Origin: Novosphingobium sp.
GTDB taxonomy: Bacteria; Pseudomonadota; Alphaproteobacteria; Sphingomonadales; Sphingomonadaceae
DNA: 64,000 nt
Assembly: GCA_046590275.1 (NCBI GenBank)
Contig: JBKJTN010000064.1
Coordinates: 16,277 to 80,276 of the forward strand
Reading direction: 5' to 3'
The translations under genes were made by a program, and so were the position numbers. The notes below the pieces were generated by a model. That model was not told the DNA's origin. It was given only the letters and a program-made list of their open reading frames with translations, and did not search any database. Shown here piece by piece: positions 1-64,000 of the stretch. Every line of letters begins with the position of its first letter. Position 1 is the first letter of the stretch.

Positions 1-68
1 TCCGACTCAAGCGCAGCGGCGATGACGATCGCGATGGTCTCGTCGTCTTCTACCAGCAGCACACTCAT
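1..68 (-). CDS. ntrC: Nitrogen regulation response regulator NtrC, N-terminal fragment (runs off the window)
   Basis: Minus-strand ATG at 66-68 overlaps the ntrB stop. It translates to MSVLLVEDDETIAIVIAAALES, a receiver-domain start, and sits directly downstream of ntrB as in the alphaproteobacterial nifR3-ntrBC operon. Confidence 0.7.
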   Translation of the reverse strand, partial: MSVLLVEDDETIAIVIAAALES

Positions 69-1171
69 GCTGCTTCCTCCTGATTGGTGCGGCGGACATC
101 GTTGGCCATCGGCAGGTGAACGCGAAAATGGGTCCATTTTCCGGTCTCGTCACGATCATGGTTCACGCGGCCGTTCATATCGATCACCAGGCGGCGAACG
201 AGCGCAAGCCCCAGCCCCTGCCCGCTCTTTTTGGTTGTCACGAATGGCTCAAAAACATGATCGCGCATGGCTGGATCGATGCCCGGTCCGTTATCCGAAA
301 CGCGCAGTTCGATCGGCAGACGAACCGGCTTGCCGTGCGATGAGGGGTGGAATTGCAGTCCGCTGGCAAAGCGAGTGCGGATAACCACCTGCGGTTTCGC
401 GCCATTGCGGCAAGCCTCGCTGGCATTGGCAAGCAGGTTGATCAGAACCTGCACCAGCGCGTCGATATTGCCCAGCACCGGCGGGAGCGAAGGATCGAAC
501 TCCTCGACCAACTCCGGTACCTGTCCCTTGGCTTCCAGTCCTCCGGCATCAAGCACCGCTCGGGCGCGGCGGATTGCTTCATGGAGATTGCATGGCGTCA
601 GAATTTGCGGCGTGCGACTGCTGAGCGATTGCATCTGGTCGATCAGCTTGGCGATCCGGTCTACTTCACCGGTAATCAAACCGGTAAGCGCCAGCTCCGC
701 ACCTTGCAATTTGCGCCCCAGGAGCTGGGCCGCACCGCGAATTCCGGCGAGCGGGTTCTTGATCTCATGCGCCAGGATTTCCGGCGCGCGCAGCAATACA
801 TCGCCGTCGCCGCTAAGGCTCTCATCCATCGCGCCGACGCTGCTGATGTCATGAATGGTGAGCACTTGCCAACCAAGCGTGTCGATCATCGGTGTGATCG
901 TAACGTCAATCTGCCGCGCTCCCTGACCGACGAGGAAAACGCCTGTTGCACGGGCAGAAATATGCGCCTCGCTGTCGGACAAGCCTTCGGTCAGGCGGGG
1001 CTCATCAAAGCGGAGCAATTCGGCAAGTTGCCGACCGACAAGCCGACGATTGCTCTGGCCAAGAAACTGTTCAGCAGCAGGATTGGCGGAGGCGATAGTC
1101 TGGTCCGGGCCGAGCAGCAGCACTGCCAGCGACAGGCTGGCAAGTTGACGCTGGGCGTCAGGCGCAAGCAT
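65..1171 (-). CDS. ntrB: Nitrogen regulation sensor histidine kinase NtrB
   Basis: Has an H-box HEIKNPLAGIRGAAQLL, an N-box LINLLANASEA and a G-box. The ATG at 1169-1171 overlaps the dusB stop (TGATG). Confidence 0.85.
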   Translation of the reverse strand: MLAPDAQRQLASLSLAVLLLGPDQTIASANPAAEQFLGQSNRRLVGRQLAELLRFDEPRLTEGLSDSEAHISARATGVFLVGQGARQIDVTITPMIDTLGWQVLTIHDISSVGAMDESLSGDGDVLLRAPEILAHEIKNPLAGIRGAAQLLGRKLQGAELALTGLITGEVDRIAKLIDQMQSLSSRTPQILTPCNLHEAIRRARAVLDAGGLEAKGQVPELVEEFDPSLPPVLGNIDALVQVLINLLANASEACRNGAKPQVVIRTRFASGLQFHPSSHGKPVRLPIELRVSDNGPGIDPAMRDHVFEPFVTTKKSGQGLGLALVRRLVIDMNGRVNHDRDETGKWTHFRVHLPMANDVRRTNQEEAA

Positions 1172-2187
1172 CAAGCAGCTTCGCGCTGGAGAAATGGTGC
1201 GTAAAAGGCGCTGAGCGAGCGCACCACTTCCGCCGGATTATCAATGAAGTTCACCCGGTTTCTGAACTCGGCCGATCCGGGCAGTCCCTTGGTGTACCAG
1301 CCGAGGTGCTTACGCGCCATCTTGACCCCGGTTTCGCTACCATAATGATCGAGCATCGTCTCATAATGCTCTAATATCAGGTCGAATTGCTGATCGATTG
1401 TCGGATCCGGCAATGCCACGCCACAACGCAGCCAATGCATTACCTGGCCCAGCAACCACGGCTTGCCATAAGCTCCGCGGCCGATCATCACTCCATCCGC
1501 GCCGCTTTGCTCCAGCGCCTGCGCGGCATCCTCGATCCCGCAAATGTCGCCATTAACAATCACCGGGATCGAAACCGCCTCCTTGACGCGGGCAACAAAG
1601 GCCCAATCAGCCGCGTCGCGGTACATCTGGTTGCGGGTTCGGCCATGGACGGTGACCATCTTGGCGCCCAGATCCTCGGCAATCCGCGCCAGTTCAGGGG
1701 CGTTGAGCGAGGTGTGGTCCCAGCCCATCCGCATCTTGACCGTTACCGGGACGTCCACCGCCTTGACCGTTGCTTCGATGAGCGCAGCGGCCAGCGGCAG
1801 GTCGCGCATCAGCGCCGATCCGGCATCGCCATTGACCACCTTCTTGACCGGACATCCCATGTTGATATCGATAATCGCGGCGCCTCGGTCGGCATTGAGC
1901 TTGGCCGCCTCGGCCATTTCCGCTGGCGAGCAGCCGGCGAGCTGGAGCGAAACCGGCTCTTCCACCGCATCCCACGCCGCTTTTTGCAGCGACTGACGCG
2001 TTTCGCGGATCATTGCCGGGCTGGCGATCATCTCGGTCACATTCAGGCCCGAGCCATAGCGACGAACCAGCTTGCGGAACGGCATATCGGTCACGCCCGT
2101 CATCGGAGCGAGGATCACCGGGCATTTGACTTGCACTGGGCCGATGTTGATCGGGACCAGTTGCGGCGGGATGGGAAGCGGGTTCAT
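1171..2187 (-). CDS. dusB: tRNA-dihydrouridine synthase B (NifR3 family)
   Basis: 338 aa with a Dus family signature ([25 protein letters not shown]). It lies upstream of ntrBC. Confidence 0.9.
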
Positions 2188-2261
2188 TGTCAGTGCCTAA
2201 AATTTGGGCAGCGCATAGTGGATTGCCCCTTTGACGGCAAGCGATTACCCGCGCGGTTAGT

Positions 2262-3413
2262 ATGAGCGATCCTGTCACCCCCTTCCCTGATACCGCTGCC
2301 GTGATCGTTGCCGCGGGTGCCGGCCTGCGCGCGGGCCAGGATGTTCCCAAACAGTTCGCCCGCTGGCGAGGGAAACCTGTGATCCGTCATTCGGCCGAAG
2401 CCTTTGCCGCAGCAGGTATTTCTCCGATCGTCGTGGTGATTCCTGACGGAGCTGACGCCATCGCTCGGGCTGCACTGGACGGCATCCCCGGCGTTCGGTT
2501 CGTCATTGGCGGTGCAACGCGACAGCAATCGGTTTGCAAAGGCCTTGCAGCGCTTGAAGCCGGCGCTCCGGCTAATGTCCTGATTCACGACGCCGCTCGC
2601 CCCGCCCTGCCCCGCGCTGTGATCGAGCGGCTCATCGCTGCCCTTGCCGTTCAGCCCGGAGCCATCCCGGTTCTGCCAGTTGTTGACAGCTTAGCCGAAG
2701 CAGCTGGCGATCTGATGGGTAATCCGGCTGATCGCTTGGCTTTGCGAAGGGTCCAGACGCCGCAGGCGTTCCGCTTTGCCGGGATACTTGCCGCGCACAA
2801 AGCGTGGCAGAGCGCGGCAGAAGCCGGCGACGATGCCCAGATTGCCCGCGCTGCCGGAATGTCCGTGGCGCTGGTTGAGGGAGATGAATGTTTGAGCAAG
2901 CTAACCTTTGCGAGTGACTTTGGCCCGGCGCTGCCCGCGGTGCGGGTTGGCAGCGGTTATGATGTCCACCGCTTGGCCGATGGCGAGGAACTCTGGCTAT
3001 GCGGGGTAAAGATTGAGCATTCCCAGGGCCTTGCCGGACATAGCGATGCCGATGTCGCAATCCATGCTTTGGTCGATGCGCTTCTCGGTGCGATTGGTCA
3101 GGGCGATATTGGCAGCCATTTTCCGCCTAGCGAAGCCAAATGGCGCGGCGCTTCGTCGGACCGGTTTTTGCGCCACGCTGTCGCTCTTGCGGCTGAGGCA
3201 GGTTACACAGTCGGCAATGTCGATGTCACTTTGATTTGCGAGGCGCCCCGGATCGGTCCACATCGTGATGCTATGCGTAGCCGGCTCGCAGAGCTGCTGG
3301 GCGTTGAAATTGCGGCGGTGAGTGTCAAGGCGACTACCACCGAGCGCCTTGGATTTACTGGCCGCGCCGAAGGGATCGCCGCGCAAGCCGTCGCCACTCT
3401 GTTCCTCAACTAA
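2262..3413 (+). CDS. ispDF: Bifunctional 2-C-methyl-D-erythritol 4-phosphate cytidylyltransferase / MEcPP synthase
   Basis: 383 aa. The N-terminal IspD part (AAVIVAAGAGLR) is fused to C-terminal IspF motifs (GYDVHRL, GHSDADV). Confidence 0.92.
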   Translation: MSDPVTPFPDTAAVIVAAGAGLRAGQDVPKQFARWRGKPVIRHSAEAFAAAGISPIVVVIPDGADAIARAALDGIPGVRFVIGGATRQQSVCKGLAALEAGAPANVLIHDAARPALPRAVIERLIAALAVQPGAIPVLPVVDSLAEAAGDLMGNPADRLALRRVQTPQAFRFAGILAAHKAWQSAAEAGDDAQIARAAGMSVALVEGDECLSKLTFASDFGPALPAVRVGSGYDVHRLADGEELWLCGVKIEHSQGLAGHSDADVAIHALVDALLGAIGQGDIGSHFPPSEAKWRGASSDRFLRHAVALAAEAGYTVGNVDVTLICEAPRIGPHRDAMRSRLAELLGVEIAAVSVKATTTERLGFTGRAEGIAAQAVATLFLN

Positions 3414-3425
3414 GGACATTTACCC

Positions 3426-3956
3426 ATGCGCCGAATTACCGCTGTTCTTGCCGCTGCGCTGGCCGTGACGCCAGCCGCCGTTCAGGCCGCCGAAGCGCCG
3501 TGTCTGACGTCAAGCGAGTTCACCTCGCTGTCGAGCTATGCGTTGCCGAGCATGATTCGCGGCACGGCTCAGCATTGTGCCGGCGTGTTGCCGCGCGAAG
3601 CTTTCCTGCGAAAGGACGGCGTTCAGCTGGCTTCGCGCTATGAAGCCCGCAAAGCGTCATCCTGGCCGGGTGCCAAGGCTGCCTTTATCAAGATCGGTGC
3701 CGCCACCAATCCCCAAGCTGCAGACGTGTTCAAACTTATGTCCGACGATGCATTACAGCCAATGCTCGATGGCCTGATCCAGGGCATGATTGGCCAGCAA
3801 CTGCCGACCGAGCGCTGCAACGCGGTGGATCGGCTGGTCATGCTTCTGGCCCCCCTGCCTGCGGAAAGCACGGCGGAGCTGATTGGACTGGCCGCCGGTT
3901 TCGGAGCGAAGAACGGCAAGGCCAAGGTCGGCCAGTTCAACATCTGCCCCGTCTGA
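3426..3956 (+). CDS. Hypothetical secreted protein
   Basis: 176 aa with a clear signal peptide (MRRITAVLAAALAVTPAAVQA). It is tightly packed between ispDF and the cinA-like gene. No family recognised. Confidence 0.6.
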   Translation: MRRITAVLAAALAVTPAAVQAAEAPCLTSSEFTSLSSYALPSMIRGTAQHCAGVLPREAFLRKDGVQLASRYEARKASSWPGAKAAFIKIGAATNPQAADVFKLMSDDALQPMLDGLIQGMIGQQLPTERCNAVDRLVMLLAPLPAESTAELIGLAAGFGAKNGKAKVGQFNICPV

Positions 3957-4468
3957 TGCCCGCTAACCCGATTTCCGGCAGCCTCTTTCCTGATGAGATC
4001 ATTGCTCTGGCAGCCCGTGTGGTAGCAGAAAACCGCGCTGCCGGCCGAAGCATTGCGCTTGCCGAAAGCTGCACTGGCGGGCTCGTCGCAGCGGCGATCA
4101 CCGAGATTGCCGGATCTTCGGCCGTTCTTGACCGAGGTTTTGTAACCTACTCGAACGAATCCAAGCACGAATTACTGGGTGTTTCGAGCGATATAATCGA
4201 CACATTTGGTTCTGTTTCGATCGCTTGCGCCTGGGCGAGGGCGCAAGGCGCGCTCAAAAAAAGCAGCGCCGACGTGACTGTGGCGATCAGCGGCATAGCT
4301 GGTCCCGATGGCGGAACCGTGCAAAAGCCGGTCGGTACGGTTGTGTTCGCTCGCGCTATCCGCGGCAGTGATGAGGTTACCGCCGAAGAGCGTTTTCTCG
4401 TCGCAACCAGCCGGGCCGATGTCCGGTATCAGGCGACACTGGTCGCGCTGGAATTGCTGCTGCCATAG
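3956..4468 (+). CDS. CinA-family protein / nicotinamide-nucleotide amidohydrolase (PncC-like)
   Basis: 170 aa with CinA C-terminal domain motifs (AESCTGGLVAAAIT, SGIAGPDGG). Its ATG overlaps the preceding stop. Confidence 0.8.
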   Translation: MPANPISGSLFPDEIIALAARVVAENRAAGRSIALAESCTGGLVAAAITEIAGSSAVLDRGFVTYSNESKHELLGVSSDIIDTFGSVSIACAWARAQGALKKSSADVTVAISGIAGPDGGTVQKPVGTVVFARAIRGSDEVTAEERFLVATSRADVRYQATLVALELLLP

Positions 4469-4890
4469 AGCACCTCTGCCCGGGCTTCGAAGGCGCCCAC
4501 CATCTTGCGGAAAGCGCGCTCAAAATACTGACCGGCCAAACGCTCGAACATGGCGTTGCGGAACGTGAATTCAACATTGAAATCAACTTCACAGCCGCCG
4601 CCCTCGCAAACGGAAAAGCGCCAGACATTGTCAAGATCGCGAAGCGGACCATCGACATAATGGACCTTGATCAATTCGGCCCGCCGCTTTTCCACCCGTG
4701 AAGTGAATTTTTCTCGCAGGGCATTGAAACCAATCAACATATCCGCAACCATCTCGGTCTCGCTATCCGAACGGACTCTGGTTGCGACTACCCAGGGCAG
4801 AAAATCGCCATACCTAGCCACATCGGCGACCAGATCGAACATCTGCTCGGCCGACCAGGGCATTCGGCGTACTTCGCGAATGCCCGGCAT
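4429..4890 (-). CDS. SRPBCC / RatA (COQ10-like) family protein
   Basis: 153 aa resembling the polyketide cyclase/dehydrase lipid-binding fold. It sits next to lipA, the usual position in alphaproteobacteria. Confidence 0.72.
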   Translation of the reverse strand: MPGIREVRRMPWSAEQMFDLVADVARYGDFLPWVVATRVRSDSETEMVADMLIGFNALREKFTSRVEKRRAELIKVHYVDGPLRDLDNVWRFSVCEGGGCEVDFNVEFTFRNAMFERLAGQYFERAFRKMVGAFEARAEVLYGSSNSSATSVA

Positions 4891-5819
4891 CAGCGCGTTT
4901 TGGAAAGCTGGGCTTCGCGCGCCGCGCGCATGGCGCGGAAATCATCGCCGGCATGATAGCTTGAGCGGGTCAGAGGGCTTGATGCGACCTGCAGGAAGCC
5001 TTTGGCCCGCGCGATAGCGCCATAAGCAGCGAAAGCCTGCGGGGTCACGAAATCAATCACCTTGGCGTGCCTTGGAGTTGGCTGGAGGTACTGGCCCATC
5101 GTCAGGAAATCGATTCCGGCACAGCGCATGTCATCCATCACCTGATGAACTTCGAGACGCTCCTCGCCCAATCCCAGCATCACTCCGGACTTGGTGAAGA
5201 GGCGCGGATCGTGGCGTTTGACTTGTTCGAGCAGCCGCAACGAAGCATAATAGCGCGCTCCGGGTCGGATTGTCGGATACAGCCGCGGCACCGTCTCGAG
5301 ATTGTGGTTATAGACATCCGGCCCGGCGATCACGATCGATTCGACCGCGCTTTCCATCTTGTTGCGGAAATCGGGCGTGAGAATTTCGATCGTGGTCCCA
5401 GGCGTCGTGCGCCGCAGCGCCTCGATCACCTTGACGAATTGGCTGGCCCCTCCGTCAGCCAGATCATCTCGGTCAACCGAAGTTATCACGATATGCTCAA
5501 GCCCCAGCCTGGCCGCCGCAATCGCAACATGGTCTGGTTCCAGCGGATCGACCGCACGGGGCATCCCGGTCTTGACGTTGCAGAAGGCGCAGGCGCGGGT
5601 GCACACATCGCCCAGAATCATCACGGTAGCGTGCTTCTTGGTCCAGCATTCGCCGATGTTGGGACAAGCAGCTTCCTCGCACACTGTGTTGAGGTTGAGT
5701 TCCCTCATCAATGCGCGGGTTTCGCCATAACCCTTGCTGGTAGGGGCTTTGACGCGAATCCAGTCAGGCTTGCGCTGGCGTTCCGAGGGAGCGGCGGAGT
5801 TTGTCTGAAATGCGGTCAT
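4890..5819 (-). CDS. lipA: Lipoyl synthase
   Basis: Contains a radical-SAM CxxxCxxC (CTRACAFC) and an N-terminal [12 protein letters not shown] cluster. I placed the start at the internal ATG (5817-5819, MTAFQTN...) rather than the ORF-track extension. Confidence 0.92.
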
Positions 5820-5909
5820 CACGAACCGATCTAGTCGCGTTGACCGCGTTTGCCAATGGCGCGGTCCTGCAACTTGCGTTGCCATTTTGTTGCGACTAAC
5901 AAACCTGCC

Positions 5910-6878
5910 ATGGACCATGCGGCGCTCTCAACTTTCACTTCGCCAGTTATTCTGTTCTTCGTGTTGGGACTGCTCGCCGCGACCTTGCGTTCCGAACTCG
6001 CGATTCCAGAAGCGATGGCCAAAGGCATGTCGCTGTACTTGATGGCCGCGATTGGCCTGAAAGGCGGGGTTGCTGTCGCAAAATCCGGGATCGACGCAGA
6101 GATTGCGTTTGCCCTGCTTGCCGGGATCGCGGCCAGCCTCTTGATGCCTCTGCTTGCTTACGCGGCGCTCCGGTATTTTGCCCGGCTTGACCAGATCAAT
6201 GCCGGCGCGGTTGCTGCGCATTATGGTTCTGTAAGCGTCGTGACATTTGTGACCGCCAATGAAGTTCTGGGCGTGATGGCGATGCCGCCCGCCGGGTACA
6301 TGGTGGCAGTGCTGGCCGTGATGGAAACTCCTGCGATTCTGACCGGCTTGATGCTGGCGCGCAAAGGGCAGGCAGATGGTGGTCATGAGCGAGGAGAGTT
6401 GTGGCGCGAAGTGTTCCTCAATGCATCGGTTGTGCTGTTGCTCGGCAGTTTCGCAATCGGCGCAATCGCGGGACCCAAGGGCTTTGCAGATGTGAAGCCA
6501 TTGTTCGATAGCGGCTTCAAAGGCGTTTTGTGTCTGTTCCTGCTCGACATGGGGCTGATCGCTGCTCGGAGGCTGATGGACGCGCGTGCCTTGACCTGGC
6601 GCCTGGCTGTGCTGGCCATCGCCTTCCCGTTGTTCAATGGCACGGTTGGCGTTTTGATAGGCACCGCGATTGGACTTGATCCTGGCTCTGCGGCCGGCTT
6701 TGGTATCCTTTGCGCCAGCGCCAGCTACATTGCAGTGCCCGCGGCGATGCGTTTGGCATTGCCCCAAGCTGATCCAGGCATCTATTTGAGCATGTCTTTG
6801 TCTCTTACCTTCCCGTTCAACATCTTGGTCGGTATTGGTCTGTTCGCTGCCCTGGCGAACCGTCTGGCCGGCGGCTGA
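5910..6878 (+). CDS. Sodium-dependent bicarbonate transport family permease (SbtA-like, DUF897)
   Basis: About 322 aa, polytopic, with an N-terminus of the type [26 protein letters not shown]...GLKGG typical of the SbtA family. I placed the start at ATG 5910. Confidence 0.78.
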
Positions 6879-6887
6879 GGCCTGTCC

Positions 6888-7196
6888 ATGATCGAAACAG
6901 TTATCCGCAAGCGCATTGAAATTCTGGTCGACAGCCCACTTGTTCGGCGGGTTACAGCTGCGATTGACACGGCCGGTATAAGCGGGTGGAGCGTGCTTCC
7001 GGTAACTTCGGGCAGTGGCCGCGAAGGCCGCTGGCACGAAGAGCGAGTGACCGGGGCTGACAAATCCCTGATCCTGTCGATCGCATCACCGGAAAAGGCG
7101 TCTGCATTGGCTGAAGCATTAGCTCCGATCCTCACCAGCCATGGGCTTTTGCTCACCATGTGGGATGTCGAAGTGATCCGCGGGGAACGATTCTGA
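6888..7196 (+). CDS. P-II-like regulatory protein (SbtB-like)
   Basis: 102 aa lying 9 nt after the permease. The pattern KRIEILVDSPLVRRVTAAIDTAGISGWSVLPVTSGSGREG matches the PII/SbtB beta-alpha-beta core and T-loop region. Confidence 0.68.
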   Translation: MIETVIRKRIEILVDSPLVRRVTAAIDTAGISGWSVLPVTSGSGREGRWHEERVTGADKSLILSIASPEKASALAEALAPILTSHGLLLTMWDVEVIRGERF

Positions 7197-7838
7197 ATGC
7201 CTGAATTTGCAGCCCTGATCGAGGGCTATCACCGCTTTCGGGCTGGGGCTTTTCCAACCCAGAAGGAGCGGTTCGATCGTTTGGCCAAGGAAGGACAATC
7301 ACCTAGGCTGATGGTGATCGCCTGCTCTGACAGCCGGGTTGATCCAGCGCAGATCTTCGATGTCGATCCCGGTGAAATCTTCGTTGTCCGCAATGTTGCA
7401 GCGCTGGTCCCTCCATTTGAGACAAGTCCCGGTTATCACGGCGTTTCTGCCGCGTTGGAATTTGCAGTTCAGGTTATCGGCGTTCGCCAGATTCTGGTCA
7501 TGGGGCATGGGATGTGCGGTGGGTGCACCGTTGCCCTAAGCCGCGAAATGCACGGTGCGGAACCTGGTGAAGGCGGTTTCATCGCTAATTGGATTGGATT
7601 GCTCGATCAGGCGCGTGCCACGGTCGCTGCGGTATACGGCACTGATAGTGGCGCTGCACAGCGCGCGATGGAGCAGGCGGCCGTTGAAGTCAGTCTCGCT
7701 AATTTACGCACGTTTCCATGCATTCGGCGCAAGGAACGCGAAGGCACGATCAAACTTCGTGGCGCCTTCTTCGCAATTTCCGACGGGATGCTGCATCTAC
7801 TGGATGAGAATACTGGTCAGTTTCTGCCGGTCGAATAG
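7197..7838 (+). CDS. Beta-class carbonic anhydrase
   Basis: 213 aa with zinc ligand motifs CSDSRV and HGMCGG. Its ATG immediately follows the previous stop (TGAATG). Confidence 0.9.
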   Translation: MPEFAALIEGYHRFRAGAFPTQKERFDRLAKEGQSPRLMVIACSDSRVDPAQIFDVDPGEIFVVRNVAALVPPFETSPGYHGVSAALEFAVQVIGVRQILVMGHGMCGGCTVALSREMHGAEPGEGGFIANWIGLLDQARATVAAVYGTDSGAAQRAMEQAAVEVSLANLRTFPCIRRKEREGTIKLRGAFFAISDGMLHLLDENTGQFLPVE

Positions 7839-7855
7839 CGCAGCGCAAAAGAAAA

Positions 7856-7877
7856 GGGCGGCAGTTGCCTGCCGCCC
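7856..7877 (-). terminator. Intrinsic terminator-like hairpin between convergent genes
   Basis: GGGCGGCAG-TTGC-CTGCCGCCC forms a 9-bp GC stem. On the minus strand it is followed by a T-rich tract (CTTTTCTTTTG). Confidence 0.5.
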
Positions 7878-7902
7878 TTCCCCAATCTGAATCCGATTCG
7901 AA

Positions 7903-9333
7903 TTACATAGCCGGCTTGACGGCCAGCGTTGCTGCATAGATCGACCAAAGGCCGGCCATCGTCTTGCGAGGACCAGAGACCTTGGCCAGCGTTACCTTGG
8001 CTTCAGCAATCTGGCCAAGACCGATCTGCGCAATCGCCAGGCGGGTATTGGCGCGGTCTTTATCGGCACCGGGCTTTGCTTCGGCAATCGTGTAGAGTTC
8101 GGCTGCCTTGGCAAAATCGTCATAGCTCAGGAATGCGTCAGCGGCGGCCATCGCGGTTGCTGCTGTCGCCTTGGCAGAACGAGCGTCGCGCTCAAACGCT
8201 GGTAGCGAGGCCTTGTCGGCAGCCAGCCGCTGATTGGCGATCGTCCGTGACTCAGAGACGAACACATCATTGGCCCTGAGCTTGCCAGCCGCAGTACCGA
8301 GCGCGATGACCTTGAGAACTTCCCCCGGCGAGCGGCGCGCATCGGCAGCCTCGATATAATCGACGTAATCACGCTCTTCGACGAAGCTATTGGTTCGCGC
8401 CATCAGCCGCAACAGATCAAGCGATTCCTGCGCCGGGAACTTGCCAATATCGCGGACAATGGCAATTGCTGCATTCCAGTTGGTGGCGCTGGGATAGGCT
8501 TCGGCCAATGCCGCGCTGAAAAAGCCGGCGTCGGACAACAGCTTGTTGTTGTAAGCCACCGAAAGGCCGCGGCGCATCACGTTCTGGCCAGCCGGCTTGC
8601 CGCTCGTCCGGCCTGCTTCGACTAGCTGGCGCATAATGGCGAGGCCTTGGGGCACCTGCTTGTCGATGACATAGGCTTCCGCCAGCAGCGCGTCAGCATC
8701 ATTATCGTGATAGCCACCGTTTGTCGCAACAGTCAGAGCGCTGCGGGCCGTGACGAAATCCTTGGCATCATAGGCCAGCGAGCCGAGGTAGAAATTGAGC
8801 TTTGGCTGTTCGGCCACCGCAACTTTTCCGCTTTCCAGCATTGAAGCCAGGCCACGGCGCAAGATTGCGTTATCCTTCGACACCTGGCCAAGCGTCAGTG
8901 CAAAATTGCCAGCCATGAATCGATCGTCTTGGTTCACTATGAGCGCATAAGCGGCCTCGAGCTGAGCCTTTTCCGCCGTGAGCGTGGTCCCAAGCGCGGC
9001 CAGAGCAGCAGCATGGTTGTCATTGGCAGTCTTGCGTGCAGGCGCGCCCTGCGCCGCTTTGACCGCAGCGTCGGTTGCTTCAGTTCGGGCGCGTGCCGCG
9101 ACTACCTCTGCTCGGGATTTTGCCCCTTCGATCGCCTTCTGCAACGGACCCGCGGCGGCCATGAATGGCTTGGACAGGCTAAGCTTTGGCGCGGCCGGCT
9201 TCTTTTCAGCAGCCTGCGCCGCAGCGCTGTCCATTCCTGCTGCGGCGATTGTTCCCAGCGCAAGCGCGCAACCCAGCGCCGAGCGGGTAAGCAAGCCCAT
9301 TGCAGTGTGGGTAAGAAGGGTGCTGCGAATCAT
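7903..9333 (-). CDS. Secreted Ala-rich TPR-like repeat protein, function unknown
   Basis: 476 aa with a signal peptide and repetitive helical A/L-rich segments. The coding bias is consistent with its neighbours. Confidence 0.62.
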   Translation of the reverse strand: MIRSTLLTHTAMGLLTRSALGCALALGTIAAAGMDSAAAQAAEKKPAAPKLSLSKPFMAAAGPLQKAIEGAKSRAEVVAARARTEATDAAVKAAQGAPARKTANDNHAAALAALGTTLTAEKAQLEAAYALIVNQDDRFMAGNFALTLGQVSKDNAILRRGLASMLESGKVAVAEQPKLNFYLGSLAYDAKDFVTARSALTVATNGGYHDNDADALLAEAYVIDKQVPQGLAIMRQLVEAGRTSGKPAGQNVMRRGLSVAYNNKLLSDAGFFSAALAEAYPSATNWNAAIAIVRDIGKFPAQESLDLLRLMARTNSFVEERDYVDYIEAADARRSPGEVLKVIALGTAAGKLRANDVFVSESRTIANQRLAADKASLPAFERDARSAKATAATAMAAADAFLSYDDFAKAAELYTIAEAKPGADKDRANTRLAIAQIGLGQIAEAKVTLAKVSGPRKTMAGLWSIYAATLAVKPAM

Positions 9334-9633
9334 GGTAATCGTCTCCTAGGGCAGCCGACAAGGTACGGACTTTCCACCGCCTGATCGGTCCAAAACTTCC
9401 AACTCGTTAGTGGCGGGAATCCACGCGTTTGGCAACAGGGTGGCGAACTAGGGCCGATCCACTGAACGATGATTGAATGGCTTTTGCGCCAGCTATTCAG
9501 CAACTATCCCGCAGGTGTGGAAAACAAGCGGCTTGCGCGGGCGTATAGGCGGGTTTGACTGGCCTTCCCTACCCCGCTGCCCTAGGGCGGGTGAATACCC
9601 AATTCCCTGCAAATTTAGCGATTGAACAGCTGC

Positions 9634-12387
9634 GTGAGCGACGACACCGAAATTCCCGTTACCCCGCCAGAGCCAACTGGCCCGATCGGCGAATACCAGC
9701 GCATCGACATCGTCGATGAGATGAAGACCAGCTACCTCGATTACGCGATGAGCGTGATCGTCAGCCGTGCGTTGCCCGATGTGCGCGACGGGCTGAAGCC
9801 GGTCCATCGCCGCATTCTGTTCGCCAGCCAGGAAGGCGGCATGGTTGCGGGCAAGCCTTATCGCAAATGCGCCAAGATCGTCGGTGACGTGATGGGTAAT
9901 TATCACCCGCATGGTGATCTTGCGATCTATATGGCGCTGGTCCGCATGGCGCAGGACTGGTCTATGCGGGTGCCGCTGGTTGAGGGCCAGGGCAACTTCG
10001 GCTCAATGGACCCGGATGCCCCCGCCTCGATGCGTTACACCGAAGCGCGGCTGGCCAAGGTGGCCAACAGCCTGCTTGACGATCTAGACAAGAACACGGT
10101 TGATTTTCAGGACAATTACGACGGATCACGGCGCGAACCTTCGGTCTTGCCTGCCCGTTTCCCCAATCTGCTGGTCAATGGCGCGGGCGGCATTGCGGTT
10201 GGCATGGCAACCAACATTCCGCCGCACAATCTGGGCGAGGTGATCGATGGCTGCCTAGCCTTCATCGAAAATCCGGCGATTACATCCGAACAACTCATCG
10301 AAATCATTCCGGGGCCGGACTTTCCGACAGCGCCGCTCATCCTTGGCAGTGCTGGCGCGCGGTCCGCCTATCTGACGGGGCGCGGTTCGATCATCCAGCG
10401 TTGCCGCCATGTGGTGGAGGAGGGGCGCGGGGATCGGCGCTCAATTGTGCTGGTTTCGATGCCTTACCAGACCGGCAAGAATAATCTGGTCGAGAAAATT
10501 GCCGAAGCCGCCAAGGACAAGCGGATCGAAGGCGTCTCCGATATCCGCGATGAATCGAGCCGGATGGGCGTGCGCGTTGTCATCGATCTGAAGCGCGATG
10601 CGACCGCCGAAGTGGTGCTCAACCAGCTGTGGCGGCACACGCCTGCGCAATCGAGTTTCCCGGCCAATATGCTGGCGATTCGCGGCGGCCGACCGGAAAC
10701 CCTGATGCTGCGCGATATCATCGCGGCCTTTATTACCTTCCGCGAAGAAGTCATCACCCGGCGCACCAAGTTCGAACTCAACAAGGCGCGTGATCGTGCG
10801 CATATCTTGCTGGGTCTGGTGGTGGCGGTCACCAACATGGATGAAGTGGTGCGGATCATTCGCGGATCGCGCAATCCGCTTGCGGCCCGTGCGGCGCTGA
10901 CTGCGCGTGAGTGGCCGATTGGCGATATTGCCCAATATATCCGGCTGGTCGAAGCGATCGAGCCTGATGCCGAGCAGAGCGGCGGCACCTACAAGCTGTC
11001 CGAAGTGCAGGTAAAGGCCATCCTCGATCTGCGCCTGCACCGCCTCACCGCGCTGGGCCGCGACGAGATCGGGGACGAGTTGAAAGAGCTGGCGACCTTT
11101 ATCGAATACTACCTTTCGATTCTGGCTGACCGCGTGAAGCTCTATGGCGTGATGCGGGATGAGCTGGTGGCGGTGCGCGAAGCATTCGCGACCCCCCGCG
11201 TTTCCGAGATTACCGCCGCGTGGGATGGTCTGGACGACGAAGACCTGATCGAACGCGAAGACATGGTCGTGACCGTCACACTTGATGGCTATATCAAACG
11301 CACACCGCTCAGCACTTTCCGCGCGCAAAACCGCGGCGGCAAGGGCCGTGCCGGCATGGCGACCAAGCAAGAAGATGCGGTGGCGACTATGTTCGTCACC
11401 TCGACCCACAGCCCGGTGCTGTTCTTCTCGACCGCCGGCAAGGTCTATCGCCTCAAGGTCTGGCGCTTGCCCGAAGGCGGGCCGGCAACGCGCGGTCGGC
11501 CGATCGTCAATCTGCTGCCGGCGCTCGATCAGGGCGAGACCATCGCTGCCGTGCTTGCACTTCCCGAAGACGAGGCCAGCTGGGGCGAGCTAAATGTCGT
11601 TTTCGCTACCGCCAAGGGCAGCGTCCGCCGCAACAGCATGGATTCCTTTGCCAATATTCCCTCAAACGGGAAATTCGCAATGCGGTTTGACGAGGGCTCG
11701 GAAGATCGGTTGATCGGGGTTGCGCTGCTGACCAGCGATGATGATGTGCTGCTGGCAACCCGTCAGGGCAAGGCGATCCGCTTTGCCGCCGACGATATCC
11801 GCGAATTTGTCAGCCGCACGTCTACTGGCGTGCGCGGCATGACGCTGAAGGGCGCTGGCGACGAGGTTATCTCGCTTTCGATTCTCCACCGCGTCGGGAC
11901 TACTGCTGAAGAGCGCGAGCAATACCTCAAATTTGCGCCGTGGAAGGGCGATCGCGAAGGCGAATCCGAGCTTTCCGCCGAACGAATTTCTGAAATGGCG
12001 CAACGTGAGCAGTTCATCCTCACTGTCTGCGCCAATGGCTATGGCAAGATGTCCTCCGCCTACGAATACCGCCGCACCGGCCGCGGCGGCCAGGGCATCA
12101 CCAATATCGACAATATCGCCCGCAACGGCCCCGTAGTCGCCAGTTTCCCAGCAATTCTGGCCGATCAGCTGATGCTTGTGACTGATCAGGCCAAGCTGAT
12201 CCGCCTGCCGCTCGCAAGCCTCAGGGTGATTGGGCGCGGCAGCGCCGGGGTGCGGCTGTTCAACGTGTCCGATCAGGAACATGTCGTCAGCGCAGTCCGC
12301 CTTGCCGAAGATGCTGAGAGCGAAGGTGACGGCGAGGAAGCCGAATTTGAAGCCGAAACTGGCGATATCGAGGAGTCTGAGGGCTGA
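9634..12387 (+). CDS. gyrA: DNA gyrase subunit A
   Basis: Contains [30 protein letters not shown] and the active-site Tyr region, with an acidic C-terminal tail. The start is either GTG 9634 (MSDDTEI...) or TTG 9622. Confidence 0.95.
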
Positions 12388-13229
12388 GCACTCTGCTGAT
12401 CGAACCGAGTGGCGGCGCCTGCGGGGCGCGTGTCACCGGGGTTGACCTGTCGCGGCCGCTGACGCCCGAGAACTGCGCTGCAATTCGATCCGCATGGCTT
12501 GAACATCATGTCCTCGCCTTTCCCGATCAGCAAATCGGCGACGATGATCTGGAGCGGTTCACCCTGTCCTTCGGTCCTTTTGGCAACGATCCGTTTTTTG
12601 CGCCGATTGCGGGGCGCGAACATATCGCGGCAGTGCGCCGCGAGGTGGACGAGAAATCGCCGCTGTTTGCGGAAAACTGGCATACCGACTGGAGTTTCCA
12701 GGCTTACCCACCATCAGGGACCTGTCTGATGGCAGTCGATATCCCGCCGATGGGCGGCGATACGCTGTTCGCCAATCAACACGCCGCGTGGGAGGCCCTG
12801 CCTGGGACCCGCAAACAGCAGCTGGCAGATCTGGTCGCGACCCACAGCGCCCGGCTCGCTTATGCACCCGATGGTACCTATGGCACCAAAGATGCAGGGC
12901 GAAGCATGGATATAAGGCCAAGCGAAGAAGCCATGGCAGTCCAATTGCATCCGCTGGTCCCTTCCCACCCCGAAACCGGGCGGCGCGGATTTTACAGTAC
13001 ACTGGGCTATATTATCGGGATTGATGGGATGGAGCAGGAAGCCGCAATCCCGCTGCTGATGGAACTGCAGCAATGGCAGGGCGATGAGCGGTTCGTCTTT
13101 GCCCAGAAGTGGGAGCCCGGGATGCTGGTGATGTGGGACAACCGCTCGCTGCTCCACCGCGCCACCGGCGGTTATGAAGGCCACCGCCGCGAATTGCACC
13201 GCACGACGATTGCCGCTTGGCGGGGCTAG
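12384..13229 (+). CDS. TauD/TfdA family Fe(II)/2-oxoglutarate dioxygenase (probable CTG start)
   Basis: The HTDWSF (HxD) motif and family-like sequence continue 84 codons upstream of the ORF-track start (12633), back to the in-frame stop at 12378-12380. That stretch has no ATG/GTG/TTG. A CTG at 12384 is preceded by GAGGAG 8 nt upstream. Confidence 0.7.
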   Translation: MSTLLIEPSGGACGARVTGVDLSRPLTPENCAAIRSAWLEHHVLAFPDQQIGDDDLERFTLSFGPFGNDPFFAPIAGREHIAAVRREVDEKSPLFAENWHTDWSFQAYPPSGTCLMAVDIPPMGGDTLFANQHAAWEALPGTRKQQLADLVATHSARLAYAPDGTYGTKDAGRSMDIRPSEEAMAVQLHPLVPSHPETGRRGFYSTLGYIIGIDGMEQEAAIPLLMELQQWQGDERFVFAQKWEPGMLVMWDNRSLLHRATGGYEGHRRELHRTTIAAWRG

Positions 13230-13882
13230 ATGTCGCGATTGCGCAGGGCCGAAATAACCCCGGTGCAAATCAGAAACTGCCCGAAATAATACAGTGGCCA
13301 GATCAGCAATCCCGGCAAGGCGCTGCTCTCCAGCGGGCCAAGCCGGGCGAAAATCAACAGGTCGGACGCCACAAACATCACCGCCCCCAGTCCAACCCGG
13401 TAACGGGGAAAGCTGCTTGACCAGGCAGCGGCAGCCATTCCGCCCAGCGACAGCGCATATACCGCGACCCCCGGCGCGGCAGCGCGATCGGCGGGGAGAA
13501 GGAAGGCGATAATCGGTGTCCCGAGCAACAGCGCGACTGCCGCGCCCTTCTGGCTTGGCGTCAGCACCACCCGCCGGTGGCGCAGATAGAGCGTGATTGC
13601 GATCACGTGGCCGAACAGAAAGGCAATTGCCCCGGCATAAAGGCTGAGCTCGATCAGCACATCACCCAGCGCGCCAAAGGCCATGACCAGCGCAATTGTC
13701 TGGCCATCTTTCCCACCGTGACGTTGGACTGCATATAACGCCAGAAGCGCGACCCCTGCCCCCTTCCATGCCATCTGGTATAGTCCGGGAAGACCGGAAT
13801 CCTTGATGAAATAGAAACTGATCGCCGCCGCCAGACTGGCGAGCAACCATGGACGTTTTTCTATCAAGGCGCGTTTCGGCAT
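13226..13882 (-). CDS. YhhN-family membrane protein (lysoplasmalogenase-like)
   Basis: 218 aa with about 7 TM helices and a YhhN-like composition. Confidence 0.65.
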
Positions 13883-13951
13883 AGCAGTTTTTTCTCCCCG
13901 CTTGTGCTTGGCGCTGTATATTCACGAACGCAACAGCTAGTCGCCAGCGTT

Positions 13952-15292
13952 ATGAATCATGACATCCACATCATCGGTGGCGGCCTCGCTGGAAGCGAGG
14001 CGGCCTGGCAGCTCGCGCGGCGCGGATTGCGGGTGCGCCTTTCAGAAATGCGCGGAACGGGTGAACGCTCGCCCGCGCACCAGACCGACGGGCTGGCTGA
14101 ACTGGTTTGCTCCAACAGTTTCCGCTCCGATGATTCGGACAAGAACGCGGTCGGCCTGCTCCATTACGAGATGCGCGAACTCGGCTCGCTGGTGATGGCC
14201 GCGGCCGACAAGGCCAGCGTTCCAGCCGGATCGGCGCTGGCGGTTGACCGTGACGTTTTTTCGGCTGAGGTCGAAAAGGCTCTTGCTGCCCAGCCCACGC
14301 TGGAAGTCGTGCGTGAGCGGATTGATCGGCTGCCATCCGCCGGGTTGACGATCGTCGCGACCGGGCCATTGACCGCCGCCAGCCTCGCCCACAGCATCGG
14401 CGGCGCAACCGGGGCTGAAAGCCTGGCCTTCTTCGATGCCATCGCGCCAATCGTCCACCGTGACAGCATCGATATGGATATCTGCTGGATGGCCTCGCGC
14501 TGGGAAAAAGGCTCTGGCCCCGAAGGCGATGGCAAAGACTACATCAATTGCCCGATGAACCGCGATCAATACACCGCCTTCCACCAGGGGCTGCTCGATG
14601 GCGAGAAGACTGTGTTCCGCGAATGGGAAGCGAACACCCCCTATTTCGATGGCTGCATGCCGATCGAGGTGATGGCCGCGCGCGGGCAGGATACGTTGCG
14701 GTTCGGGCCGATGAAGCCAGTTGGGCTTGATAACCCGCGCACTGGCTACTGGCCATGGGCAGTGGTCCAGCTGCGTCAGGACAACAAGCTGGGCACGCTG
14801 TGGAACATGGTGGGTTTCCAGACCAAGCTGAAACACGCCGAGCAGGTCCGGCTGTTCCGCACCATTCCGGGGCTGGAGAATGCCGAGTTTGCCCGGCTGG
14901 GCGGGCTGCACCGCAACACTTTCATCAACTCGCCGGTGCTGCTCGATCGCCAGTTCCGCCTGAAAACTGCGCCGCATATCCGCTTCGCAGGCCAGATTAC
15001 CGGTTGCGAGGGCTATGTCGAAAGCGCCGCGGTCGGCCTTGTCGCGGGGATCATGGCCGCAGCCGAAATAGCGGGCCAGCCTTGGCAGGATCCGCCCCGC
15101 ACCACTGCGCTTGGCGCCTTGATGGCGCATATTACCGGCGATGCCGAGGCGGCGAGCTATCAGCCGATGAACGTCAACTTCGGCCTGTTCCCTTCACCGC
15201 CCGAAGAGGTGAAGAAGAAGCAGCGCAAGGAAGCCTATACCATCAGGGCCAAGGCCGATCTGCCTGGCTGGTTGGCCGGAGTAGCCGTCTAG
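13952..15292 (+). CDS. trmFO: Methylenetetrahydrofolate--tRNA-(uracil-5-)-methyltransferase
   Basis: Has an FAD-binding [14 protein letters not shown] and TrmFO/Gid signature blocks. I placed the start at the internal ATG 13952. Confidence 0.92.
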
Positions 15293-15850
15293 CTACTGCA
15301 GTGAATCGAATACTTCATCGAATTCGCTGTTTTCCAGTGCGTCGGGTTGCCGGCCTGTGACGCGCTGCGGCAATCCCTTGGCCGGGGTGCTACAGCGACA
15401 TTGCGGCTGCGCGTTGATCTTGGGCTTGGTAGTTGCGAACTCCTCGCGGCTCAGGATCGCGTCGCCATTGCGATCAGCGGATTTGAAACGGTTTGCCGTT
15501 CGCACCGCCCATTCCTCAAAGGTCAGCAGATTGTTGCCATCGAGATCGAGCTTGCGAAAATCGCGGGTGCGGATGGAAAGCATCTCGTTGCGTGTGATCC
15601 TCCCATCAAAATCACGGTCGATCCGCCCAAAGCGGCGCTGTTCGCGGTTGAGCTCGGTGGCTTCGGGCGGAGCCGGGCCGCGCTTTCCGCGAACATCCCC
15701 GCTCGGCAATGCGCCGGGCTCGGCGACTTCTTCGCCCGCAAGGCTGGGCGGTGGTGCGCCGGTTTCAGTCGCCGCGCGGCCCTGCCACCAGAACAACCCG
15801 GCCCCGACCAGCAACAGCGCCGCGACAGCCCCCAGCACCATACGATTCAT
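15293..15850 (-). CDS. Membrane-anchored EF-hand calcium-binding protein
   Basis: N-terminal TM helix followed by three EF-hand loops: DRDFDGRITRNE, DLDGNNLLTFEE and DRNGDAILSREE. Confidence 0.75.
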   Translation of the reverse strand: MNRMVLGAVAALLLVGAGLFWWQGRAATETGAPPPSLAGEEVAEPGALPSGDVRGKRGPAPPEATELNREQRRFGRIDRDFDGRITRNEMLSIRTRDFRKLDLDGNNLLTFEEWAVRTANRFKSADRNGDAILSREEFATTKPKINAQPQCRCSTPAKGLPQRVTGRQPDALENSEFDEVFDSLQ

Positions 15851-15882
15851 TCAGAATATTCCATTATGCCCAGCACCATAAC

Positions 15883-16542
15883 CTAACGCCCCAGCAAGCC
15901 AAGCCGCAAGGCGACCAGTCCCGCTCCGCCGCCCGCCAGCAAATCGCCTTCGCCGCGCCGCATCGCTCGTCTGGCCAGACCGTGCAGCACCGCCAGTGGG
16001 CGCAAACTGCGGGGCAGGCGATTCCGCCGCCAGTCCAGTTGGTCCGCCAGTTCCCGCGCTGCGGAGCGCTCGGAGGGATCACCCAGCTTGCCGGACAAGT
16101 CCACCAGCGCCCAGCCCCGTGCGGCGCGGATCGCTTCGTCCGGATCGGCCTGAAGCAAGCGAGCCAGAGCGCCGAAGGCACTCGCCCGGCCATCGGCAAG
16201 CCGCTCCAGCGCATCGCCTTGCAAGGGCGGGTCCCCGAGCAGGCCCTCCCAGCCATCGACCAAGGCGGATAGTGCCCCGGCTTCGGCACCCCATAAACGG
16301 AGCACAGCGAGCACCGGCTCGCCTTCCGGCCATGCCTCGGGCTTCTCGCAAAGCCGATCGCGCCACCATGCCAGCCTGACCTGCCCCAACAGCGTCTCAC
16401 GGGTGCCTCGGACAATCCCGGCCAGCCGGCAATCCAGCGCAAACAGGCCCAGCGTCAGCGCGCGAGCCCGGGCCGGGGCATAGGACAAGGCCAGACGGAG
16501 GTGGACCGGCAGCAGTTCCACAAGAGGATCAGGTGACATCAC
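15883..16542 (-). CDS. Short squalene/phytoene synthase family (NDUFAF6-like) protein
   Basis: 219 aa. The N-terminal pattern LALSYAP...LFALDCRLAGIVR...LGQVRLAWWRD is typical of the short alphaproteobacterial SQS_PSY family proteins. Confidence 0.6.
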   Translation of the reverse strand: MMSPDPLVELLPVHLRLALSYAPARARALTLGLFALDCRLAGIVRGTRETLLGQVRLAWWRDRLCEKPEAWPEGEPVLAVLRLWGAEAGALSALVDGWEGLLGDPPLQGDALERLADGRASAFGALARLLQADPDEAIRAARGWALVDLSGKLGDPSERSAARELADQLDWRRNRLPRSLRPLAVLHGLARRAMRRGEGDLLAGGGAGLVALRLGLLGR

Positions 16543-16689
16543 TGCACCGTCTCATCAGCGGTGACCGAGTCAAGCATGTCGATGAAATTTTTGGCAATCC
16601 TAAGCACAAATTAACTGTGTTGCTTGAAGGTCCGCTCATCATGCCCCGCTATGAGCATGGTGTTCTGATAGCTATTTCAGGGGCTTTGC

Positions 16690-17988
16690 ATGTTCAAATC
16701 GATAATCCGGACGTTGCGCGCATTGCGATCGCATATCAGCGGAAACGCGACGCTGCTGGTCGCTATTGGCATGCCTGCATTCATGGGCGCGGCCGGCCTC
16801 GCGGTGGACGTAACGCAGTGGTACGCGTGGAAGCGCGAATTGCAGCTGGCGACCGATCAGGCGGCCATCGCCGGAGCATGGGCGCGCACCGACAGCGCCA
16901 CGGCAAGCACCTACATCACGCGCGCGAAGCAGGATTATAACGCCAATCTGACCCTCGTTAAGAAATTCGCCTCAATCCCCACAGTTCAACTGGCTAATTA
17001 TGCCAACGGGGTTGCCAACAGCGTTGCCGTGACGGCGACTGCAAGCAAGGCCCTGCCGTTCTCCAGCATCATCACTGGCGAAGCTGCGACAATCCAGGCC
17101 TATTCTCAGGCAAGTTTTGCCAAGGGCGCAGACTATTCAGCCTGCCTCATTGCCACTGCTGGCACTGGTTCTGGGACCTTGAATGTAGGTGGAAACGCTA
17201 CCGTCAAAGCGAAATGCGGCCTCGCCGCGCTGTCTTGCTCGAATGATGCGATCACCATTTCTTCTAACGCAACCGTGACAACTGATTCGATTGCCACTTG
17301 CGGCACAGTCGATGCGCCGTCCTCGCTCGATCCCGTCATTACCGAGAATCTCGGAGCGGGTGTTCTGACGGACGCCTATGCGGCATTGTCACCGCCAAAC
17401 AACCCCACCGCGCGAACCTATGCTTGCACCGGCAAAGGGGCCGTCAAGACGGCGACACCGCTCGCGGGGACCTACACCGGCGGACTGAAGGTTGCTTGCC
17501 CAACGACGCTCGGCAAGGGGATTTACGTCATTAACGGCGGTGACCTCGATCTATCCGCCAATTACAATGTCACTGGCACGAACGTCATGTTCGTGCTGAA
17601 AAACGGCGCAACCCTGAAACTGGGCGGTAGCGGCAATGGCAATACCGTTAAGCTAACCCCAATGCAGTCTGCTGACTTTGTCGCGGCTGGTTACAGTCTG
17701 ACGCTGGCCAACAAATATGCCAACATGCTGATTTTTGAAGATCGAACCAGTAACCCGACCCAAAATCACATTATCAACGGCAACTCGACCTCGCTTTTTC
17801 AGGGAACGATTTATCTGCCCAAAGGTACCGCGCAAATCAACGGTACGGCCAATCTTACCAGCACTTGCCTGCAGATCTCGGCGTTCAAGATCACCATTCT
17901 GGGTAACGCCGTGCTTGATACCCAATGCCCGACCTCAGCTGCAATCCATCTCGGTTCAGCAACAGCAAAGGTGAGACTCGTCGTATGA
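16690..17988 (+). CDS. TadG-like Flp pilus assembly protein
   Basis: The N-terminal GNATLLVAIGMPAFMGAAGLAVDVTQWY matches the TadE/G-like membrane segment. A large Thr/Asn/Gly-rich C-terminal domain follows. Confidence 0.72.
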   Translation: MFKSIIRTLRALRSHISGNATLLVAIGMPAFMGAAGLAVDVTQWYAWKRELQLATDQAAIAGAWARTDSATASTYITRAKQDYNANLTLVKKFASIPTVQLANYANGVANSVAVTATASKALPFSSIITGEAATIQAYSQASFAKGADYSACLIATAGTGSGTLNVGGNATVKAKCGLAALSCSNDAITISSNATVTTDSIATCGTVDAPSSLDPVITENLGAGVLTDAYAALSPPNNPTARTYACTGKGAVKTATPLAGTYTGGLKVACPTTLGKGIYVINGGDLDLSANYNVTGTNVMFVLKNGATLKLGGSGNGNTVKLTPMQSADFVAAGYSLTLANKYANMLIFEDRTSNPTQNHIINGNSTSLFQGTIYLPKGTAQINGTANLTSTCLQISAFKITILGNAVLDTQCPTSAAIHLGSATAKVRLVV

Positions 17989-18458
17989 TCCGGTTTGGCT
18001 TCACCCCTCTGCGCTGGCTCGCGTCGCTCGCCAAGGACGAGCGCGGGACGACCGTGATTGAAACCGCGATTGTGGCGCCAGTGCTGGTTTTAATGGCACT
18101 GGGCAGCTATGATGTCAGCCAAATGATTGCTCGGCAGCATGAACTGCAGAGCGGTGCAGCGGACGTTGAAGGCATAATTTTCGCTGTTGCGTCCGGCACT
18201 GCAACCGATACGATCAAGATCAAGCAGGTGCTCATGGCCTCTCTGGGACTGACTACCAGCCAAGTCACCGTGGCAAAAGTCTACCGCTGCGGAACTACGA
18301 CTGCCCTTGTAACCAGCAGCTCAAGCTGCGCAACAGGCACACAGGTTTCGACCTATGTTAAGGTGAGCTTCACCGACAGATATTCGCCTATCTGGACGGA
18401 TTTCGGTGTTGGAGCGCCGCTTGATTATAACGTTGTCAGGACGGTGCAGGTCGGATGA
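17985..18458 (+). CDS. TadE-like pseudopilin
   Basis: Contains the DERGTTVIETAIVAPVLVLMALG TadE N-terminal motif. Its ATG overlaps the upstream stop. Confidence 0.7.
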   Translation: MIRFGFTPLRWLASLAKDERGTTVIETAIVAPVLVLMALGSYDVSQMIARQHELQSGAADVEGIIFAVASGTATDTIKIKQVLMASLGLTTSQVTVAKVYRCGTTTALVTSSSSCATGTQVSTYVKVSFTDRYSPIWTDFGVGAPLDYNVVRTVQVG

Positions 18459-18889
18459 AAAATCGCAAACTATTCGCGCCGATTCTGTCTGACAATCGCG
18501 GTTCCGCATTGATCGAGTTTGCCATTCTTGCGCCGGCCTTGATCGGCATGATGATGGGCATCTTGTATGTCGGGCTGCAGATGATGAGCTATAATTCGCT
18601 CCGCTCCATCTCATCAGACATCGCGCGCTACACCTTAGTCGAATATCAAAAGGACATCAAAATCACTCGTCAAAATATCCAAGACAAGGCGATCGCGATC
18701 GCGGTCAATGCGCCCTATGGCTTGGATGCGAATGATCTGACTATTGTCGTCACAAAGCCAGATTCGGATATCAGCGGTACCTCCAAGTTCAATGTTGCGA
18801 TCACTTATACGCCCTATAATCCAGTCGGTTTCCTGGGGATCGATGACCCGTCCATGGTCGAAAGCCGATCGTTCTACGTTGGAGCCTGA
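18455..18889 (+). CDS. TadE/TadF-like pseudopilin
   Basis: Contains the [22 protein letters not shown] TadE-type N-terminus. Its start overlaps the upstream stop (ATGA). Confidence 0.7.
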
Positions 18890-20244
18890 ACTGCGCTAGT
18901 CTGGCGATAACATACCTGCCGCACCGCATCAGCGATCCGGGCCGCGTCGATCAGGGCCGCTTTTTCCAGATTGGCCGCATAGGGTAGCGGAACATCCTCG
19001 TTGCAAACCCGCAGGACCGGGGCATCGAGATGGTCGAATCCCTCTTCCATACAGATCGCCATGATCTCTGACGCTATGCCGCACACCGGCCAGCCTTCTT
19101 CGGCCACCACCAGACGGTTGGTCTTGGCCAGGCTGGTCAACACTGCCGCGCGGTCAAGCGGACGCAGCGTGCGCAGATCGATCACTTCGGCGTTGATGCC
19201 CTCTGCGGCGAGTGTCTCGGCTGCATCCAGAGCCAATCCAACCCCGATCGAATAACTGACGATGGTTACGTCCGCGCCTTCGCGCATGATCCGGGCCTTG
19301 CCGATCGGCAGAACGTGGTCGTCCAGCTCCGGCAGTTCGAAAGTCCTGCCATAGACCAGCTCGTTTTCGAGGAAGACTACCGGGTCTTCGCTGCGAATCG
19401 CGGCTTTCAGCAGCCCCTTGGCGTCTGCGGCATCATAAGGTGCAATGACCACGAGGCCCGGGACACTGGCATACCACGGGCCAAAGTTCTGGCTGTGCTG
19501 CGCGCCGACCCTCGTTGCCGCGCCATTAGGTCCGCGGAACACCACCGGGCAACGCATCTGTCCGCCTGACATATAATTGGTTTTCGCCGCAGAATTGATA
19601 ATATGATCAATCGCTTGCATGGCAAAGTTGAAAGTCATGAACTCGATGATCGGGCGCAGGCCGCCCATCGCTGCGCCCGTGCCGATCCCGGCGAAGCCGT
19701 ATTCGGTAATCGGGGTATCGATCACCCGCTTCGGGCCGAACTCATCGAGCAGTCCCTGGGTGACTTTGTAAGCGCCCTGATACTCGGCCACTTCCTCGCC
19801 CATCACGAACACGCGCGGATCGCGCCGCATTTCCTCGGCCATCGCGTCGCGCAAGGCTTCGCGGACAGAAGTCGTTTTCATGTTGGTGCCGGCCGGAATC
19901 GCGGGATCGGCCTTTCGCAGAGCCGGGGCCGGACGGGAAGCGGCTTGAACTTCGGGGGCTACGGCCAGGACAGGTGCAGCAGCTTTGGTGGGAGCGGACT
20001 CACCCTCCCCGCCCATCACCGCTATAACCGTACCCACTTTCACACCCTCGGTTCCTTCGGGAACCAGGATCTGACCGACCACGCCCTCGTCAACGGCTTC
20101 GAACTCCATCGTTGCCTTGTCAGTCTCGATCTCGGCGAGGATATCGCCGGATTTGACCGTGTCGCCCTCCTTGACCAGCCACTTGGCGAGCGTTCCTTCC
20201 TCCATCGTCGGGGAAAGCGCCGGCATTTTCAGTTCTATGGTCAT
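18874..20244 (-). CDS. pdhB: Pyruvate dehydrogenase E1 component beta subunit with N-terminal lipoyl domain
   Basis: The N-terminal lipoyl domain ([15 protein letters not shown]...[10 protein letters not shown]) is followed by the transketolase-like E1-beta domain. Confidence 0.93.
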
Positions 20245-21326
20245 CAGTAGCTCTCCACCAGCACATCGGTGTAAAGCTCAGTCATTTCCGGCTCCGGCGA
20301 GTTCTCTGCAAAATCAGCAGCTTCCGAAACTGTACTGCGAATTTGCTTGTCGATATCCTTCAGTTTGGCCTCGGCAATTCCGCGGGCCAGAAGCTCAATC
20401 TTCGCAGCCTCGATCGGATCGTGATTGTCGCGCATGTCCTGCACTTCTTCACGGCTGCGGTATTTGGCAGGATCGGACATCGAGTGACCGCGATAGCGAT
20501 ATGTGCTGAGCTCCATCAGTACCGGACCGTTGCCGCCACGGACGAAATCGAGCGCGACCTTGGCGGCGGCGTGCACTTCGAGCACATCCATTCCGTTCAC
20601 TTCCATGCCCGGAATCCGGAATGCCGTGCCGCGCCGATAGAACTCGGTCTCGGCCGAGCTGCGCTTGACCGCAGTGCCCATAGCGTAACCGTTGTTCTCG
20701 ATCACGAAAATGATCGGCAGCTTCCACAGCGCGGCCATGTTGAAGCTTTCATAGACCTGTCCCTGATTGGCCGCACCGTCGCCGAAATAGGCCATACAAA
20801 CTCCGCCATCTTCCCGGTATTTGTGGGCAAAGGCGAGGCCCGCACCGAGCGAGACCTGCGCGCCGACGATGCCGTGGCCGCCGTAAAACTTATGCTCCAC
20901 GCTGAACATATGCATCGAGCCGCCCTTGCCGTGCGAAATCCCGGCCTGCCGTCCGGTTAGCTCGGCCATGATTACTTTTGGATCGATCCCATAGGCCAGC
21001 ATGTGACCGTGATCGCGGTAGCCAGTGATCACGCTGTCGCGCTCAGCATCCAGCGCAGACTGAAGTCCCACCGCCACTGCTTCCTGGCCGATATAGAGAT
21101 GGCAGAATCCGCCGATCAGGCCGAGGCCATACAATTGACCTGCGCGCTCCTCAAACCGCCGGATCAGCAACATCTGCTCATAGAAATAGAGCAGTTCGGC
21201 GTCGCTTGCGGCAAACCGTTTGTTATCGGCGTGCGCCTGCTGGAGGCTGCGCAGCGCGAAATTTTCGCCGCCGGAAGCTGCCTTGGCAGACTTTTTGCGA
21301 GCAACGGCAGGCTTGGCCAAAATCAT
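20244..21326 (-). CDS. pdhA: Pyruvate dehydrogenase E1 component alpha subunit
   Basis: 360 aa with a TPP-binding GDGAANQG motif and [11 protein letters not shown]. Confidence 0.93.
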
Positions 21327-21431
21327 GTCCTCTGCGGAAGATTGTTGCCCTGCCTATAGGGCGATGCTTCCGTTAGGGAAACCGCCCCATACGTATTTTG
21401 TGGCGTTGGGAAAACAAGCAGCCCTGCAAAC

Positions 21432-21743
21432 TCAATTGAGGAGCATCACCATTTCATCAGGGTGGATCACATTGAGATTGCTGCGCAGCAATTCACCAGC
21501 AAGATCGGGATCGGCGTGGCGCGGATCAAGCAGTGCAACCCGGTTCTTGAGATCATCGCGCTGGGCGCGCAGTTGTGCCAGTTCATTTTGATGCTGTGTC
21601 AGCAAGCGATTGTTTTCGCTCCAGGCCAGCAGTCCGCTCGGTCCGGCAACCGCCATTCCGCCCAGCAGCAGCAGACATCCCAGCGCAAGGCCTTGGGTCA
21701 TGCCCTTATTAGCAAACTTCCGCTGGTGGTGGCCATTTGTCAT
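21432..21743 (-). CDS. ftsB: Septum formation initiator family protein (FtsB/DivIC-like)
   Basis: 103 aa with one TM helix plus a coiled coil. It sits upstream of pdhA as in many alphaproteobacteria. Confidence 0.78.
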   Translation of the reverse strand: MTNGHHQRKFANKGMTQGLALGCLLLLGGMAVAGPSGLLAWSENNRLLTQHQNELAQLRAQRDDLKNRVALLDPRHADPDLAGELLRSNLNVIHPDEMVMLLN

Positions 21744-21898
21744 CGCGTCTTAGAATCATAGTTAATGCGGTGGATCAAGCAATTTCTCATTCCTTGCTGA
21801 AGGTTTGCGACAAAGGCTGACAAATGTGCGCCCGGAACGGTGGGAGAACCATTCCGGGCGCGATCGCCCTGCGGGGGGAGTGTAGGGCGATCCGGGAG

Positions 21899-22771
21899 TT
21901 ATTCGACCGGCGCGTCTTCCTGACGATCGGCTTCATTCTTGAGCTGGCCTTCGGTCATTCCCGAGATCAGGACCGAGCCGGTGCCGGTGAAGTTCGAGGC
22001 AGGGATGCGGGCGGTTTCGCCGTCAACCTTGACGATCAGTTCCTGCACCTTGCCGCGGCTGTCGGTGATCACCTCACGGACCTTGCCGATCTTCTCACCA
22101 TCGGGAGATACGATCCGCATGCCGCGTTCCACATCAAAGGTCCCGTCAGCGTTGCCCGCTGCGCTGCCTGCCAGAGCCAGCTGTCCAGCAGCACCAGAGA
22201 ACAATCCTTCGTTTGCGCCCGAGCCGGCAGCGCCGTTGAGCATGCCGTTGGCCGAGCCCGAGGCATTGCCAGAAGCCGAACCTGCAGCCGAGGAAGCGCG
22301 GTCACGAACCGAAGAGGCTGCAGCGAGGCCGCTTGATGCCGATGCGCCGGCGGTGTTGCGAGTGCTGGAAGCGGCGCTGCGCAAGCCGTCGGTGCCGATC
22401 AGCTGGGCGTCGGCATTACCTGAACCACCGGCACTGCCATTGCCCGAGCCGCTGGCCGAGATATCGCGAACCGGAGTGGAAATCGTCTGGGCCAGGTTGC
22501 CATTGCCTGCAGCATTGGCCGAACCGCCAGCACTGGCGCGCCCGCTGCGGCGATCGACCGACTTGGTGGCCGCTGCATCGGCAGTTCCAGAGGTGGCTCC
22601 GCGAGTGCTAGTTTCAACCGAACGCATGTCCGGAAGGCCAATCGGGCCGCTGCTGCCAAATACGCCGCCGAGCGAGCCGCCCAGGCCGCCACTGCCGCCA
22701 AGCAGCTGCGCGTGTGAAGGTGTGGCGGTGGCAACGAACAGCGCCGCCGATGCAAGAATGATGGTTTTCAT
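21899..22771 (-). CDS. Secreted Gly/Ser/Ala-rich protein with C-terminal PRC-barrel domain
   Basis: Signal peptide MKTIILASAALFVATATPSHA, then about 180 aa of low complexity (GSGNGSAGGSGNA...). The C-terminal part IVSPDGEKIGKVREVITDSRGKVQELIVKVDG is PRC-barrel-like. I placed the start at the internal ATG 22771. Confidence 0.62.
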   Translation of the reverse strand: MKTIILASAALFVATATPSHAQLLGGSGGLGGSLGGVFGSSGPIGLPDMRSVETSTRGATSGTADAAATKSVDRRSGRASAGGSANAAGNGNLAQTISTPVRDISASGSGNGSAGGSGNADAQLIGTDGLRSAASSTRNTAGASASSGLAAASSVRDRASSAAGSASGNASGSANGMLNGAAGSGANEGLFSGAAGQLALAGSAAGNADGTFDVERGMRIVSPDGEKIGKVREVITDSRGKVQELIVKVDGETARIPASNFTGTGSVLISGMTEGQLKNEADRQEDAPVE

Positions 22772-22893
22772 AGCGTCTATCCTTTGTTTTTCTCTCTGAA
22801 CCAGCGAACCGCATTCGGAACGCTTGTGAGAAGAACGAATGGACCTCTGAAATTTATCCATCAATCGCTAGAAAAGTTTCAAGCCTCTGTTAT

Positions 22894-24126
22894 TTAGTGA
22901 TTTAACTTGCACTCACTACACAAAAGACCACGACCAAAAACGGTGTCGGGTCCGGGCTTGCCCAAATCGCGGGCTTCGCGATCAAGGATCGACATAACGG
23001 GCTGCCGTCCGTCTGATTGCAGGGCGGCGGCCGCACGGGCGGCAACAAGCGGTGAAGCAAACGAAGTTCCGCGTACCTTCACCATCCGCCCCGCCGCATT
23101 GGCTGCCTGAATATCGGCGCCTGGCGCAGCATAATCCAGATGTAGCGCCCTGCCCGCTTCGATCAGAGCCCGGTTGCGCCCGTCAACGCCGGTCACTGCG
23201 AGCACGCCAGCATAAGAAGCCGGATAACTTGGCGGTGCGGCAGGACCATCATTGCCTACCGCAGCAACGATTGTCGTCCCGCGCGCGCGCGCCGCCGCTA
23301 TCGCTCGCGCCAATACCGGATTGGTCGGCCCAACCAGGCTGATTGAGACCACCCGAACTTTTTGCCCGACCAGCCAGTCCAAGGCTCGGGCAATGGCAAA
23401 AGCACCGCCCCCTGCAGGATCCCCGCCATACACATCGGCAGCGTAGATCCGCCGCACTCCCGCGCGGGATAACAAGGAGGCGACGGCGCTGCCGTGATTG
23501 CTTGCCCGGGCGTTGCCGCTCGCAAACGACTGGACCGCCGCAACCGGCGCGGCTCGACCCGGAGCGCCATCGATAAAGCCGACAGGTTCATTGATAGCGG
23601 CTGGAAGAGAAGCTCGCGTTCGGGGGACAGCGGCTTTTGCGGAGGCGCCACTGGCGAAGTGAAGCTGATCGGCCGCAATCTCGCTACCGGGCGCAATCCG
23701 GGCAACAAGCTGCTGGGCGCTGACCAGCGACATCCCCTTTGGGATATTGAGCCGGGTGACTGTGAATTCCAGTCCGGCGAGCTGACGCTGTTCAGCCGGC
23801 TCAAAACCCGCAAGTTTCAACTGCGCCAAAACGCTTGGCGCAGCATCAAGCATCAGCAGTTCGCCGCGCCGCGCCGGAGCACCGGTAATATCCCGCTCGA
23901 TCGTGCCGCGATTGGAGCGGACCAGCGACTCGATCCGGTCGAGGCGTAGCTGCTCCAGCTGGCGAGCGATCTGGCCGGTGGTGCTGCCCAAGGTCGTGCC
24001 AACCGCTGCGGTGGTGCGATTGAGGACCTCGCCCGGGACTGGCAGCAATGGCGGCAAGCCAAGCTGGGCCTGGGACGGCGCGGCTATTGCACCGGCGAGA
24101 AAAAGGGCAATGAAGGAAGTGCGCAT
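22894..24126 (-). CDS. S8 family (subtilisin-like) serine peptidase, secreted
   Basis: Signal peptide present. Catalytic-triad contexts are IDG, NHGSAVASLL and GTSFASPLVAA. Confidence 0.85.
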   Translation of the reverse strand: MRTSFIALFLAGAIAAPSQAQLGLPPLLPVPGEVLNRTTAAVGTTLGSTTGQIARQLEQLRLDRIESLVRSNRGTIERDITGAPARRGELLMLDAAPSVLAQLKLAGFEPAEQRQLAGLEFTVTRLNIPKGMSLVSAQQLVARIAPGSEIAADQLHFASGASAKAAVPRTRASLPAAINEPVGFIDGAPGRAAPVAAVQSFASGNARASNHGSAVASLLSRAGVRRIYAADVYGGDPAGGGAFAIARALDWLVGQKVRVVSISLVGPTNPVLARAIAAARARGTTIVAAVGNDGPAAPPSYPASYAGVLAVTGVDGRNRALIEAGRALHLDYAAPGADIQAANAAGRMVKVRGTSFASPLVAARAAAALQSDGRQPVMSILDREARDLGKPGPDTVFGRGLLCSECKLNH

Positions 24127-24155
24127 GGTGTCCTCACTGATTAATCTTTATTAGG

Positions 24156-24193
24156 CATGGATGAAACGCTCAACCCGCATCGTTTCATCCATG
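24156..24193. promoter_or_regulatory. Perfect 13-bp inverted repeat in the S8 peptidase / ECF sigma intergenic region
   Basis: CATGGATGAAACG (24156-24168), a 12-nt spacer, then CGTTTCATCCATG (24181-24193). It ends 4 nt before the sigma-factor ATG (24198). Confidence 0.45.
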
Positions 24194-24197
24194 GAAA

Positions 24198-24698
24198 ATG
24201 GCTCTGACCAAGACTGACAGCTTCGAGGATGCCCTCACCGCCTTGTTGCCGCGCCTTCGCAGGTTCGCGGTCGGATTGGCGCGCGATCGCAGCGATGCCG
24301 ACGATTTGTGTCAGATGACCGTTGAGCGTGTGCTCCTGTCTCGCCACCAATGGCAGGCAGGCACCCGTCTCGATAGTTGGATATACCGGATCATGCGTAA
24401 TTTATGGATCGATGAAACCAGGTCGCGCAGCAGGCGCAATCGCAGCTTCGTTGATGAAGAAGCCGGTCTGTCGGTTGGCATGGCCGGCGCGCAGGAATCT
24501 GCGGTCGAACTTTCAATGGTCGACCGCGCGATGGCCACCCTGCCCGATGATCAACGCGAAGCAGTGCTGCTGGTGATGGTCGAAGGCTACAAATATGCCG
24601 AAGCCGCCGAAATCGTCGGTTGCCCCCCCGGAACACTCGCATCGCGGCTGGTCCGCGGACGAGAGGCTTTGCTTGCAGCTCTGGGAGAAGCCCCATGA
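24198..24698 (+). CDS. ECF-type RNA polymerase sigma-70 family factor
   Basis: 166 aa with region 2 (DDLCQMTVERVL...WIYRIMRNLWID) and region 4 (DDQREAVLLVMVEGYKYAEAAEIVGCPPGTLASRL). Confidence 0.9.
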   Translation: MALTKTDSFEDALTALLPRLRRFAVGLARDRSDADDLCQMTVERVLLSRHQWQAGTRLDSWIYRIMRNLWIDETRSRSRRNRSFVDEEAGLSVGMAGAQESAVELSMVDRAMATLPDDQREAVLLVMVEGYKYAEAAEIVGCPPGTLASRLVRGREALLAALGEAP

Positions 24699-25420
24699 CG
24701 ATCGATCGTGAATTGCTGGCCGCATATATCGATGGCGAACTGGACGCGGTCACTGCTGCGCGGATCACCCGTGATCTTGCGGAATCTCCCGAACTGGCGG
24801 CCGAAGTCACCGCACAGCGGAAGCTCCGCGAGCGTCTGGCAACCCACTACGCACCCGTGCTGGACGAGCCGATTCCAGCAGGATTGACTGCTGCTATCGA
24901 GCAGTCCCGCAAGGTAGTCGATTTGTCGGAAGTCCGCGCCCGCGAGGCCGAACGCCGCTGGATCGCGATCCCCAGCGTGCGCTACATCGGTCCTGCGCTG
25001 GCGGCTTGCCTGGTGCTGTTTCTGGTAATTCCGCGCGGCGGCGGCAACGATCTGGTGCGAACCCTTGATGGCCAGAATTACGCGGCAGGAACACTTGACG
25101 TCGCACTGACGGGACAGCTTGCGGCCAATCAGGAACTCACGGACGATCCGCGGATCCTGCTGAGTTTCCCCGCGCAGGACGGTTCGTTGTGCCGTGGTTT
25201 TTCCGGTTCCCAGCTATCCGGTATCGCTTGCCGCGAACAGCGCGGCTGGCGTTTGCGAATGGAACGGCCGGGCAGCCAGGCCGCCAGCGCTGACTATCGC
25301 CAGGCCGGGACGGCGGACAGCGATATCCTGGCCGCTGCGCAGGAAATGGCCAAGGACAGTCCGCTTGATGCCGAAGCCGAACGTAAAGCGATCGCCAGTG
25401 GTTGGCGTTTGGTAAGGTAG
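24695..25420 (+). CDS. Anti-sigma factor (single-pass membrane)
   Basis: Its ATG overlaps the sigma stop (ATGA). The N-terminal LLAAYIDGELD anti-sigma motif is followed by a central TM helix and a periplasmic domain. Confidence 0.7.
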   Translation: MTIDRELLAAYIDGELDAVTAARITRDLAESPELAAEVTAQRKLRERLATHYAPVLDEPIPAGLTAAIEQSRKVVDLSEVRAREAERRWIAIPSVRYIGPALAACLVLFLVIPRGGGNDLVRTLDGQNYAAGTLDVALTGQLAANQELTDDPRILLSFPAQDGSLCRGFSGSQLSGIACREQRGWRLRMERPGSQAASADYRQAGTADSDILAAAQEMAKDSPLDAEAERKAIASGWRLVR

Positions 25421-25520
25421 TTTCAGTCGATGCAGCCAGCTGCGCGACTGGCAGGACTTGACATTTCCCGGTGAATGACCCCAATCCGGTTTCCAATGAA
25501 ACCATTTGCGGACCACTACC

Positions 25521-26603
25521 ATGACTGACCTGTTCGAAAATCCGCTCGGCCTGGATGGGTTCGATTTCGTCGAGTTCTCGGCCCCCCAGAAGGGTATCCT
25601 CGAACCGGTATTCGAGGCGATGGGCTTTACCCTGATCGCCCGCCATCGCTCGAAAGACGTGCAGTTGTGGCGTCAGGGCGAGATAAACCTTATCGCCAAC
25701 TACGAGTCGCGCAGCCCGGCCGCCTATTTCACCGCCGAGCACGGCCCCTCTGCCTGCGGAATGGGTTTTCGCGTCCGCGATGCGGCCAAGGCCTATGCGA
25801 TGGCGATAGAACGCGGGGCTGAACCGGTTGAAGTCCGCACCGGCCCGATGGAATTGCGCCTTCCCGCCATTCGCGGAATTGGCGGATCGATCATCTATCT
25901 GATCGACCGGTATGGCAGTGACGGCCTTAGCATCTACGACATCGACTTCATCTACGAAGCTGGTGTTGACCGTCATCCGATCGGCGCAGGTATGCAGATC
26001 ATCGATCACCTCACCCACAACCTGTACGGTGGAAGGATGGCACATTGGGCCGCATTCTATGAGCAGATCTTCAATTTCCGCGAGATCCGCTATTTCGATA
26101 TCAAGGGTGAATATACCGGTCTGACCAGCAAGGCGATGACCGCACCGGATGGCAAAATTCGTATCCCGCTCAACGAGGAAGGCCAAAAGGGTGGTGGCCA
26201 GATTGAGGAGTATCTGCGGGCTTACAACGGTGAGGGTATCCAGCACATCGCCTTCGCTTGCGATGATCTCTATGCGGCATGGGATCGGCTCAAGACCCTT
26301 GGCACGCCCTTCGCCCCTGCCCCGCCCGCGACCTATTACGAGATGCTGGCGGAGCGCTTGCCGGGGCACGGCGAGTCGGTCGAAGAATTGCAAAGTCGCG
26401 GCATCCTGCTCGATGGCTCAACTGAAAATGATGATCCGCGCCTGCTGCTGCAGATATTCTCGCAAACTATGATCGGACCGGTGTTCTTCGAATTCATCCA
26501 GCGCAAGAAGGACGAAGGCTTCGGCGAAGGCAATTTCACCGCGCTGTTCAAATCGATGGAAGCCGATCAGATCCGGCGCGGGGCGCTGCAAGTCGACGGT
26601 TGA
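25521..26603 (+). CDS. hppD: 4-hydroxyphenylpyruvate dioxygenase
   Basis: Two VOC domains, GIQHIAF and a C-terminal [19 protein letters not shown] signature. Confidence 0.92.
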
Positions 26604-26722
26604 GTAGTGCAAATCGCCACCGAACCTGCAAGGGCTTGCAAGGCCGACAGGCCGCCCGAGCCGATGCGAGGAATGCCAAGGCCGCAGATGCGAATGCCCG
26701 GCGCCTGAGGCCAAACTAATAT

Positions 26723-26799
26723 TGGTGCGCCCGACGGGATTCGAACCCATGGCCCCCAGATTAGGAATCTGGTGCTCTATCCTGCTGAGCTACGGGCGC
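26723..26799 (-). tRNA. tRNA-Arg (anticodon CCT)
   Basis: The reverse complement folds as a 77-nt cloverleaf: GCGCCCG-TA-GCTC..GAGC-A-CCAGA-TTCCTAA-TCTGG-GGGCC-ATGGG-TTCGAAT-CCCGT-CGGGCGC-ACCA. CCA is encoded. Confidence 0.93.
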
Positions 26800-26836
26800 A
26801 CGAGGCTCTCTTAGGCAGGCGGGTTCCTGCTGGCAA

Positions 26837-27319
26837 TCAGTTGAGTTCGTCAGGCGGTGCGACGGGAAATGGCAGAGGGACGAGGGCTATACCCTCCTGG
26901 ATCAGTTCGCTTGCCTCATCGGGTGTTGCCTGACCGTGGATCACTTCGGCATCCCGCTCACCATAATGGATCGCGCGCGATTGTTCGGCAAACTTGTCGC
27001 CTACCCAGCGCGATTGCTTGAGAGCTTCGGCCTGCATCTGCGCCAATGCCTGCATCATTTTGACGGCCTCTGGCGGCAATCCTCCGCCTGCGACGGGCTG
27101 CGCGGCAGGCTGCGGCGGGGAGGCTTTGGCAACAACGGCAAGCTGGTTGCCCTTGCGGCTGACATTGGGAGCCATCGGCGCCTTGCCGACCGCGGATGAG
27201 CCGCACTGCGGGCAAACAACCAACCCACCATCGGCTTGCCGCGCGAAGTCATCAGACGAGCCAAACCAGCCCTCAAACCGGTGGCCGCCCGATTGGCATT
27301 CCAGATTAAACACTATCAT
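26837..27319 (-). CDS. DUF1178 family zinc-ribbon protein
   Basis: Starts MIVFNLECQSGGHRFEGWFGSSDDF...CPQCGS, typical of DUF1178. I placed the start at the internal ATG overlapping the upstream stop. Confidence 0.75.
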   Translation of the reverse strand: MIVFNLECQSGGHRFEGWFGSSDDFARQADGGLVVCPQCGSSAVGKAPMAPNVSRKGNQLAVVAKASPPQPAAQPVAGGGLPPEAVKMMQALAQMQAEALKQSRWVGDKFAEQSRAIHYGERDAEVIHGQATPDEASELIQEGIALVPLPFPVAPPDELN

Positions 27320-28161
27320 TCCGCTACAGTATTGGGAATTGGCCGGCGATTTGCAAGGCTGGGCAATTGAGCCCGCACTTCGGAAATTCGCGCCAGATCG
27401 AGATCGACGAAGCCCAGCCCTGCCGTCTCTCCGCCCATATCGAGCAACACATCGCCCCACGGATCTACCACCAGACTGTGACCATAGGTGCTGCGGCCGT
27501 CTTCATGCGGGCCGACCTGCGCGGCCGCGATCACAAAGGCGCTGGCCTCAATCGCGCGGGCGCGTTGCAGAATATGCCAATGCGCGGCACCGGTCGGCAC
27601 CGTGAAGGCGGCAGGGATCGAAATCGCATCGCAGCCAGCCTTGCCCAATGCCTCGAACAGCGCAGGAAAGCGCAGATCATAACAGATGGTCAGGCCAAGC
27701 CGGCCGATCGGCGTATCGGCCACCGCCAGCGTCTCGCCGGGCGCATAGGCACTCGATTCGCGCCAGCTTTCGCCGCCAGCCAGATCGACATCGAACATAT
27801 GCAGCTTGTCATAACGGGCGGCGACCATGCCGCTGGCATTGACCAACAGCGAGCGATTGGCCCAGCGGCCATCCTCGCGCAGAACCGCCAGTGATCCGAT
27901 CTCGACCCAAACCCCGGCTCGGGCCGCGGCTTCCTGAACCGCCGCCAGCACCGGATTATCTGCCTCGGCCACGATGTGCGCGCGCGCACGTTCGCGATTC
28001 CGATCGAGCAGACCAGACATTTCGGGGGTAAAGATCATCTCTGCCCCGGCCATCGCAGCTGCACCAACCGCGCCAACCAGCGTCGCCGCATTGTCCGCCG
28101 GATTGATTCCGGTGGTCATCTGCAGCACCGCGATCCGTGTCATTGGCGGATCATCGCTCAA
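27316..28161 (-). CDS. Carbon-nitrogen hydrolase (nitrilase superfamily) protein
   Basis: 281 aa with Glu/Lys/Cys triad contexts (FTPEMSG, YDKLHMFD, LTICYDLRFP). Confidence 0.85.
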   Translation of the reverse strand: MSDDPPMTRIAVLQMTTGINPADNAATLVGAVGAAAMAGAEMIFTPEMSGLLDRNRERARAHIVAEADNPVLAAVQEAAARAGVWVEIGSLAVLREDGRWANRSLLVNASGMVAARYDKLHMFDVDLAGGESWRESSAYAPGETLAVADTPIGRLGLTICYDLRFPALFEALGKAGCDAISIPAAFTVPTGAAHWHILQRARAIEASAFVIAAAQVGPHEDGRSTYGHSLVVDPWGDVLLDMGGETAGLGFVDLDLARISEVRAQLPSLANRRPIPNTVAE

Positions 28162-28421
28162 CGTCCCAGCAGTGGATCGAGCTTGCCGGCCTTATCAAGC
28201 GCGAAGAGGTCGTCACAGCCGCCGATTCCGACATTATCGATGAATATCTGCGGGACGGTGATAGCTTCAGGAGCGCGTTCAATCATTTCGGCGCGCTTTG
28301 GCCCGCCCATGGTTATGTCATAATCATTGTAGGTGACGCCTTTGGCATCAAGCAGCCCGATCGCGCGGTAGCAAAAAGGGCAGCCCCATTTGGTGTAGAT
28401 CTCGATTTTTGGCGAACCCAT
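28158..28421 (-). CDS. grxC: Glutaredoxin 3
   Basis: Contains the CPFC active site, TVPQIFI and GGCDDL. I placed the start at the internal ATG (MGSPKIEIY). Confidence 0.88.
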   Translation of the reverse strand: MGSPKIEIYTKWGCPFCYRAIGLLDAKGVTYNDYDITMGGPKRAEMIERAPEAITVPQIFIDNVGIGGCDDLFALDKAGKLDPLLGR

Positions 28422-28451
28422 GCGCTTTCCTTCGTTGTGGCCCTTCCACCC

Positions 28452-28479
28452 CTTGAAAGTCTGTCGCGCTATCATATCT
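28452..28479 (+). promoter_or_regulatory. Putative sigma32 (RpoH)-type promoter for hsp20
   Basis: CTTG (28452-28455), N17, then CATATCT (28473-28479). The alphaproteobacterial RpoH consensus is CTTG-N17-CYTATNT, so this differs at one position. Confidence 0.35.
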
Positions 28480-28499
28480 CCCAGGTGGTGTCATGGCCT

Positions 28500-28577
28500 G
28501 CATGGGGATGGCACCGCATCGGGGCGCCGGAAACGGGTTCCGAAGGATTGAAGATTGCTCAGTAGAGGATTTTTGTC
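28500..28577 (+). promoter_or_regulatory. ROSE-like RNA thermometer in the hsp20 5' UTR
   Basis: The SD-masking hairpin at 28554-28571 (AUUGCUC-AGUA-GAGGAUU) pairs the UUGCU motif with the SD GAGGA and carries an internal G-G mismatch. Two further upstream hairpins are CGGAA..TTCCG (28528-28542) and GATG..CATC (28507-28520). Confidence 0.42.
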
Positions 28578-29048
28578 ATGAATCGTTTTGATTTTACCCC
28601 CTATCGCCGCACCACTGTCGGGTTTGACCGGCTGTTCGATCTGCTGGAAAACAACTCGCGCGCCAGTGCTGGTGATAACTACCCGCCGTTCAATATCGAG
28701 CGCCGGGGCGAAGATCATTATCGCATCACACTTGCCGTCGCCGGCTTCAAATCGGCGGATATTGAGATCACTGCCCAGCAGAACTTGCTGATCGTCCAAG
28801 GGCGCAAGGGCGATGAGGCGGCTGACGCTGAATTTCTCCACGTCGGGATTGCCCAGCGCGGGTTCGAGCGCCGCTTTGAACTGGCCGATTTCGTAATGGT
28901 TGGCGGTGCCAATCTGGAAGACGGGTTGCTGACCATCGACCTCGTCCGCGAAGTGCCAGAAGCGATGAAACCAAGGAAGATCGCCGTAGGCACGCAGAAG
29001 TCGCTGTCAGCTGTGCCGGACAGCACCAAGACCAGCGCTGCGGCCTGA
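28578..29048 (+). CDS. Hsp20/alpha-crystallin family small heat shock protein
   Basis: 156 aa, IbpA-like (YPPFNIERRGEDHYRITLAVAGF...GLLTIDL). Confidence 0.9.
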   Translation: MNRFDFTPYRRTTVGFDRLFDLLENNSRASAGDNYPPFNIERRGEDHYRITLAVAGFKSADIEITAQQNLLIVQGRKGDEAADAEFLHVGIAQRGFERRFELADFVMVGGANLEDGLLTIDLVREVPEAMKPRKIAVGTQKSLSAVPDSTKTSAAA

Positions 29049-29067
29049 ACTATTGATTCCAATGGGC

Positions 29068-29097
29068 GGGAGGCGGGTCCGAAGCGGCCCGCCTCCC
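29068..29097. terminator. GC-rich hairpin between convergent hsp20 and pyrG
   Basis: GGGAGGCGGG-(t ccg aag cgg)-CCCGCCTCCC forms a 10-bp outer stem plus a 3-bp inner stem. There is no clear U-tract. Confidence 0.42.
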
Positions 29098-29109
29098 CCC
29101 GGATCTGGA

Positions 29110-30753
<1,644 letters not shown>

Positions 30754-30875
30754 TTAAGCCGATGGAGGGGCCCCGCGCAAGCGCTTGCTGCGGCAATCCA
30801 CAACAGATCGCATTTGCAACAGCGAAATAGCCCGGCCGATAGCGGCAGGGAGCGGCTTGGCCAGATTAAGGCGAA

Positions 30876-31280
30876 CTACTGCTTGGTGGCAGGAGCGAGC
30901 GGATCCGTCGTTGTCGGCAGCGCAGCGCCGGGGTCTGGAGTTGCAGTCAGCGGCTGTGCAGCACCGGCCAGCGGATCAACCGGGGCCGCGCTTGGCGCTG
31001 CTGTTCCGGCGCTGCCGCGCTCAAGCGTGGTGTCGATCGTGCGACCCGAGCTGGACCGAACCGCCAGCGCGGCAAGCACAATGCTCAGCACCACGAACAG
31101 CGTCGCCAGCACCGCAGTCGCGCGGGTCAGAAAATCCGCAGCGCCACGGGCCGACATCAAGCCGCCAGGACTGCCACCGACACCAAGGCCGCCGCCTTCG
31201 GAACGCTGCATCAGAATGACGCCAACCAGAAGAGTCGCGACCAGCGCCTGGACAACGGTAAGGAAAATAAAAAGGGACAT
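30876..31280 (-). CDS. secG: Preprotein translocase subunit SecG
   Basis: The N-terminus LLVGVILMQRSEGGGLG is followed by a second TM helix and a low-complexity tail. Its position between tpiA and pyrG is conserved. Confidence 0.85.
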   Translation of the reverse strand: MSLFIFLTVVQALVATLLVGVILMQRSEGGGLGVGGSPGGLMSARGAADFLTRATAVLATLFVVLSIVLAALAVRSSSGRTIDTTLERGSAGTAAPSAAPVDPLAGAAQPLTATPDPGAALPTTTDPLAPATKQ

Positions 31281-31370
31281 GGGTGTCTCTGCAAAAAGCT
31301 ATGTTGCCGCGCATCTAGGCGCGGCAAGCCTTGTGCGCAAGCTGCGCAGTCTGGCTTTTATGGCCGGGAC

Positions 31371-32129
31371 CTATTCTTCGCTTGGCCCGCCTGCTGCCGC
31401 GACTATTGCCAGGAAGCTGTCAGCAGCAAGACTTGCCCCGCCAACCAGCGCCCCGCCCACTTCATCTGCGCCGAGCAATTCGGCCGCGTTGCCGGCGTTG
31501 ACCGAGCCGCCGTACAAGATGGTGATGTCGGCGCCCTCTTTTCCGTAGGTATCAACCAGTTTGGCCCTGATCTCGTGGTGCATCGCGCCGACATCCGCCA
31601 CCGAGGGAACCCGGCCGGTTCCGATCGCCCAGACCGGCTCGTAAGCCACCGACAGCCGGCCCGTGATATCTTCGCCTCGGGGTAACGAGCCATCAAGCTG
31701 GGCGGTGACAATCGCTTCGGCCTTACCCGAATCACGCTGCGCTTCGGTTTCACCCACGCAGAGAATCACTTCCAGCCCTGCCGCCAGCGCGGCTTCGGCC
31801 TTTGCGCAGACTTCCGCGTCGCTTTCGGAATGCTGGGCGCGCCGCTCGCTATGACCGACAATGGTGAACCGAGCCCCGATATCGGCGAGCATGGCAGCGG
31901 ATATTGCGCCGGTGAAGGCCCCGCTGGCACTGGCGTGACAGTTTTGCGCGCCGATTTCGGTGGCCTGCAACGCCTCGACCATGGTCTGGATCAAGGTATA
32001 GGGCGGCGCAATCGCCACCCGCACTTTGGGGTAACGAGCCGCCCCGCGATCAATCGCCCGAGCTTCGGCAAGCATGGCACGGGTGCCGTTCATCTTCCAA
32101 TTGCCAACGATGTAGGGTCGGTCTGTCAT
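31371..32129 (-). CDS. tpiA: Triose-phosphate isomerase
   Basis: Contains VGNWKMNG, VGHSERR and AYEPVWAIGTG. Confidence 0.92.
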   Translation of the reverse strand: MTDRPYIVGNWKMNGTRAMLAEARAIDRGAARYPKVRVAIAPPYTLIQTMVEALQATEIGAQNCHASASGAFTGAISAAMLADIGARFTIVGHSERRAQHSESDAEVCAKAEAALAAGLEVILCVGETEAQRDSGKAEAIVTAQLDGSLPRGEDITGRLSVAYEPVWAIGTGRVPSVADVGAMHHEIRAKLVDTYGKEGADITILYGGSVNAGNAAELLGADEVGGALVGGASLAADSFLAIVAAAGGPSEE

Positions 32130-32370
32130 CTAAGTCTCACAAATATAAGCATTTTCCTATTTGGAAATGCCGCGTGTTCTTGTTTGCTAGGCGAGCAAGC
32201 CCGTGCTTGTCAAAGTCCGCGCGATAGAACGAGTGAGCGAGCCGTCTGATCCAGCGGAATATTTGAACGCAACTCGATGTAGCCGAGCCATTGCCGGATT
32301 GCGGTTTGAACCGTAAAGCCGCCGCCGAAGCGCCGGATTATCGGCGCGCCACTTTGTAAGTGATGGGTCC

Positions 32371-34305
32371 ATGCTCCAGTTCTTTCGCAGTTTCACCAAA
32401 AGTAAAATTGGTCTTGGCGTTACCTTTGCCTTCCTGATCCTGATCGCACTGGCCTTCGCCAGCGGCGATGTTTCGTCCAGCGGAAATTTTGGCGGGATTG
32501 CTGGCGGGGACAGAGTGGCCACAGTTGGCTCAAAGCGGATCAGCACCTCGGAACTTAGCCAGAGCACCACCAGCGCGGTCGATAATCTGCGCCAGGAAGA
32601 TCCGAAAGTTTCGCTCAAATCATTCCTGGCCGAAGGTGGGCTCAACCAGGTCCTCGAACAGTTGCTCGATCGCACAGCTATGGCAGCTTTCGGTGAAAAG
32701 CATGGCGTGATTGCCGGCGACCGGCTGATCGACAGCGAAATTGCCAAAATTCCGGCGTTCCGCGGTCCCGATGGTAATTTCAGCGATGCGCTCTATCGCC
32801 AGATGATTCAGCAACGCGGGCTGACCGATGCCCGGATACGGGAAGATATCGCCCAAAGCCTGATTTCTCGCCAGCTGCTCTCGCCCGCTGATTACGGGGT
32901 CTCAATCCCGCGTGAAGCTATGCTGCGCTTTGCCGGTGTCGTCACGGAGCGTCGGATCGGCGGAATTGCCCTGCTCCCGTCAGCTTCGTTTGGATCAGCG
33001 ACTCCGCCCAGCGAGCAGGAATTGGCCAGCTACTATGCGACTCACCGCACTGCCTATATCCAGCCCGAACGCCGCACGATCCGTTATGCCAGCTTCACCG
33101 AAGCCGCTCTGAAAGATGCTCCGGCCCCGACAGAGGCAGAGATTGTCGCACGGTACAATGCCAACAAGGCGCAGTACTCGGCCTCGGAAACACGGCGCAT
33201 CACCCAGCTCGTCTTGCCGACAGAAGCAGCGGCCCTGGCAGTTCTTGGAGAAGTGAACGCTGGCAAGCCGCTCGAAGCCGCTGCCAGCGCCAAGGGTCTG
33301 AGCGCCGCTTCGATCGGTAGCGTCTCCAAGGCAGCACTTTCGGGCCAGTCTTCACAGGCGGTAGCCGATGCAACTTTTACCAGCTTTGGCGGCAAGATTG
33401 TCGGCCCGGTGCGCAGCCCGCTTGGCTGGCACCTGATGCGGGTCGATTCGGTCGAGACCAAATCAGCCCGAACGCTCGATCAGGCCCGGGCCGAACTGAC
33501 CGCGCAGCTCACTGAAATAAAACGCCGCACCGCGTTCAGCGATTTCTCGGCGAAGATCGAGGAAGAGTTCGATGGCGGCGCAAGCCTGACCGATGTTGCC
33601 AAGCAAATGGGACTCACGCTCAGCGAAACCGCTCCGCTGACAAGCGATGGCAAGGTCTTTGGCAGCGCCGCGGAGACTGCTCCGCCGGTACTCGCCCGGG
33701 TATTGCAAACCGCCTTTGCGATGGAAGGTCAGAACGAGCCCCAGCTGGCTGAAATTGAGCCTGGCAAGCTGTTCTTGATATTCGATGTCAACACGCTCAC
33801 CGAATCTGCGCCCGCCCCGTTGTCCGAGGTCCGGCAGGCGGTGACAATCGACCTGCAGCTGTCCAAGGGCGTTGTCGCTGCCCAGGCTGCGGCACAAAAG
33901 ATTCAGGCACAGGTCCGCAAGGGCACCGATCTCGGCGCGGCGATGGCTTCTTTGGGAATGGCATTGCCGCCAGTTGATCGGGTAGAGATGGCGCGGGCGC
34001 AGATTTCCAACCAGCAAAACGTTCCGCCGCCGCTCACCTTGCTGTTTGCGATGAGCAAGGGAACGGTTAAATTGCTCCGCGCACCCCGCAACCGGGGCTG
34101 GTATGTGATTCAGCTCAAAGATGTGATCCCAGGCGAGGTCAATCCGGCGGACCCACGCCTTGCCGGCCTCCAGGCCGAACTCAACAAGGTGATGGGCATC
34201 GAGCTTGGCGAACAGATGCGCGCTGCCATTCGGGCCGAAGTTGGAGTGACACGCAACGAGGCGGCAATCCGCTCGGTGGGCAAATCCCTCGTTGGCGGCA
34301 ACTAG
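32371..34305 (+). CDS. ppiD: Peptidylprolyl isomerase, PpiD/SurA-like periplasmic chaperone
   Basis: 644 aa with an N-terminal TM anchor, SurA_N-like region and a parvulin-like segment (GPVRSPLGWHLMRV). Confidence 0.8.
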   Translation: MLQFFRSFTKSKIGLGVTFAFLILIALAFASGDVSSSGNFGGIAGGDRVATVGSKRISTSELSQSTTSAVDNLRQEDPKVSLKSFLAEGGLNQVLEQLLDRTAMAAFGEKHGVIAGDRLIDSEIAKIPAFRGPDGNFSDALYRQMIQQRGLTDARIREDIAQSLISRQLLSPADYGVSIPREAMLRFAGVVTERRIGGIALLPSASFGSATPPSEQELASYYATHRTAYIQPERRTIRYASFTEAALKDAPAPTEAEIVARYNANKAQYSASETRRITQLVLPTEAAALAVLGEVNAGKPLEAAASAKGLSAASIGSVSKAALSGQSSQAVADATFTSFGGKIVGPVRSPLGWHLMRVDSVETKSARTLDQARAELTAQLTEIKRRTAFSDFSAKIEEEFDGGASLTDVAKQMGLTLSETAPLTSDGKVFGSAAETAPPVLARVLQTAFAMEGQNEPQLAEIEPGKLFLIFDVNTLTESAPAPLSEVRQAVTIDLQLSKGVVAAQAAAQKIQAQVRKGTDLGAAMASLGMALPPVDRVEMARAQISNQQNVPPPLTLLFAMSKGTVKLLRAPRNRGWYVIQLKDVIPGEVNPADPRLAGLQAELNKVMGIELGEQMRAAIRAEVGVTRNEAAIRSVGKSLVGGN

Positions 34306-34336
34306 GCCGTTTCGGCATGTCGGCGGTTCGATAATA

Positions 34337-35848
34337 ATGGCTCGGCCAGAGAATTGGGATACAGCCCAGGCTGCGCTGGAGGCGGGCCGCCCGGCACTGG
34401 TCTGGCGGCGTCTGATTGCCGATTGCGAGACTCCGGTCGGCGCGGCCACCAAGCTTATCGAACCGGGACGTGGCGATTTCTTGCTTGAATCGGTCGAAGG
34501 CGGCGAAGTGCGCGGGCGTTACAGCCTGCTCGGGCTCGATCCCGATCTGGTGTTTCGGGCGAACGGCCCGGCTTGCGAAATCAACCCCAGCTGGCAGCAT
34601 GACCGTGACGCCTTTGCCATCCAAGCCGGAGACAGCCTGACCGAACTGCGCACACTGGTTGAGGCCTGCAGGATCGATGTACCTGCTGCCTTGCCGCGCG
34701 CTCTGGCCTGTCTGGTCGGCTATTTTGGTTATGAGACAATCGGCCTGGTCGAAAAGCTCCCCCGCGCGCCGCAAAGCGCGCTGGAACTGCCCGATATGCT
34801 GTTTGTCCGCCCGACGCTGGTTCTGATCTTCGACCGGCTGAGCGACGAGCTTTTCTGCGTGGCGCCGGTCTGGGCCTCGGCGCGTGCGCCCGGACAGGCA
34901 CTCGCAGCGGCGCAGGACCGGATCGACGATGCCCTGCGCCGCCTGACAATTTCGCCACCCGCTCCGGTCAGTGACGCTGTGTTGGCCGAGCCGAGCCTCA
35001 CCCCCACCATGATTGCCGCCGATTACGCGGCAATGGTCACCCGGGCGCAGGAATATATCGAGGCGGGCGACATCTTTCAGGTGGTCTTGGCACAGCGGTT
35101 CACCTGTCCTTTCACGCTGCCCCCGCTGGCGCTGTATCGGGCGCTGCGCCGGGTCAACCCGTCTCCGTTTCTCTATTTCCTCGATTTGCCCGGTTTTGCG
35201 CTGATCGGCTCAAGTCCCGAAATCCTCGTTCGGGTCCGCGACGGCGAGGTGACAATCCGGCCGATCGCCGGAACGCGTCCTCGCGGAACCACGCCCGAGG
35301 AGGACCGCGCGAACGAGGCCAGCCTGCTCGCCGATCCCAAGGAGCGCGCCGAGCACCTGATGCTGCTCGATCTGGGCCGCAACGACGTCGGCCGGGTAGC
35401 GGCCACCGGCACGGTCAAGGTGACTGAAAGCTATACGGTCGAACGTTACAGTCATGTCATGCACATCGTCTCGAACGTCGTCGGCCAGCTCGATACGGCC
35501 AAGCATGACGCAATCGATGCGCTTTTTGCGGGCTTTCCGGCGGGAACCGTCAGCGGCGCGCCCAAAGTCCGCGCCTGCGAGATCATCGCCGAGCTGGAGC
35601 CGGAAACCCGCGGGGCCTACGCTGGCGGCGTCGGCTATTTTGCCCCCGATGGCTCGGTCGACAGCTGCATCGTGCTGCGCACCGGGATCATCAAGGACGG
35701 CGTGCTGCATGTTCAGGCCGGCGCGGGTATCGTCGCGGACAGCATACCCGCATATGAGCAAGCCGAATGCGAAGCCAAGGCGGGAGCATTGATTGCAGCG
35801 GCGCGCGAAGCGGTAAGAGTGGCGGGCGAAGCCGCTTTCGGGCAATAG
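34337..35848 (+). CDS. trpE: Anthranilate synthase component I
   Basis: Has chorismate-binding domain motifs (SPEILVRV, GTVSGAPKVRA, GGVGYF). I placed the start at the internal ATG 34337. Confidence 0.92.
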   Translation: MARPENWDTAQAALEAGRPALVWRRLIADCETPVGAATKLIEPGRGDFLLESVEGGEVRGRYSLLGLDPDLVFRANGPACEINPSWQHDRDAFAIQAGDSLTELRTLVEACRIDVPAALPRALACLVGYFGYETIGLVEKLPRAPQSALELPDMLFVRPTLVLIFDRLSDELFCVAPVWASARAPGQALAAAQDRIDDALRRLTISPPAPVSDAVLAEPSLTPTMIAADYAAMVTRAQEYIEAGDIFQVVLAQRFTCPFTLPPLALYRALRRVNPSPFLYFLDLPGFALIGSSPEILVRVRDGEVTIRPIAGTRPRGTTPEEDRANEASLLADPKERAEHLMLLDLGRNDVGRVAATGTVKVTESYTVERYSHVMHIVSNVVGQLDTAKHDAIDALFAGFPAGTVSGAPKVRACEIIAELEPETRGAYAGGVGYFAPDGSVDSCIVLRTGIIKDGVLHVQAGAGIVADSIPAYEQAECEAKAGALIAAAREAVRVAGEAAFGQ

Positions 35849-35857
35849 GCGGCTCTT

Positions 35858-36442
35858 ATGATCCTCGTCATCGACAATTACGACAGCTTCACCTGGAACC
35901 TGGTCCATTATCTGATGGAACTGGGAGCGCAGGTTGAGGTGGTGCGCAATGATGCGATTCCGGCCGGGCAGGCGATTTCGTCGGGGGCCAAGGGCTTCCT
36001 GATCTCGCCCGGGCCGTGCACCCCCAATGAGGCCGGGATCAGCCTTGATCTGGTCGGCGCCTGCGCGGATGCCGGCAAGCCGCTGCTTGGCGTGTGTCTG
36101 GGCCATCAGGCAATCGGGCAGTATTTTGGCGGCAAAGTGGTGCGCGGCGGGCTGATGCATGGCAAGGTTTCACCGGTCACGCATGACGGTTCGGGCCTGT
36201 TCAAGGGGCTGCCCTCGCCGTTCATCGCGACCCGCTATCACAGCCTGATTGTTGAGGATGTGCCGGCTGAGCTGGTAGTCAACGCCACCTCCGACGATGC
36301 CCACGTGATGGGTTTCCGCCACGCCGTCCACCCGGTCCATGGGGTTCAGTTCCACCCCGAAAGCGTCGCCACGCAGCACGGCCATGCCCTACTTGCCAAC
36401 TTCCTCGAGATCTGCGGAATCCCGGTCCGCGAGATTGCATGA
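35858..36442 (+). CDS. trpG: Anthranilate synthase component II (glutamine amidotransferase)
   Basis: Starts [16 protein letters not shown] and contains GVCLGHQ and QFHPES. Confidence 0.9.
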
Positions 36443-37404
36443 GCTTTTCCCTTTCTGAAGCTGAGACGCTGTTCGGGCAGGTGCTCGATGGCAAGATCGC
36501 GGACGCGGAAATTGGCGCGTTGCTGGTCGCGATGGCGGATCGCGGCGAAACCGCCGCCGAGGTTGCCGGGGCTGTCATGGCGATGCGCGCGCGGATGAAG
36601 CGGATCGTTGCGCCGGAAGGTTCAATCGACGTGTGCGGCACCGGCGGCGATGGCCAGCATAGCCTCAATGTTTCAACAGCGGTTGCGCTGGTCGTTGCGG
36701 CCTGCGGCGTGCCGGTCGCCAAGCACGGCAATCGCGCAGCCTCCAGCAAGGCGGGCGGCGCCGATACGCTTGAGGCGCTGGGCCTCAATCTGGCGCGGGC
36801 CAGCGAACTTGCGGAACAGACCCTGCCCGACCTTGGTATCGCCTTCCTGTTTGCCCAAGCGCATCATCCCGCGCTCGCCCGGGTCGCGCCGATCCGCAAG
36901 TCGCTGGGCCGCCGGACGATCTTCAACCTGTGCGGACCGCTGGCCAATCCAGCGAATGTAACCCGGCAGTTGGTAGGTGTAGCCAGTCCTGAGCTCATTG
37001 CGCTTTACCGCGATGCGATGACCCTGCTGGGGACCGAGGCTGCGATGATTGTTTCCGGCGCAGAGGGCCTCGACGAGCTGTCGATTGCCGGGCCAAGCTA
37101 TATCGCCACAGTCGGTCTGCCGGGGATCGGAACGGAAATCTCTCCCGACAGCATGGGCTTGATGCCGCACCCGCTCGATGCGCTGCGCGGCGGCGAAGCG
37201 GATTACAACGCCGCTGCATTGCGCCGCTTGCTGATGGGCGAGCCTGGAGCCTACCGCGATGCCGTATTGCTCAATTCCGCCGCCGCGCTGATCGTGGCTG
37301 ACGAGGTGGATGATTGGTATGCCGGGGTCGAGGAAGCCGCCGAGGCAATCGACAAGGGCCTCGCTAACACGCTGCTGAATTGCTGGATCGAGACTGTGAA
37401 ATGA
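36439..37404 (+). CDS. trpD: Anthranilate phosphoribosyltransferase
   Basis: Contains CGTGGDG, KHGNRA and [10 protein letters not shown]. Its start overlaps the trpG stop. Confidence 0.92.
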
Positions 37405-38189
37405 CCGACAAGCTGGCCGAGATCTGCACCATCAAGCGACAGGAGGTGGCTGTCCGCAAAGGGCTTTCCACGCTGTCCCAGCTAGACGCGCTGGCTGCCG
37501 CACAATCCGCCCCGCGCGGCTTTCGCGCCGCGCTGGAGGCTAAGGCTGCAACCGGCTTCGCATTGATCGCCGAGATCAAGAAAGCCAGCCCATCAAAGGG
37601 CTTGATCCGCGCCGATTTCAATCCCGCCGAGCATGCCCGGGCCTACGAGACGGGTGGCGCTGCCTGCCTTTCGGTGCTGACCGATGCGCCATTCTTTCAG
37701 GGCAATGAGGATTACCTGATCGCGGCCCGCGCCGCCTGCACGCTGCCGGTGCTGCGCAAGGATTTTATGGTCGATCCCTGGCAAGTTGCAGAGGCCCGCA
37801 GCATCGGCGCCGATGCAATCCTGATCATCGTCGCCGCGCTGGATGATGCGCAAATGGCTGAGATCGAGGCCGCCGCGCTCGAACACGGCATGGACGTGCT
37901 GGTCGAGGTTCACAATGAGGCCGAGATGGAACGCGCCGCCGCTTTGAAATCGCGCTTGATCGGGATCAACAACCGCGATCTCAAACGCTTCGTCACCGAT
38001 CTTGCCACTACCGAGCGGCTGGTCGGCCTCGCCCCCGAAGGAGCCTTGCTGGTTAGCGAAAGCGGGATCAATTCCCACGCCGATTTGCTGCGGTTGTCGG
38101 CGGGCGGCGTGCGGACGTTCCTGGTCGGCGAAAGCCTGATGCGGCAAGATGATGTGGCCGCAGCGACAAGGACTTTGCTCAATGGCTGA
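37401..38189 (+). CDS. trpC: Indole-3-glycerol phosphate synthase
   Basis: Contains [17 protein letters not shown] and INNRDL. Its ATG overlaps the trpD stop. Confidence 0.92.
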
Positions 38190-38655
38190 CCTCACCCATC
38201 TTGATGCCCACGGCAATGCGCGGATGGTCGATGTCGGCAGCAAGCCCGCGACCCAGCGCCTCGCGATTGCCGCAGGCCGGATCCGCATGTCGGCAAGGGC
38301 GCTCGCCGCAATCCGCGAAGGCGATGTGCCCAAGGGCGATGTTCTGGCTGCCGCGCGGATTGCCGGGATCATGGCCGCCAAGAAAACCGCCGAGCTTATC
38401 CCGCTATGCCATCCCCTCGCGCTTGATACGGTCGGGGTTGATTTCAGCTTCGAGGATGGCGCCTTGCGGGTTTCGGCGACGGCGGCTCTGACCGGCAAGA
38501 CCGGGGTTGAAATGGAAGCGTTGACCGCAGCCTCGGTTGCCCTGCTGACGATCTACGATATGGCCAAGGCGCTCGACAAGGGGATGGTGATCGAGGATTT
38601 GCGCCTGATCGAAAAGCGCGGCGGCAAATCCGGCGATTGGAAAGATCCCGCCTGA
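38182..38655 (+). CDS. moaC: Cyclic pyranopterin monophosphate synthase
   Basis: Contains LTHLD..MVDV, IPLCHPL and a MoaC fold signature. Confidence 0.9.
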
Positions 38656-39860
38656 TGGCACAAGCGCCGCTCCCGCTCGATGAGGCGCAGGCGCGGCTGC
38701 TCGCTCTGGCAAACCCGCTGGCGATCGAACAAATCGATGTCCCCGGCGCGTTGGGCCGCTATCTTGCCGCTCCGCTGGTGGCGGCTCGCACCCAGCCCCC
38801 GGCCGATCTTTCGGCGATGGATGGTTATGCAATGGTTTCGGGCGATCTGGCCGGGCCGTGGCAGGTGATCGGGGAGAGCGCGGCGGGGCATCCGTTTCAA
38901 GGTCCAATGGCACGCGGCGAGGCGGTCCGCATATCGACCGGGGCATTGCTTCCCGGCGATGCAGGCGCAGTTATCGTGCAGGAAGATCTGGTCCGCAACA
39001 ATGACCGCCTCACCCTCACCGGCACGCCGCCCGCGCCTGAAGACAAGCATATTCGCCGCAAAGGCATGGATTTCTCGGACGGCACGGTGCTGCTCGATGC
39101 GGGTGCCAGGGTTGGACCGGCCCATGTCGCACTTGCGCTGTCGGCCGGGCACAGTCATCTCGCGGTGCGGCGCAAAGCGCGGATCGCGATTATCGATAGT
39201 GGTGATGAGCTGGCGGCTGATCCCCGCGACTGCGCGGTCCACCAGATTCCCGCCAGTAATGGGGCGATGCTCGCCGCACTGGTCAGCGTCTTGCCGTGCG
39301 AAGTGACCCGGATCGGTCCGGTGGGCGATGATCTTGAGGCCCTGGCGCTCGCTCTGGCGCAAGCGGCAGAGGCCGATGTGATAGTCACCACCGGGGGCGC
39401 ATCGGTCGGTGATCATGATCTGATCCGCCCGGCGCTGGAAGCGTGGGGGGCGAAGCTCGATTTCTGGAAAGTGGCGATCAAGCCGGGCAAGCCACTGATG
39501 GTCGCCAGCAAGGATAACCAGATTGTACTGGGGCTACCTGGTAATCCGGTGTCGAACCATGTCACTGCCTTCCTGTTCCTGTTGCCATTGATCCGCGCCC
39601 TGACGGGATCACAAAGCCCGCTACCTAAAAGCGTGACCGCGCAACTTTCAGGAGAGATCGGCGCAGGCGGAGATCGCCGTGAATTCCTCCGCGGGGTCTG
39701 GGATGGGACGGTTGTTTCACCAGACGTGATGCAAGATAGCGGCGCGTTGGCGGCGCTGGCCCGCAGCAATGCCTTGATCGAACGCGCGCCCGGCGCCCCT
39801 TCCGTGCAAGGCGGAAGCGCAGTTCGAATCTATCTGCTCGAAAATGGCGGAAATGCTTGA
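38655..39860 (+). CDS. moeA: Molybdopterin molybdenumtransferase
   Basis: Contains SAMDGYA, TTGGASVGDHD and PGNPVS. Its start overlaps the moaC stop (TGATG). Confidence 0.88.
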   Translation: MAQAPLPLDEAQARLLALANPLAIEQIDVPGALGRYLAAPLVAARTQPPADLSAMDGYAMVSGDLAGPWQVIGESAAGHPFQGPMARGEAVRISTGALLPGDAGAVIVQEDLVRNNDRLTLTGTPPAPEDKHIRRKGMDFSDGTVLLDAGARVGPAHVALALSAGHSHLAVRRKARIAIIDSGDELAADPRDCAVHQIPASNGAMLAALVSVLPCEVTRIGPVGDDLEALALALAQAAEADVIVTTGGASVGDHDLIRPALEAWGAKLDFWKVAIKPGKPLMVASKDNQIVLGLPGNPVSNHVTAFLFLLPLIRALTGSQSPLPKSVTAQLSGEIGAGGDRREFLRGVWDGTVVSPDVMQDSGALAALARSNALIERAPGAPSVQGGSAVRIYLLENGGNA

Positions 39861-39884
39861 CGCGAATCAGAAGGTTGCTTACTT

Positions 39885-39899
39885 GTTCCGCATTCGTTC
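39885..39899. promoter_or_regulatory. Alphaproteobacterial SOS (LexA) box 1
   Basis: GTTC-CGCATTC-GTTC is an exact match to GTTC-N7-GTTC, 47 nt upstream of the lexA ATG. Confidence 0.72.
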
Positions 39900-39902
39900 A
39901 CT

Positions 39903-39917
39903 GAACGGCGCAAGAAC
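39903..39917. promoter_or_regulatory. Alphaproteobacterial SOS (LexA) box 2, opposite orientation
   Basis: GAAC-GGCGCAA-GAAC is the complement form of GTTC-N7-GTTC, 3 nt after box 1. Confidence 0.68.
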
Positions 39918-39945
39918 ATGCGTCGCATAAGGGAGTGGCGCAAGA

Positions 39946-40635
39946 ATGCTTACCCGCAAGCAGCACGAGCTGATCCGTTTCATCCAGACCCGTCTCGAAG
40001 AGAGCGGGGTTTCCCCGTCGTTTGAGGAAATGAAGGATGCACTCGATCTCAAGTCGAAGTCGGGCGTGCACCGCCTGATCTCGGCGCTGGAGGAACGCGG
40101 GTTTATCCGCCGCCTGCCCAACCGGGCCCGCGCGCTTGAAGTGCTGCGTCAGCCTGACGATGTGACGATCACCACGGCCCGGGCGGCAGCCAACTCGATT
40201 TCGGCGCTTGCTCCGCTTAGACCTGCAGCTGCCAAACCTGCGCCTGCGAACGACGTGATCGAGATTCCGCTCCACGGCCGGATTGCCGCGGGCGTTCCGA
40301 TTGAGGCAATGGAAGGCCAGACAATGCTCCCGGTCCCTGCCGCGCTGCTTGGCGCAGGTGAGCATTATGCGCTGGAAGTATCGGGCGATTCGATGATCGA
40401 TGCCGGCATCCTCGATGGGGATTACGCGCTGATCCGCCGCACCGATACGGCCCGCGACGGCGAGATTGTGGTCGCGCTGATCCGCGGGGAGGAAGCAACC
40501 CTCAAATATCTGCGCCGCGAGGATGGCAAGGTCCGGCTTGATCCCGCCAATGCCGCCTATGATGCGCAGCTTTACCTGCCAGGCGAAGTGCAGGTTCAGG
40601 GCAAACTGGCGGGGCTATTGCGCCGGTATAATTAA
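39946..40635 (+). CDS. lexA: LexA repressor
   Basis: N-terminal winged helix ([12 protein letters not shown]), a long alpha-type linker, an AAG cleavage region and an S24 peptidase domain (GDSM...). Confidence 0.93.
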
Positions 40636-42800
40636 GGCGCGGCTGCCGTGTTTGGCAGCGGCGTGATTTGCTCGCGGCCGGCTTTTCGGGGCGGGTAAAT
40701 CCGCCGCTTGGCGGGGCGCCACCAGCCATGCGCACCCTGATCCTGGACAACGGTTTCAATCTTGCGGTTGGTCAGATCGAGCGTCAGTCCGCCGGTCTGG
40801 CCCAGCAAGGCGCGGTCCGCCTTGAGGGTGGTGGGCTTGCAGGCATAGGGAAGCCGCCGGTCAGCGATCACGATATCCACCTGCCGGCAAGCCACTGCCA
40901 AGGCCCGGATATCGACCAGATCCTTGCCCCGCGCGATCAGCAAACGCCATATCCGGCCGCCTCGGATTAGCTCGAGAGCGCAGAAATCGCGGTTGCAGCG
41001 CGCGCCCGGCCACTCCTCGATCAGGCGCGTTTCGCCCTCCATTCCGGCGATTTCCTGCAGATTTTCTCTGGCAAAATCGCTCTTTCCGTCGCGCAAAACC
41101 AGCAACGAGCCGCCCTCACCCGTGATCCCGACATGGCGGCCATCGCTGGATATCAGGACATCGGGAGGCCGAAGGAAGGCGAGCATGGTCAGCCCCAGCA
41201 GCGCCGGCACCAACCCTGCCAGTCGCAATCGTCCGCGCCACAGCGCCAGCCACAGCCCCCCTGCCATGAACAACAGAAAGCTGCCCTGCCCCATCGACGG
41301 AAGCAAAGTCACCGCTCCGGGCCGGGCAGCGGTCCAATGCGCCAGGGCCAGCAGTACTTCGAGTGACTTGCCCGCGACCCACCAGGCCGGTGCGCCAAGT
41401 CCGACACTATCGAGCAGCAGGGCAACGGCAATTGCCGGCATCGAGACGAAAGTCGTCAGCGGTATGGCGATGATATTGGCCAGCGCGCCATAGACACCGG
41501 CCCGGTGGAAATGAAACAGTCCGATCGGCATGAGCGCCAGTTCGATCACCACGCCGGTCAGCAGCAACATGGTCAGATGCCTTGCGCCCTTTGCCCACCA
41601 GCTTTGCTCACGCGGGGCAAGGAATTTACGGATCGGCGCCGCACCGTGCAGCGCGACAATCGCGATGACCGCGGCAAAGCTCATCTGGAAGCTTGGCCCG
41701 ACAATCGCTTCGGGCCAGAACAGCAGCACAAAAAAGGCTGCGACTGCTACCATGCGCATGCTGAGTGCCTCACGGCCGATAGCAAGCGCAGCCAGCACCA
41801 ATACCGCGCCGATGCACGACCGGATTGTCGGTACTTCCGAGCCGGTCAGCAAGGTGTACGCTATCCCGCCAAGTGCTCCCGCCCCGGCTGCAACCAGGGG
41901 CAGACGGACGCGCAGCGCCAACCATGGCCACAAGGCAAGCAGTCGGATCGCCAGTATATAGACCGCCGCGACCAGCGCGCTGACGTGAAGTCCGCTGATC
42001 GAAAGCAGATGCGTGAGCCCGGCATCGCGCATCGCTGTATCGTCCGCTGGTTCAATCGCGCCGCGATCCCCGCTGGCAAACGCGGCTGCGATCGTTCCGG
42101 GTGATCCATCCAGCCGCGATCGGACATGCCGGGAAAGTGATCGCTGCAATGCACGCAGCCAGCCTTGCTGATCCGCGGCGCGGACCACCGTGACCTTGCC
42201 CAACACCGTTCCCGTTGCGGCAAGGCCGGTGAACCACGAAGTCCGGGCAAAATCATAGCCACCGGGCAGCATCGGCGGTGCGGGCGGCATCAGCCGGGCG
42301 CGCAGTCGAACGGATGCTCCTTCGGCAATTCCGGGCTGGTCCTGGGCAACGGGCAAGTTAAGGCGCACCCGGATCGCCCGGGCCGTCTCCGGCTCGCGGA
42401 TCACAAGCGTCAACCGGATTCGCGCCAGCGCTGGCTGTTCCTCGCGTTTCACCACAGTCCCGCTGATCAATTCGACCATCGGCCTTGTGATCGCCGGCGT
42501 GCCGACCATTGCGGATTTGGTCCAAACTAGGCCGCAGCCCGCCGCGATCATCAATGCAAGTGTCGCGGCCGCTTGGCGAGTATAGGGAAAGCGGCCATCC
42601 TCGCGCAATCCAGCCAATGCACCCACCAATGCAGCCATGCAGGTGGCGATCAGGGCGAGCCACTGCCACGGATTCGCCAGCGCGAACCATGCCGCGATCC
42701 CGCCGGCAAACCCCACCGCCAGCCACGGAGCGCGATCAAATCCAGCCGTTTCAAGCAAATGCTCGCCAGTCTTCAGTGCGCTGACGAGAGTCTTGAGCAT
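40632..42800 (-). CDS. comEC: ComEC/Rec2 family competence membrane protein
   Basis: Polytopic, with a competence domain ([12 protein letters not shown]) and a C-terminal beta-lactamase-like remnant. The start is uncertain. I chose ATG 42800 (MLKTLVS) to avoid overlapping gltX. Confidence 0.8.
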
Positions 42801-42957
42801 GCTGGCGAGCCTGCTGGACAAGTTCACGCGCTTGCGCCAATGGCTTTGTTGCAGTGCAGCGCCGTCCGGGGCAGCATTGCCCATCGGCACGAAAACCCCA
42901 TCAGCGCGGGAAGCTTGGGGCTCGCTTGCCATGGCCCCAAGAGACAGGAAGGAAGCG

Positions 42958-44403
42958 ATGATGGCAAGTGCGACTAGCGAGGCCCCTACAGCGGGCGCCC
43001 GCGTTGTCACGCGCTTTGCGCCTTCACCCACCGGCTACCTGCATATCGGCGGCGCCCGGACCGCTTTGTTCAACTGGCTCTACGCCCGTCACCACGGCGG
43101 CACATATTTGCTGCGGATCGAAGATACTGATCGCGCCCGCTCGACGCAGCCAGCTATCGCGGCGATCTTCGATGGGCTTGATTGGCTCGGTCTTGGCGGC
43201 GATCAGCCAGCGACATTCCAGTTTGAGCGATCTGCCCGTCATACCGAGGTGGCGCATACGCTGCTTGAGGCCGGCCATGCCTATCGCTGCTATTTGTCGT
43301 CGGAAGAGCTGGCGAGCCGCCGAGCCGCAGCCCAGGCCGAGCGCCGCCCGTTTCGCATCGCCAGTGAATGGCGCGATGCCGCGCCGTCCAGCTGGCCGAG
43401 CGATGCGCCCTATGTGGTTCGGATCAAGGCGCCGCGCGAAGGCGAGACAGTGATCGACGATCTGGTCCAGGGCCGCGTCACGGTGAATAACGCCGAGATC
43501 GACGATTTTGTGCTGCTCCGCTCGGACGGGACCCCTACCTATATGCTGGCAGTGGTGGTTGACGATCACGATATGGGCGTAACCCACGTGATCCGCGGCG
43601 ACGATCACCTCAACAACGCCTTCCGGCAGCTTGTGGTGATCAGCGGCATGGGCTGGGAGGAGCCGTTTTATGCCCACGTGCCGCTAATCAACGGTGCCGA
43701 CGGCGCAAAACTGTCAAAGCGCCACGGAGCCACCGGCGTTGACGCCTATCGCGACGATTTGGGGATCCTGCCCGAAGCGCTGTTCAACTATCTTCTTCGC
43801 CTTGGCTGGGGTCACGGCGATGATGAGATTATCAGCCGCGAACAGGCGATCGAATGGTTCGATATCAAGGATGTCGGCAAATCGCCGTCGCGGTTCGATC
43901 TGGCCAAGCTGCAAAACCTCAACGGCCATTACATCCGTGAAGCAGACGATGCCCGCCTCGCCGCGCTGGTGGCGCCGCATGTTACCGGCACTGTCGATCT
44001 GCCGCTGCTTGAAGAGGCGATGCCTGTATTGAAGGTTCGGGCAAAGGATTTGCAGGAATTGGCGAACAATGCAGCCTTCCTGTTCGCACAGCGGCCGCTG
44101 ACGATCGAACCAAAGGCTGAGGCGCTGCTGACCGACGAAGCGCGCGCGCTGCTGGTGCAGATGCAGCAGCGGATTGCCGCGGAAAATAACTGGACAACCG
44201 AGGGGCTGGAAGCCAGTCTCAAGGCGATGGCGGAGGAGCTTGGTTTGGGGCTCGGCAAGCTTGCGCAACCCCTTAGGGCCGCGCTAACGGGTCAAACAAC
44301 TTCCCCGGGTATATTCGATGTATTGGTTCTGCTCGGGCGGGACGAGAGTTTGGCACGGCTTGCTGACCAGGCTGACCCCGCAGCCGTCGTGCAACAGGTT
44401 TGA
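42958..44403 (+). CDS. gltX: Glutamate--tRNA ligase
   Basis: [17 protein letters not shown] (HIGH motif) and KLSKRH (KMSKS motif). The start is at the ATG pair 42958/42961, not the long ORF-track extension. Confidence 0.92.
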
Positions 44404-44416
44404 GGAGTAGGTTAAG

Positions 44417-45700
44417 GTGACTGAGTCAGTTAAGTTGGGCGCTGATGGTTCGAACCACGAATTCCCGGTGCTGTCGGGCAGTGTCGGGCCGGATGTAATC
44501 GATATCCGCAAACTCTATGCTCAGACCGGCATGTTCACCTATGATCCGGGTTTTACCTCGACGGCCTCGTGCGAAAGCGCGCTGACCTATATCGACGGTG
44601 ACGAGGGCGTTTTGCTGCACCGCGGCTATCCGATCGGGCAGCTGGCCGAAAGTTCCAGCTTCATGGAAGTCAGCTATCTGCTGCTCAATGGAGAGCTGCC
44701 GTCCGGGCCTGAACTCAAGACCTTTTCGACCACGATCAGCCGCCACACGATGCTGCACGAACAGCTGATGCAATTCTATCGCGGTTTCCGCCGCGATGCG
44801 CATCCGATGGCCATCATGTGCGGCGTGGCTGGCGCGCTTTCGGCGTTCTACCATGATTCGACCGATATTTCGGATCCGACCCACCGCAAGATCAGCTCGC
44901 ACCGGTTGATCGCCAAGATGCCGACGATTGCAGCAGCGGCCTATAAATACTCGGTTGGCCAGCCCTTCGTCTATCCCGACAACAGCCTGTCATACACGGG
45001 AAATTTCCTGCGGATGACCTTTGGCGTGCCGGCCGAGCCCTATGAGGTGAACCCGGTGGTCGAAAAGGCGCTGGACCGGATTTTCATCCTGCACGCCGAT
45101 CACGAACAGAACGCATCCACCTCAACCGTGCGGCTCGCCGGTTCCTCGGGTGCCAATCCGTTCGCCTGCATCGCGGCCGGAATTGCCTGTTTGTGGGGTC
45201 CCGCGCACGGCGGCGCCAATGAGGCGGCGCTCAATATGCTGCATGAGATCGGTACTCCCGATCGCATCCCACATTATATCGAGCGCGCCAAAGACAAAAA
45301 CGATCCATTCCGCCTGATGGGCTTCGGCCACCGCGTCTACAAGAACTACGATCCGCGCGCGACCGTGATGCAGCAGACCGTGCGCGAGGTGTTCGATGCG
45401 CTCAAGGTCACCAACCCAGTCTTCGAAGTTGCCCTGCGGCTTGAGGAACTGGCGCTCAACGACCCCTATTTCGTCGAGAAAAAGCTGTTCCCCAATGTGG
45501 ACTTCTACTCGGGCGTCATTCTCTCGGCGATCGGTTTCCCGACTACCATGTTCACCGCGCTGTTCGCGCTGGCCCGGACCGTCGGCTGGGTCGCGCAGTG
45601 GAACGAAATGATTTCCGATCCCGGTCAGAAGATTGGCCGGCCGCGCCAGCTTTACACCGGGCCGATCGAGCGCGATTACGTTCCGGTCAGCAAGCGCTGA
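44417..45700 (+). CDS. gltA: Citrate synthase (type II)
   Basis: 427 aa containing GPAHGGANE and [12 protein letters not shown] start with GGAG 9 nt upstream. Confidence 0.95.
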
Positions 45701-45718
45701 CCCACGAGAGGGCCAAGA

Positions 45719-45922
45719 ATGCCATTTCTTCGGACTATCATAAGCATTTTTGGCGCGTTTTTGCTGGTGGCGGGCTCGTTCTTCACGCTCCAGGGTCTGG
45801 GCATCATCATGTGGCCGCCAGAGAGCTTTATGCTGGTAGAACAGAAATGGGTGCTTTACGGGACCTTGATTGCGGCCTCAGGTGCATTGTTGATCGTGCT
45901 AGCGCGCCGGATCGGGCGCTGA
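45719..45922 (+). CDS. Possible small two-TM membrane protein
   Basis: 67 aa with two hydrophobic helices and an ATG start 19 nt after gltA. It overlaps the 3' end of the convergent kinase gene by 24 nt. Weakly supported. Confidence 0.4.
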   Translation: MPFLRTIISIFGAFLLVAGSFFTLQGLGIIMWPPESFMLVEQKWVLYGTLIAASGALLIVLARRIGR

Positions 45923-47311
45923 CGCCAGCAAGTCGGCCGGTACTTCCAATGTGAAACGCGCGCCCTGACCTGGCGCGCTTTCCACCGTCAGATCGCCGCC
46001 CATCGCGCGCGCCAGACGCCGCGAGATATAGAGGCCAAGCCCTGATCCGCCTTCGTCGCTGCGGCCAAGCCGTTCGAACTTTTCAAAGACGCGCGCCTGC
46101 TGATCTGCACTGAGCCCCGGCCCTTGATCGGCTACGATCACCCGGGATCTGGACCCTTCGCTCTCCAGCCTGATCCAGACCTGCGAGTTGGCAGGTGAAT
46201 AGCGGATCGCGTTGCCCACCAGATTGAGCAATACCTGCAATACGCGGCGGAATTCAGCGATAGCAGGCAAGTTCTCGCCAATTTTCGGTGCATCGATGGA
46301 AATGCCCTGCTCGGCCGCGCGCACTCCAAGAATACCGGCAGCGCGGCGGGCCACATCGGCCAGATCGATCCGGTCTGGTGCGGTCGAAAAATCCTCGGCG
46401 TCGACCACTTCGAGATCGGCGATATCCTCAACCAGTGCGAGCAGATGTTGTCCTGCCGCCGCGATGTCGGCAGCATAGCGGCTGTATTCCTCGGCGAGCG
46501 GCCCGGCGAGACGGGTCCGGATGGTTTCAGCATTGGCGATAATCCGGGCGATCGGCTGGCGCAGAACCGGCGCCATTTCCCGCCCGACCAGCCCCGGCGC
46601 ATTGCTTGGCTGGTGCATCGCCAAGCCGTTTACAATTGGCGGACCGGCAAACGCCACAGGCACATCGGCGCATAGCAGCAGTTCGAACCCGTTTGGCTCG
46701 CTCCCGGGCACTTCCTGCGGCAACAAGGTTGCCCGCCAGCTGCGCTCAGACCCTGCCACGCGAACGACAGCACCATCGAGCAAACGCCAATGCAGCGGCT
46801 GGCGGTGATGATCACCTTCGATAAGGACGAAGTCGGTCCATGGTTGTCCGATCCCACCTTGCATCGCTGCGGTTAATTCTGCCAGATCGGCAGCGTCGCT
46901 TTCGGCGGCAAGCACGCGCTGCCCGGCATCGAGCCGCGCGGAAAATTCCGCGACGGTGCGATCGATCGCTGAGCGGCGGCGAGCGCTTTCTGCGAGATCT
47001 TCAGGCGGTAGCGGCGCAGCCTGCCAATTGCGCAGGATAATAGTGCAGCCTTGTTCCGGGGCCGCCAAAGGCTCTACCTCTACCCAAGCTGTAATCACGT
47101 CCTGCCCGTCGCTGGCACTGATCGGGCGGGCGAGTTTGAGTCCATAACTACGCGCCTTGCGCACGGTTTCGAGCAACGCCGGGATGGCAATTGTGCCGGG
47201 CAACTCGCCGCCGCAGCGCAATTGCAAGCCGGCAAGCGGTTCGTCAGCGGCAATCAAGCGGTCAGCACCATCGCTGGTGGCCCGGGCCAGGACTGCGGCG
47301 CTCTCGCTCAT
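45899..47311 (-). CDS. Histidine-kinase-like protein with intact HATPase_c but a degenerate H-box
   Basis: The N-box LLNLVGNAIRYS, G1 VADQGPGL and G2 GGSGLGLYISRRLA are present. The segment aligning to the H-box reads APVLRQPIARII where SHELRTPL is expected, so no His is present. Confidence 0.78.
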   Translation of the reverse strand: MSESAAVLARATSDGADRLIAADEPLAGLQLRCGGELPGTIAIPALLETVRKARSYGLKLARPISASDGQDVITAWVEVEPLAAPEQGCTIILRNWQAAPLPPEDLAESARRRSAIDRTVAEFSARLDAGQRVLAAESDAADLAELTAAMQGGIGQPWTDFVLIEGDHHRQPLHWRLLDGAVVRVAGSERSWRATLLPQEVPGSEPNGFELLLCADVPVAFAGPPIVNGLAMHQPSNAPGLVGREMAPVLRQPIARIIANAETIRTRLAGPLAEEYSRYAADIAAAGQHLLALVEDIADLEVVDAEDFSTAPDRIDLADVARRAAGILGVRAAEQGISIDAPKIGENLPAIAEFRRVLQVLLNLVGNAIRYSPANSQVWIRLESEGSRSRVIVADQGPGLSADQQARVFEKFERLGRSDEGGSGLGLYISRRLARAMGGDLTVESAPGQGARFTLEVPADLLASAPDPAR

Positions 47312-47314
47312 CAG

Positions 47315-48283
47315 TCAGTTCCCCGGAAAGGCAGAGGAACGGCTCATCAACGCCGCTGCGTGGTCTGCGCTAAGCTGTTCAATTCCAGCGGGAAGTGACG
47401 CATCGGGATGGATCGCGGCAAATTGCTCTTCGACCGAGGTCGGTTTCAGCCCGGACGCGCGCAGCGCCAGGGCAAACCGCGTCCTCTGCCCATCGTTGGT
47501 CGCCAGCACAGCCATATCGCGATCCTGGCCTGACGCCAGGGCAAGAGCGGTGAGGAAAGTCCCGACTCCGGCATGCGTGACCGAAAGCGCGGCAGTCGCG
47601 CCGCCGCCCAGCCCGGTCACCATCCGCGAAATCAGACCAAGGCGACTGCGGCCTTCATCGAACCTGGCGCGGATCACGGTCTCGGCCGACGCAGCCTGGC
47701 TTTGGGCAAGCTCATCCTCGCTGGCGAAATGGCGCATGGCCACGAGTGCTGCGTGAAGCAGGTCGCCGGGCAGCTCGTTAAGCGGAAGCTGCATCCGCCG
47801 CTGCGATTGGGCAAAGCGCGCCTGCGCCGCCAGCAATTTCATGGCAAGTCCAGCCATGCCAGGCTCAGTCGAGGCGATCAACGCCTGCACGAGCGGCGAA
47901 AGCACCGGATCAAGCGCCAGACGGGCCTGCAGTCGCTCGGTCAGTTGCCATTCAAGGGCCAGGGCATGGGTGTGGTTCAGGAATGCGTTATTCGCCACAA
48001 ATCCGCTGATCAGAGCATCGATTGCCGCGGCCAAGTGCTCGCGTACCTCGGGTTCTTCTGATGCAGCGGCGAGTTCATCAAGCAGTTGGACAGCGACACT
48101 TCTGATCATCCCGCGAACGCAGGCAACGATCTCGTCGCTGAATACCGAATTGTCGTCATTGGCCAGAAGTTGGCGCAGGATTGGTGCTATTGTGCTGACC
48201 ACAGCATCGCAACGCGACAACTCGCCACGCAGTATTTCTTCAACCGGAACATCGGCAATCACGTGGGCAGCATTCTGCATCAT
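47315..48283 (-). CDS. Hypothetical helical protein, function unknown
   Basis: 322 aa, lying 3 nt upstream of the kinase-like gene in the same orientation. It is Ala/Leu-rich and no family was recognised. Confidence 0.6.
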   Translation of the reverse strand: MMQNAAHVIADVPVEEILRGELSRCDAVVSTIAPILRQLLANDDNSVFSDEIVACVRGMIRSVAVQLLDELAAASEEPEVREHLAAAIDALISGFVANNAFLNHTHALALEWQLTERLQARLALDPVLSPLVQALIASTEPGMAGLAMKLLAAQARFAQSQRRMQLPLNELPGDLLHAALVAMRHFASEDELAQSQAASAETVIRARFDEGRSRLGLISRMVTGLGGGATAALSVTHAGVGTFLTALALASGQDRDMAVLATNDGQRTRFALALRASGLKPTSVEEQFAAIHPDASLPAGIEQLSADHAAALMSRSSAFPGN

Positions 48284-48306
48284 TGCCGAGCCATAGCGCG
48301 TTTTGG

Positions 48307-49503
48307 TTAAGGTCGTGTTATCCTCAATTCCTCGCGGGGGATCAAAATGCTCGCGATTGCAAGGCCCAGCGCAGCAATGTGGATCGCCTCACTACCGACC
48401 CCGGCTATCGTCACGCCGGCCAATGCCAGACACAGCAAGGCGCGATCCTTGAGCCACGAGGTCCGTCGGCCGCCGATTGCCTTGGGGATAATCCGCAACA
48501 ATGCAATCAGCATCAATGGCGGGAACATGCGGTCCGGGTCAGGCAGGCCCGCGTTCACGACCGATCCCCAACCCGCCAGAATGACAATCACCCCATCAAG
48601 CAACCAGTCAAACAGCGATTGGCGGGTCATTCCGCCGGAGCGTTTGTCGAGCGCATCGCTCTCGATCCGGGCAAGCAGCGCCGCCGCCTCGCTCACTATC
48701 CAGCCAAGCCCGCACAAGCCAAGTCCGAACGGGACCAGGCCGAACCAGCCCGCACCCAGCCCCATTAGCCCAAGCACCAGCGCGGCCACACCAACAATCC
48801 CCGCTCCGCTTCCGGCGTGAAGCAAGCTCGGCCCAAAAGCACGCACCCCTAGCAGCGCCAACCCGTGTCCCGGGCTTGGCACGCCTTCATCGTGGGTGCG
48901 CTGACGAATCCACTGTGGTTCCAGCGCGTGCGCCTCGTCCTCACTGCGAACCAGAGTCCAGAACGCGCCCTCGCTGTTTGTCGCGGCAACATTGCGCTGG
49001 TTGACTCCTGCCTGCAACGCAATCCGTTGAAGCGCCGAGGTGGCATCGCAATCGTTGGGAAGTTCGGACAGCCGCTCGACCAGGCGGCCCGGAATTCGCA
49101 TTGCTGCGGCGCTGGCATGGTTAAGGTCGATCCGCTCAAATCCGCTCGCAAGCCCCTGCTCGATCGGTTGGACCAGAACTGCCTGACCCTTCTCCAGAGC
49201 GGCGGTTGCTTCGCTGACTGACGCAAACAAGCCATCGCCGAGCACGAACACCTCATCAGCAACCGTAACCAGTCCGATCAGCGCCCGGGGCCCGGAAATG
49301 ACGTGAAACTGGACGCCCGCTTTCTCCGCAACATGCTGCAATTTAATGAGGTCCGGCAGCATCTCGCGCGCGATGCAGACGATCTTTTCGCAGCGCAAAG
49401 CCAGCGCCAGCCCTAGTTGCTGGCGAGCAAGCGACATTCCGCCGATGCGAAGAAATGCACGCGGAGTGTGGCTGCCATTGGCAGCTGGTTCGGTCATGGT
49501 CAA
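48307..49503 (-). CDS. Hypothetical protein: soluble N-terminal domain plus polytopic C-terminal domain
   Basis: 398 aa. The N-terminal approx 200 aa have a weak nucleotidyltransferase-like start (FLRIGGMSLARQQL). The C-terminal approx 190 aa hold several TM helices and a DALDKRSGG...FDWLLDG stretch. Confidence 0.6.
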   Translation of the reverse strand: MTMTEPAANGSHTPRAFLRIGGMSLARQQLGLALALRCEKIVCIAREMLPDLIKLQHVAEKAGVQFHVISGPRALIGLVTVADEVFVLGDGLFASVSEATAALEKGQAVLVQPIEQGLASGFERIDLNHASAAAMRIPGRLVERLSELPNDCDATSALQRIALQAGVNQRNVAATNSEGAFWTLVRSEDEAHALEPQWIRQRTHDEGVPSPGHGLALLGVRAFGPSLLHAGSGAGIVGVAALVLGLMGLGAGWFGLVPFGLGLCGLGWIVSEAAALLARIESDALDKRSGGMTRQSLFDWLLDGVIVILAGWGSVVNAGLPDPDRMFPPLMLIALLRIIPKAIGGRRTSWLKDRALLCLALAGVTIAGVGSEAIHIAALGLAIASILIPREELRITRP

Positions 49504-49606
49504 AAGTGCGACCCGCAGCGTTTATCTCCGCGCATTTTCGGGATTGGAAGTTTGTTCTAGAGCACTGGCGGGGCGGTGCCAAGAGCCGGTTCAGTCAGGT
49601 GCTTGA

Positions 49607-49909
49607 TCAGGCAGCCTTGAATTCATCCAGAAAGGCTTGCAAGCGGCGAATTACGGTCGGTTCACCCGGAGCGGCGCAAAGTGCCTCGTCGGCCAGAACC
49701 ACGAGATTATCGGCATGAAAACTCGCGGCCAGGCCCTTCAGACGCATTGCCGACATCTGCCAGTTACCGTCGCAGCGCGAGCGGCGCAGCAGGTCGATCT
49801 GGCGTGACAGGCTCTCGATGAAGGCAACCCGCAGCTCTGCAAAAAGTGCCGCATCTTCGCCCGCCGCGGCGGCCAGGGTCGCGTCCAGATCTCCTGCTTC
49901 ATATGCCAT
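49607..49909 (-). CDS. Small Hpt-domain-like protein lacking the phosphorylatable His
   Basis: 100 aa. SAMRLKGLAASFHADNLVVLADEA aligns to the Hpt core aHxLKGsaxxxGaxxL, with Met at the His position. Confidence 0.5.
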   Translation of the reverse strand: MAYEAGDLDATLAAAAGEDAALFAELRVAFIESLSRQIDLLRRSRCDGNWQMSAMRLKGLAASFHADNLVVLADEALCAAPGEPTVIRRLQAFLDEFKAA

Positions 49910-49978
49910 GCCGCCCGTCCTAAGCCGATTTGGTTAAGACGGGGTTTATCTGCGGGCAATCCGTGGTATCTAGACGTC

Positions 49979-52594
49979 ATGAGTGGGGAAACGCGCATTG
50001 TCGCTATCGGTTCGGGTGCGCAGGAAACGGCGCCTGATGAAATATTGCTGTCCGAGGAATTTGAAGTTCCGACGGAGTCAGCTGACGAGTGGGCGGACGA
50101 CCCGCCTGCGCCTCGTCGAGACTGGGCAGCAACTCTGCTGCCAACCATGGCATTCGGGACCATCCTGGCTTGGTCAGGGCTGTTTGGCTGGGTAAACCGA
50201 AGTGCGATCCTGGCGGGAGGCACCGTTGGTCAATGGTTGGACTGGATCGGTGATTGGTCGATGCCGGTCCTTCTGGTTTGCGTCGCCTGGCTGCTGGCGA
50301 TGCGCAGCAGCACCCGCGAAGCCAAGCGATTTGGTGATGCCGCCCGGCTTTTGGGGGATGAATCCAGCAGGCTGGAGAGCAGGCTTGTCGCCATGAACCG
50401 TGAACTCAGCCTCGCGCGCGAGTTCATCGCAGCGCAGGCCCGTGATCTGGATTCGCTTGGCCGCGTGGCGACCGAGCGGCTTTCGCAGCACGCCGATAAG
50501 CTTGACGGGCTGATCAAGGACAATGGCGCCCGCTTGTCCACGATCGGCAACGTCAGCGCCAGTGCACTCGACAATATGGAAAAGCTGCGCGGCCAGCTGC
50601 CCGTGATTGCCAGTTCAGCCAAGGACGTCACCAACAATATCGCCAATGCGGGCCGGACGGCCTACAGCCAACTTGATGATCTTATTGCCGGATTCAACCG
50701 GTTGAACGATTTTGGCCAGGCCAGCGAACGTCAGGTTTTGGCACTGCGGGTGACGATCGATCAGGCGTTGGGAGAATTTACGCGCCAGACCGATCAGCTG
50801 GACGAAATAACGACGGCCCGCTTTGCCGAGCTGACCGAACGCGGCACAGAATTCCGGACGCAGCTTGATAGCGCTGAGGTGGAAGCCCTCGCTACGATCC
50901 GCACCCGCGCATCAGCATTGGTCGAAGAACTAGGACAGGTCCGCCAGACTCTTGATGGGCATGAGGCCGAAAGCCTGACATCGCTCCGCGCGCGGCTGGC
51001 TGCAGTGCGTGACGAGGGTGCTGCAGTCACTCGCGCGCTTCGCGATGGCGAAAGTCAGGCGCTCGATGCCTGGCGCCGCGCTGTGGTTCAGCTTGAAACT
51101 GATCTTACTACAGCGATTGAGCAAGTCGGCGTAATCGACGGGAAAGCAATGGAATCGGCCAAGAACCGCCTGACCGCGCTTTCGCGCGAAGCCGAAGAGA
51201 TTGATGCCCGGCTTCTGGAACGTAACCGGCTGTTTGACGAGGAGGTTGAGCGGCGGCAGCTCGATTCCGAAAGCAGCAATGAGAAATTCATGCTCCGCGT
51301 CAGCGATCAGCTGGCCAAACTTGACCAGGAAATCTTGTCTCGCCGGGCCGAGCAGGAAGATCTGTCGCGCCACTTAATCACCCACAGCGAAACCATTTCC
51401 GCCCAGCTGGTCAGTTTTGCCGAGCGGATGGGACTTATCGCGGCGCATGGCAGCGAAGCCGAAACAAAGATTTCCGCCAGCCTGACCACGCTGGCCGATC
51501 GGCTGAATGCCAGCCGGCAGGCGCTAGCGGGAACGGACACGTCGATTGCCGAGCTGACGGATAGCAGCGTCCGCCTGCTCGAACTGATCCAGGCCAGTGT
51601 GAAACACAGCAACGCGGACCTGCCGGCAGCAATGACGGTGAGTGAAGGCAGGCTGGCGGAACTGGAAACCCGCGCGTTGGCGCTGCGCGATACCGTAGCC
51701 GACGCGACGGGACGCGGCGAGGCATTGTCGAACTATGTAATCTCAGCCCATAGTGAACTTGTCTCCACGATGGGCGAGCTCGATAGCCTTCATGCCGGAT
51801 TGGACAAGCAAGCGACTTCACACGCCGCTTCGCTCAATGACATCCGCCAGTCGCTTGTGCAGGCGCAAGGGGAAAGCGCGGCACTAGCTGAACGTTCGCA
51901 GGCAGAATTGCGCAGCGCAATCGAAGCGTTGACCGGCTCGGCCCGCGAGGCGGTAATGAGCATCGAACAGATGAGCGCTGCATCGGTGCAGGCCCTGGCC
52001 GAACGGCTAGGTGAGGAAAGCGGCGCGGCGATCGAAAAAGCCATGCGTGTCCGTACCGCAGAAGCAGTCGGCCAACTTGAGCAGGCATCGGCGCATGCTG
52101 CCGGCGTCAGCCGGGAGGCTGCGATTCAGCTGCGAGACCAGTTGGGCAAGGTCAACGAACTGGCGGCAAATCTTGAAAGCCGGGTTGCCCATGCCCGCGA
52201 GCGAGCCGAGGAACAGGTCGACAATGACTTCGCCCGGCGCGTCGCGCTGATCACCGAATCACTGAACTCCAACGCGATTGACATCGCCAAGACCATGTCG
52301 AGTGAAGTAACCGACACCGCCTGGGCATCCTATCTTCGCGGAGACCGCGGTGTATTCACCCGCCGCGCTGTCCGCCTGCTCGATGCCTCAGAGGCCAAAG
52401 CAGTAGCCCAGATCTATGAGAAAGATGGCGAATTTCGGGATCACGTGAGCCGCTATATCCACGATTTCGAGGGTATGCTGCGCCAATTGCTTTCGACCCG
52501 CGATGGCCATGCCCTGGGGGTGACGCTGCTCTCGTCCGATATGGGCAAGCTCTACGTGGCGCTGGCTCAGGCTATCGAGCGCCTGCGCAACTAG
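49979..52594 (+). CDS. Large membrane-anchored coiled-coil protein, function unknown
   Basis: 871 aa with an acidic N-terminus and two TM helices (about residues 55-115). About 700 aa of heptad-like E/R/L/A/Q-rich sequence follows. Confidence 0.7.
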   Translation: MSGETRIVAIGSGAQETAPDEILLSEEFEVPTESADEWADDPPAPRRDWAATLLPTMAFGTILAWSGLFGWVNRSAILAGGTVGQWLDWIGDWSMPVLLVCVAWLLAMRSSTREAKRFGDAARLLGDESSRLESRLVAMNRELSLAREFIAAQARDLDSLGRVATERLSQHADKLDGLIKDNGARLSTIGNVSASALDNMEKLRGQLPVIASSAKDVTNNIANAGRTAYSQLDDLIAGFNRLNDFGQASERQVLALRVTIDQALGEFTRQTDQLDEITTARFAELTERGTEFRTQLDSAEVEALATIRTRASALVEELGQVRQTLDGHEAESLTSLRARLAAVRDEGAAVTRALRDGESQALDAWRRAVVQLETDLTTAIEQVGVIDGKAMESAKNRLTALSREAEEIDARLLERNRLFDEEVERRQLDSESSNEKFMLRVSDQLAKLDQEILSRRAEQEDLSRHLITHSETISAQLVSFAERMGLIAAHGSEAETKISASLTTLADRLNASRQALAGTDTSIAELTDSSVRLLELIQASVKHSNADLPAAMTVSEGRLAELETRALALRDTVADATGRGEALSNYVISAHSELVSTMGELDSLHAGLDKQATSHAASLNDIRQSLVQAQGESAALAERSQAELRSAIEALTGSAREAVMSIEQMSAASVQALAERLGEESGAAIEKAMRVRTAEAVGQLEQASAHAAGVSREAAIQLRDQLGKVNELAANLESRVAHARERAEEQVDNDFARRVALITESLNSNAIDIAKTMSSEVTDTAWASYLRGDRGVFTRRAVRLLDASEAKAVAQIYEKDGEFRDHVSRYIHDFEGMLRQLLSTRDGHALGVTLLSSDMGKLYVALAQAIERLRN

Positions 52595-52893
52595 GGCGAA
52601 GGGTTTTTGGTCGACCCGTCTGCATTGGGCGGGCCGCCGATCAAGTCGAAGGCCTTCGGGCCCAGCCAGCCATTGACGTAATTAGCGTAAAACAACCCGA
52701 ACAGCGCGAGCGATAGCAGCGTTGCGCGCAAGACTATCAGGCGGGGGCGAAAGTTTGCCGGCGCGCTGTCTGCCTGGCCCGGGATTTTGTCGAGACCAGC
52801 CTCGTCATGCGTTCGCACTCCGAATGGCATGACGACAAATGCGCACAGCACCCAGAACAGCGAATAGATTGCAATCACTGAAGTCCAGTTCAT
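52591..52893 (-). CDS. DUF1467 family membrane protein
   Basis: 100 aa starting MNWTSVIAIYSLFWVLCAFVVMPFGVRT, typical of DUF1467. It sits downstream of rnj as in other alphaproteobacteria. Confidence 0.75.
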   Translation of the reverse strand: MNWTSVIAIYSLFWVLCAFVVMPFGVRTHDEAGLDKIPGQADSAPANFRPRLIVLRATLLSLALFGLFYANYVNGWLGPKAFDLIGGPPNADGSTKNPSP

Positions 52894-52896
52894 AGT

Positions 52897-54543
52897 TCAA
52901 TCCTGCGCCAACATCACCTGAACCTGGGGCTTCTTGCCCGACCAGCGTGCCGCTGCGCGCCGGGCAGCCAAGCGCGCAGCCTCTATTACCAGCGAGCGGT
53001 CCTCACGATCCGCTGCTTTCAGCTTGGCGAGCGCGGTCACCACATCACTTTCGGCTTCGGTAACAAAGCCGTCGTAATCTTCATCCAGCGGCAGCCCAAT
53101 CCCGGCCACCTGCGCCCCGCCGCGCCCATCCAGCGCTACGATTACCATGCCATTCTGCGCCAGACGCCGCCGCATCACCATAGCTTCACCATCGGCAGGA
53201 ATGATGACATCCCCATCGAGCAGCAACCGGCCGTTGCGCACCTCGGTTATCTTGCCTGGCTTGCCCGGCGCCAGGCGAACGAGATCGCCGTTTTTCTGGA
53301 ACAGATTGATGGGAATGCCGCAGCCAGCCCCAAGCCGCGCCTGCTCTTTCATGTGACGGATTTCGCCGTGCACCGGCACCAGGATTTCGGGCCTGATCCA
53401 CCCGTAAAGCGCCTCAAGTTCCGGCCGGCCCGGATGGCCGGAAACATGGATATAGCTCTGCCGGTCAGTGACGATCTTGATGTCCTGCAAAGCCAGACGG
53501 TTCTGGATTCGGCCGATCGCAATTTCATTGCCGGGTATCTGGCGGCTGGAGAACAGCACAACGTCGCCGGCTTCCAGCTTGATCTGATGGTTATGCTGCG
53601 AAATCCGCGACAGCGCCGCACGGTCCTCGCCCTGCCCGCCGGTCGCCATGATCAGCACCTTGCCGCGCGGCAGGGCCATTGCGGTGTCGAAATCGACGAT
53701 GTCTGGCAAGTCCTTGAGGTAACCGCTGGCCTTCCCGGTCTTAATGATCCGATCAAGCGAGCGTCCCGCAACGCAAAGCTTGCGCCCGCATTCCCGCGCG
53801 ACGTTACCCAGCGTCTGCAACCGCGCGACATTGGAGGCAAAGGTGGTAACCAGCACGCGGCGATTTTTGTGTTTGGCTACTTCCTCCAGCAGCCCGCGAT
53901 AGACATCGCCTTCCGATCCCGAAGCTTCGGGGTTGAACACATTGGTCGAATCGCAAACCAGTGCGAGCACACCATCATCGCCAATCGCGGTCAGCTCTTC
54001 CTGCGTTGCCGGAACACCGATCAGTGGTTCGGCATCAAGCTTCCAGTCGCCCGTATGGAATATGTTGCCATAGGGCGTGTCGATCAGCAGGGCATTGCCC
54101 TCGGCAATCGAATGGGCGAGCGGGACATAACGAATGCCGAACGGGCCAAGCTGAAAGCGGTCAAGGTGATCGATTACCTTGAGTTTGACCTCCTTGGTTA
54201 TCCCCGCCTCGTCCAGCTTGTTTTGCACCTGGCGCGCAGTGAACGGCGTGGCATACATCGGCACGCCCAGTTCCTGCACGAAATAGGGGACTGCGCCGAT
54301 GTGATCTTCATGGGCATGGGTCAGTACGATGCCGATGAGATCCTTGGCTCGTTCTTCGATGAAATCAAGATCGGCGAAAACCAGATCAACTCCGGGGTAT
54401 TCGTTGCCGCTGAAGGTCATCCCCAGATCGACCATCAGCCATTTGCCGTCGCAGCCATAAAGATTGACGTTCATGCCAATCTCGCCGGAGCCACCAAGCG
54501 CGCAAAACAGGAGTTCCTTGCCGGGCTTCTGGGATTTGTTCAC
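52897..54543 (-). CDS. rnj: Ribonuclease J (metallo-beta-lactamase/beta-CASP)
   Basis: 548 aa containing THAHEDHIG, a beta-CASP domain and an HVSGH motif. Confidence 0.9.
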
Positions 54544-55319
54544 CGTGTCGCCGCCCGCTGCGCGAGCAATGCCAGGCCATCCAGAGTCAGATCATTATCG
54601 ACTGCATCGAAGATATCGGTGTGTTCGTGGAACAGCACGGCCAGCCCGCCAGTCGCAACGACCTTGGCCGGGCGGCCGATCTCTGCCCGCATGCGAGCGA
54701 TGAGCCCCTCCATCATCGCGACATAACCCCAGAAAACGCCTATCAACATCTGATCCTCGGTATTGCGCCCGATCACGCTTTTGTTGCGCGGGGCCTCAAT
54801 CGCAATTCGCGGCAGTTTGGCGGTGTTGCCAACCAGCGCGTCGAGCGACAAATTGATGCCGGGGGCGATAATCCCGCCCTTGTAGGCACCGTTGAAATCA
54901 ACCGCGTCGAAAGTGGTTGCCGTCCCGAAATCCACTACGATCAGATCGCCGGGATATCTGGCATGCGCCGCGATTGTATTGACCGCGCGATCTGCTCCCA
55001 GCGAGCGCGGCTCATCGACATCGATATCGATCGCGTAATCGGCTGGTGCGATGCCGGCGACAAGGGGCTCATGCCCGAAATATTTCGAGACCAGAACGGT
55101 AAGATTGTGAAGCGCGCGCGGCACCACGGTCGCGATAATGGTCCGGCTGACATCCTCGCGCTTGAAGCCTTCGATCACCAGCAATTGCATCAGCCATACC
55201 GCGTATTCGTCACCCGTCCGGCGCGGATCGGTCGCAATACGCCAACGCGCCTTGATGGTGAGGTCATCGAACAGCGCAAAAACGACATTGGTGTTCCCGA
55301 CATCGATGGCGAGGAGCAT
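54540..55319 (-). CDS. coaX: Type III pantothenate kinase
   Basis: Starts [11 protein letters not shown] and contains DFGTATTFD. It overlaps the rnj start. Confidence 0.9.
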
Positions 55320-55334
55320 GATCTTGGTTCCGGT

Positions 55335-56111
55335 TCAGTTAGTATCTTGAAGGCGCACTTCGCCCGCGTGGATGCCATGGCACGTTCCGTCCGCCAAGCG
55401 AAGCAGCAAGGCGCCGTCTTCAGTAAGACCCGCGAATGTCCCCGCCAATTTTTGCTCGTTCGGCTCGCCGACTTCGAGCGGCGTGCCGATCGCGTGCCCG
55501 GCGGCGAGCCAGCGGGCGATCACCGGCCCCAGCCCATAGCTCCGCCAACGCTCCAGTTCGGCCCCGAACTGTCGCGCCAGATCGGCGGCGAATTGATCCC
55601 GGTCCGGGGCAGGTCCAAAGTCGCTCAGCGCGATGGTCGCGCGATCGGGCATCTGCGGGGCTGCGGCAAGATTGACGCCGATGCCGATGATCACCGCGTC
55701 GCGTACCCGTTCCAGCAAAATACCTGCCAGCTTGGCTGATCCGATCATCACATCATTGGGCCATTTGAGTACCGCACGTTGCGGCGCGGCAAGGCGGTTG
55801 GTCACTACTTCATGAACTGCCAGCCCCGCCAGCAAGGCTAAAGTTCCGGCCGGTGGATCGCCGGGGCCAAGATGGACGGGTGTCGAACCCATGAAATTGC
55901 CCGCACCATCGAACCATTCGCGGCCTTGCCGTCCCCGCCCGGCGCTTTGCCGGTTAGCGATCAGCCAGAAGCCCTCAGCAATCTGCTCGTCCGCGGCAAG
56001 CCGGGTCAAGAGATCGGCGTTGGTCGATCCGGTGAGATGGACAATTTCAATCAAACCGGGAATTTCAGGCAAAGTTGGACAGAGCAATCGCCGCTGCTTC
56101 GGCCAATTCAC
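55335..56111 (-). CDS. birA: Biotin--[acetyl-CoA-carboxylase] ligase (no HTH domain)
   Basis: Contains GRGRQGREW and KWPNDV. The start is uncertain because the ORF-track start overlaps the nuoN 3' end by 47 nt. Confidence 0.86.
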   Translation of the reverse strand: MNWPKQRRLLCPTLPEIPGLIEIVHLTGSTNADLLTRLAADEQIAEGFWLIANRQSAGRGRQGREWFDGAGNFMGSTPVHLGPGDPPAGTLALLAGLAVHEVVTNRLAAPQRAVLKWPNDVMIGSAKLAGILLERVRDAVIIGIGVNLAAAPQMPDRATIALSDFGPAPDRDQFAADLARQFGAELERWRSYGLGPVIARWLAAGHAIGTPLEVGEPNEQKLAGTFAGLTEDGALLLRLADGTCHGIHAGEVRLQDTN

Positions 56112-57528
56112 CCAATGGCTTGGTCAGAAAATAGCCCAGCGGCGAAATGAATAGCGCTGAAATCCCCAGCAGTGCCTGATGCGCCCAATCGCTGCGACCA
56201 ACAATCTTGTTCGCCGGCTCGTCAAAATACATGATTTTGACCACTTTGAGATAGTAATAGGCACCAATCACCGAGGCGGCGATGCCAATCGCGGCCAGCA
56301 GAACAAGGCCAGCCTGGACTGCCGCCTGGAACACCACGAACTTGCCCCAGAAACCGAACAGCGGCGGAATTCCTGCCAGGCTGAACATGATCATGGCAAG
56401 GCAAGCGGCGAGCACCTTGCGGTGCTGTGACAGCCCGGCAAGATCGGCAATATCCTCGACCGGCGCGCCGTCCGCATCCTTGAGCATCAGCACTGCGACG
56501 AATCCGCCGACAGTCATCGCAACATAGATCGCCAGATAAACCAGCATCGCTGCCGCGCCCTGCGGCGTTGCAGCAGCCAAACCGATCAGGATGAATCCAA
56601 CGTTGTTGATCGAGGAATAGGCCAACAGGCGTTTGATGTTCTTCTGTCCGATCGCACCCAGAGCGCCAACCACGATCGAGGCCAGCGCTGCGAAGATCAC
56701 GATCTGTTGCCAAGCTGCCGCCTGCCCGGCGAACGCGACCAGCGTAACCCGCATGGTCAGCGCCAGCGCCGCCACCTTGGGCGCGGAGGCAAAGAACATG
56801 GTAACCGGGGTCGGCGCGCCTTCATAAACGTCGGGCGTCCACATGTGGAACGGCACTGCGCTTATCTTGAAAGCAAGGCCCGCCAGCATGAAGACGATGC
56901 CGAACAACGCACCCTGCGAAAGCCCGGATTCGAGCGCCTGATTAATCCCGGCAAAGCTGGTGGTTCCGGTAAAGCCATAGGTCAGGCTCATCCCAAATAG
57001 CAGGATGCCGCTGGCCAGCGCGCCAAGCACGAAATACTTGAGGCCAGCTTCGGCCGAACGCTCGTCGTTGCGCAGAAATGCGGCAAGCACATAGGCGGCG
57101 AGCGAGTTAAGCTCGAGACCGATATAGAGCGTAATCAGGTCGGTGGCCGAAACCATCATCCCCATGCCCAGCGCGGCGAACAGGATCAGGACCGGATATT
57201 CGCTGCGCATTGCCTTAACCCGGTCAAAGAACGCAGGAGCTACAATCAGCGCGGCGCCGGCCGCGGCATAGATCAGCAGCTTGGCAAAGCTTGAGAAAGC
57301 GTCGGCTCGGTACTGACCGAAGAAGGCCGAGGTTTCCGGTCCCATCGCGCCATTGCATAGCGCGGGCGCGACGAGGAAGGCGCATGCAGCCAGCACTGCC
57401 ACCGAGGCAATGCTGATCGCACGAGCAGCCTTGTCACCTGCCCAAGCTGCAACCAGCAACAAGACGAGACCCGCAATGCTGAGCAATTCCTCGGGCGCGA
57501 CGAGGCGAAGTGAATGGCCCCAATCCAT
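56065..57528 (-). CDS. nuoN: NADH-quinone oxidoreductase subunit N
   Basis: 487 aa, polytopic antiporter-like subunit, in operon order after nuoM. Confidence 0.93.
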   Translation of the reverse strand: MDWGHSLRLVAPEELLSIAGLVLLLVAAWAGDKAARAISIASVAVLAACAFLVAPALCNGAMGPETSAFFGQYRADAFSSFAKLLIYAAAGAALIVAPAFFDRVKAMRSEYPVLILFAALGMGMMVSATDLITLYIGLELNSLAAYVLAAFLRNDERSAEAGLKYFVLGALASGILLFGMSLTYGFTGTTSFAGINQALESGLSQGALFGIVFMLAGLAFKISAVPFHMWTPDVYEGAPTPVTMFFASAPKVAALALTMRVTLVAFAGQAAAWQQIVIFAALASIVVGALGAIGQKNIKRLLAYSSINNVGFILIGLAAATPQGAAAMLVYLAIYVAMTVGGFVAVLMLKDADGAPVEDIADLAGLSQHRKVLAACLAMIMFSLAGIPPLFGFWGKFVVFQAAVQAGLVLLAAIGIAASVIGAYYYLKVVKIMYFDEPANKIVGRSDWAHQALLGISALFISPLGYFLTKPLGELAEAAAIALSNFA

Positions 57529-59057
57529 TAGTGCGCCCCCTCTTGTGCAGCAGCTTCGATTTTCTTGGGCTCTCCCAGTTTTAATCTAGCGTCGCCTTCC
57601 GGCCTTGACCGCGCAATCCGGGCATCGAGTGCAGCGATATCGCTACGCATCGGGGCGAGGAAGCTTTCGGGATAGACCCCCATCCACAAAACCACGGCGG
57701 CGAGCGCGGCCATCATCGACCATTCGCGGCGGTCAAGATCGGGCATGGCGGCGGCATCGGCATTTTTCTGAACGCCGAAGAATACCCGCGCGTACAGATA
57801 GAGCATATAGGCCGCGCCGAGGATGATCCCCGTGGTGCAGACCAGCGTCACCCAGCTGCTAACCTGGTAAATCCCGGCCAGGCTGAGGAATTCTCCGACA
57901 AAGCCACTAGTGCCAGGCAGGCCGACCGAGGCCATGGTGAACAGCATGAAGAACAGCGCATATTGCGGCATGTTGATCGAAAGGCCCCCGTATCGGATAA
58001 TCTCGCGGGTGTGCAGCCGGTCGTAGATCACGCCCACGCCAAGGAACAGCGCCCCCGCAACCAGCCCGTGGCTGAGCATGACGATCATCGTCCCTTCAAG
58101 CCCCTGCACGTTGAAGGCAAACAGCCCGACGGTGACAATCCCCATGTGAGCGACGCTTGAATAGGCGATCAGCTTTTTCATGTCGTCCTGCACCAGCGCC
58201 ACCAGCGAGGTGTAGATCACTGCGATCATCGACAGCGCGAAGATCAGCCAGGCAAATTGCGCCGACGCTTCGGGGAACATCGGAAGCGAGAACCGGATGA
58301 AGCCATATCCGCCCATTTTTAGAAGGACGCCGGCCAGAATCACCGAGCCTGCGGTCGGCGCCTGAACGTGCGCGTCGGGTAGCCATGTGTGAACCGGCCA
58401 CATCGGCATCTTGACCGCAAAGCTGGCAAAGAACGCCAGCCACAGCCATTTCTGCGCGTCAGGCGCGAAGTCATAGTTCATCAGCGTCGGGATATCGGTG
58501 GTACCGGACTCGTTCACCATCCACAGCATCGCGATCAGCATCAGCACCGAGCCGAGCAGCGTGTAGAGGAAGAATTTGTAGCTGGCGTAAATTCGGTCTG
58601 CCCCGCCCCAGATGCCGATGATCAGATACATCGGGATCAGGCCTGCCTCGAAGAAAATATAGAACAGGAACATATCCTGCGCGGTGAACACGCCGATCAT
58701 CAGCGTTTCCATCAGCAAGAACGCGGCCATGTATTCGCCAACGCGCTTGTCGATCGAGGTCCAGCTTGCACCGATACAGATCGGCATCAGGAACACCGAG
58801 AGCATGATCAGCATCAGCGCGATGCCATCGATCCCCAGCGCCCAGTTGAACCCGGCGAACAGAGGTAGATGCTCGGTAAATTGCCACTGCGCACCACCTA
58901 TATCGTAGTTGGCCCACAGCAATATGCCGAGCGCGAAATCGGCCAGCGTAGCCGCCAGCGCAATCATTCGAGCCGTCTTTGCCTCAGCGAACAGACAAAA
59001 CACTGCGCCGATCAGCGGCACAACGAGCATCAACGACAGGATGGGAAAGCCGTTCAT
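57528..59057 (-). CDS. nuoM: NADH-quinone oxidoreductase subunit M
   Basis: 509 aa containing PMWPVHTWLPDAHVQAPTAGSV. Confidence 0.93.
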   Translation of the reverse strand: MNGFPILSLMLVVPLIGAVFCLFAEAKTARMIALAATLADFALGILLWANYDIGGAQWQFTEHLPLFAGFNWALGIDGIALMLIMLSVFLMPICIGASWTSIDKRVGEYMAAFLLMETLMIGVFTAQDMFLFYIFFEAGLIPMYLIIGIWGGADRIYASYKFFLYTLLGSVLMLIAMLWMVNESGTTDIPTLMNYDFAPDAQKWLWLAFFASFAVKMPMWPVHTWLPDAHVQAPTAGSVILAGVLLKMGGYGFIRFSLPMFPEASAQFAWLIFALSMIAVIYTSLVALVQDDMKKLIAYSSVAHMGIVTVGLFAFNVQGLEGTMIVMLSHGLVAGALFLGVGVIYDRLHTREIIRYGGLSINMPQYALFFMLFTMASVGLPGTSGFVGEFLSLAGIYQVSSWVTLVCTTGIILGAAYMLYLYARVFFGVQKNADAAAMPDLDRREWSMMAALAAVVLWMGVYPESFLAPMRSDIAALDARIARSRPEGDARLKLGEPKKIEAAAQEGAH

Positions 59058-59058
59058 A

Positions 59059-61077
59059 CTAGCGCACCATCACCCAGCTGATTGCCGCGACTAGGCCGAG
59101 CAGCATGAACAGCGCATAGCTGTAGAGATAGCCCGACTGGACCCGCTGCGCGAAGCCCGAGCCAAGCGCGACCAGCCTGGCTGCGCCGTCCGGTCCAAAC
59201 CGGTCAATGATGCCAACATCGCCGCGCTTCCAGAACAGGCGTCCGATCCAGAAGGCTGGCCGGACGAAGATCAGGTCATAGAGCTCGTCGAAATACCATT
59301 TGTTGTAGAGGAACCGGTGCAGCACCGTAAACTGCTCGACGAACAGCGCCGGGAAGCGCGGATTGCGAATATAGGCGTACCAGGCAATCAGCAGTCCGGT
59401 CAGCATCACTGCGAACGGCGCCCATTTCACCCACAGCGGCACCTCGTGCATCGCGTGGATCAGATGCTCGTCATAGAAAATACTGCCCTTCCAGAAGTCT
59501 GCTTCATTGATGAAGGCTTCGTGGAAGATGAACCCCGCAAACACCGCACCCAGGCTCAGCACCCCAAGTGGCACCAGCATCGACAGCGGGCTTTCGTGCG
59601 GGTGATAACCGGCGGTTCCATCGTCATGATGGGCATGATCACCATGGCCGTGGTCGCCAGGGTGGTGATCGTCATGGACCGCATGCTGGATATGCTCTGA
59701 CGAGGACCAGCGGGGTTTGCCCCAGAAGGTCAGGAACATCAGCCGCCAGCTGTAGAAACTGGTCAGCAATGCGGCGAAAATGCCGACGTAGAACGCAAAT
59801 GTCCCCATTTCGGTCCCGCCAGCATAGGCCGCCTCAAGGACAGAATCCTTGGAATAGAACCCGGCGAAACCGAATACGCCCACGATCCCGACTCCGGTAA
59901 TAGCCAGCGTTCCTGCCAGCATTGCCCAGAAGGTAAACGGGATCTGCTTACGCAAGGCCCCATAGTGCCGCATATCCTGCTCGTGGTGCATGGCATGGAT
60001 CACCGACCCTGCCCCAAGGAACAGCAGCGCCTTGAAGAAGGCATGGGTGAACAGATGGAACATCGCCGCGCCATAGGCACCAACGCCCGCAGCAAAGAAC
60101 ATATAACCCAGCTGCGAACAGGTCGAATAGGCGATCACCCGCTTGATATCCCACTGCGAGGTGCCAACCGTTGCAGCAAAGAAGCAGGTCGCAGCGCCGA
60201 TGAATGTCACAACGGCCAACGCCGTTGGGCTGGTCTGGAACATTGGTGACAGGCGGCAGACCATGAACACGCCTGCCGTCACCATCGTCGCAGCGTGGAT
60301 CAGCGCGGAAACCGGGGTCGGCCCTTCCATCGCGTCGGGCAACCAGGTGTGGAGGCCAAGCTGCGCCGATTTGCCCATCGCGCCGATGAACAGCAGGATG
60401 CAAAGTATGGTCATCGTGTCGAAGCGATAACCGATGAAGCTGATGGTCGATCCGGCCATGCCGGGCGCAGCTTCCAGAATTTCCGGGATCGAGACAGTGC
60501 CGAACACCAGATACGTTCCGAAAATCCCTAGCATGAAGCCAAGATCGCCCACCCGGTTGACCACGAAGGCCTTGATCGCGGCGGCGCTGGCGCTGGGTTT
60601 CCTGAACCAGAACCCGATCAGCAAATAGGACGCGAGGCCCACCCCTTCCCAGCCAAAGAACATCTGGACCAGGTTGTCGGCGGTAACCAGCATCAGCATA
60701 GCGAAGGTGAACAGGCTGAGGTAAGCGAAGAACCGCGGCTGATCCGGGTCTTCCTCCATATAGCCCCAGCTATAAAGGTGGACGAGCGCGGATACGGTAG
60801 TGACCACCACCAGCATCACCGAGGTCAGCGCATCGACGCTCAGCGCCCAATCGAAGCGCAAATTGCCCGATTGCACCCAGTGCAGCACCGGAGTGACGCT
60901 CGGCTGCGCAGTGCCAGCCACGAATGACAGGAAGATCGGCCAGCTCAATCCGCAGGCGATGAACAGCGCACCGGTGGTCAACAGCTTGACCACGGTATTG
61001 CCGAGCATCCGATTGCCAAGACCGCCGACGATCGCAGCAGCAAGCGGCAGGAATACGATGAAAAGGATCGAGTTCAA
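59059..61077 (-). CDS. nuoL: NADH-quinone oxidoreductase subunit L (copy 1)
   Basis: 672 aa with a TTG start, containing [16 protein letters not shown] and [24 protein letters not shown]. Confidence 0.93.
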
Positions 61078-61082
61078 AAGAC

Positions 61083-61388
61083 TTATCCCTTCATCCGGTT
61101 GACATCATCAACCGCAATTGTGCCGCGCCCGCGGAAATAGATCACCAGGATCGCCAGGCCGATCGCCGCCTCCCCCGCTGCCACGGTCAGCACGAACATG
61201 GCGAAAATCTGCCCAGTCAGATCGCCCAGAAAGGCGCTGAAGGCGACAAGGTTTATGTTCACTGCCAGCAGGATCAACTCGATCGCCATCAGGATGATGA
61301 TGACGTTCTTGCGATTGAGGAAGATGCCGAGCACGCCGAGCACGAACAGGATCGAGCTGACGACGACGTAATGCTCGATGCCGATCAT
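61083..61388 (-). CDS. nuoK: NADH-quinone oxidoreductase subunit K (copy 1)
   Basis: 101 aa containing [16 protein letters not shown]. Confidence 0.93.
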
Positions 61389-61897
61389 AGCTGCACCCCG
61401 GCGCCAACTTCTGGCTTCACATTGCGCGTCGCATCCTGCGGCCGGCGCTGGACCTGCGACGAGATATTTTGGCCGCGGGTGCCGCCGCGCTCGCGGTGGG
61501 TCAGCACAATTGCGCCAATCATCGCAACCAGCAGGATGATCCCCGCCGCCTCGAACAGGAACAGGTAGCGGCCATAAAGCAGCGCGCCGATGGCTTCGGT
61601 GTTGCTCGCTCCGGCCGCAGTTACCGCAGTTCCGTCGGGCGTCCCGAGTTTGAGTGCGCCGGCTTGCTGCGCGCCGATGCCGAACACCAGCTCACCGAGC
61701 AGCACCATCGCCAGCAGAATACCCAGCGGGAAATTCTTGATGAAACCAGCCCGCAATGCGGTAAAATCGATGTCGAGCATCATCACCACGAACAGGAACA
61801 GCACCGCAACCGCACCGACGTAAACGATCACCAGCAGCATCGCGATGAACTCTGCGCCCACCAGCACCATGAGGCCCGCGGCATTGAAGAACGCCAT
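61385..61897 (-). CDS. nuoJ: NADH-quinone oxidoreductase subunit J, 5'-truncated copy (lacks about 35 N-terminal codons)
   Basis: 170 aa starting [12 protein letters not shown], which aligns to residue 36 onward of the full-length plus-strand NuoJ. Upstream sequence is replaced by the inverted second copy. Confidence 0.75.
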
Positions 61898-62513
61898 GAT
61901 TCAGGTCTTCGCTTTTTACCTGTTCGCGTCGCTGGTGATCGCCTCGGCGGTGCTCACCATCATGTCGCGCAATCCGGTGCATTCGGTGCTGTGGCTGATC
62001 ATGGCGTTCTTCAACGCGGCGGGCCTGATGGTGTTGCTCGGCGCAGAGTTCATCGCGATGCTGCTGGTGATCGTTTACGTCGGCGCGGTGGCGGTGCTGT
62101 TCCTGTTTGTGGTGATGATGCTCGACATCGATTTTTCCGAATTGCGTGCGGGATTCATCAAGAATTTCCCGCTCGGGCTGCTGCTTGCGGCGGTCTTGCT
62201 GAGCGAGATCATGCTGGGTCTGGGCGCGGTTGGCGCGGGCGGGATCAAACTTGGCACGGCTGACGGCACTGCCCCGATTACTACGGGCACCAGCAATATC
62301 GAGCAGATCGGCATGCTGCTTTACAGCAAGTATTTGTTCCTGTTTGAAACCGCTGGGATCATCCTGCTGGTGGCAATGGTCGGCGCGATTGTCCTGACGC
62401 ACCGCAAGCGCGCGGGTGTGCGCGGGCAGAACGTCGCCAAGCAGAATGCGCGTCGCCCGGATGAGGCGACGGTCAACATGTCACCCGAAGTCGGGAAGGG
62501 TGTCGAGCTGTGA
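61896..62513 (+). CDS. nuoJ: NADH-quinone oxidoreductase subunit J (copy 2, full length)
   Basis: 205 aa from ATG 61896, reading [43 protein letters not shown]..., with a canonical NuoJ N-terminus. Confidence 0.88.
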
Positions 62514-62818
62514 CGATCGGCATCGAACACTATGTTATCGTGAGCTCGATCCTGTTCGTGCTGGGGGTGCTGGGGATTTTCCTCAATCGCAAAAATGTGA
62601 TCGTGATTCTGATGGCGATCGAATTGATCCTGCTGGCGGTCAACATCAACCTGGTCGCGTTCAGCGCGTTTCTGCACGATCTTACCGGGCAGATTTTCGC
62701 GATGTTCGTGCTGACCGTGGCGGCGGGTGAGGCGGCGATTGGGCTCGCCATTCTGGTGACCTATTTCCGTGACCGCGGCACCATTGCGGTTGACGATGTC
62801 AATCGGATGAAGGGGTAA
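62510..62818 (+). CDS. nuoK: NADH-quinone oxidoreductase subunit K (copy 2)
   Basis: 102 aa, about 94% identical by eye to the minus-strand NuoK. Confidence 0.9.
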
Positions 62819-62824
62819 GCCGCG

Positions 62825-64000
62825 TTGGATCCGATCCTGCTCATTGTTTTCCTACCGCTGCTGGCCGCGATTATCGGCGGGCTGGGCAATCGGATGCTTG
62901 GCAACACCGCCGTCAAAGTACTGACAACTGGCGCTTTGTTTATCGCCGCCGGGCTCAGCTGGCCGATCTTTTTCTCCTACCTGACCGGGACCGCTGAGCC
63001 GCATGTCGTGCCGGTGCTGCGCTGGGTGCAATCGGGCAGCCTGAGTTTCGATTGGGCGCTGAAGGTCGATACGCTAACCGCGGTGATGCTGGTGGTGGTG
63101 ACCACGGTTTCGGCGGTGGTCCACCTCTATAGCTGGGGCTATATGGACGAAGACCCCGACCAGCCGCGGTTTTTCGCCTACCTCAGCCTGTTCACCTTCG
63201 CGATGTTGATGCTGGTGACCGCCGACAATTTGGTCCAGATGTTCTTCGGCTGGGAAGGCGTGGGTCTGGCCAGTTACCTGCTGATCGGGTTCTGGTTCAA
63301 AAAGCCCAGCGCCAGCGCCGCTGCAATCAAGGCCTTCGTGGTCAACCGAGTCGGCGATCTGGGCTTTATGCTAGGGATTTTCGGCACTTATCTGGTGTTC
63401 AACACCGTCTCGATCCCCGAAATTCTGGTCCGCGCGCCCAGCATGGCCGGATCGACGATCCACTTTATGGGTGGTGAGTGGAGCACCATGACAATTCTGT
63501 GCATCCTGCTGTTCATCGGCGCGATGGGCAAGTCGGCGCAACTTGGTCTGCACACTTGGCTGCCCGATGCGATGGAAGGGCCGACCCCGGTTTCGGCATT
63601 GATCCATGCCGCGACGATGGTCACCGCCGGGGTGTTCATGGTCTGCCGCCTTTCACCGATGTTCGCGGTCAGCGAAACTGCCATGCACGTCGTGACTTAC
63701 GTGGGCGCAGCGACGCTGTTCTTCGCCGCGACGATCGGCACGGTCCAGTGGGATATCAAGCGGGTGATCGCGTATTCGACCTGTTCGCAGCTGGGTTATA
63801 TGTTTGTCGCGGCCGGAGTGGGCGCACCGGCGGCGGCGATGTTCCACTTGTTCACGCACGCCTTTTTTAAGGCGCTGCTGTTCCTTGGTGCGGGCAGTGT
63901 GATCCACGCGATGCATCACGAGCAGGACATGCGATATTATGGCGCTCTGCGGAAACATATCCCGCTGACCTTCTGGGCGATGATGGCGGGGACGCTGGCA
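62825..64000 (+). CDS. nuoL: NADH-quinone oxidoreductase subunit L (copy 2), partial, runs off the window
   Basis: Not in the ORF track because no stop is reached. TTG at 62825 opens 392 codons to the window end: (M)[26 protein letters not shown]...[24 protein letters not shown]...[10 protein letters not shown]. It is colinear with copy 1. Confidence 0.88.

Follow-up and report, generated by a model that had tools for sequence, protein, structure and literature searches.

A strand switch at a short inverted repeat that yields a chimeric molecule is a known artefact of library preparation. Strand-split reads (SSARs) always arise via short reverse-complementary regions (Haile et al. 2019, PMC6344851), the inversion, in sequencing reads, of DNA flanked by short natural inverted repeats has been described and cast in the PDSM model (PMC10908179), and dual-strand artefacts can be induced enzymatically (PMC7531576). 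The nuo locus described here resembles strand-split and inverted-repeat artefacts in three ways: its junction falls within a short repeat that is reverse-complementary and native to the template, the segment flanked by the repeat arms is turned round relative to the reference, and the joined parts derive from the two opposite strands of neighbouring DNA, separated here by a 96-nt loop. The strand-split reports concern single reads from human resequencing, whereas the present structure forms part of a contig that is 64 kb or longer, and its far side appears to run into the sequence of another organism. Inter-genome chimeras can also arise from conserved sequence common to related organisms (PMC9661791, metaMIC). 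As in the classes of metagenome chimeric contigs treated by MetaQUAST, metaMIC, DeepMAsED and ResMiCo, the population seems to change abruptly here within a conserved stretch. The usual metagenome chimera is a simple collinear switch, but here there is in addition a strand flip ~60-120 nt away, which mimics a head-to-head duplication.

Genuine inversions at inverted repeats and foldback duplications share this geometry, in which a conservative flip leaves the arms head to head. In a true foldback the arms are of one lineage and initially identical, whereas those found here are ~80% identical and probably belong to different lineages. No recombinase gene was found near the junction. The sites of known invertases are much longer than a 6-bp repeat. 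In the canonical alphaproteobacterial arrangement nuoA-N is followed by birA-coaX-rnj-DUF1467, with a gene order that is fixed in every relative. Both arms of the locus encode bona fide NuoJ, NuoK and NuoL, and the minus arm also NuoM and NuoN, but within the window nuoA-I are absent upstream of both, and one nuoJ is split.

Results

Organization of the inverted nuo locus

The window, by which we mean the whole 64-kb stretch of DNA analysed, contains two sets of nuo genes facing away from each other (Table 1). NuoJ, NuoK, NuoL, NuoM and NuoN were identified by PF00499, PF00420, PF00662, PF00361 and PF06455, all above gathering scores. As a first, sequence-only reading of the window had described, the minus strand carries nuoN-M-L-K together with a nuoJ without its first 35 codons, the open reading frame of which (61385-61897) opens at what is residue 36 in a normal NuoJ. 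This truncated product matches PF00499 at profile positions 20-146 only. Its account of the plus strand also holds: there is a full-length nuoJ (61896-62513; 205 aa; PF00499 profile positions 1-146), a nuoK starting at 62510 and a nuoL (PF00662, PF00361) with a TTG start at 62825 and 392 open codons that runs off the window end. In neither arm does the 64-kb window show nuoA-I ahead of nuoJ on the same strand, again in agreement with that reading, whereas these genes are present in every relative whose contig reaches that far. The GC content is equal on both sides of the junction, at 0.59-0.60.

Table 1 Features of the inverted nuo locus (L and P numbers denote related loci and a protein used for comparison).
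Feature	Coordinates	Strand	Evidence and remarks
nuoN, lineage A	56065..57528	-	PF00361; 94.7% aa identity to L025 nuoN, dN/dS 0.046
nuoM, lineage A	57528..59057	-	PF00361; 93.3% aa identity to L025, dN/dS 0.084
nuoL, lineage A, full length, 672 aa	59059..61077	-	PF00662, PF00361, PF06455; 94% aa identity to L014 nuoL, dN/dS 0.083
nuoK, lineage A	61083..61388	-	PF00420; protein identical to NuoK encoded by L014 and by further contigs (all canonical operons)
nuoJ body, lineage A, codons 36-205	61385..61897	-	PF00499 profile positions 20-146 only
CATGAT junction	61895..61900	.	Base -1 to +5 of nuoJ; left arm of 6-bp inverted repeat
nuoJ head, lineage A, codons 1-34	61896..61997	+	Piece absent from minus nuoJ, adjoining it in opposite orientation
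Cross-over interval A to B, nuoJ nt 64-119	61959..62014	+	Max-chi-square breakpoint; first plus/minus mismatch at nt 120
ATCATG, nuoJ nt 103-108	61998..62003	.	Right repeat arm; homology to minus arm begins here
nuoJ body, lineage B	62015..62513	+	85-88% nt identity to L017, L021-L023 vs 76% to L014; 95% aa identity to P0001
nuoK, lineage B	62510..62818	+	PF00420; exact protein in many contigs, all in canonical nuoA-N context
nuoL, lineage B, partial	62825..64000	+	PF00662, PF00361; 94-95% aa identity to L017 and L001 nuoL, dN/dS 0.06

The two arms match different lineages

The inverted-repeat arms (59903-61900 on the minus strand and 61998-63999 on the plus strand) are 75-86% complementary in four collinear blocks and align ungapped, with ~80% nucleotide identity overall and 61-92% per 100 nt. 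A 2-kb ungapped inverted match of this kind is far beyond chance. Protein identity between the arms is 94.1% for NuoK, 87.0% for NuoL and 75.3% for the NuoJ body, the first two values bearing out earlier estimates of ~94% and 85-90%, and the arm alignment reproduces the six mismatches previously counted in the first 60 nt after ATGGCG. Most arm-to-arm differences are synonymous. A dN/dS comparison of the two copies, suggested in the sequence-only reading, gave 0.05-0.21 between the arms, with dS of 0.75-0.86.

We use the labels lineage A and lineage B for two related Novosphingobium-like (Sphingomonadales) populations. The minus arm shows 90-92% nucleotide identity to the lineage-A loci L014 and L016, and the plus arm 86-88% to the lineage-B loci L001, L002, L008, L017 and L021-23; each arm is closer to another, lineage-specific single-copy operon than to the opposite arm (~80%). 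Against its own lineage each arm has a dN/dS of 0.02-0.09, a level typical of orthologs under strong purifying selection. The arms would accordingly be read as orthologs from different lineages and not as paralogs. All 36 related loci have a single collinear nuo operon, followed by birA-coaX-rnj-DUF1467 where the contig extends that far, and none of them has a second nuo module within +/-10 kb. A single metagenome sample, ERZ27315211, contains relatives of both lineages of the window on separate contigs, L028 for lineage A and L017 for lineage B.

A 6-bp inverted repeat brackets a flipped nuoJ segment

The breakpoint had earlier been placed in CATGAT (61895-61900), described as microhomology compatible with both arms. 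This compatibility stands, but the description was incomplete, as it missed the partner ATCATG at 61998-62003. CATGAT (nuoJ nt -1 to 5) and ATCATG (nt 103-108), 102 nt downstream, form an inverted repeat that brackets the flipped segment. Both repeat arms are native in the nuoJ genes of L014 and L016, which have cATGAT at their start codon, and ATCATG is native in L017, L021 and L025 as well. The flip is conservative: the head on the plus strand (nt 1-102) and the body on the minus strand (nt 103-618) together make up a complete 618-nt lineage-A nuoJ, with no base gained or lost. By comparison with these relatives, nothing is missing from the lineage-A nuoJ, but it is rearranged into two pieces that face opposite ways, and CATGAT is the only non-native adjacency.

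Neither the exact nor a degenerate form of the junction had a match in GTDB representative genomes or JGI metagenome contigs, and it occurs in 0/36 related loci. Upstream of the plus-strand nuoJ the window has ggcattgaagaacgcc, compared to AGG/GGAG-like motifs in relatives. A 6-bp repeat alone is too short to mislead a de Bruijn graph, so molecules or reads bearing the junction must have existed. They may have been artefactual or may represent a rare real variant; both are compatible with the sequence, which by itself cannot tell them apart.

The plus-strand nuoJ is a mosaic

Over nt 1-63 the plus-strand nuoJ is 94% identical to L014 but only 68-71% to lineage B, and all 14 informative sites in nt 7-63 have the A state. 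The 35-residue head of the encoded protein has 1-2 differences from lineage-A proteins, compared to 8-9 from lineage-B proteins. From nt 120 onward the gene is of lineage B, while nt 120-618 of the minus-strand nuoJ are 90% identical to L014 vs 73-76% to lineage-B loci. The max-chi-square breakpoint falls at nuoJ nt 63-84 (p <= 5e-5, at most 1 in 20000 permutations being as extreme), with the A state at 17/18 informative sites to its left and 31/122 to its right; windowed identity, the protein alignment and the informative sites also reveal the mosaic. The 102-nt overhang of the plus-strand nuoJ (61896-61997) is thus of the minus arm's lineage, unlike the rest of the plus arm. The lineage of this overhang had gone unnoticed in the first reading.

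The switch interval, nuoJ nt 64-119, is highly conserved, so that the cross-over lies in a conserved run of at most 56 nt. Full identity to the plus arm extends over nt 68-128 in the lineage-B locus L021, over nt 85-119 in the lineage-A locus L025 and over nt 103-119 in the minus arm; L021 and L025 stand in here as relatives of the parental populations. Sequence comparison assigns bases 1 to ~61997 to lineage A and places within nt 64-119 a collinear passage of the plus strand from A to B, after which lineage-B nuoJ-K-L follow. A hypothetical protein that joins the plus head to the minus body aligns with natural full-length NuoJ at 93-94% and 394 bits, compared to 91% and 375 bits for the actual plus-strand product. 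An A-type head on a B-type body occurs in none of 211 natural 205-aa NuoJ homologues. The plus-strand nuoJ reading frame is intact, which might speak against a chimera, although a collinear cross-over of any kind would keep the frame open.

Discussion

Taken together, the comparisons indicate that the window is very probably a chimeric contig, an artefact that joins lineages A and B inside nuoJ. The contig most likely stems from a short-read metagenome assembly or MAG, and most likely there was no in-genome duplication, each population having one ordinary nuoA-N operon. A foldback or strain-chimeric assembly was among the options of the sequence-only reading; the evidence favours this option, and favours both at once, in that a strand flip at the 6-bp inverted repeat would be combined with a collinear cross-over between populations. 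The apparent head-to-head duplicate of complex I genes would then be a data-quality flag and not new biology.

Part of the structure could instead be biological. In one such case the 96-nt nuoJ head would be truly inverted in some or all lineage-A cells, inactivating nuoJ, and only the crossing into lineage B would be an assembly error. A conservative flip between the arms of a native repeat, as seen here, is what recombination in vivo or template switching at short inverted repeats would yield, and reads across the junction must have existed given that 6 bp cannot mislead a k-mer graph. We nevertheless consider this inversion unlikely: an essential subunit of complex I would be lost, yet no relaxed selection is seen in the lineage-A genes, and ATCATG is followed by forward nuoJ instead of the expected reverse-complemented nuoI-nuoJ spacer and nuoI. 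The junction also recurs in no other assembly searched, and an identical signature is documented as a library artefact (PMC6344851, PMC10908179). If the entire structure were real, a Novosphingobium-like chromosome would carry, head to head with its own nuoJ-N module, another from lineage B gained by horizontal transfer, the arrangement having been formed by illegitimate recombination (a template switch) at CATGAT and homologous recombination within nuoJ that produced a hybrid NuoJ. Two divergent modules of the complex I membrane arm would then be a snapshot of the modular exchange of proton-pumping subunits between species, and the intact reading frames in both arms, including a full-length in-frame hybrid nuoJ, agree with this, as does the equal GC content. 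It is highly improbable, as it requires three coincident events (acquisition, a cross-over in a run of <=56 nt and a flip at a 6-bp repeat), deprives the resident operon of nuoA-I and of the nuoJ head, takes from the hybrid nuoJ the upstream region native to it, and must be very recent because selection is not relaxed. Moreover, no related contig has two modules within +/-10 kb, and the head-body combination is the one absent from the 211 natural NuoJ.

The remaining two explanations take the arms as independent pieces or as copies of one another. We give very little probability to a spacerless join of two independent draft contigs during construction of the record or the window, an option that the sequence-only reading had also listed. 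The lack of nuoA-I upstream of both arms, the absence of the junction from the public collections searched (GTDB representative genomes, JGI metagenome contigs) and the tendency of related contigs to stop near the nuoJ start would all be expected from such a join. Random neighbours in a contig list would not match up as these sides do, however: as parts of a single lineage-A gene (nt 1-102 and nt 103-618) they complement each other exactly, they share the 6-nt CATGAT, with a chance of ~1 in 4096, and the right piece would have to begin exactly at the nuoJ start codon and itself be an A-to-B chimera. An old inverted segmental duplication of nuoJ-K-L(-M-N) within one genome, diverged to ~80% identity, is exceedingly improbable, even though the arms are inverted, collinear and ungapped and differ mostly at synonymous positions. 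Each arm is much closer to the single-copy operon of a different lineage than to the opposite arm, and the overhang belongs to the opposite arm's lineage. A truncated copy without upstream genes could not have held a dN/dS of 0.02-0.09 over a dS of ~0.8; by the same values against its own lineage, a truncated, promoterless lineage-A module cannot be old. The diverged inverted duplication or second partial nuo cluster proposed earlier, in which one genome would keep both copies under selection, is therefore not upheld: the arms are not closest relatives, the purifying selection fits the single-copy operons of different lineages, and the hybrid nuoJ is absent in the 211 homologues. Paralogous arms within one genome were rejected on the same relationship of the arms and on the central 102-nt material, which comes from the opposite arm's lineage.

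For the chimeric contig, a path through the assembly graph can be proposed. Assemblies of these communities may often break near nuoI/nuoJ because related populations have exact runs in common at that place. Where the lineage-A contig came to such a dead end, the sole onward path would be a chimeric molecule produced by a strand switch at the short inverted repeat. This path would re-enter nuoJ in the forward direction, and when it reached the next stretch common to A and B the lineage-A nodes would already have been used in reverse; with their reuse barred, the path would continue into lineage B. Since assemblers normally prune low-coverage links, survival of the chimeric link would depend on the dead end. 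Long related contigs do often end just upstream of nuoJ (L004, L005, L006, L010, L028 and L030), and one of them, the independent MEGAHIT contig L005, starts with a nuoI segment flipped between ~12-nt inverted repeats, beside the same nuoJ.

Two arms meeting head to head in nuoJ

The arrangement of arms, genes and junction described in the sequence-only reading is present, as repeat search, alignment, ORFs and Pfam all recover it (see table). The repeat search of the window returned four collinear inverted blocks, in which 59903–61900 pairs with 61998–63999 at 75–86% complementarity. Global alignment of the reverse-complemented left (minus-strand) arm with the right (plus-strand) arm has no internal gaps, with identities of 61–92% per 100 nt and ~80% overall, and leaves a partnerless overhang of 102 nt on the right arm (61896–61997). 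The arms meet at CATGAT, a sequence compatible with either of them. Between arms, NuoK is 94.1%, NuoL 87.0% and the NuoJ body, the part after codons 1–34, 75.3% identical, in agreement with the ~94% for NuoK and 85–90% for NuoL claimed earlier; dS is 0.75–0.86 and dN/dS 0.05–0.21. Composition is non-discriminating, with a GC content of 0.59–0.60 on either side of the junction, and only the skew signs flip, because any strand inversion produces such a flip. Scanning for promoters and terminators near the junction gave a single weak promoter-like site, no more than chance would give, and is non-discriminating as well. In a 222-aa version of the plus-strand nuoJ ORF, from ATG 61845, the extension was rejected as spurious: the first 17 residues are the antisense of the minus-strand nuoJ, and NuoJ homologues are all 205 aa long, matching no more than the final 92% of this version.

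Genes of the two arms and segments of the junction (segments in plus-strand reading)
Feature	Position in window	Strand	Basis or order
nuoN, nuoM, nuoL, nuoK		minus	ORFs and Pfam
nuoJ from residue 36		minus	ORF and PF00499 profile positions 20–146
nuoJ, full 205 aa	61896–62513	plus	ORF and Pfam
nuoK	62510–62818	plus	ORF and Pfam
nuoL, first 392 codons	start TTG 62825	plus	ORF and Pfam
Reverse complement of lineage-A nuoJ nt 618..109			first segment
CATGAT, base –1 to +5 of nuoJ	61895–61900		second segment
Lineage-A nuoJ nt 6..102, forward			third segment
ATCATG, nuoJ nt 103–108			fourth segment
Conserved run up to nuoJ nt 119			fifth segment
Lineage-B nuoJ nt 120..618, then lineage-B nuoK and nuoL			last segments

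Nearest relatives of each arm

Exact-protein look-up of both NuoK proteins gathered relatives on numerous metagenome and MAG contigs. In all of them, to the extent of the contig, there is one collinear nuo operon with birA, coaX, RNase J, DUF1467 and a conserved ~870-aa protein after it, and the names on the homologues are Novosphingobium or Sphingomonadales. The minus arm is 90–92% identical in DNA to the related loci L014 and L016 and 85–86% to L024–L026, which together define lineage A. The plus arm is 86–88% identical to L001, L002, L008, L017–L023 and others, which define lineage B. Each arm shares just 73–81% DNA identity with the opposite lineage and ~80% with the opposite arm; against its own lineage it shows dN/dS of 0.02–0.09, that is, ordinary purifying selection. 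Judged by these affinities, the arms are not paralogs but orthologs belonging to two lineages. Own-lineage affinity and the low dN/dS exclude an old in-genome duplication, and the same selection implies that a truncated lineage-A module without upstream genes cannot be long-lived. The diverged inverted duplication proposed earlier is therefore rejected, since each arm is nearer to another lineage's operon than to the other arm. The remark that both copies look selected stands as far as purifying selection goes, but that selection is seen against each arm's own lineage and not between paralogs.

A mosaic plus-strand nuoJ

The plus-strand nuoJ is mosaic: the head (nt 1–102, codons 1–34) belongs with the opposite, minus arm. 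By windowed identity, its first 100 nt are 93% identical to L014/L016 and 72–78% to lineage B, and from nt 300 on the relation to the two lineages is reversed. Residues 1–35 of the protein differ at 1–2 positions from lineage-A proteins and at 8–9 from lineage-B proteins, and residues 36–205 are 95% identical to the lineage-B homologue P0001. All 14 informative sites at nt 7–63 carry the A state, and nearly all from nt 120 carry the B state. Max-chi-square analysis, run with three different parental-proxy pairs, placed the breakpoint at nt 63–84 (at most 1 of 20000 permutations as extreme). No mismatch between the arms occurs before nt 120, which confines the cross-over to nt 64–119; this stretch is conserved in both lineages, and the lineage-B locus L021 equals the plus arm over nt 68–128.

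The plus head and the minus body are at comparable distances from L014 (94% and 90% nucleotide identity). A hypothetical protein joining the two matches natural full-length NuoJ at 93–94% and 394 bits, and the actual plus-strand NuoJ scores lower (91%, 375 bits). B-type bodies occur in 64 of 211 natural 205-aa homologues, and all of their heads are <80% identical to the head in the window. Heads at least 90% identical to it are joined to an A-type body in seven of eight cases, the eighth being ambiguous. None of the 211 combines an A-type head with a B-type body.

Origin of the junction

The sole non-native adjacency is the one at CATGAT. CATGAT and ATCATG are the arms of a 6-bp inverted repeat found natively in nuoJ of L014/L016. 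The lineage-A nuoJ is complete, neither gaining nor losing a base; the repeat arms bracket its first 102 nt, which lie in inverted orientation, and ~60–120 nt further along there is a collinear passage into lineage B. The exact 40-mer of the junction is absent from GTDB representative genomes and JGI metagenome contigs, and a degenerate pattern of the non-native adjacency, for any lineage, has no match in JGI metagenomes or 26 related loci. The minus-arm 46-mer alone has no match in GTDB representative genomes, and protein look-up has no record of the exact minus-strand NuoM or of plus-strand NuoJ in its 205-aa and 222-aa versions. Absence of the junction elsewhere is weakly informative, because the same strains are absent too.

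These results indicate that the apparent duplication is a misassembly, and the head-to-head structure is very probably not a real genomic feature. The foldback or strain-chimeric option raised earlier is supported, and can be refined to a strand flip plus an inter-population switch. In the most likely mechanism, a lineage-A contig would dead-end in the part of nuoJ shared by A and B, and a strand-switch chimeric fragment would let it continue into the forward nuoJ head. On reaching the next run common to both, the path would enter lineage B, because the lineage-A nodes had already been used in reverse and could not be re-entered. A cross-over within 56 nt or less is compatible with a short-read k-mer assembler, or with one chimeric fragment, and not with long-read overlap assembly. 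The geometry matches a class of library-preparation chimera with inversion between short inverted repeats: reads have been described in which a stretch flanked by two short natural inverted repeats is inverted relative to the reference (PMC10908179), and short reverse-complementary regions mediate all strand-split artefact reads (PMC6344851). Inter-genome chimeras arising from conserved sequence of co-occurring relatives are a recognised metagenome assembly error (PMC9661791). The conditions for them demonstrably exist in related data: sample ERZ27315211 holds lineage A (L028) and lineage B (L017) on separate contigs, long contigs repeatedly stop less than 400 nt before nuoJ, and L005 shows a similar flip (both described below). 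A pure de Bruijn-graph turn-around without chimeric reads was rejected, as the inverted repeat of 6 bp (9/10 with one indel) is far below the usual k.

Three alternatives, which even jointly we consider unlikely, would account for the junction differently. A real in-place inversion of the nuoJ head in lineage-A cells is possible, but it would destroy nuoJ, and it predicts the reverse-complemented spacer and nuoI after ATCATG, where something else follows. If the whole head-to-head arrangement were real, three events would have to coincide and the resident operon would be without nuoA–I; no relative has a counterpart. Plain concatenation of two contigs without a spacer, also suggested earlier, is contradicted by the exact fit of the two sides as halves of one gene and by the 6-mer common to both, and the right piece would need to begin exactly at the start codon. 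A programmed invertible segment, as in phase variation, was discarded: the repeats are 6 bp, a recombinase gene is absent nearby, the junction is non-recurrent and the target gene is essential.

Contig ends and flips in related loci

Six of the long (>10 kb) related contigs (L004, L005, L006, L010, L028 and L030) end 13–390 nt upstream of nuoJ, so assemblies of these communities seem especially prone to breaking at the conserved nuoI/nuoJ boundary. L005 (MEGAHIT, ENA ERZ27315166 k141_984475, 1–260) begins with a 96-nt piece of nuoI in reverse complement, to which L003 644–739 is equivalent, and continues into the nuoI–nuoJ spacer and nuoJ via an overlap of ~12–13 nt (GGCACAGGCCG.A), an inverted-repeat microhomology. 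This is an independent flip between short inverted repeats, of the same kind and in the same operon region as that in the window. It is the only strand-flipped tip among 52 locus ends examined, so artefacts of this class are present in these data without being common.

A self-complementary (73%) element of ~150 nt, perhaps a small insertion of REP- or MITE-like type, lies between nuoI and nuoJ in some lineage-B relatives (L003 847–993 and the corresponding spacer, L005 100–188), and other relatives have a gap of 9–15 nt instead.

Implications for the contig

Taken literally, the window would hold a duplicated, diverging complex I membrane arm, a tempting evolutionary story. Bases from ~61896, and certainly from ~62015, are not attributable to the owner of 1–61895, and genome bins with this contig should be regarded as carrying contamination from a second Sphingomonadales population. 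As the case shows, ~100 nt is enough to hold both a strand-flip artefact and an inter-population switch. The case is useful as a caution and as an illustration of chimera detection by sequence alone, with a read-free recipe of two questions: is each arm closest to the other arm or to some different lineage, and does the central overhang belong to the opposite arm?

Other features of the window

In the lineage-A NuoL (59059–61077, minus strand), a His/Asp-rich insert at about residues 470–500 separates the antiporter core from the C-terminal helix region. NuoL length among relatives is 672–692 aa, a spread which suggests that this segment is variable. In the ORF listing, the nuoN start and the end of the birA ORF share 47 nt of the minus strand (56065–56111), and the birA start (GTG 56111) may have been called too far upstream. 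The 871-aa ORF at 49979–52594 (plus strand) has no Pfam match; in relatives of both lineages, contig reach permitting, a conserved neighbour of 860–882 aa lies convergent with the DUF1467 gene after nuo-birA-coaX-rnj. A tRNA-Arg(CCT) at 26723–26799 (minus strand) is the sole RNA gene found by ARAGORN and Rfam in the 64 kb.
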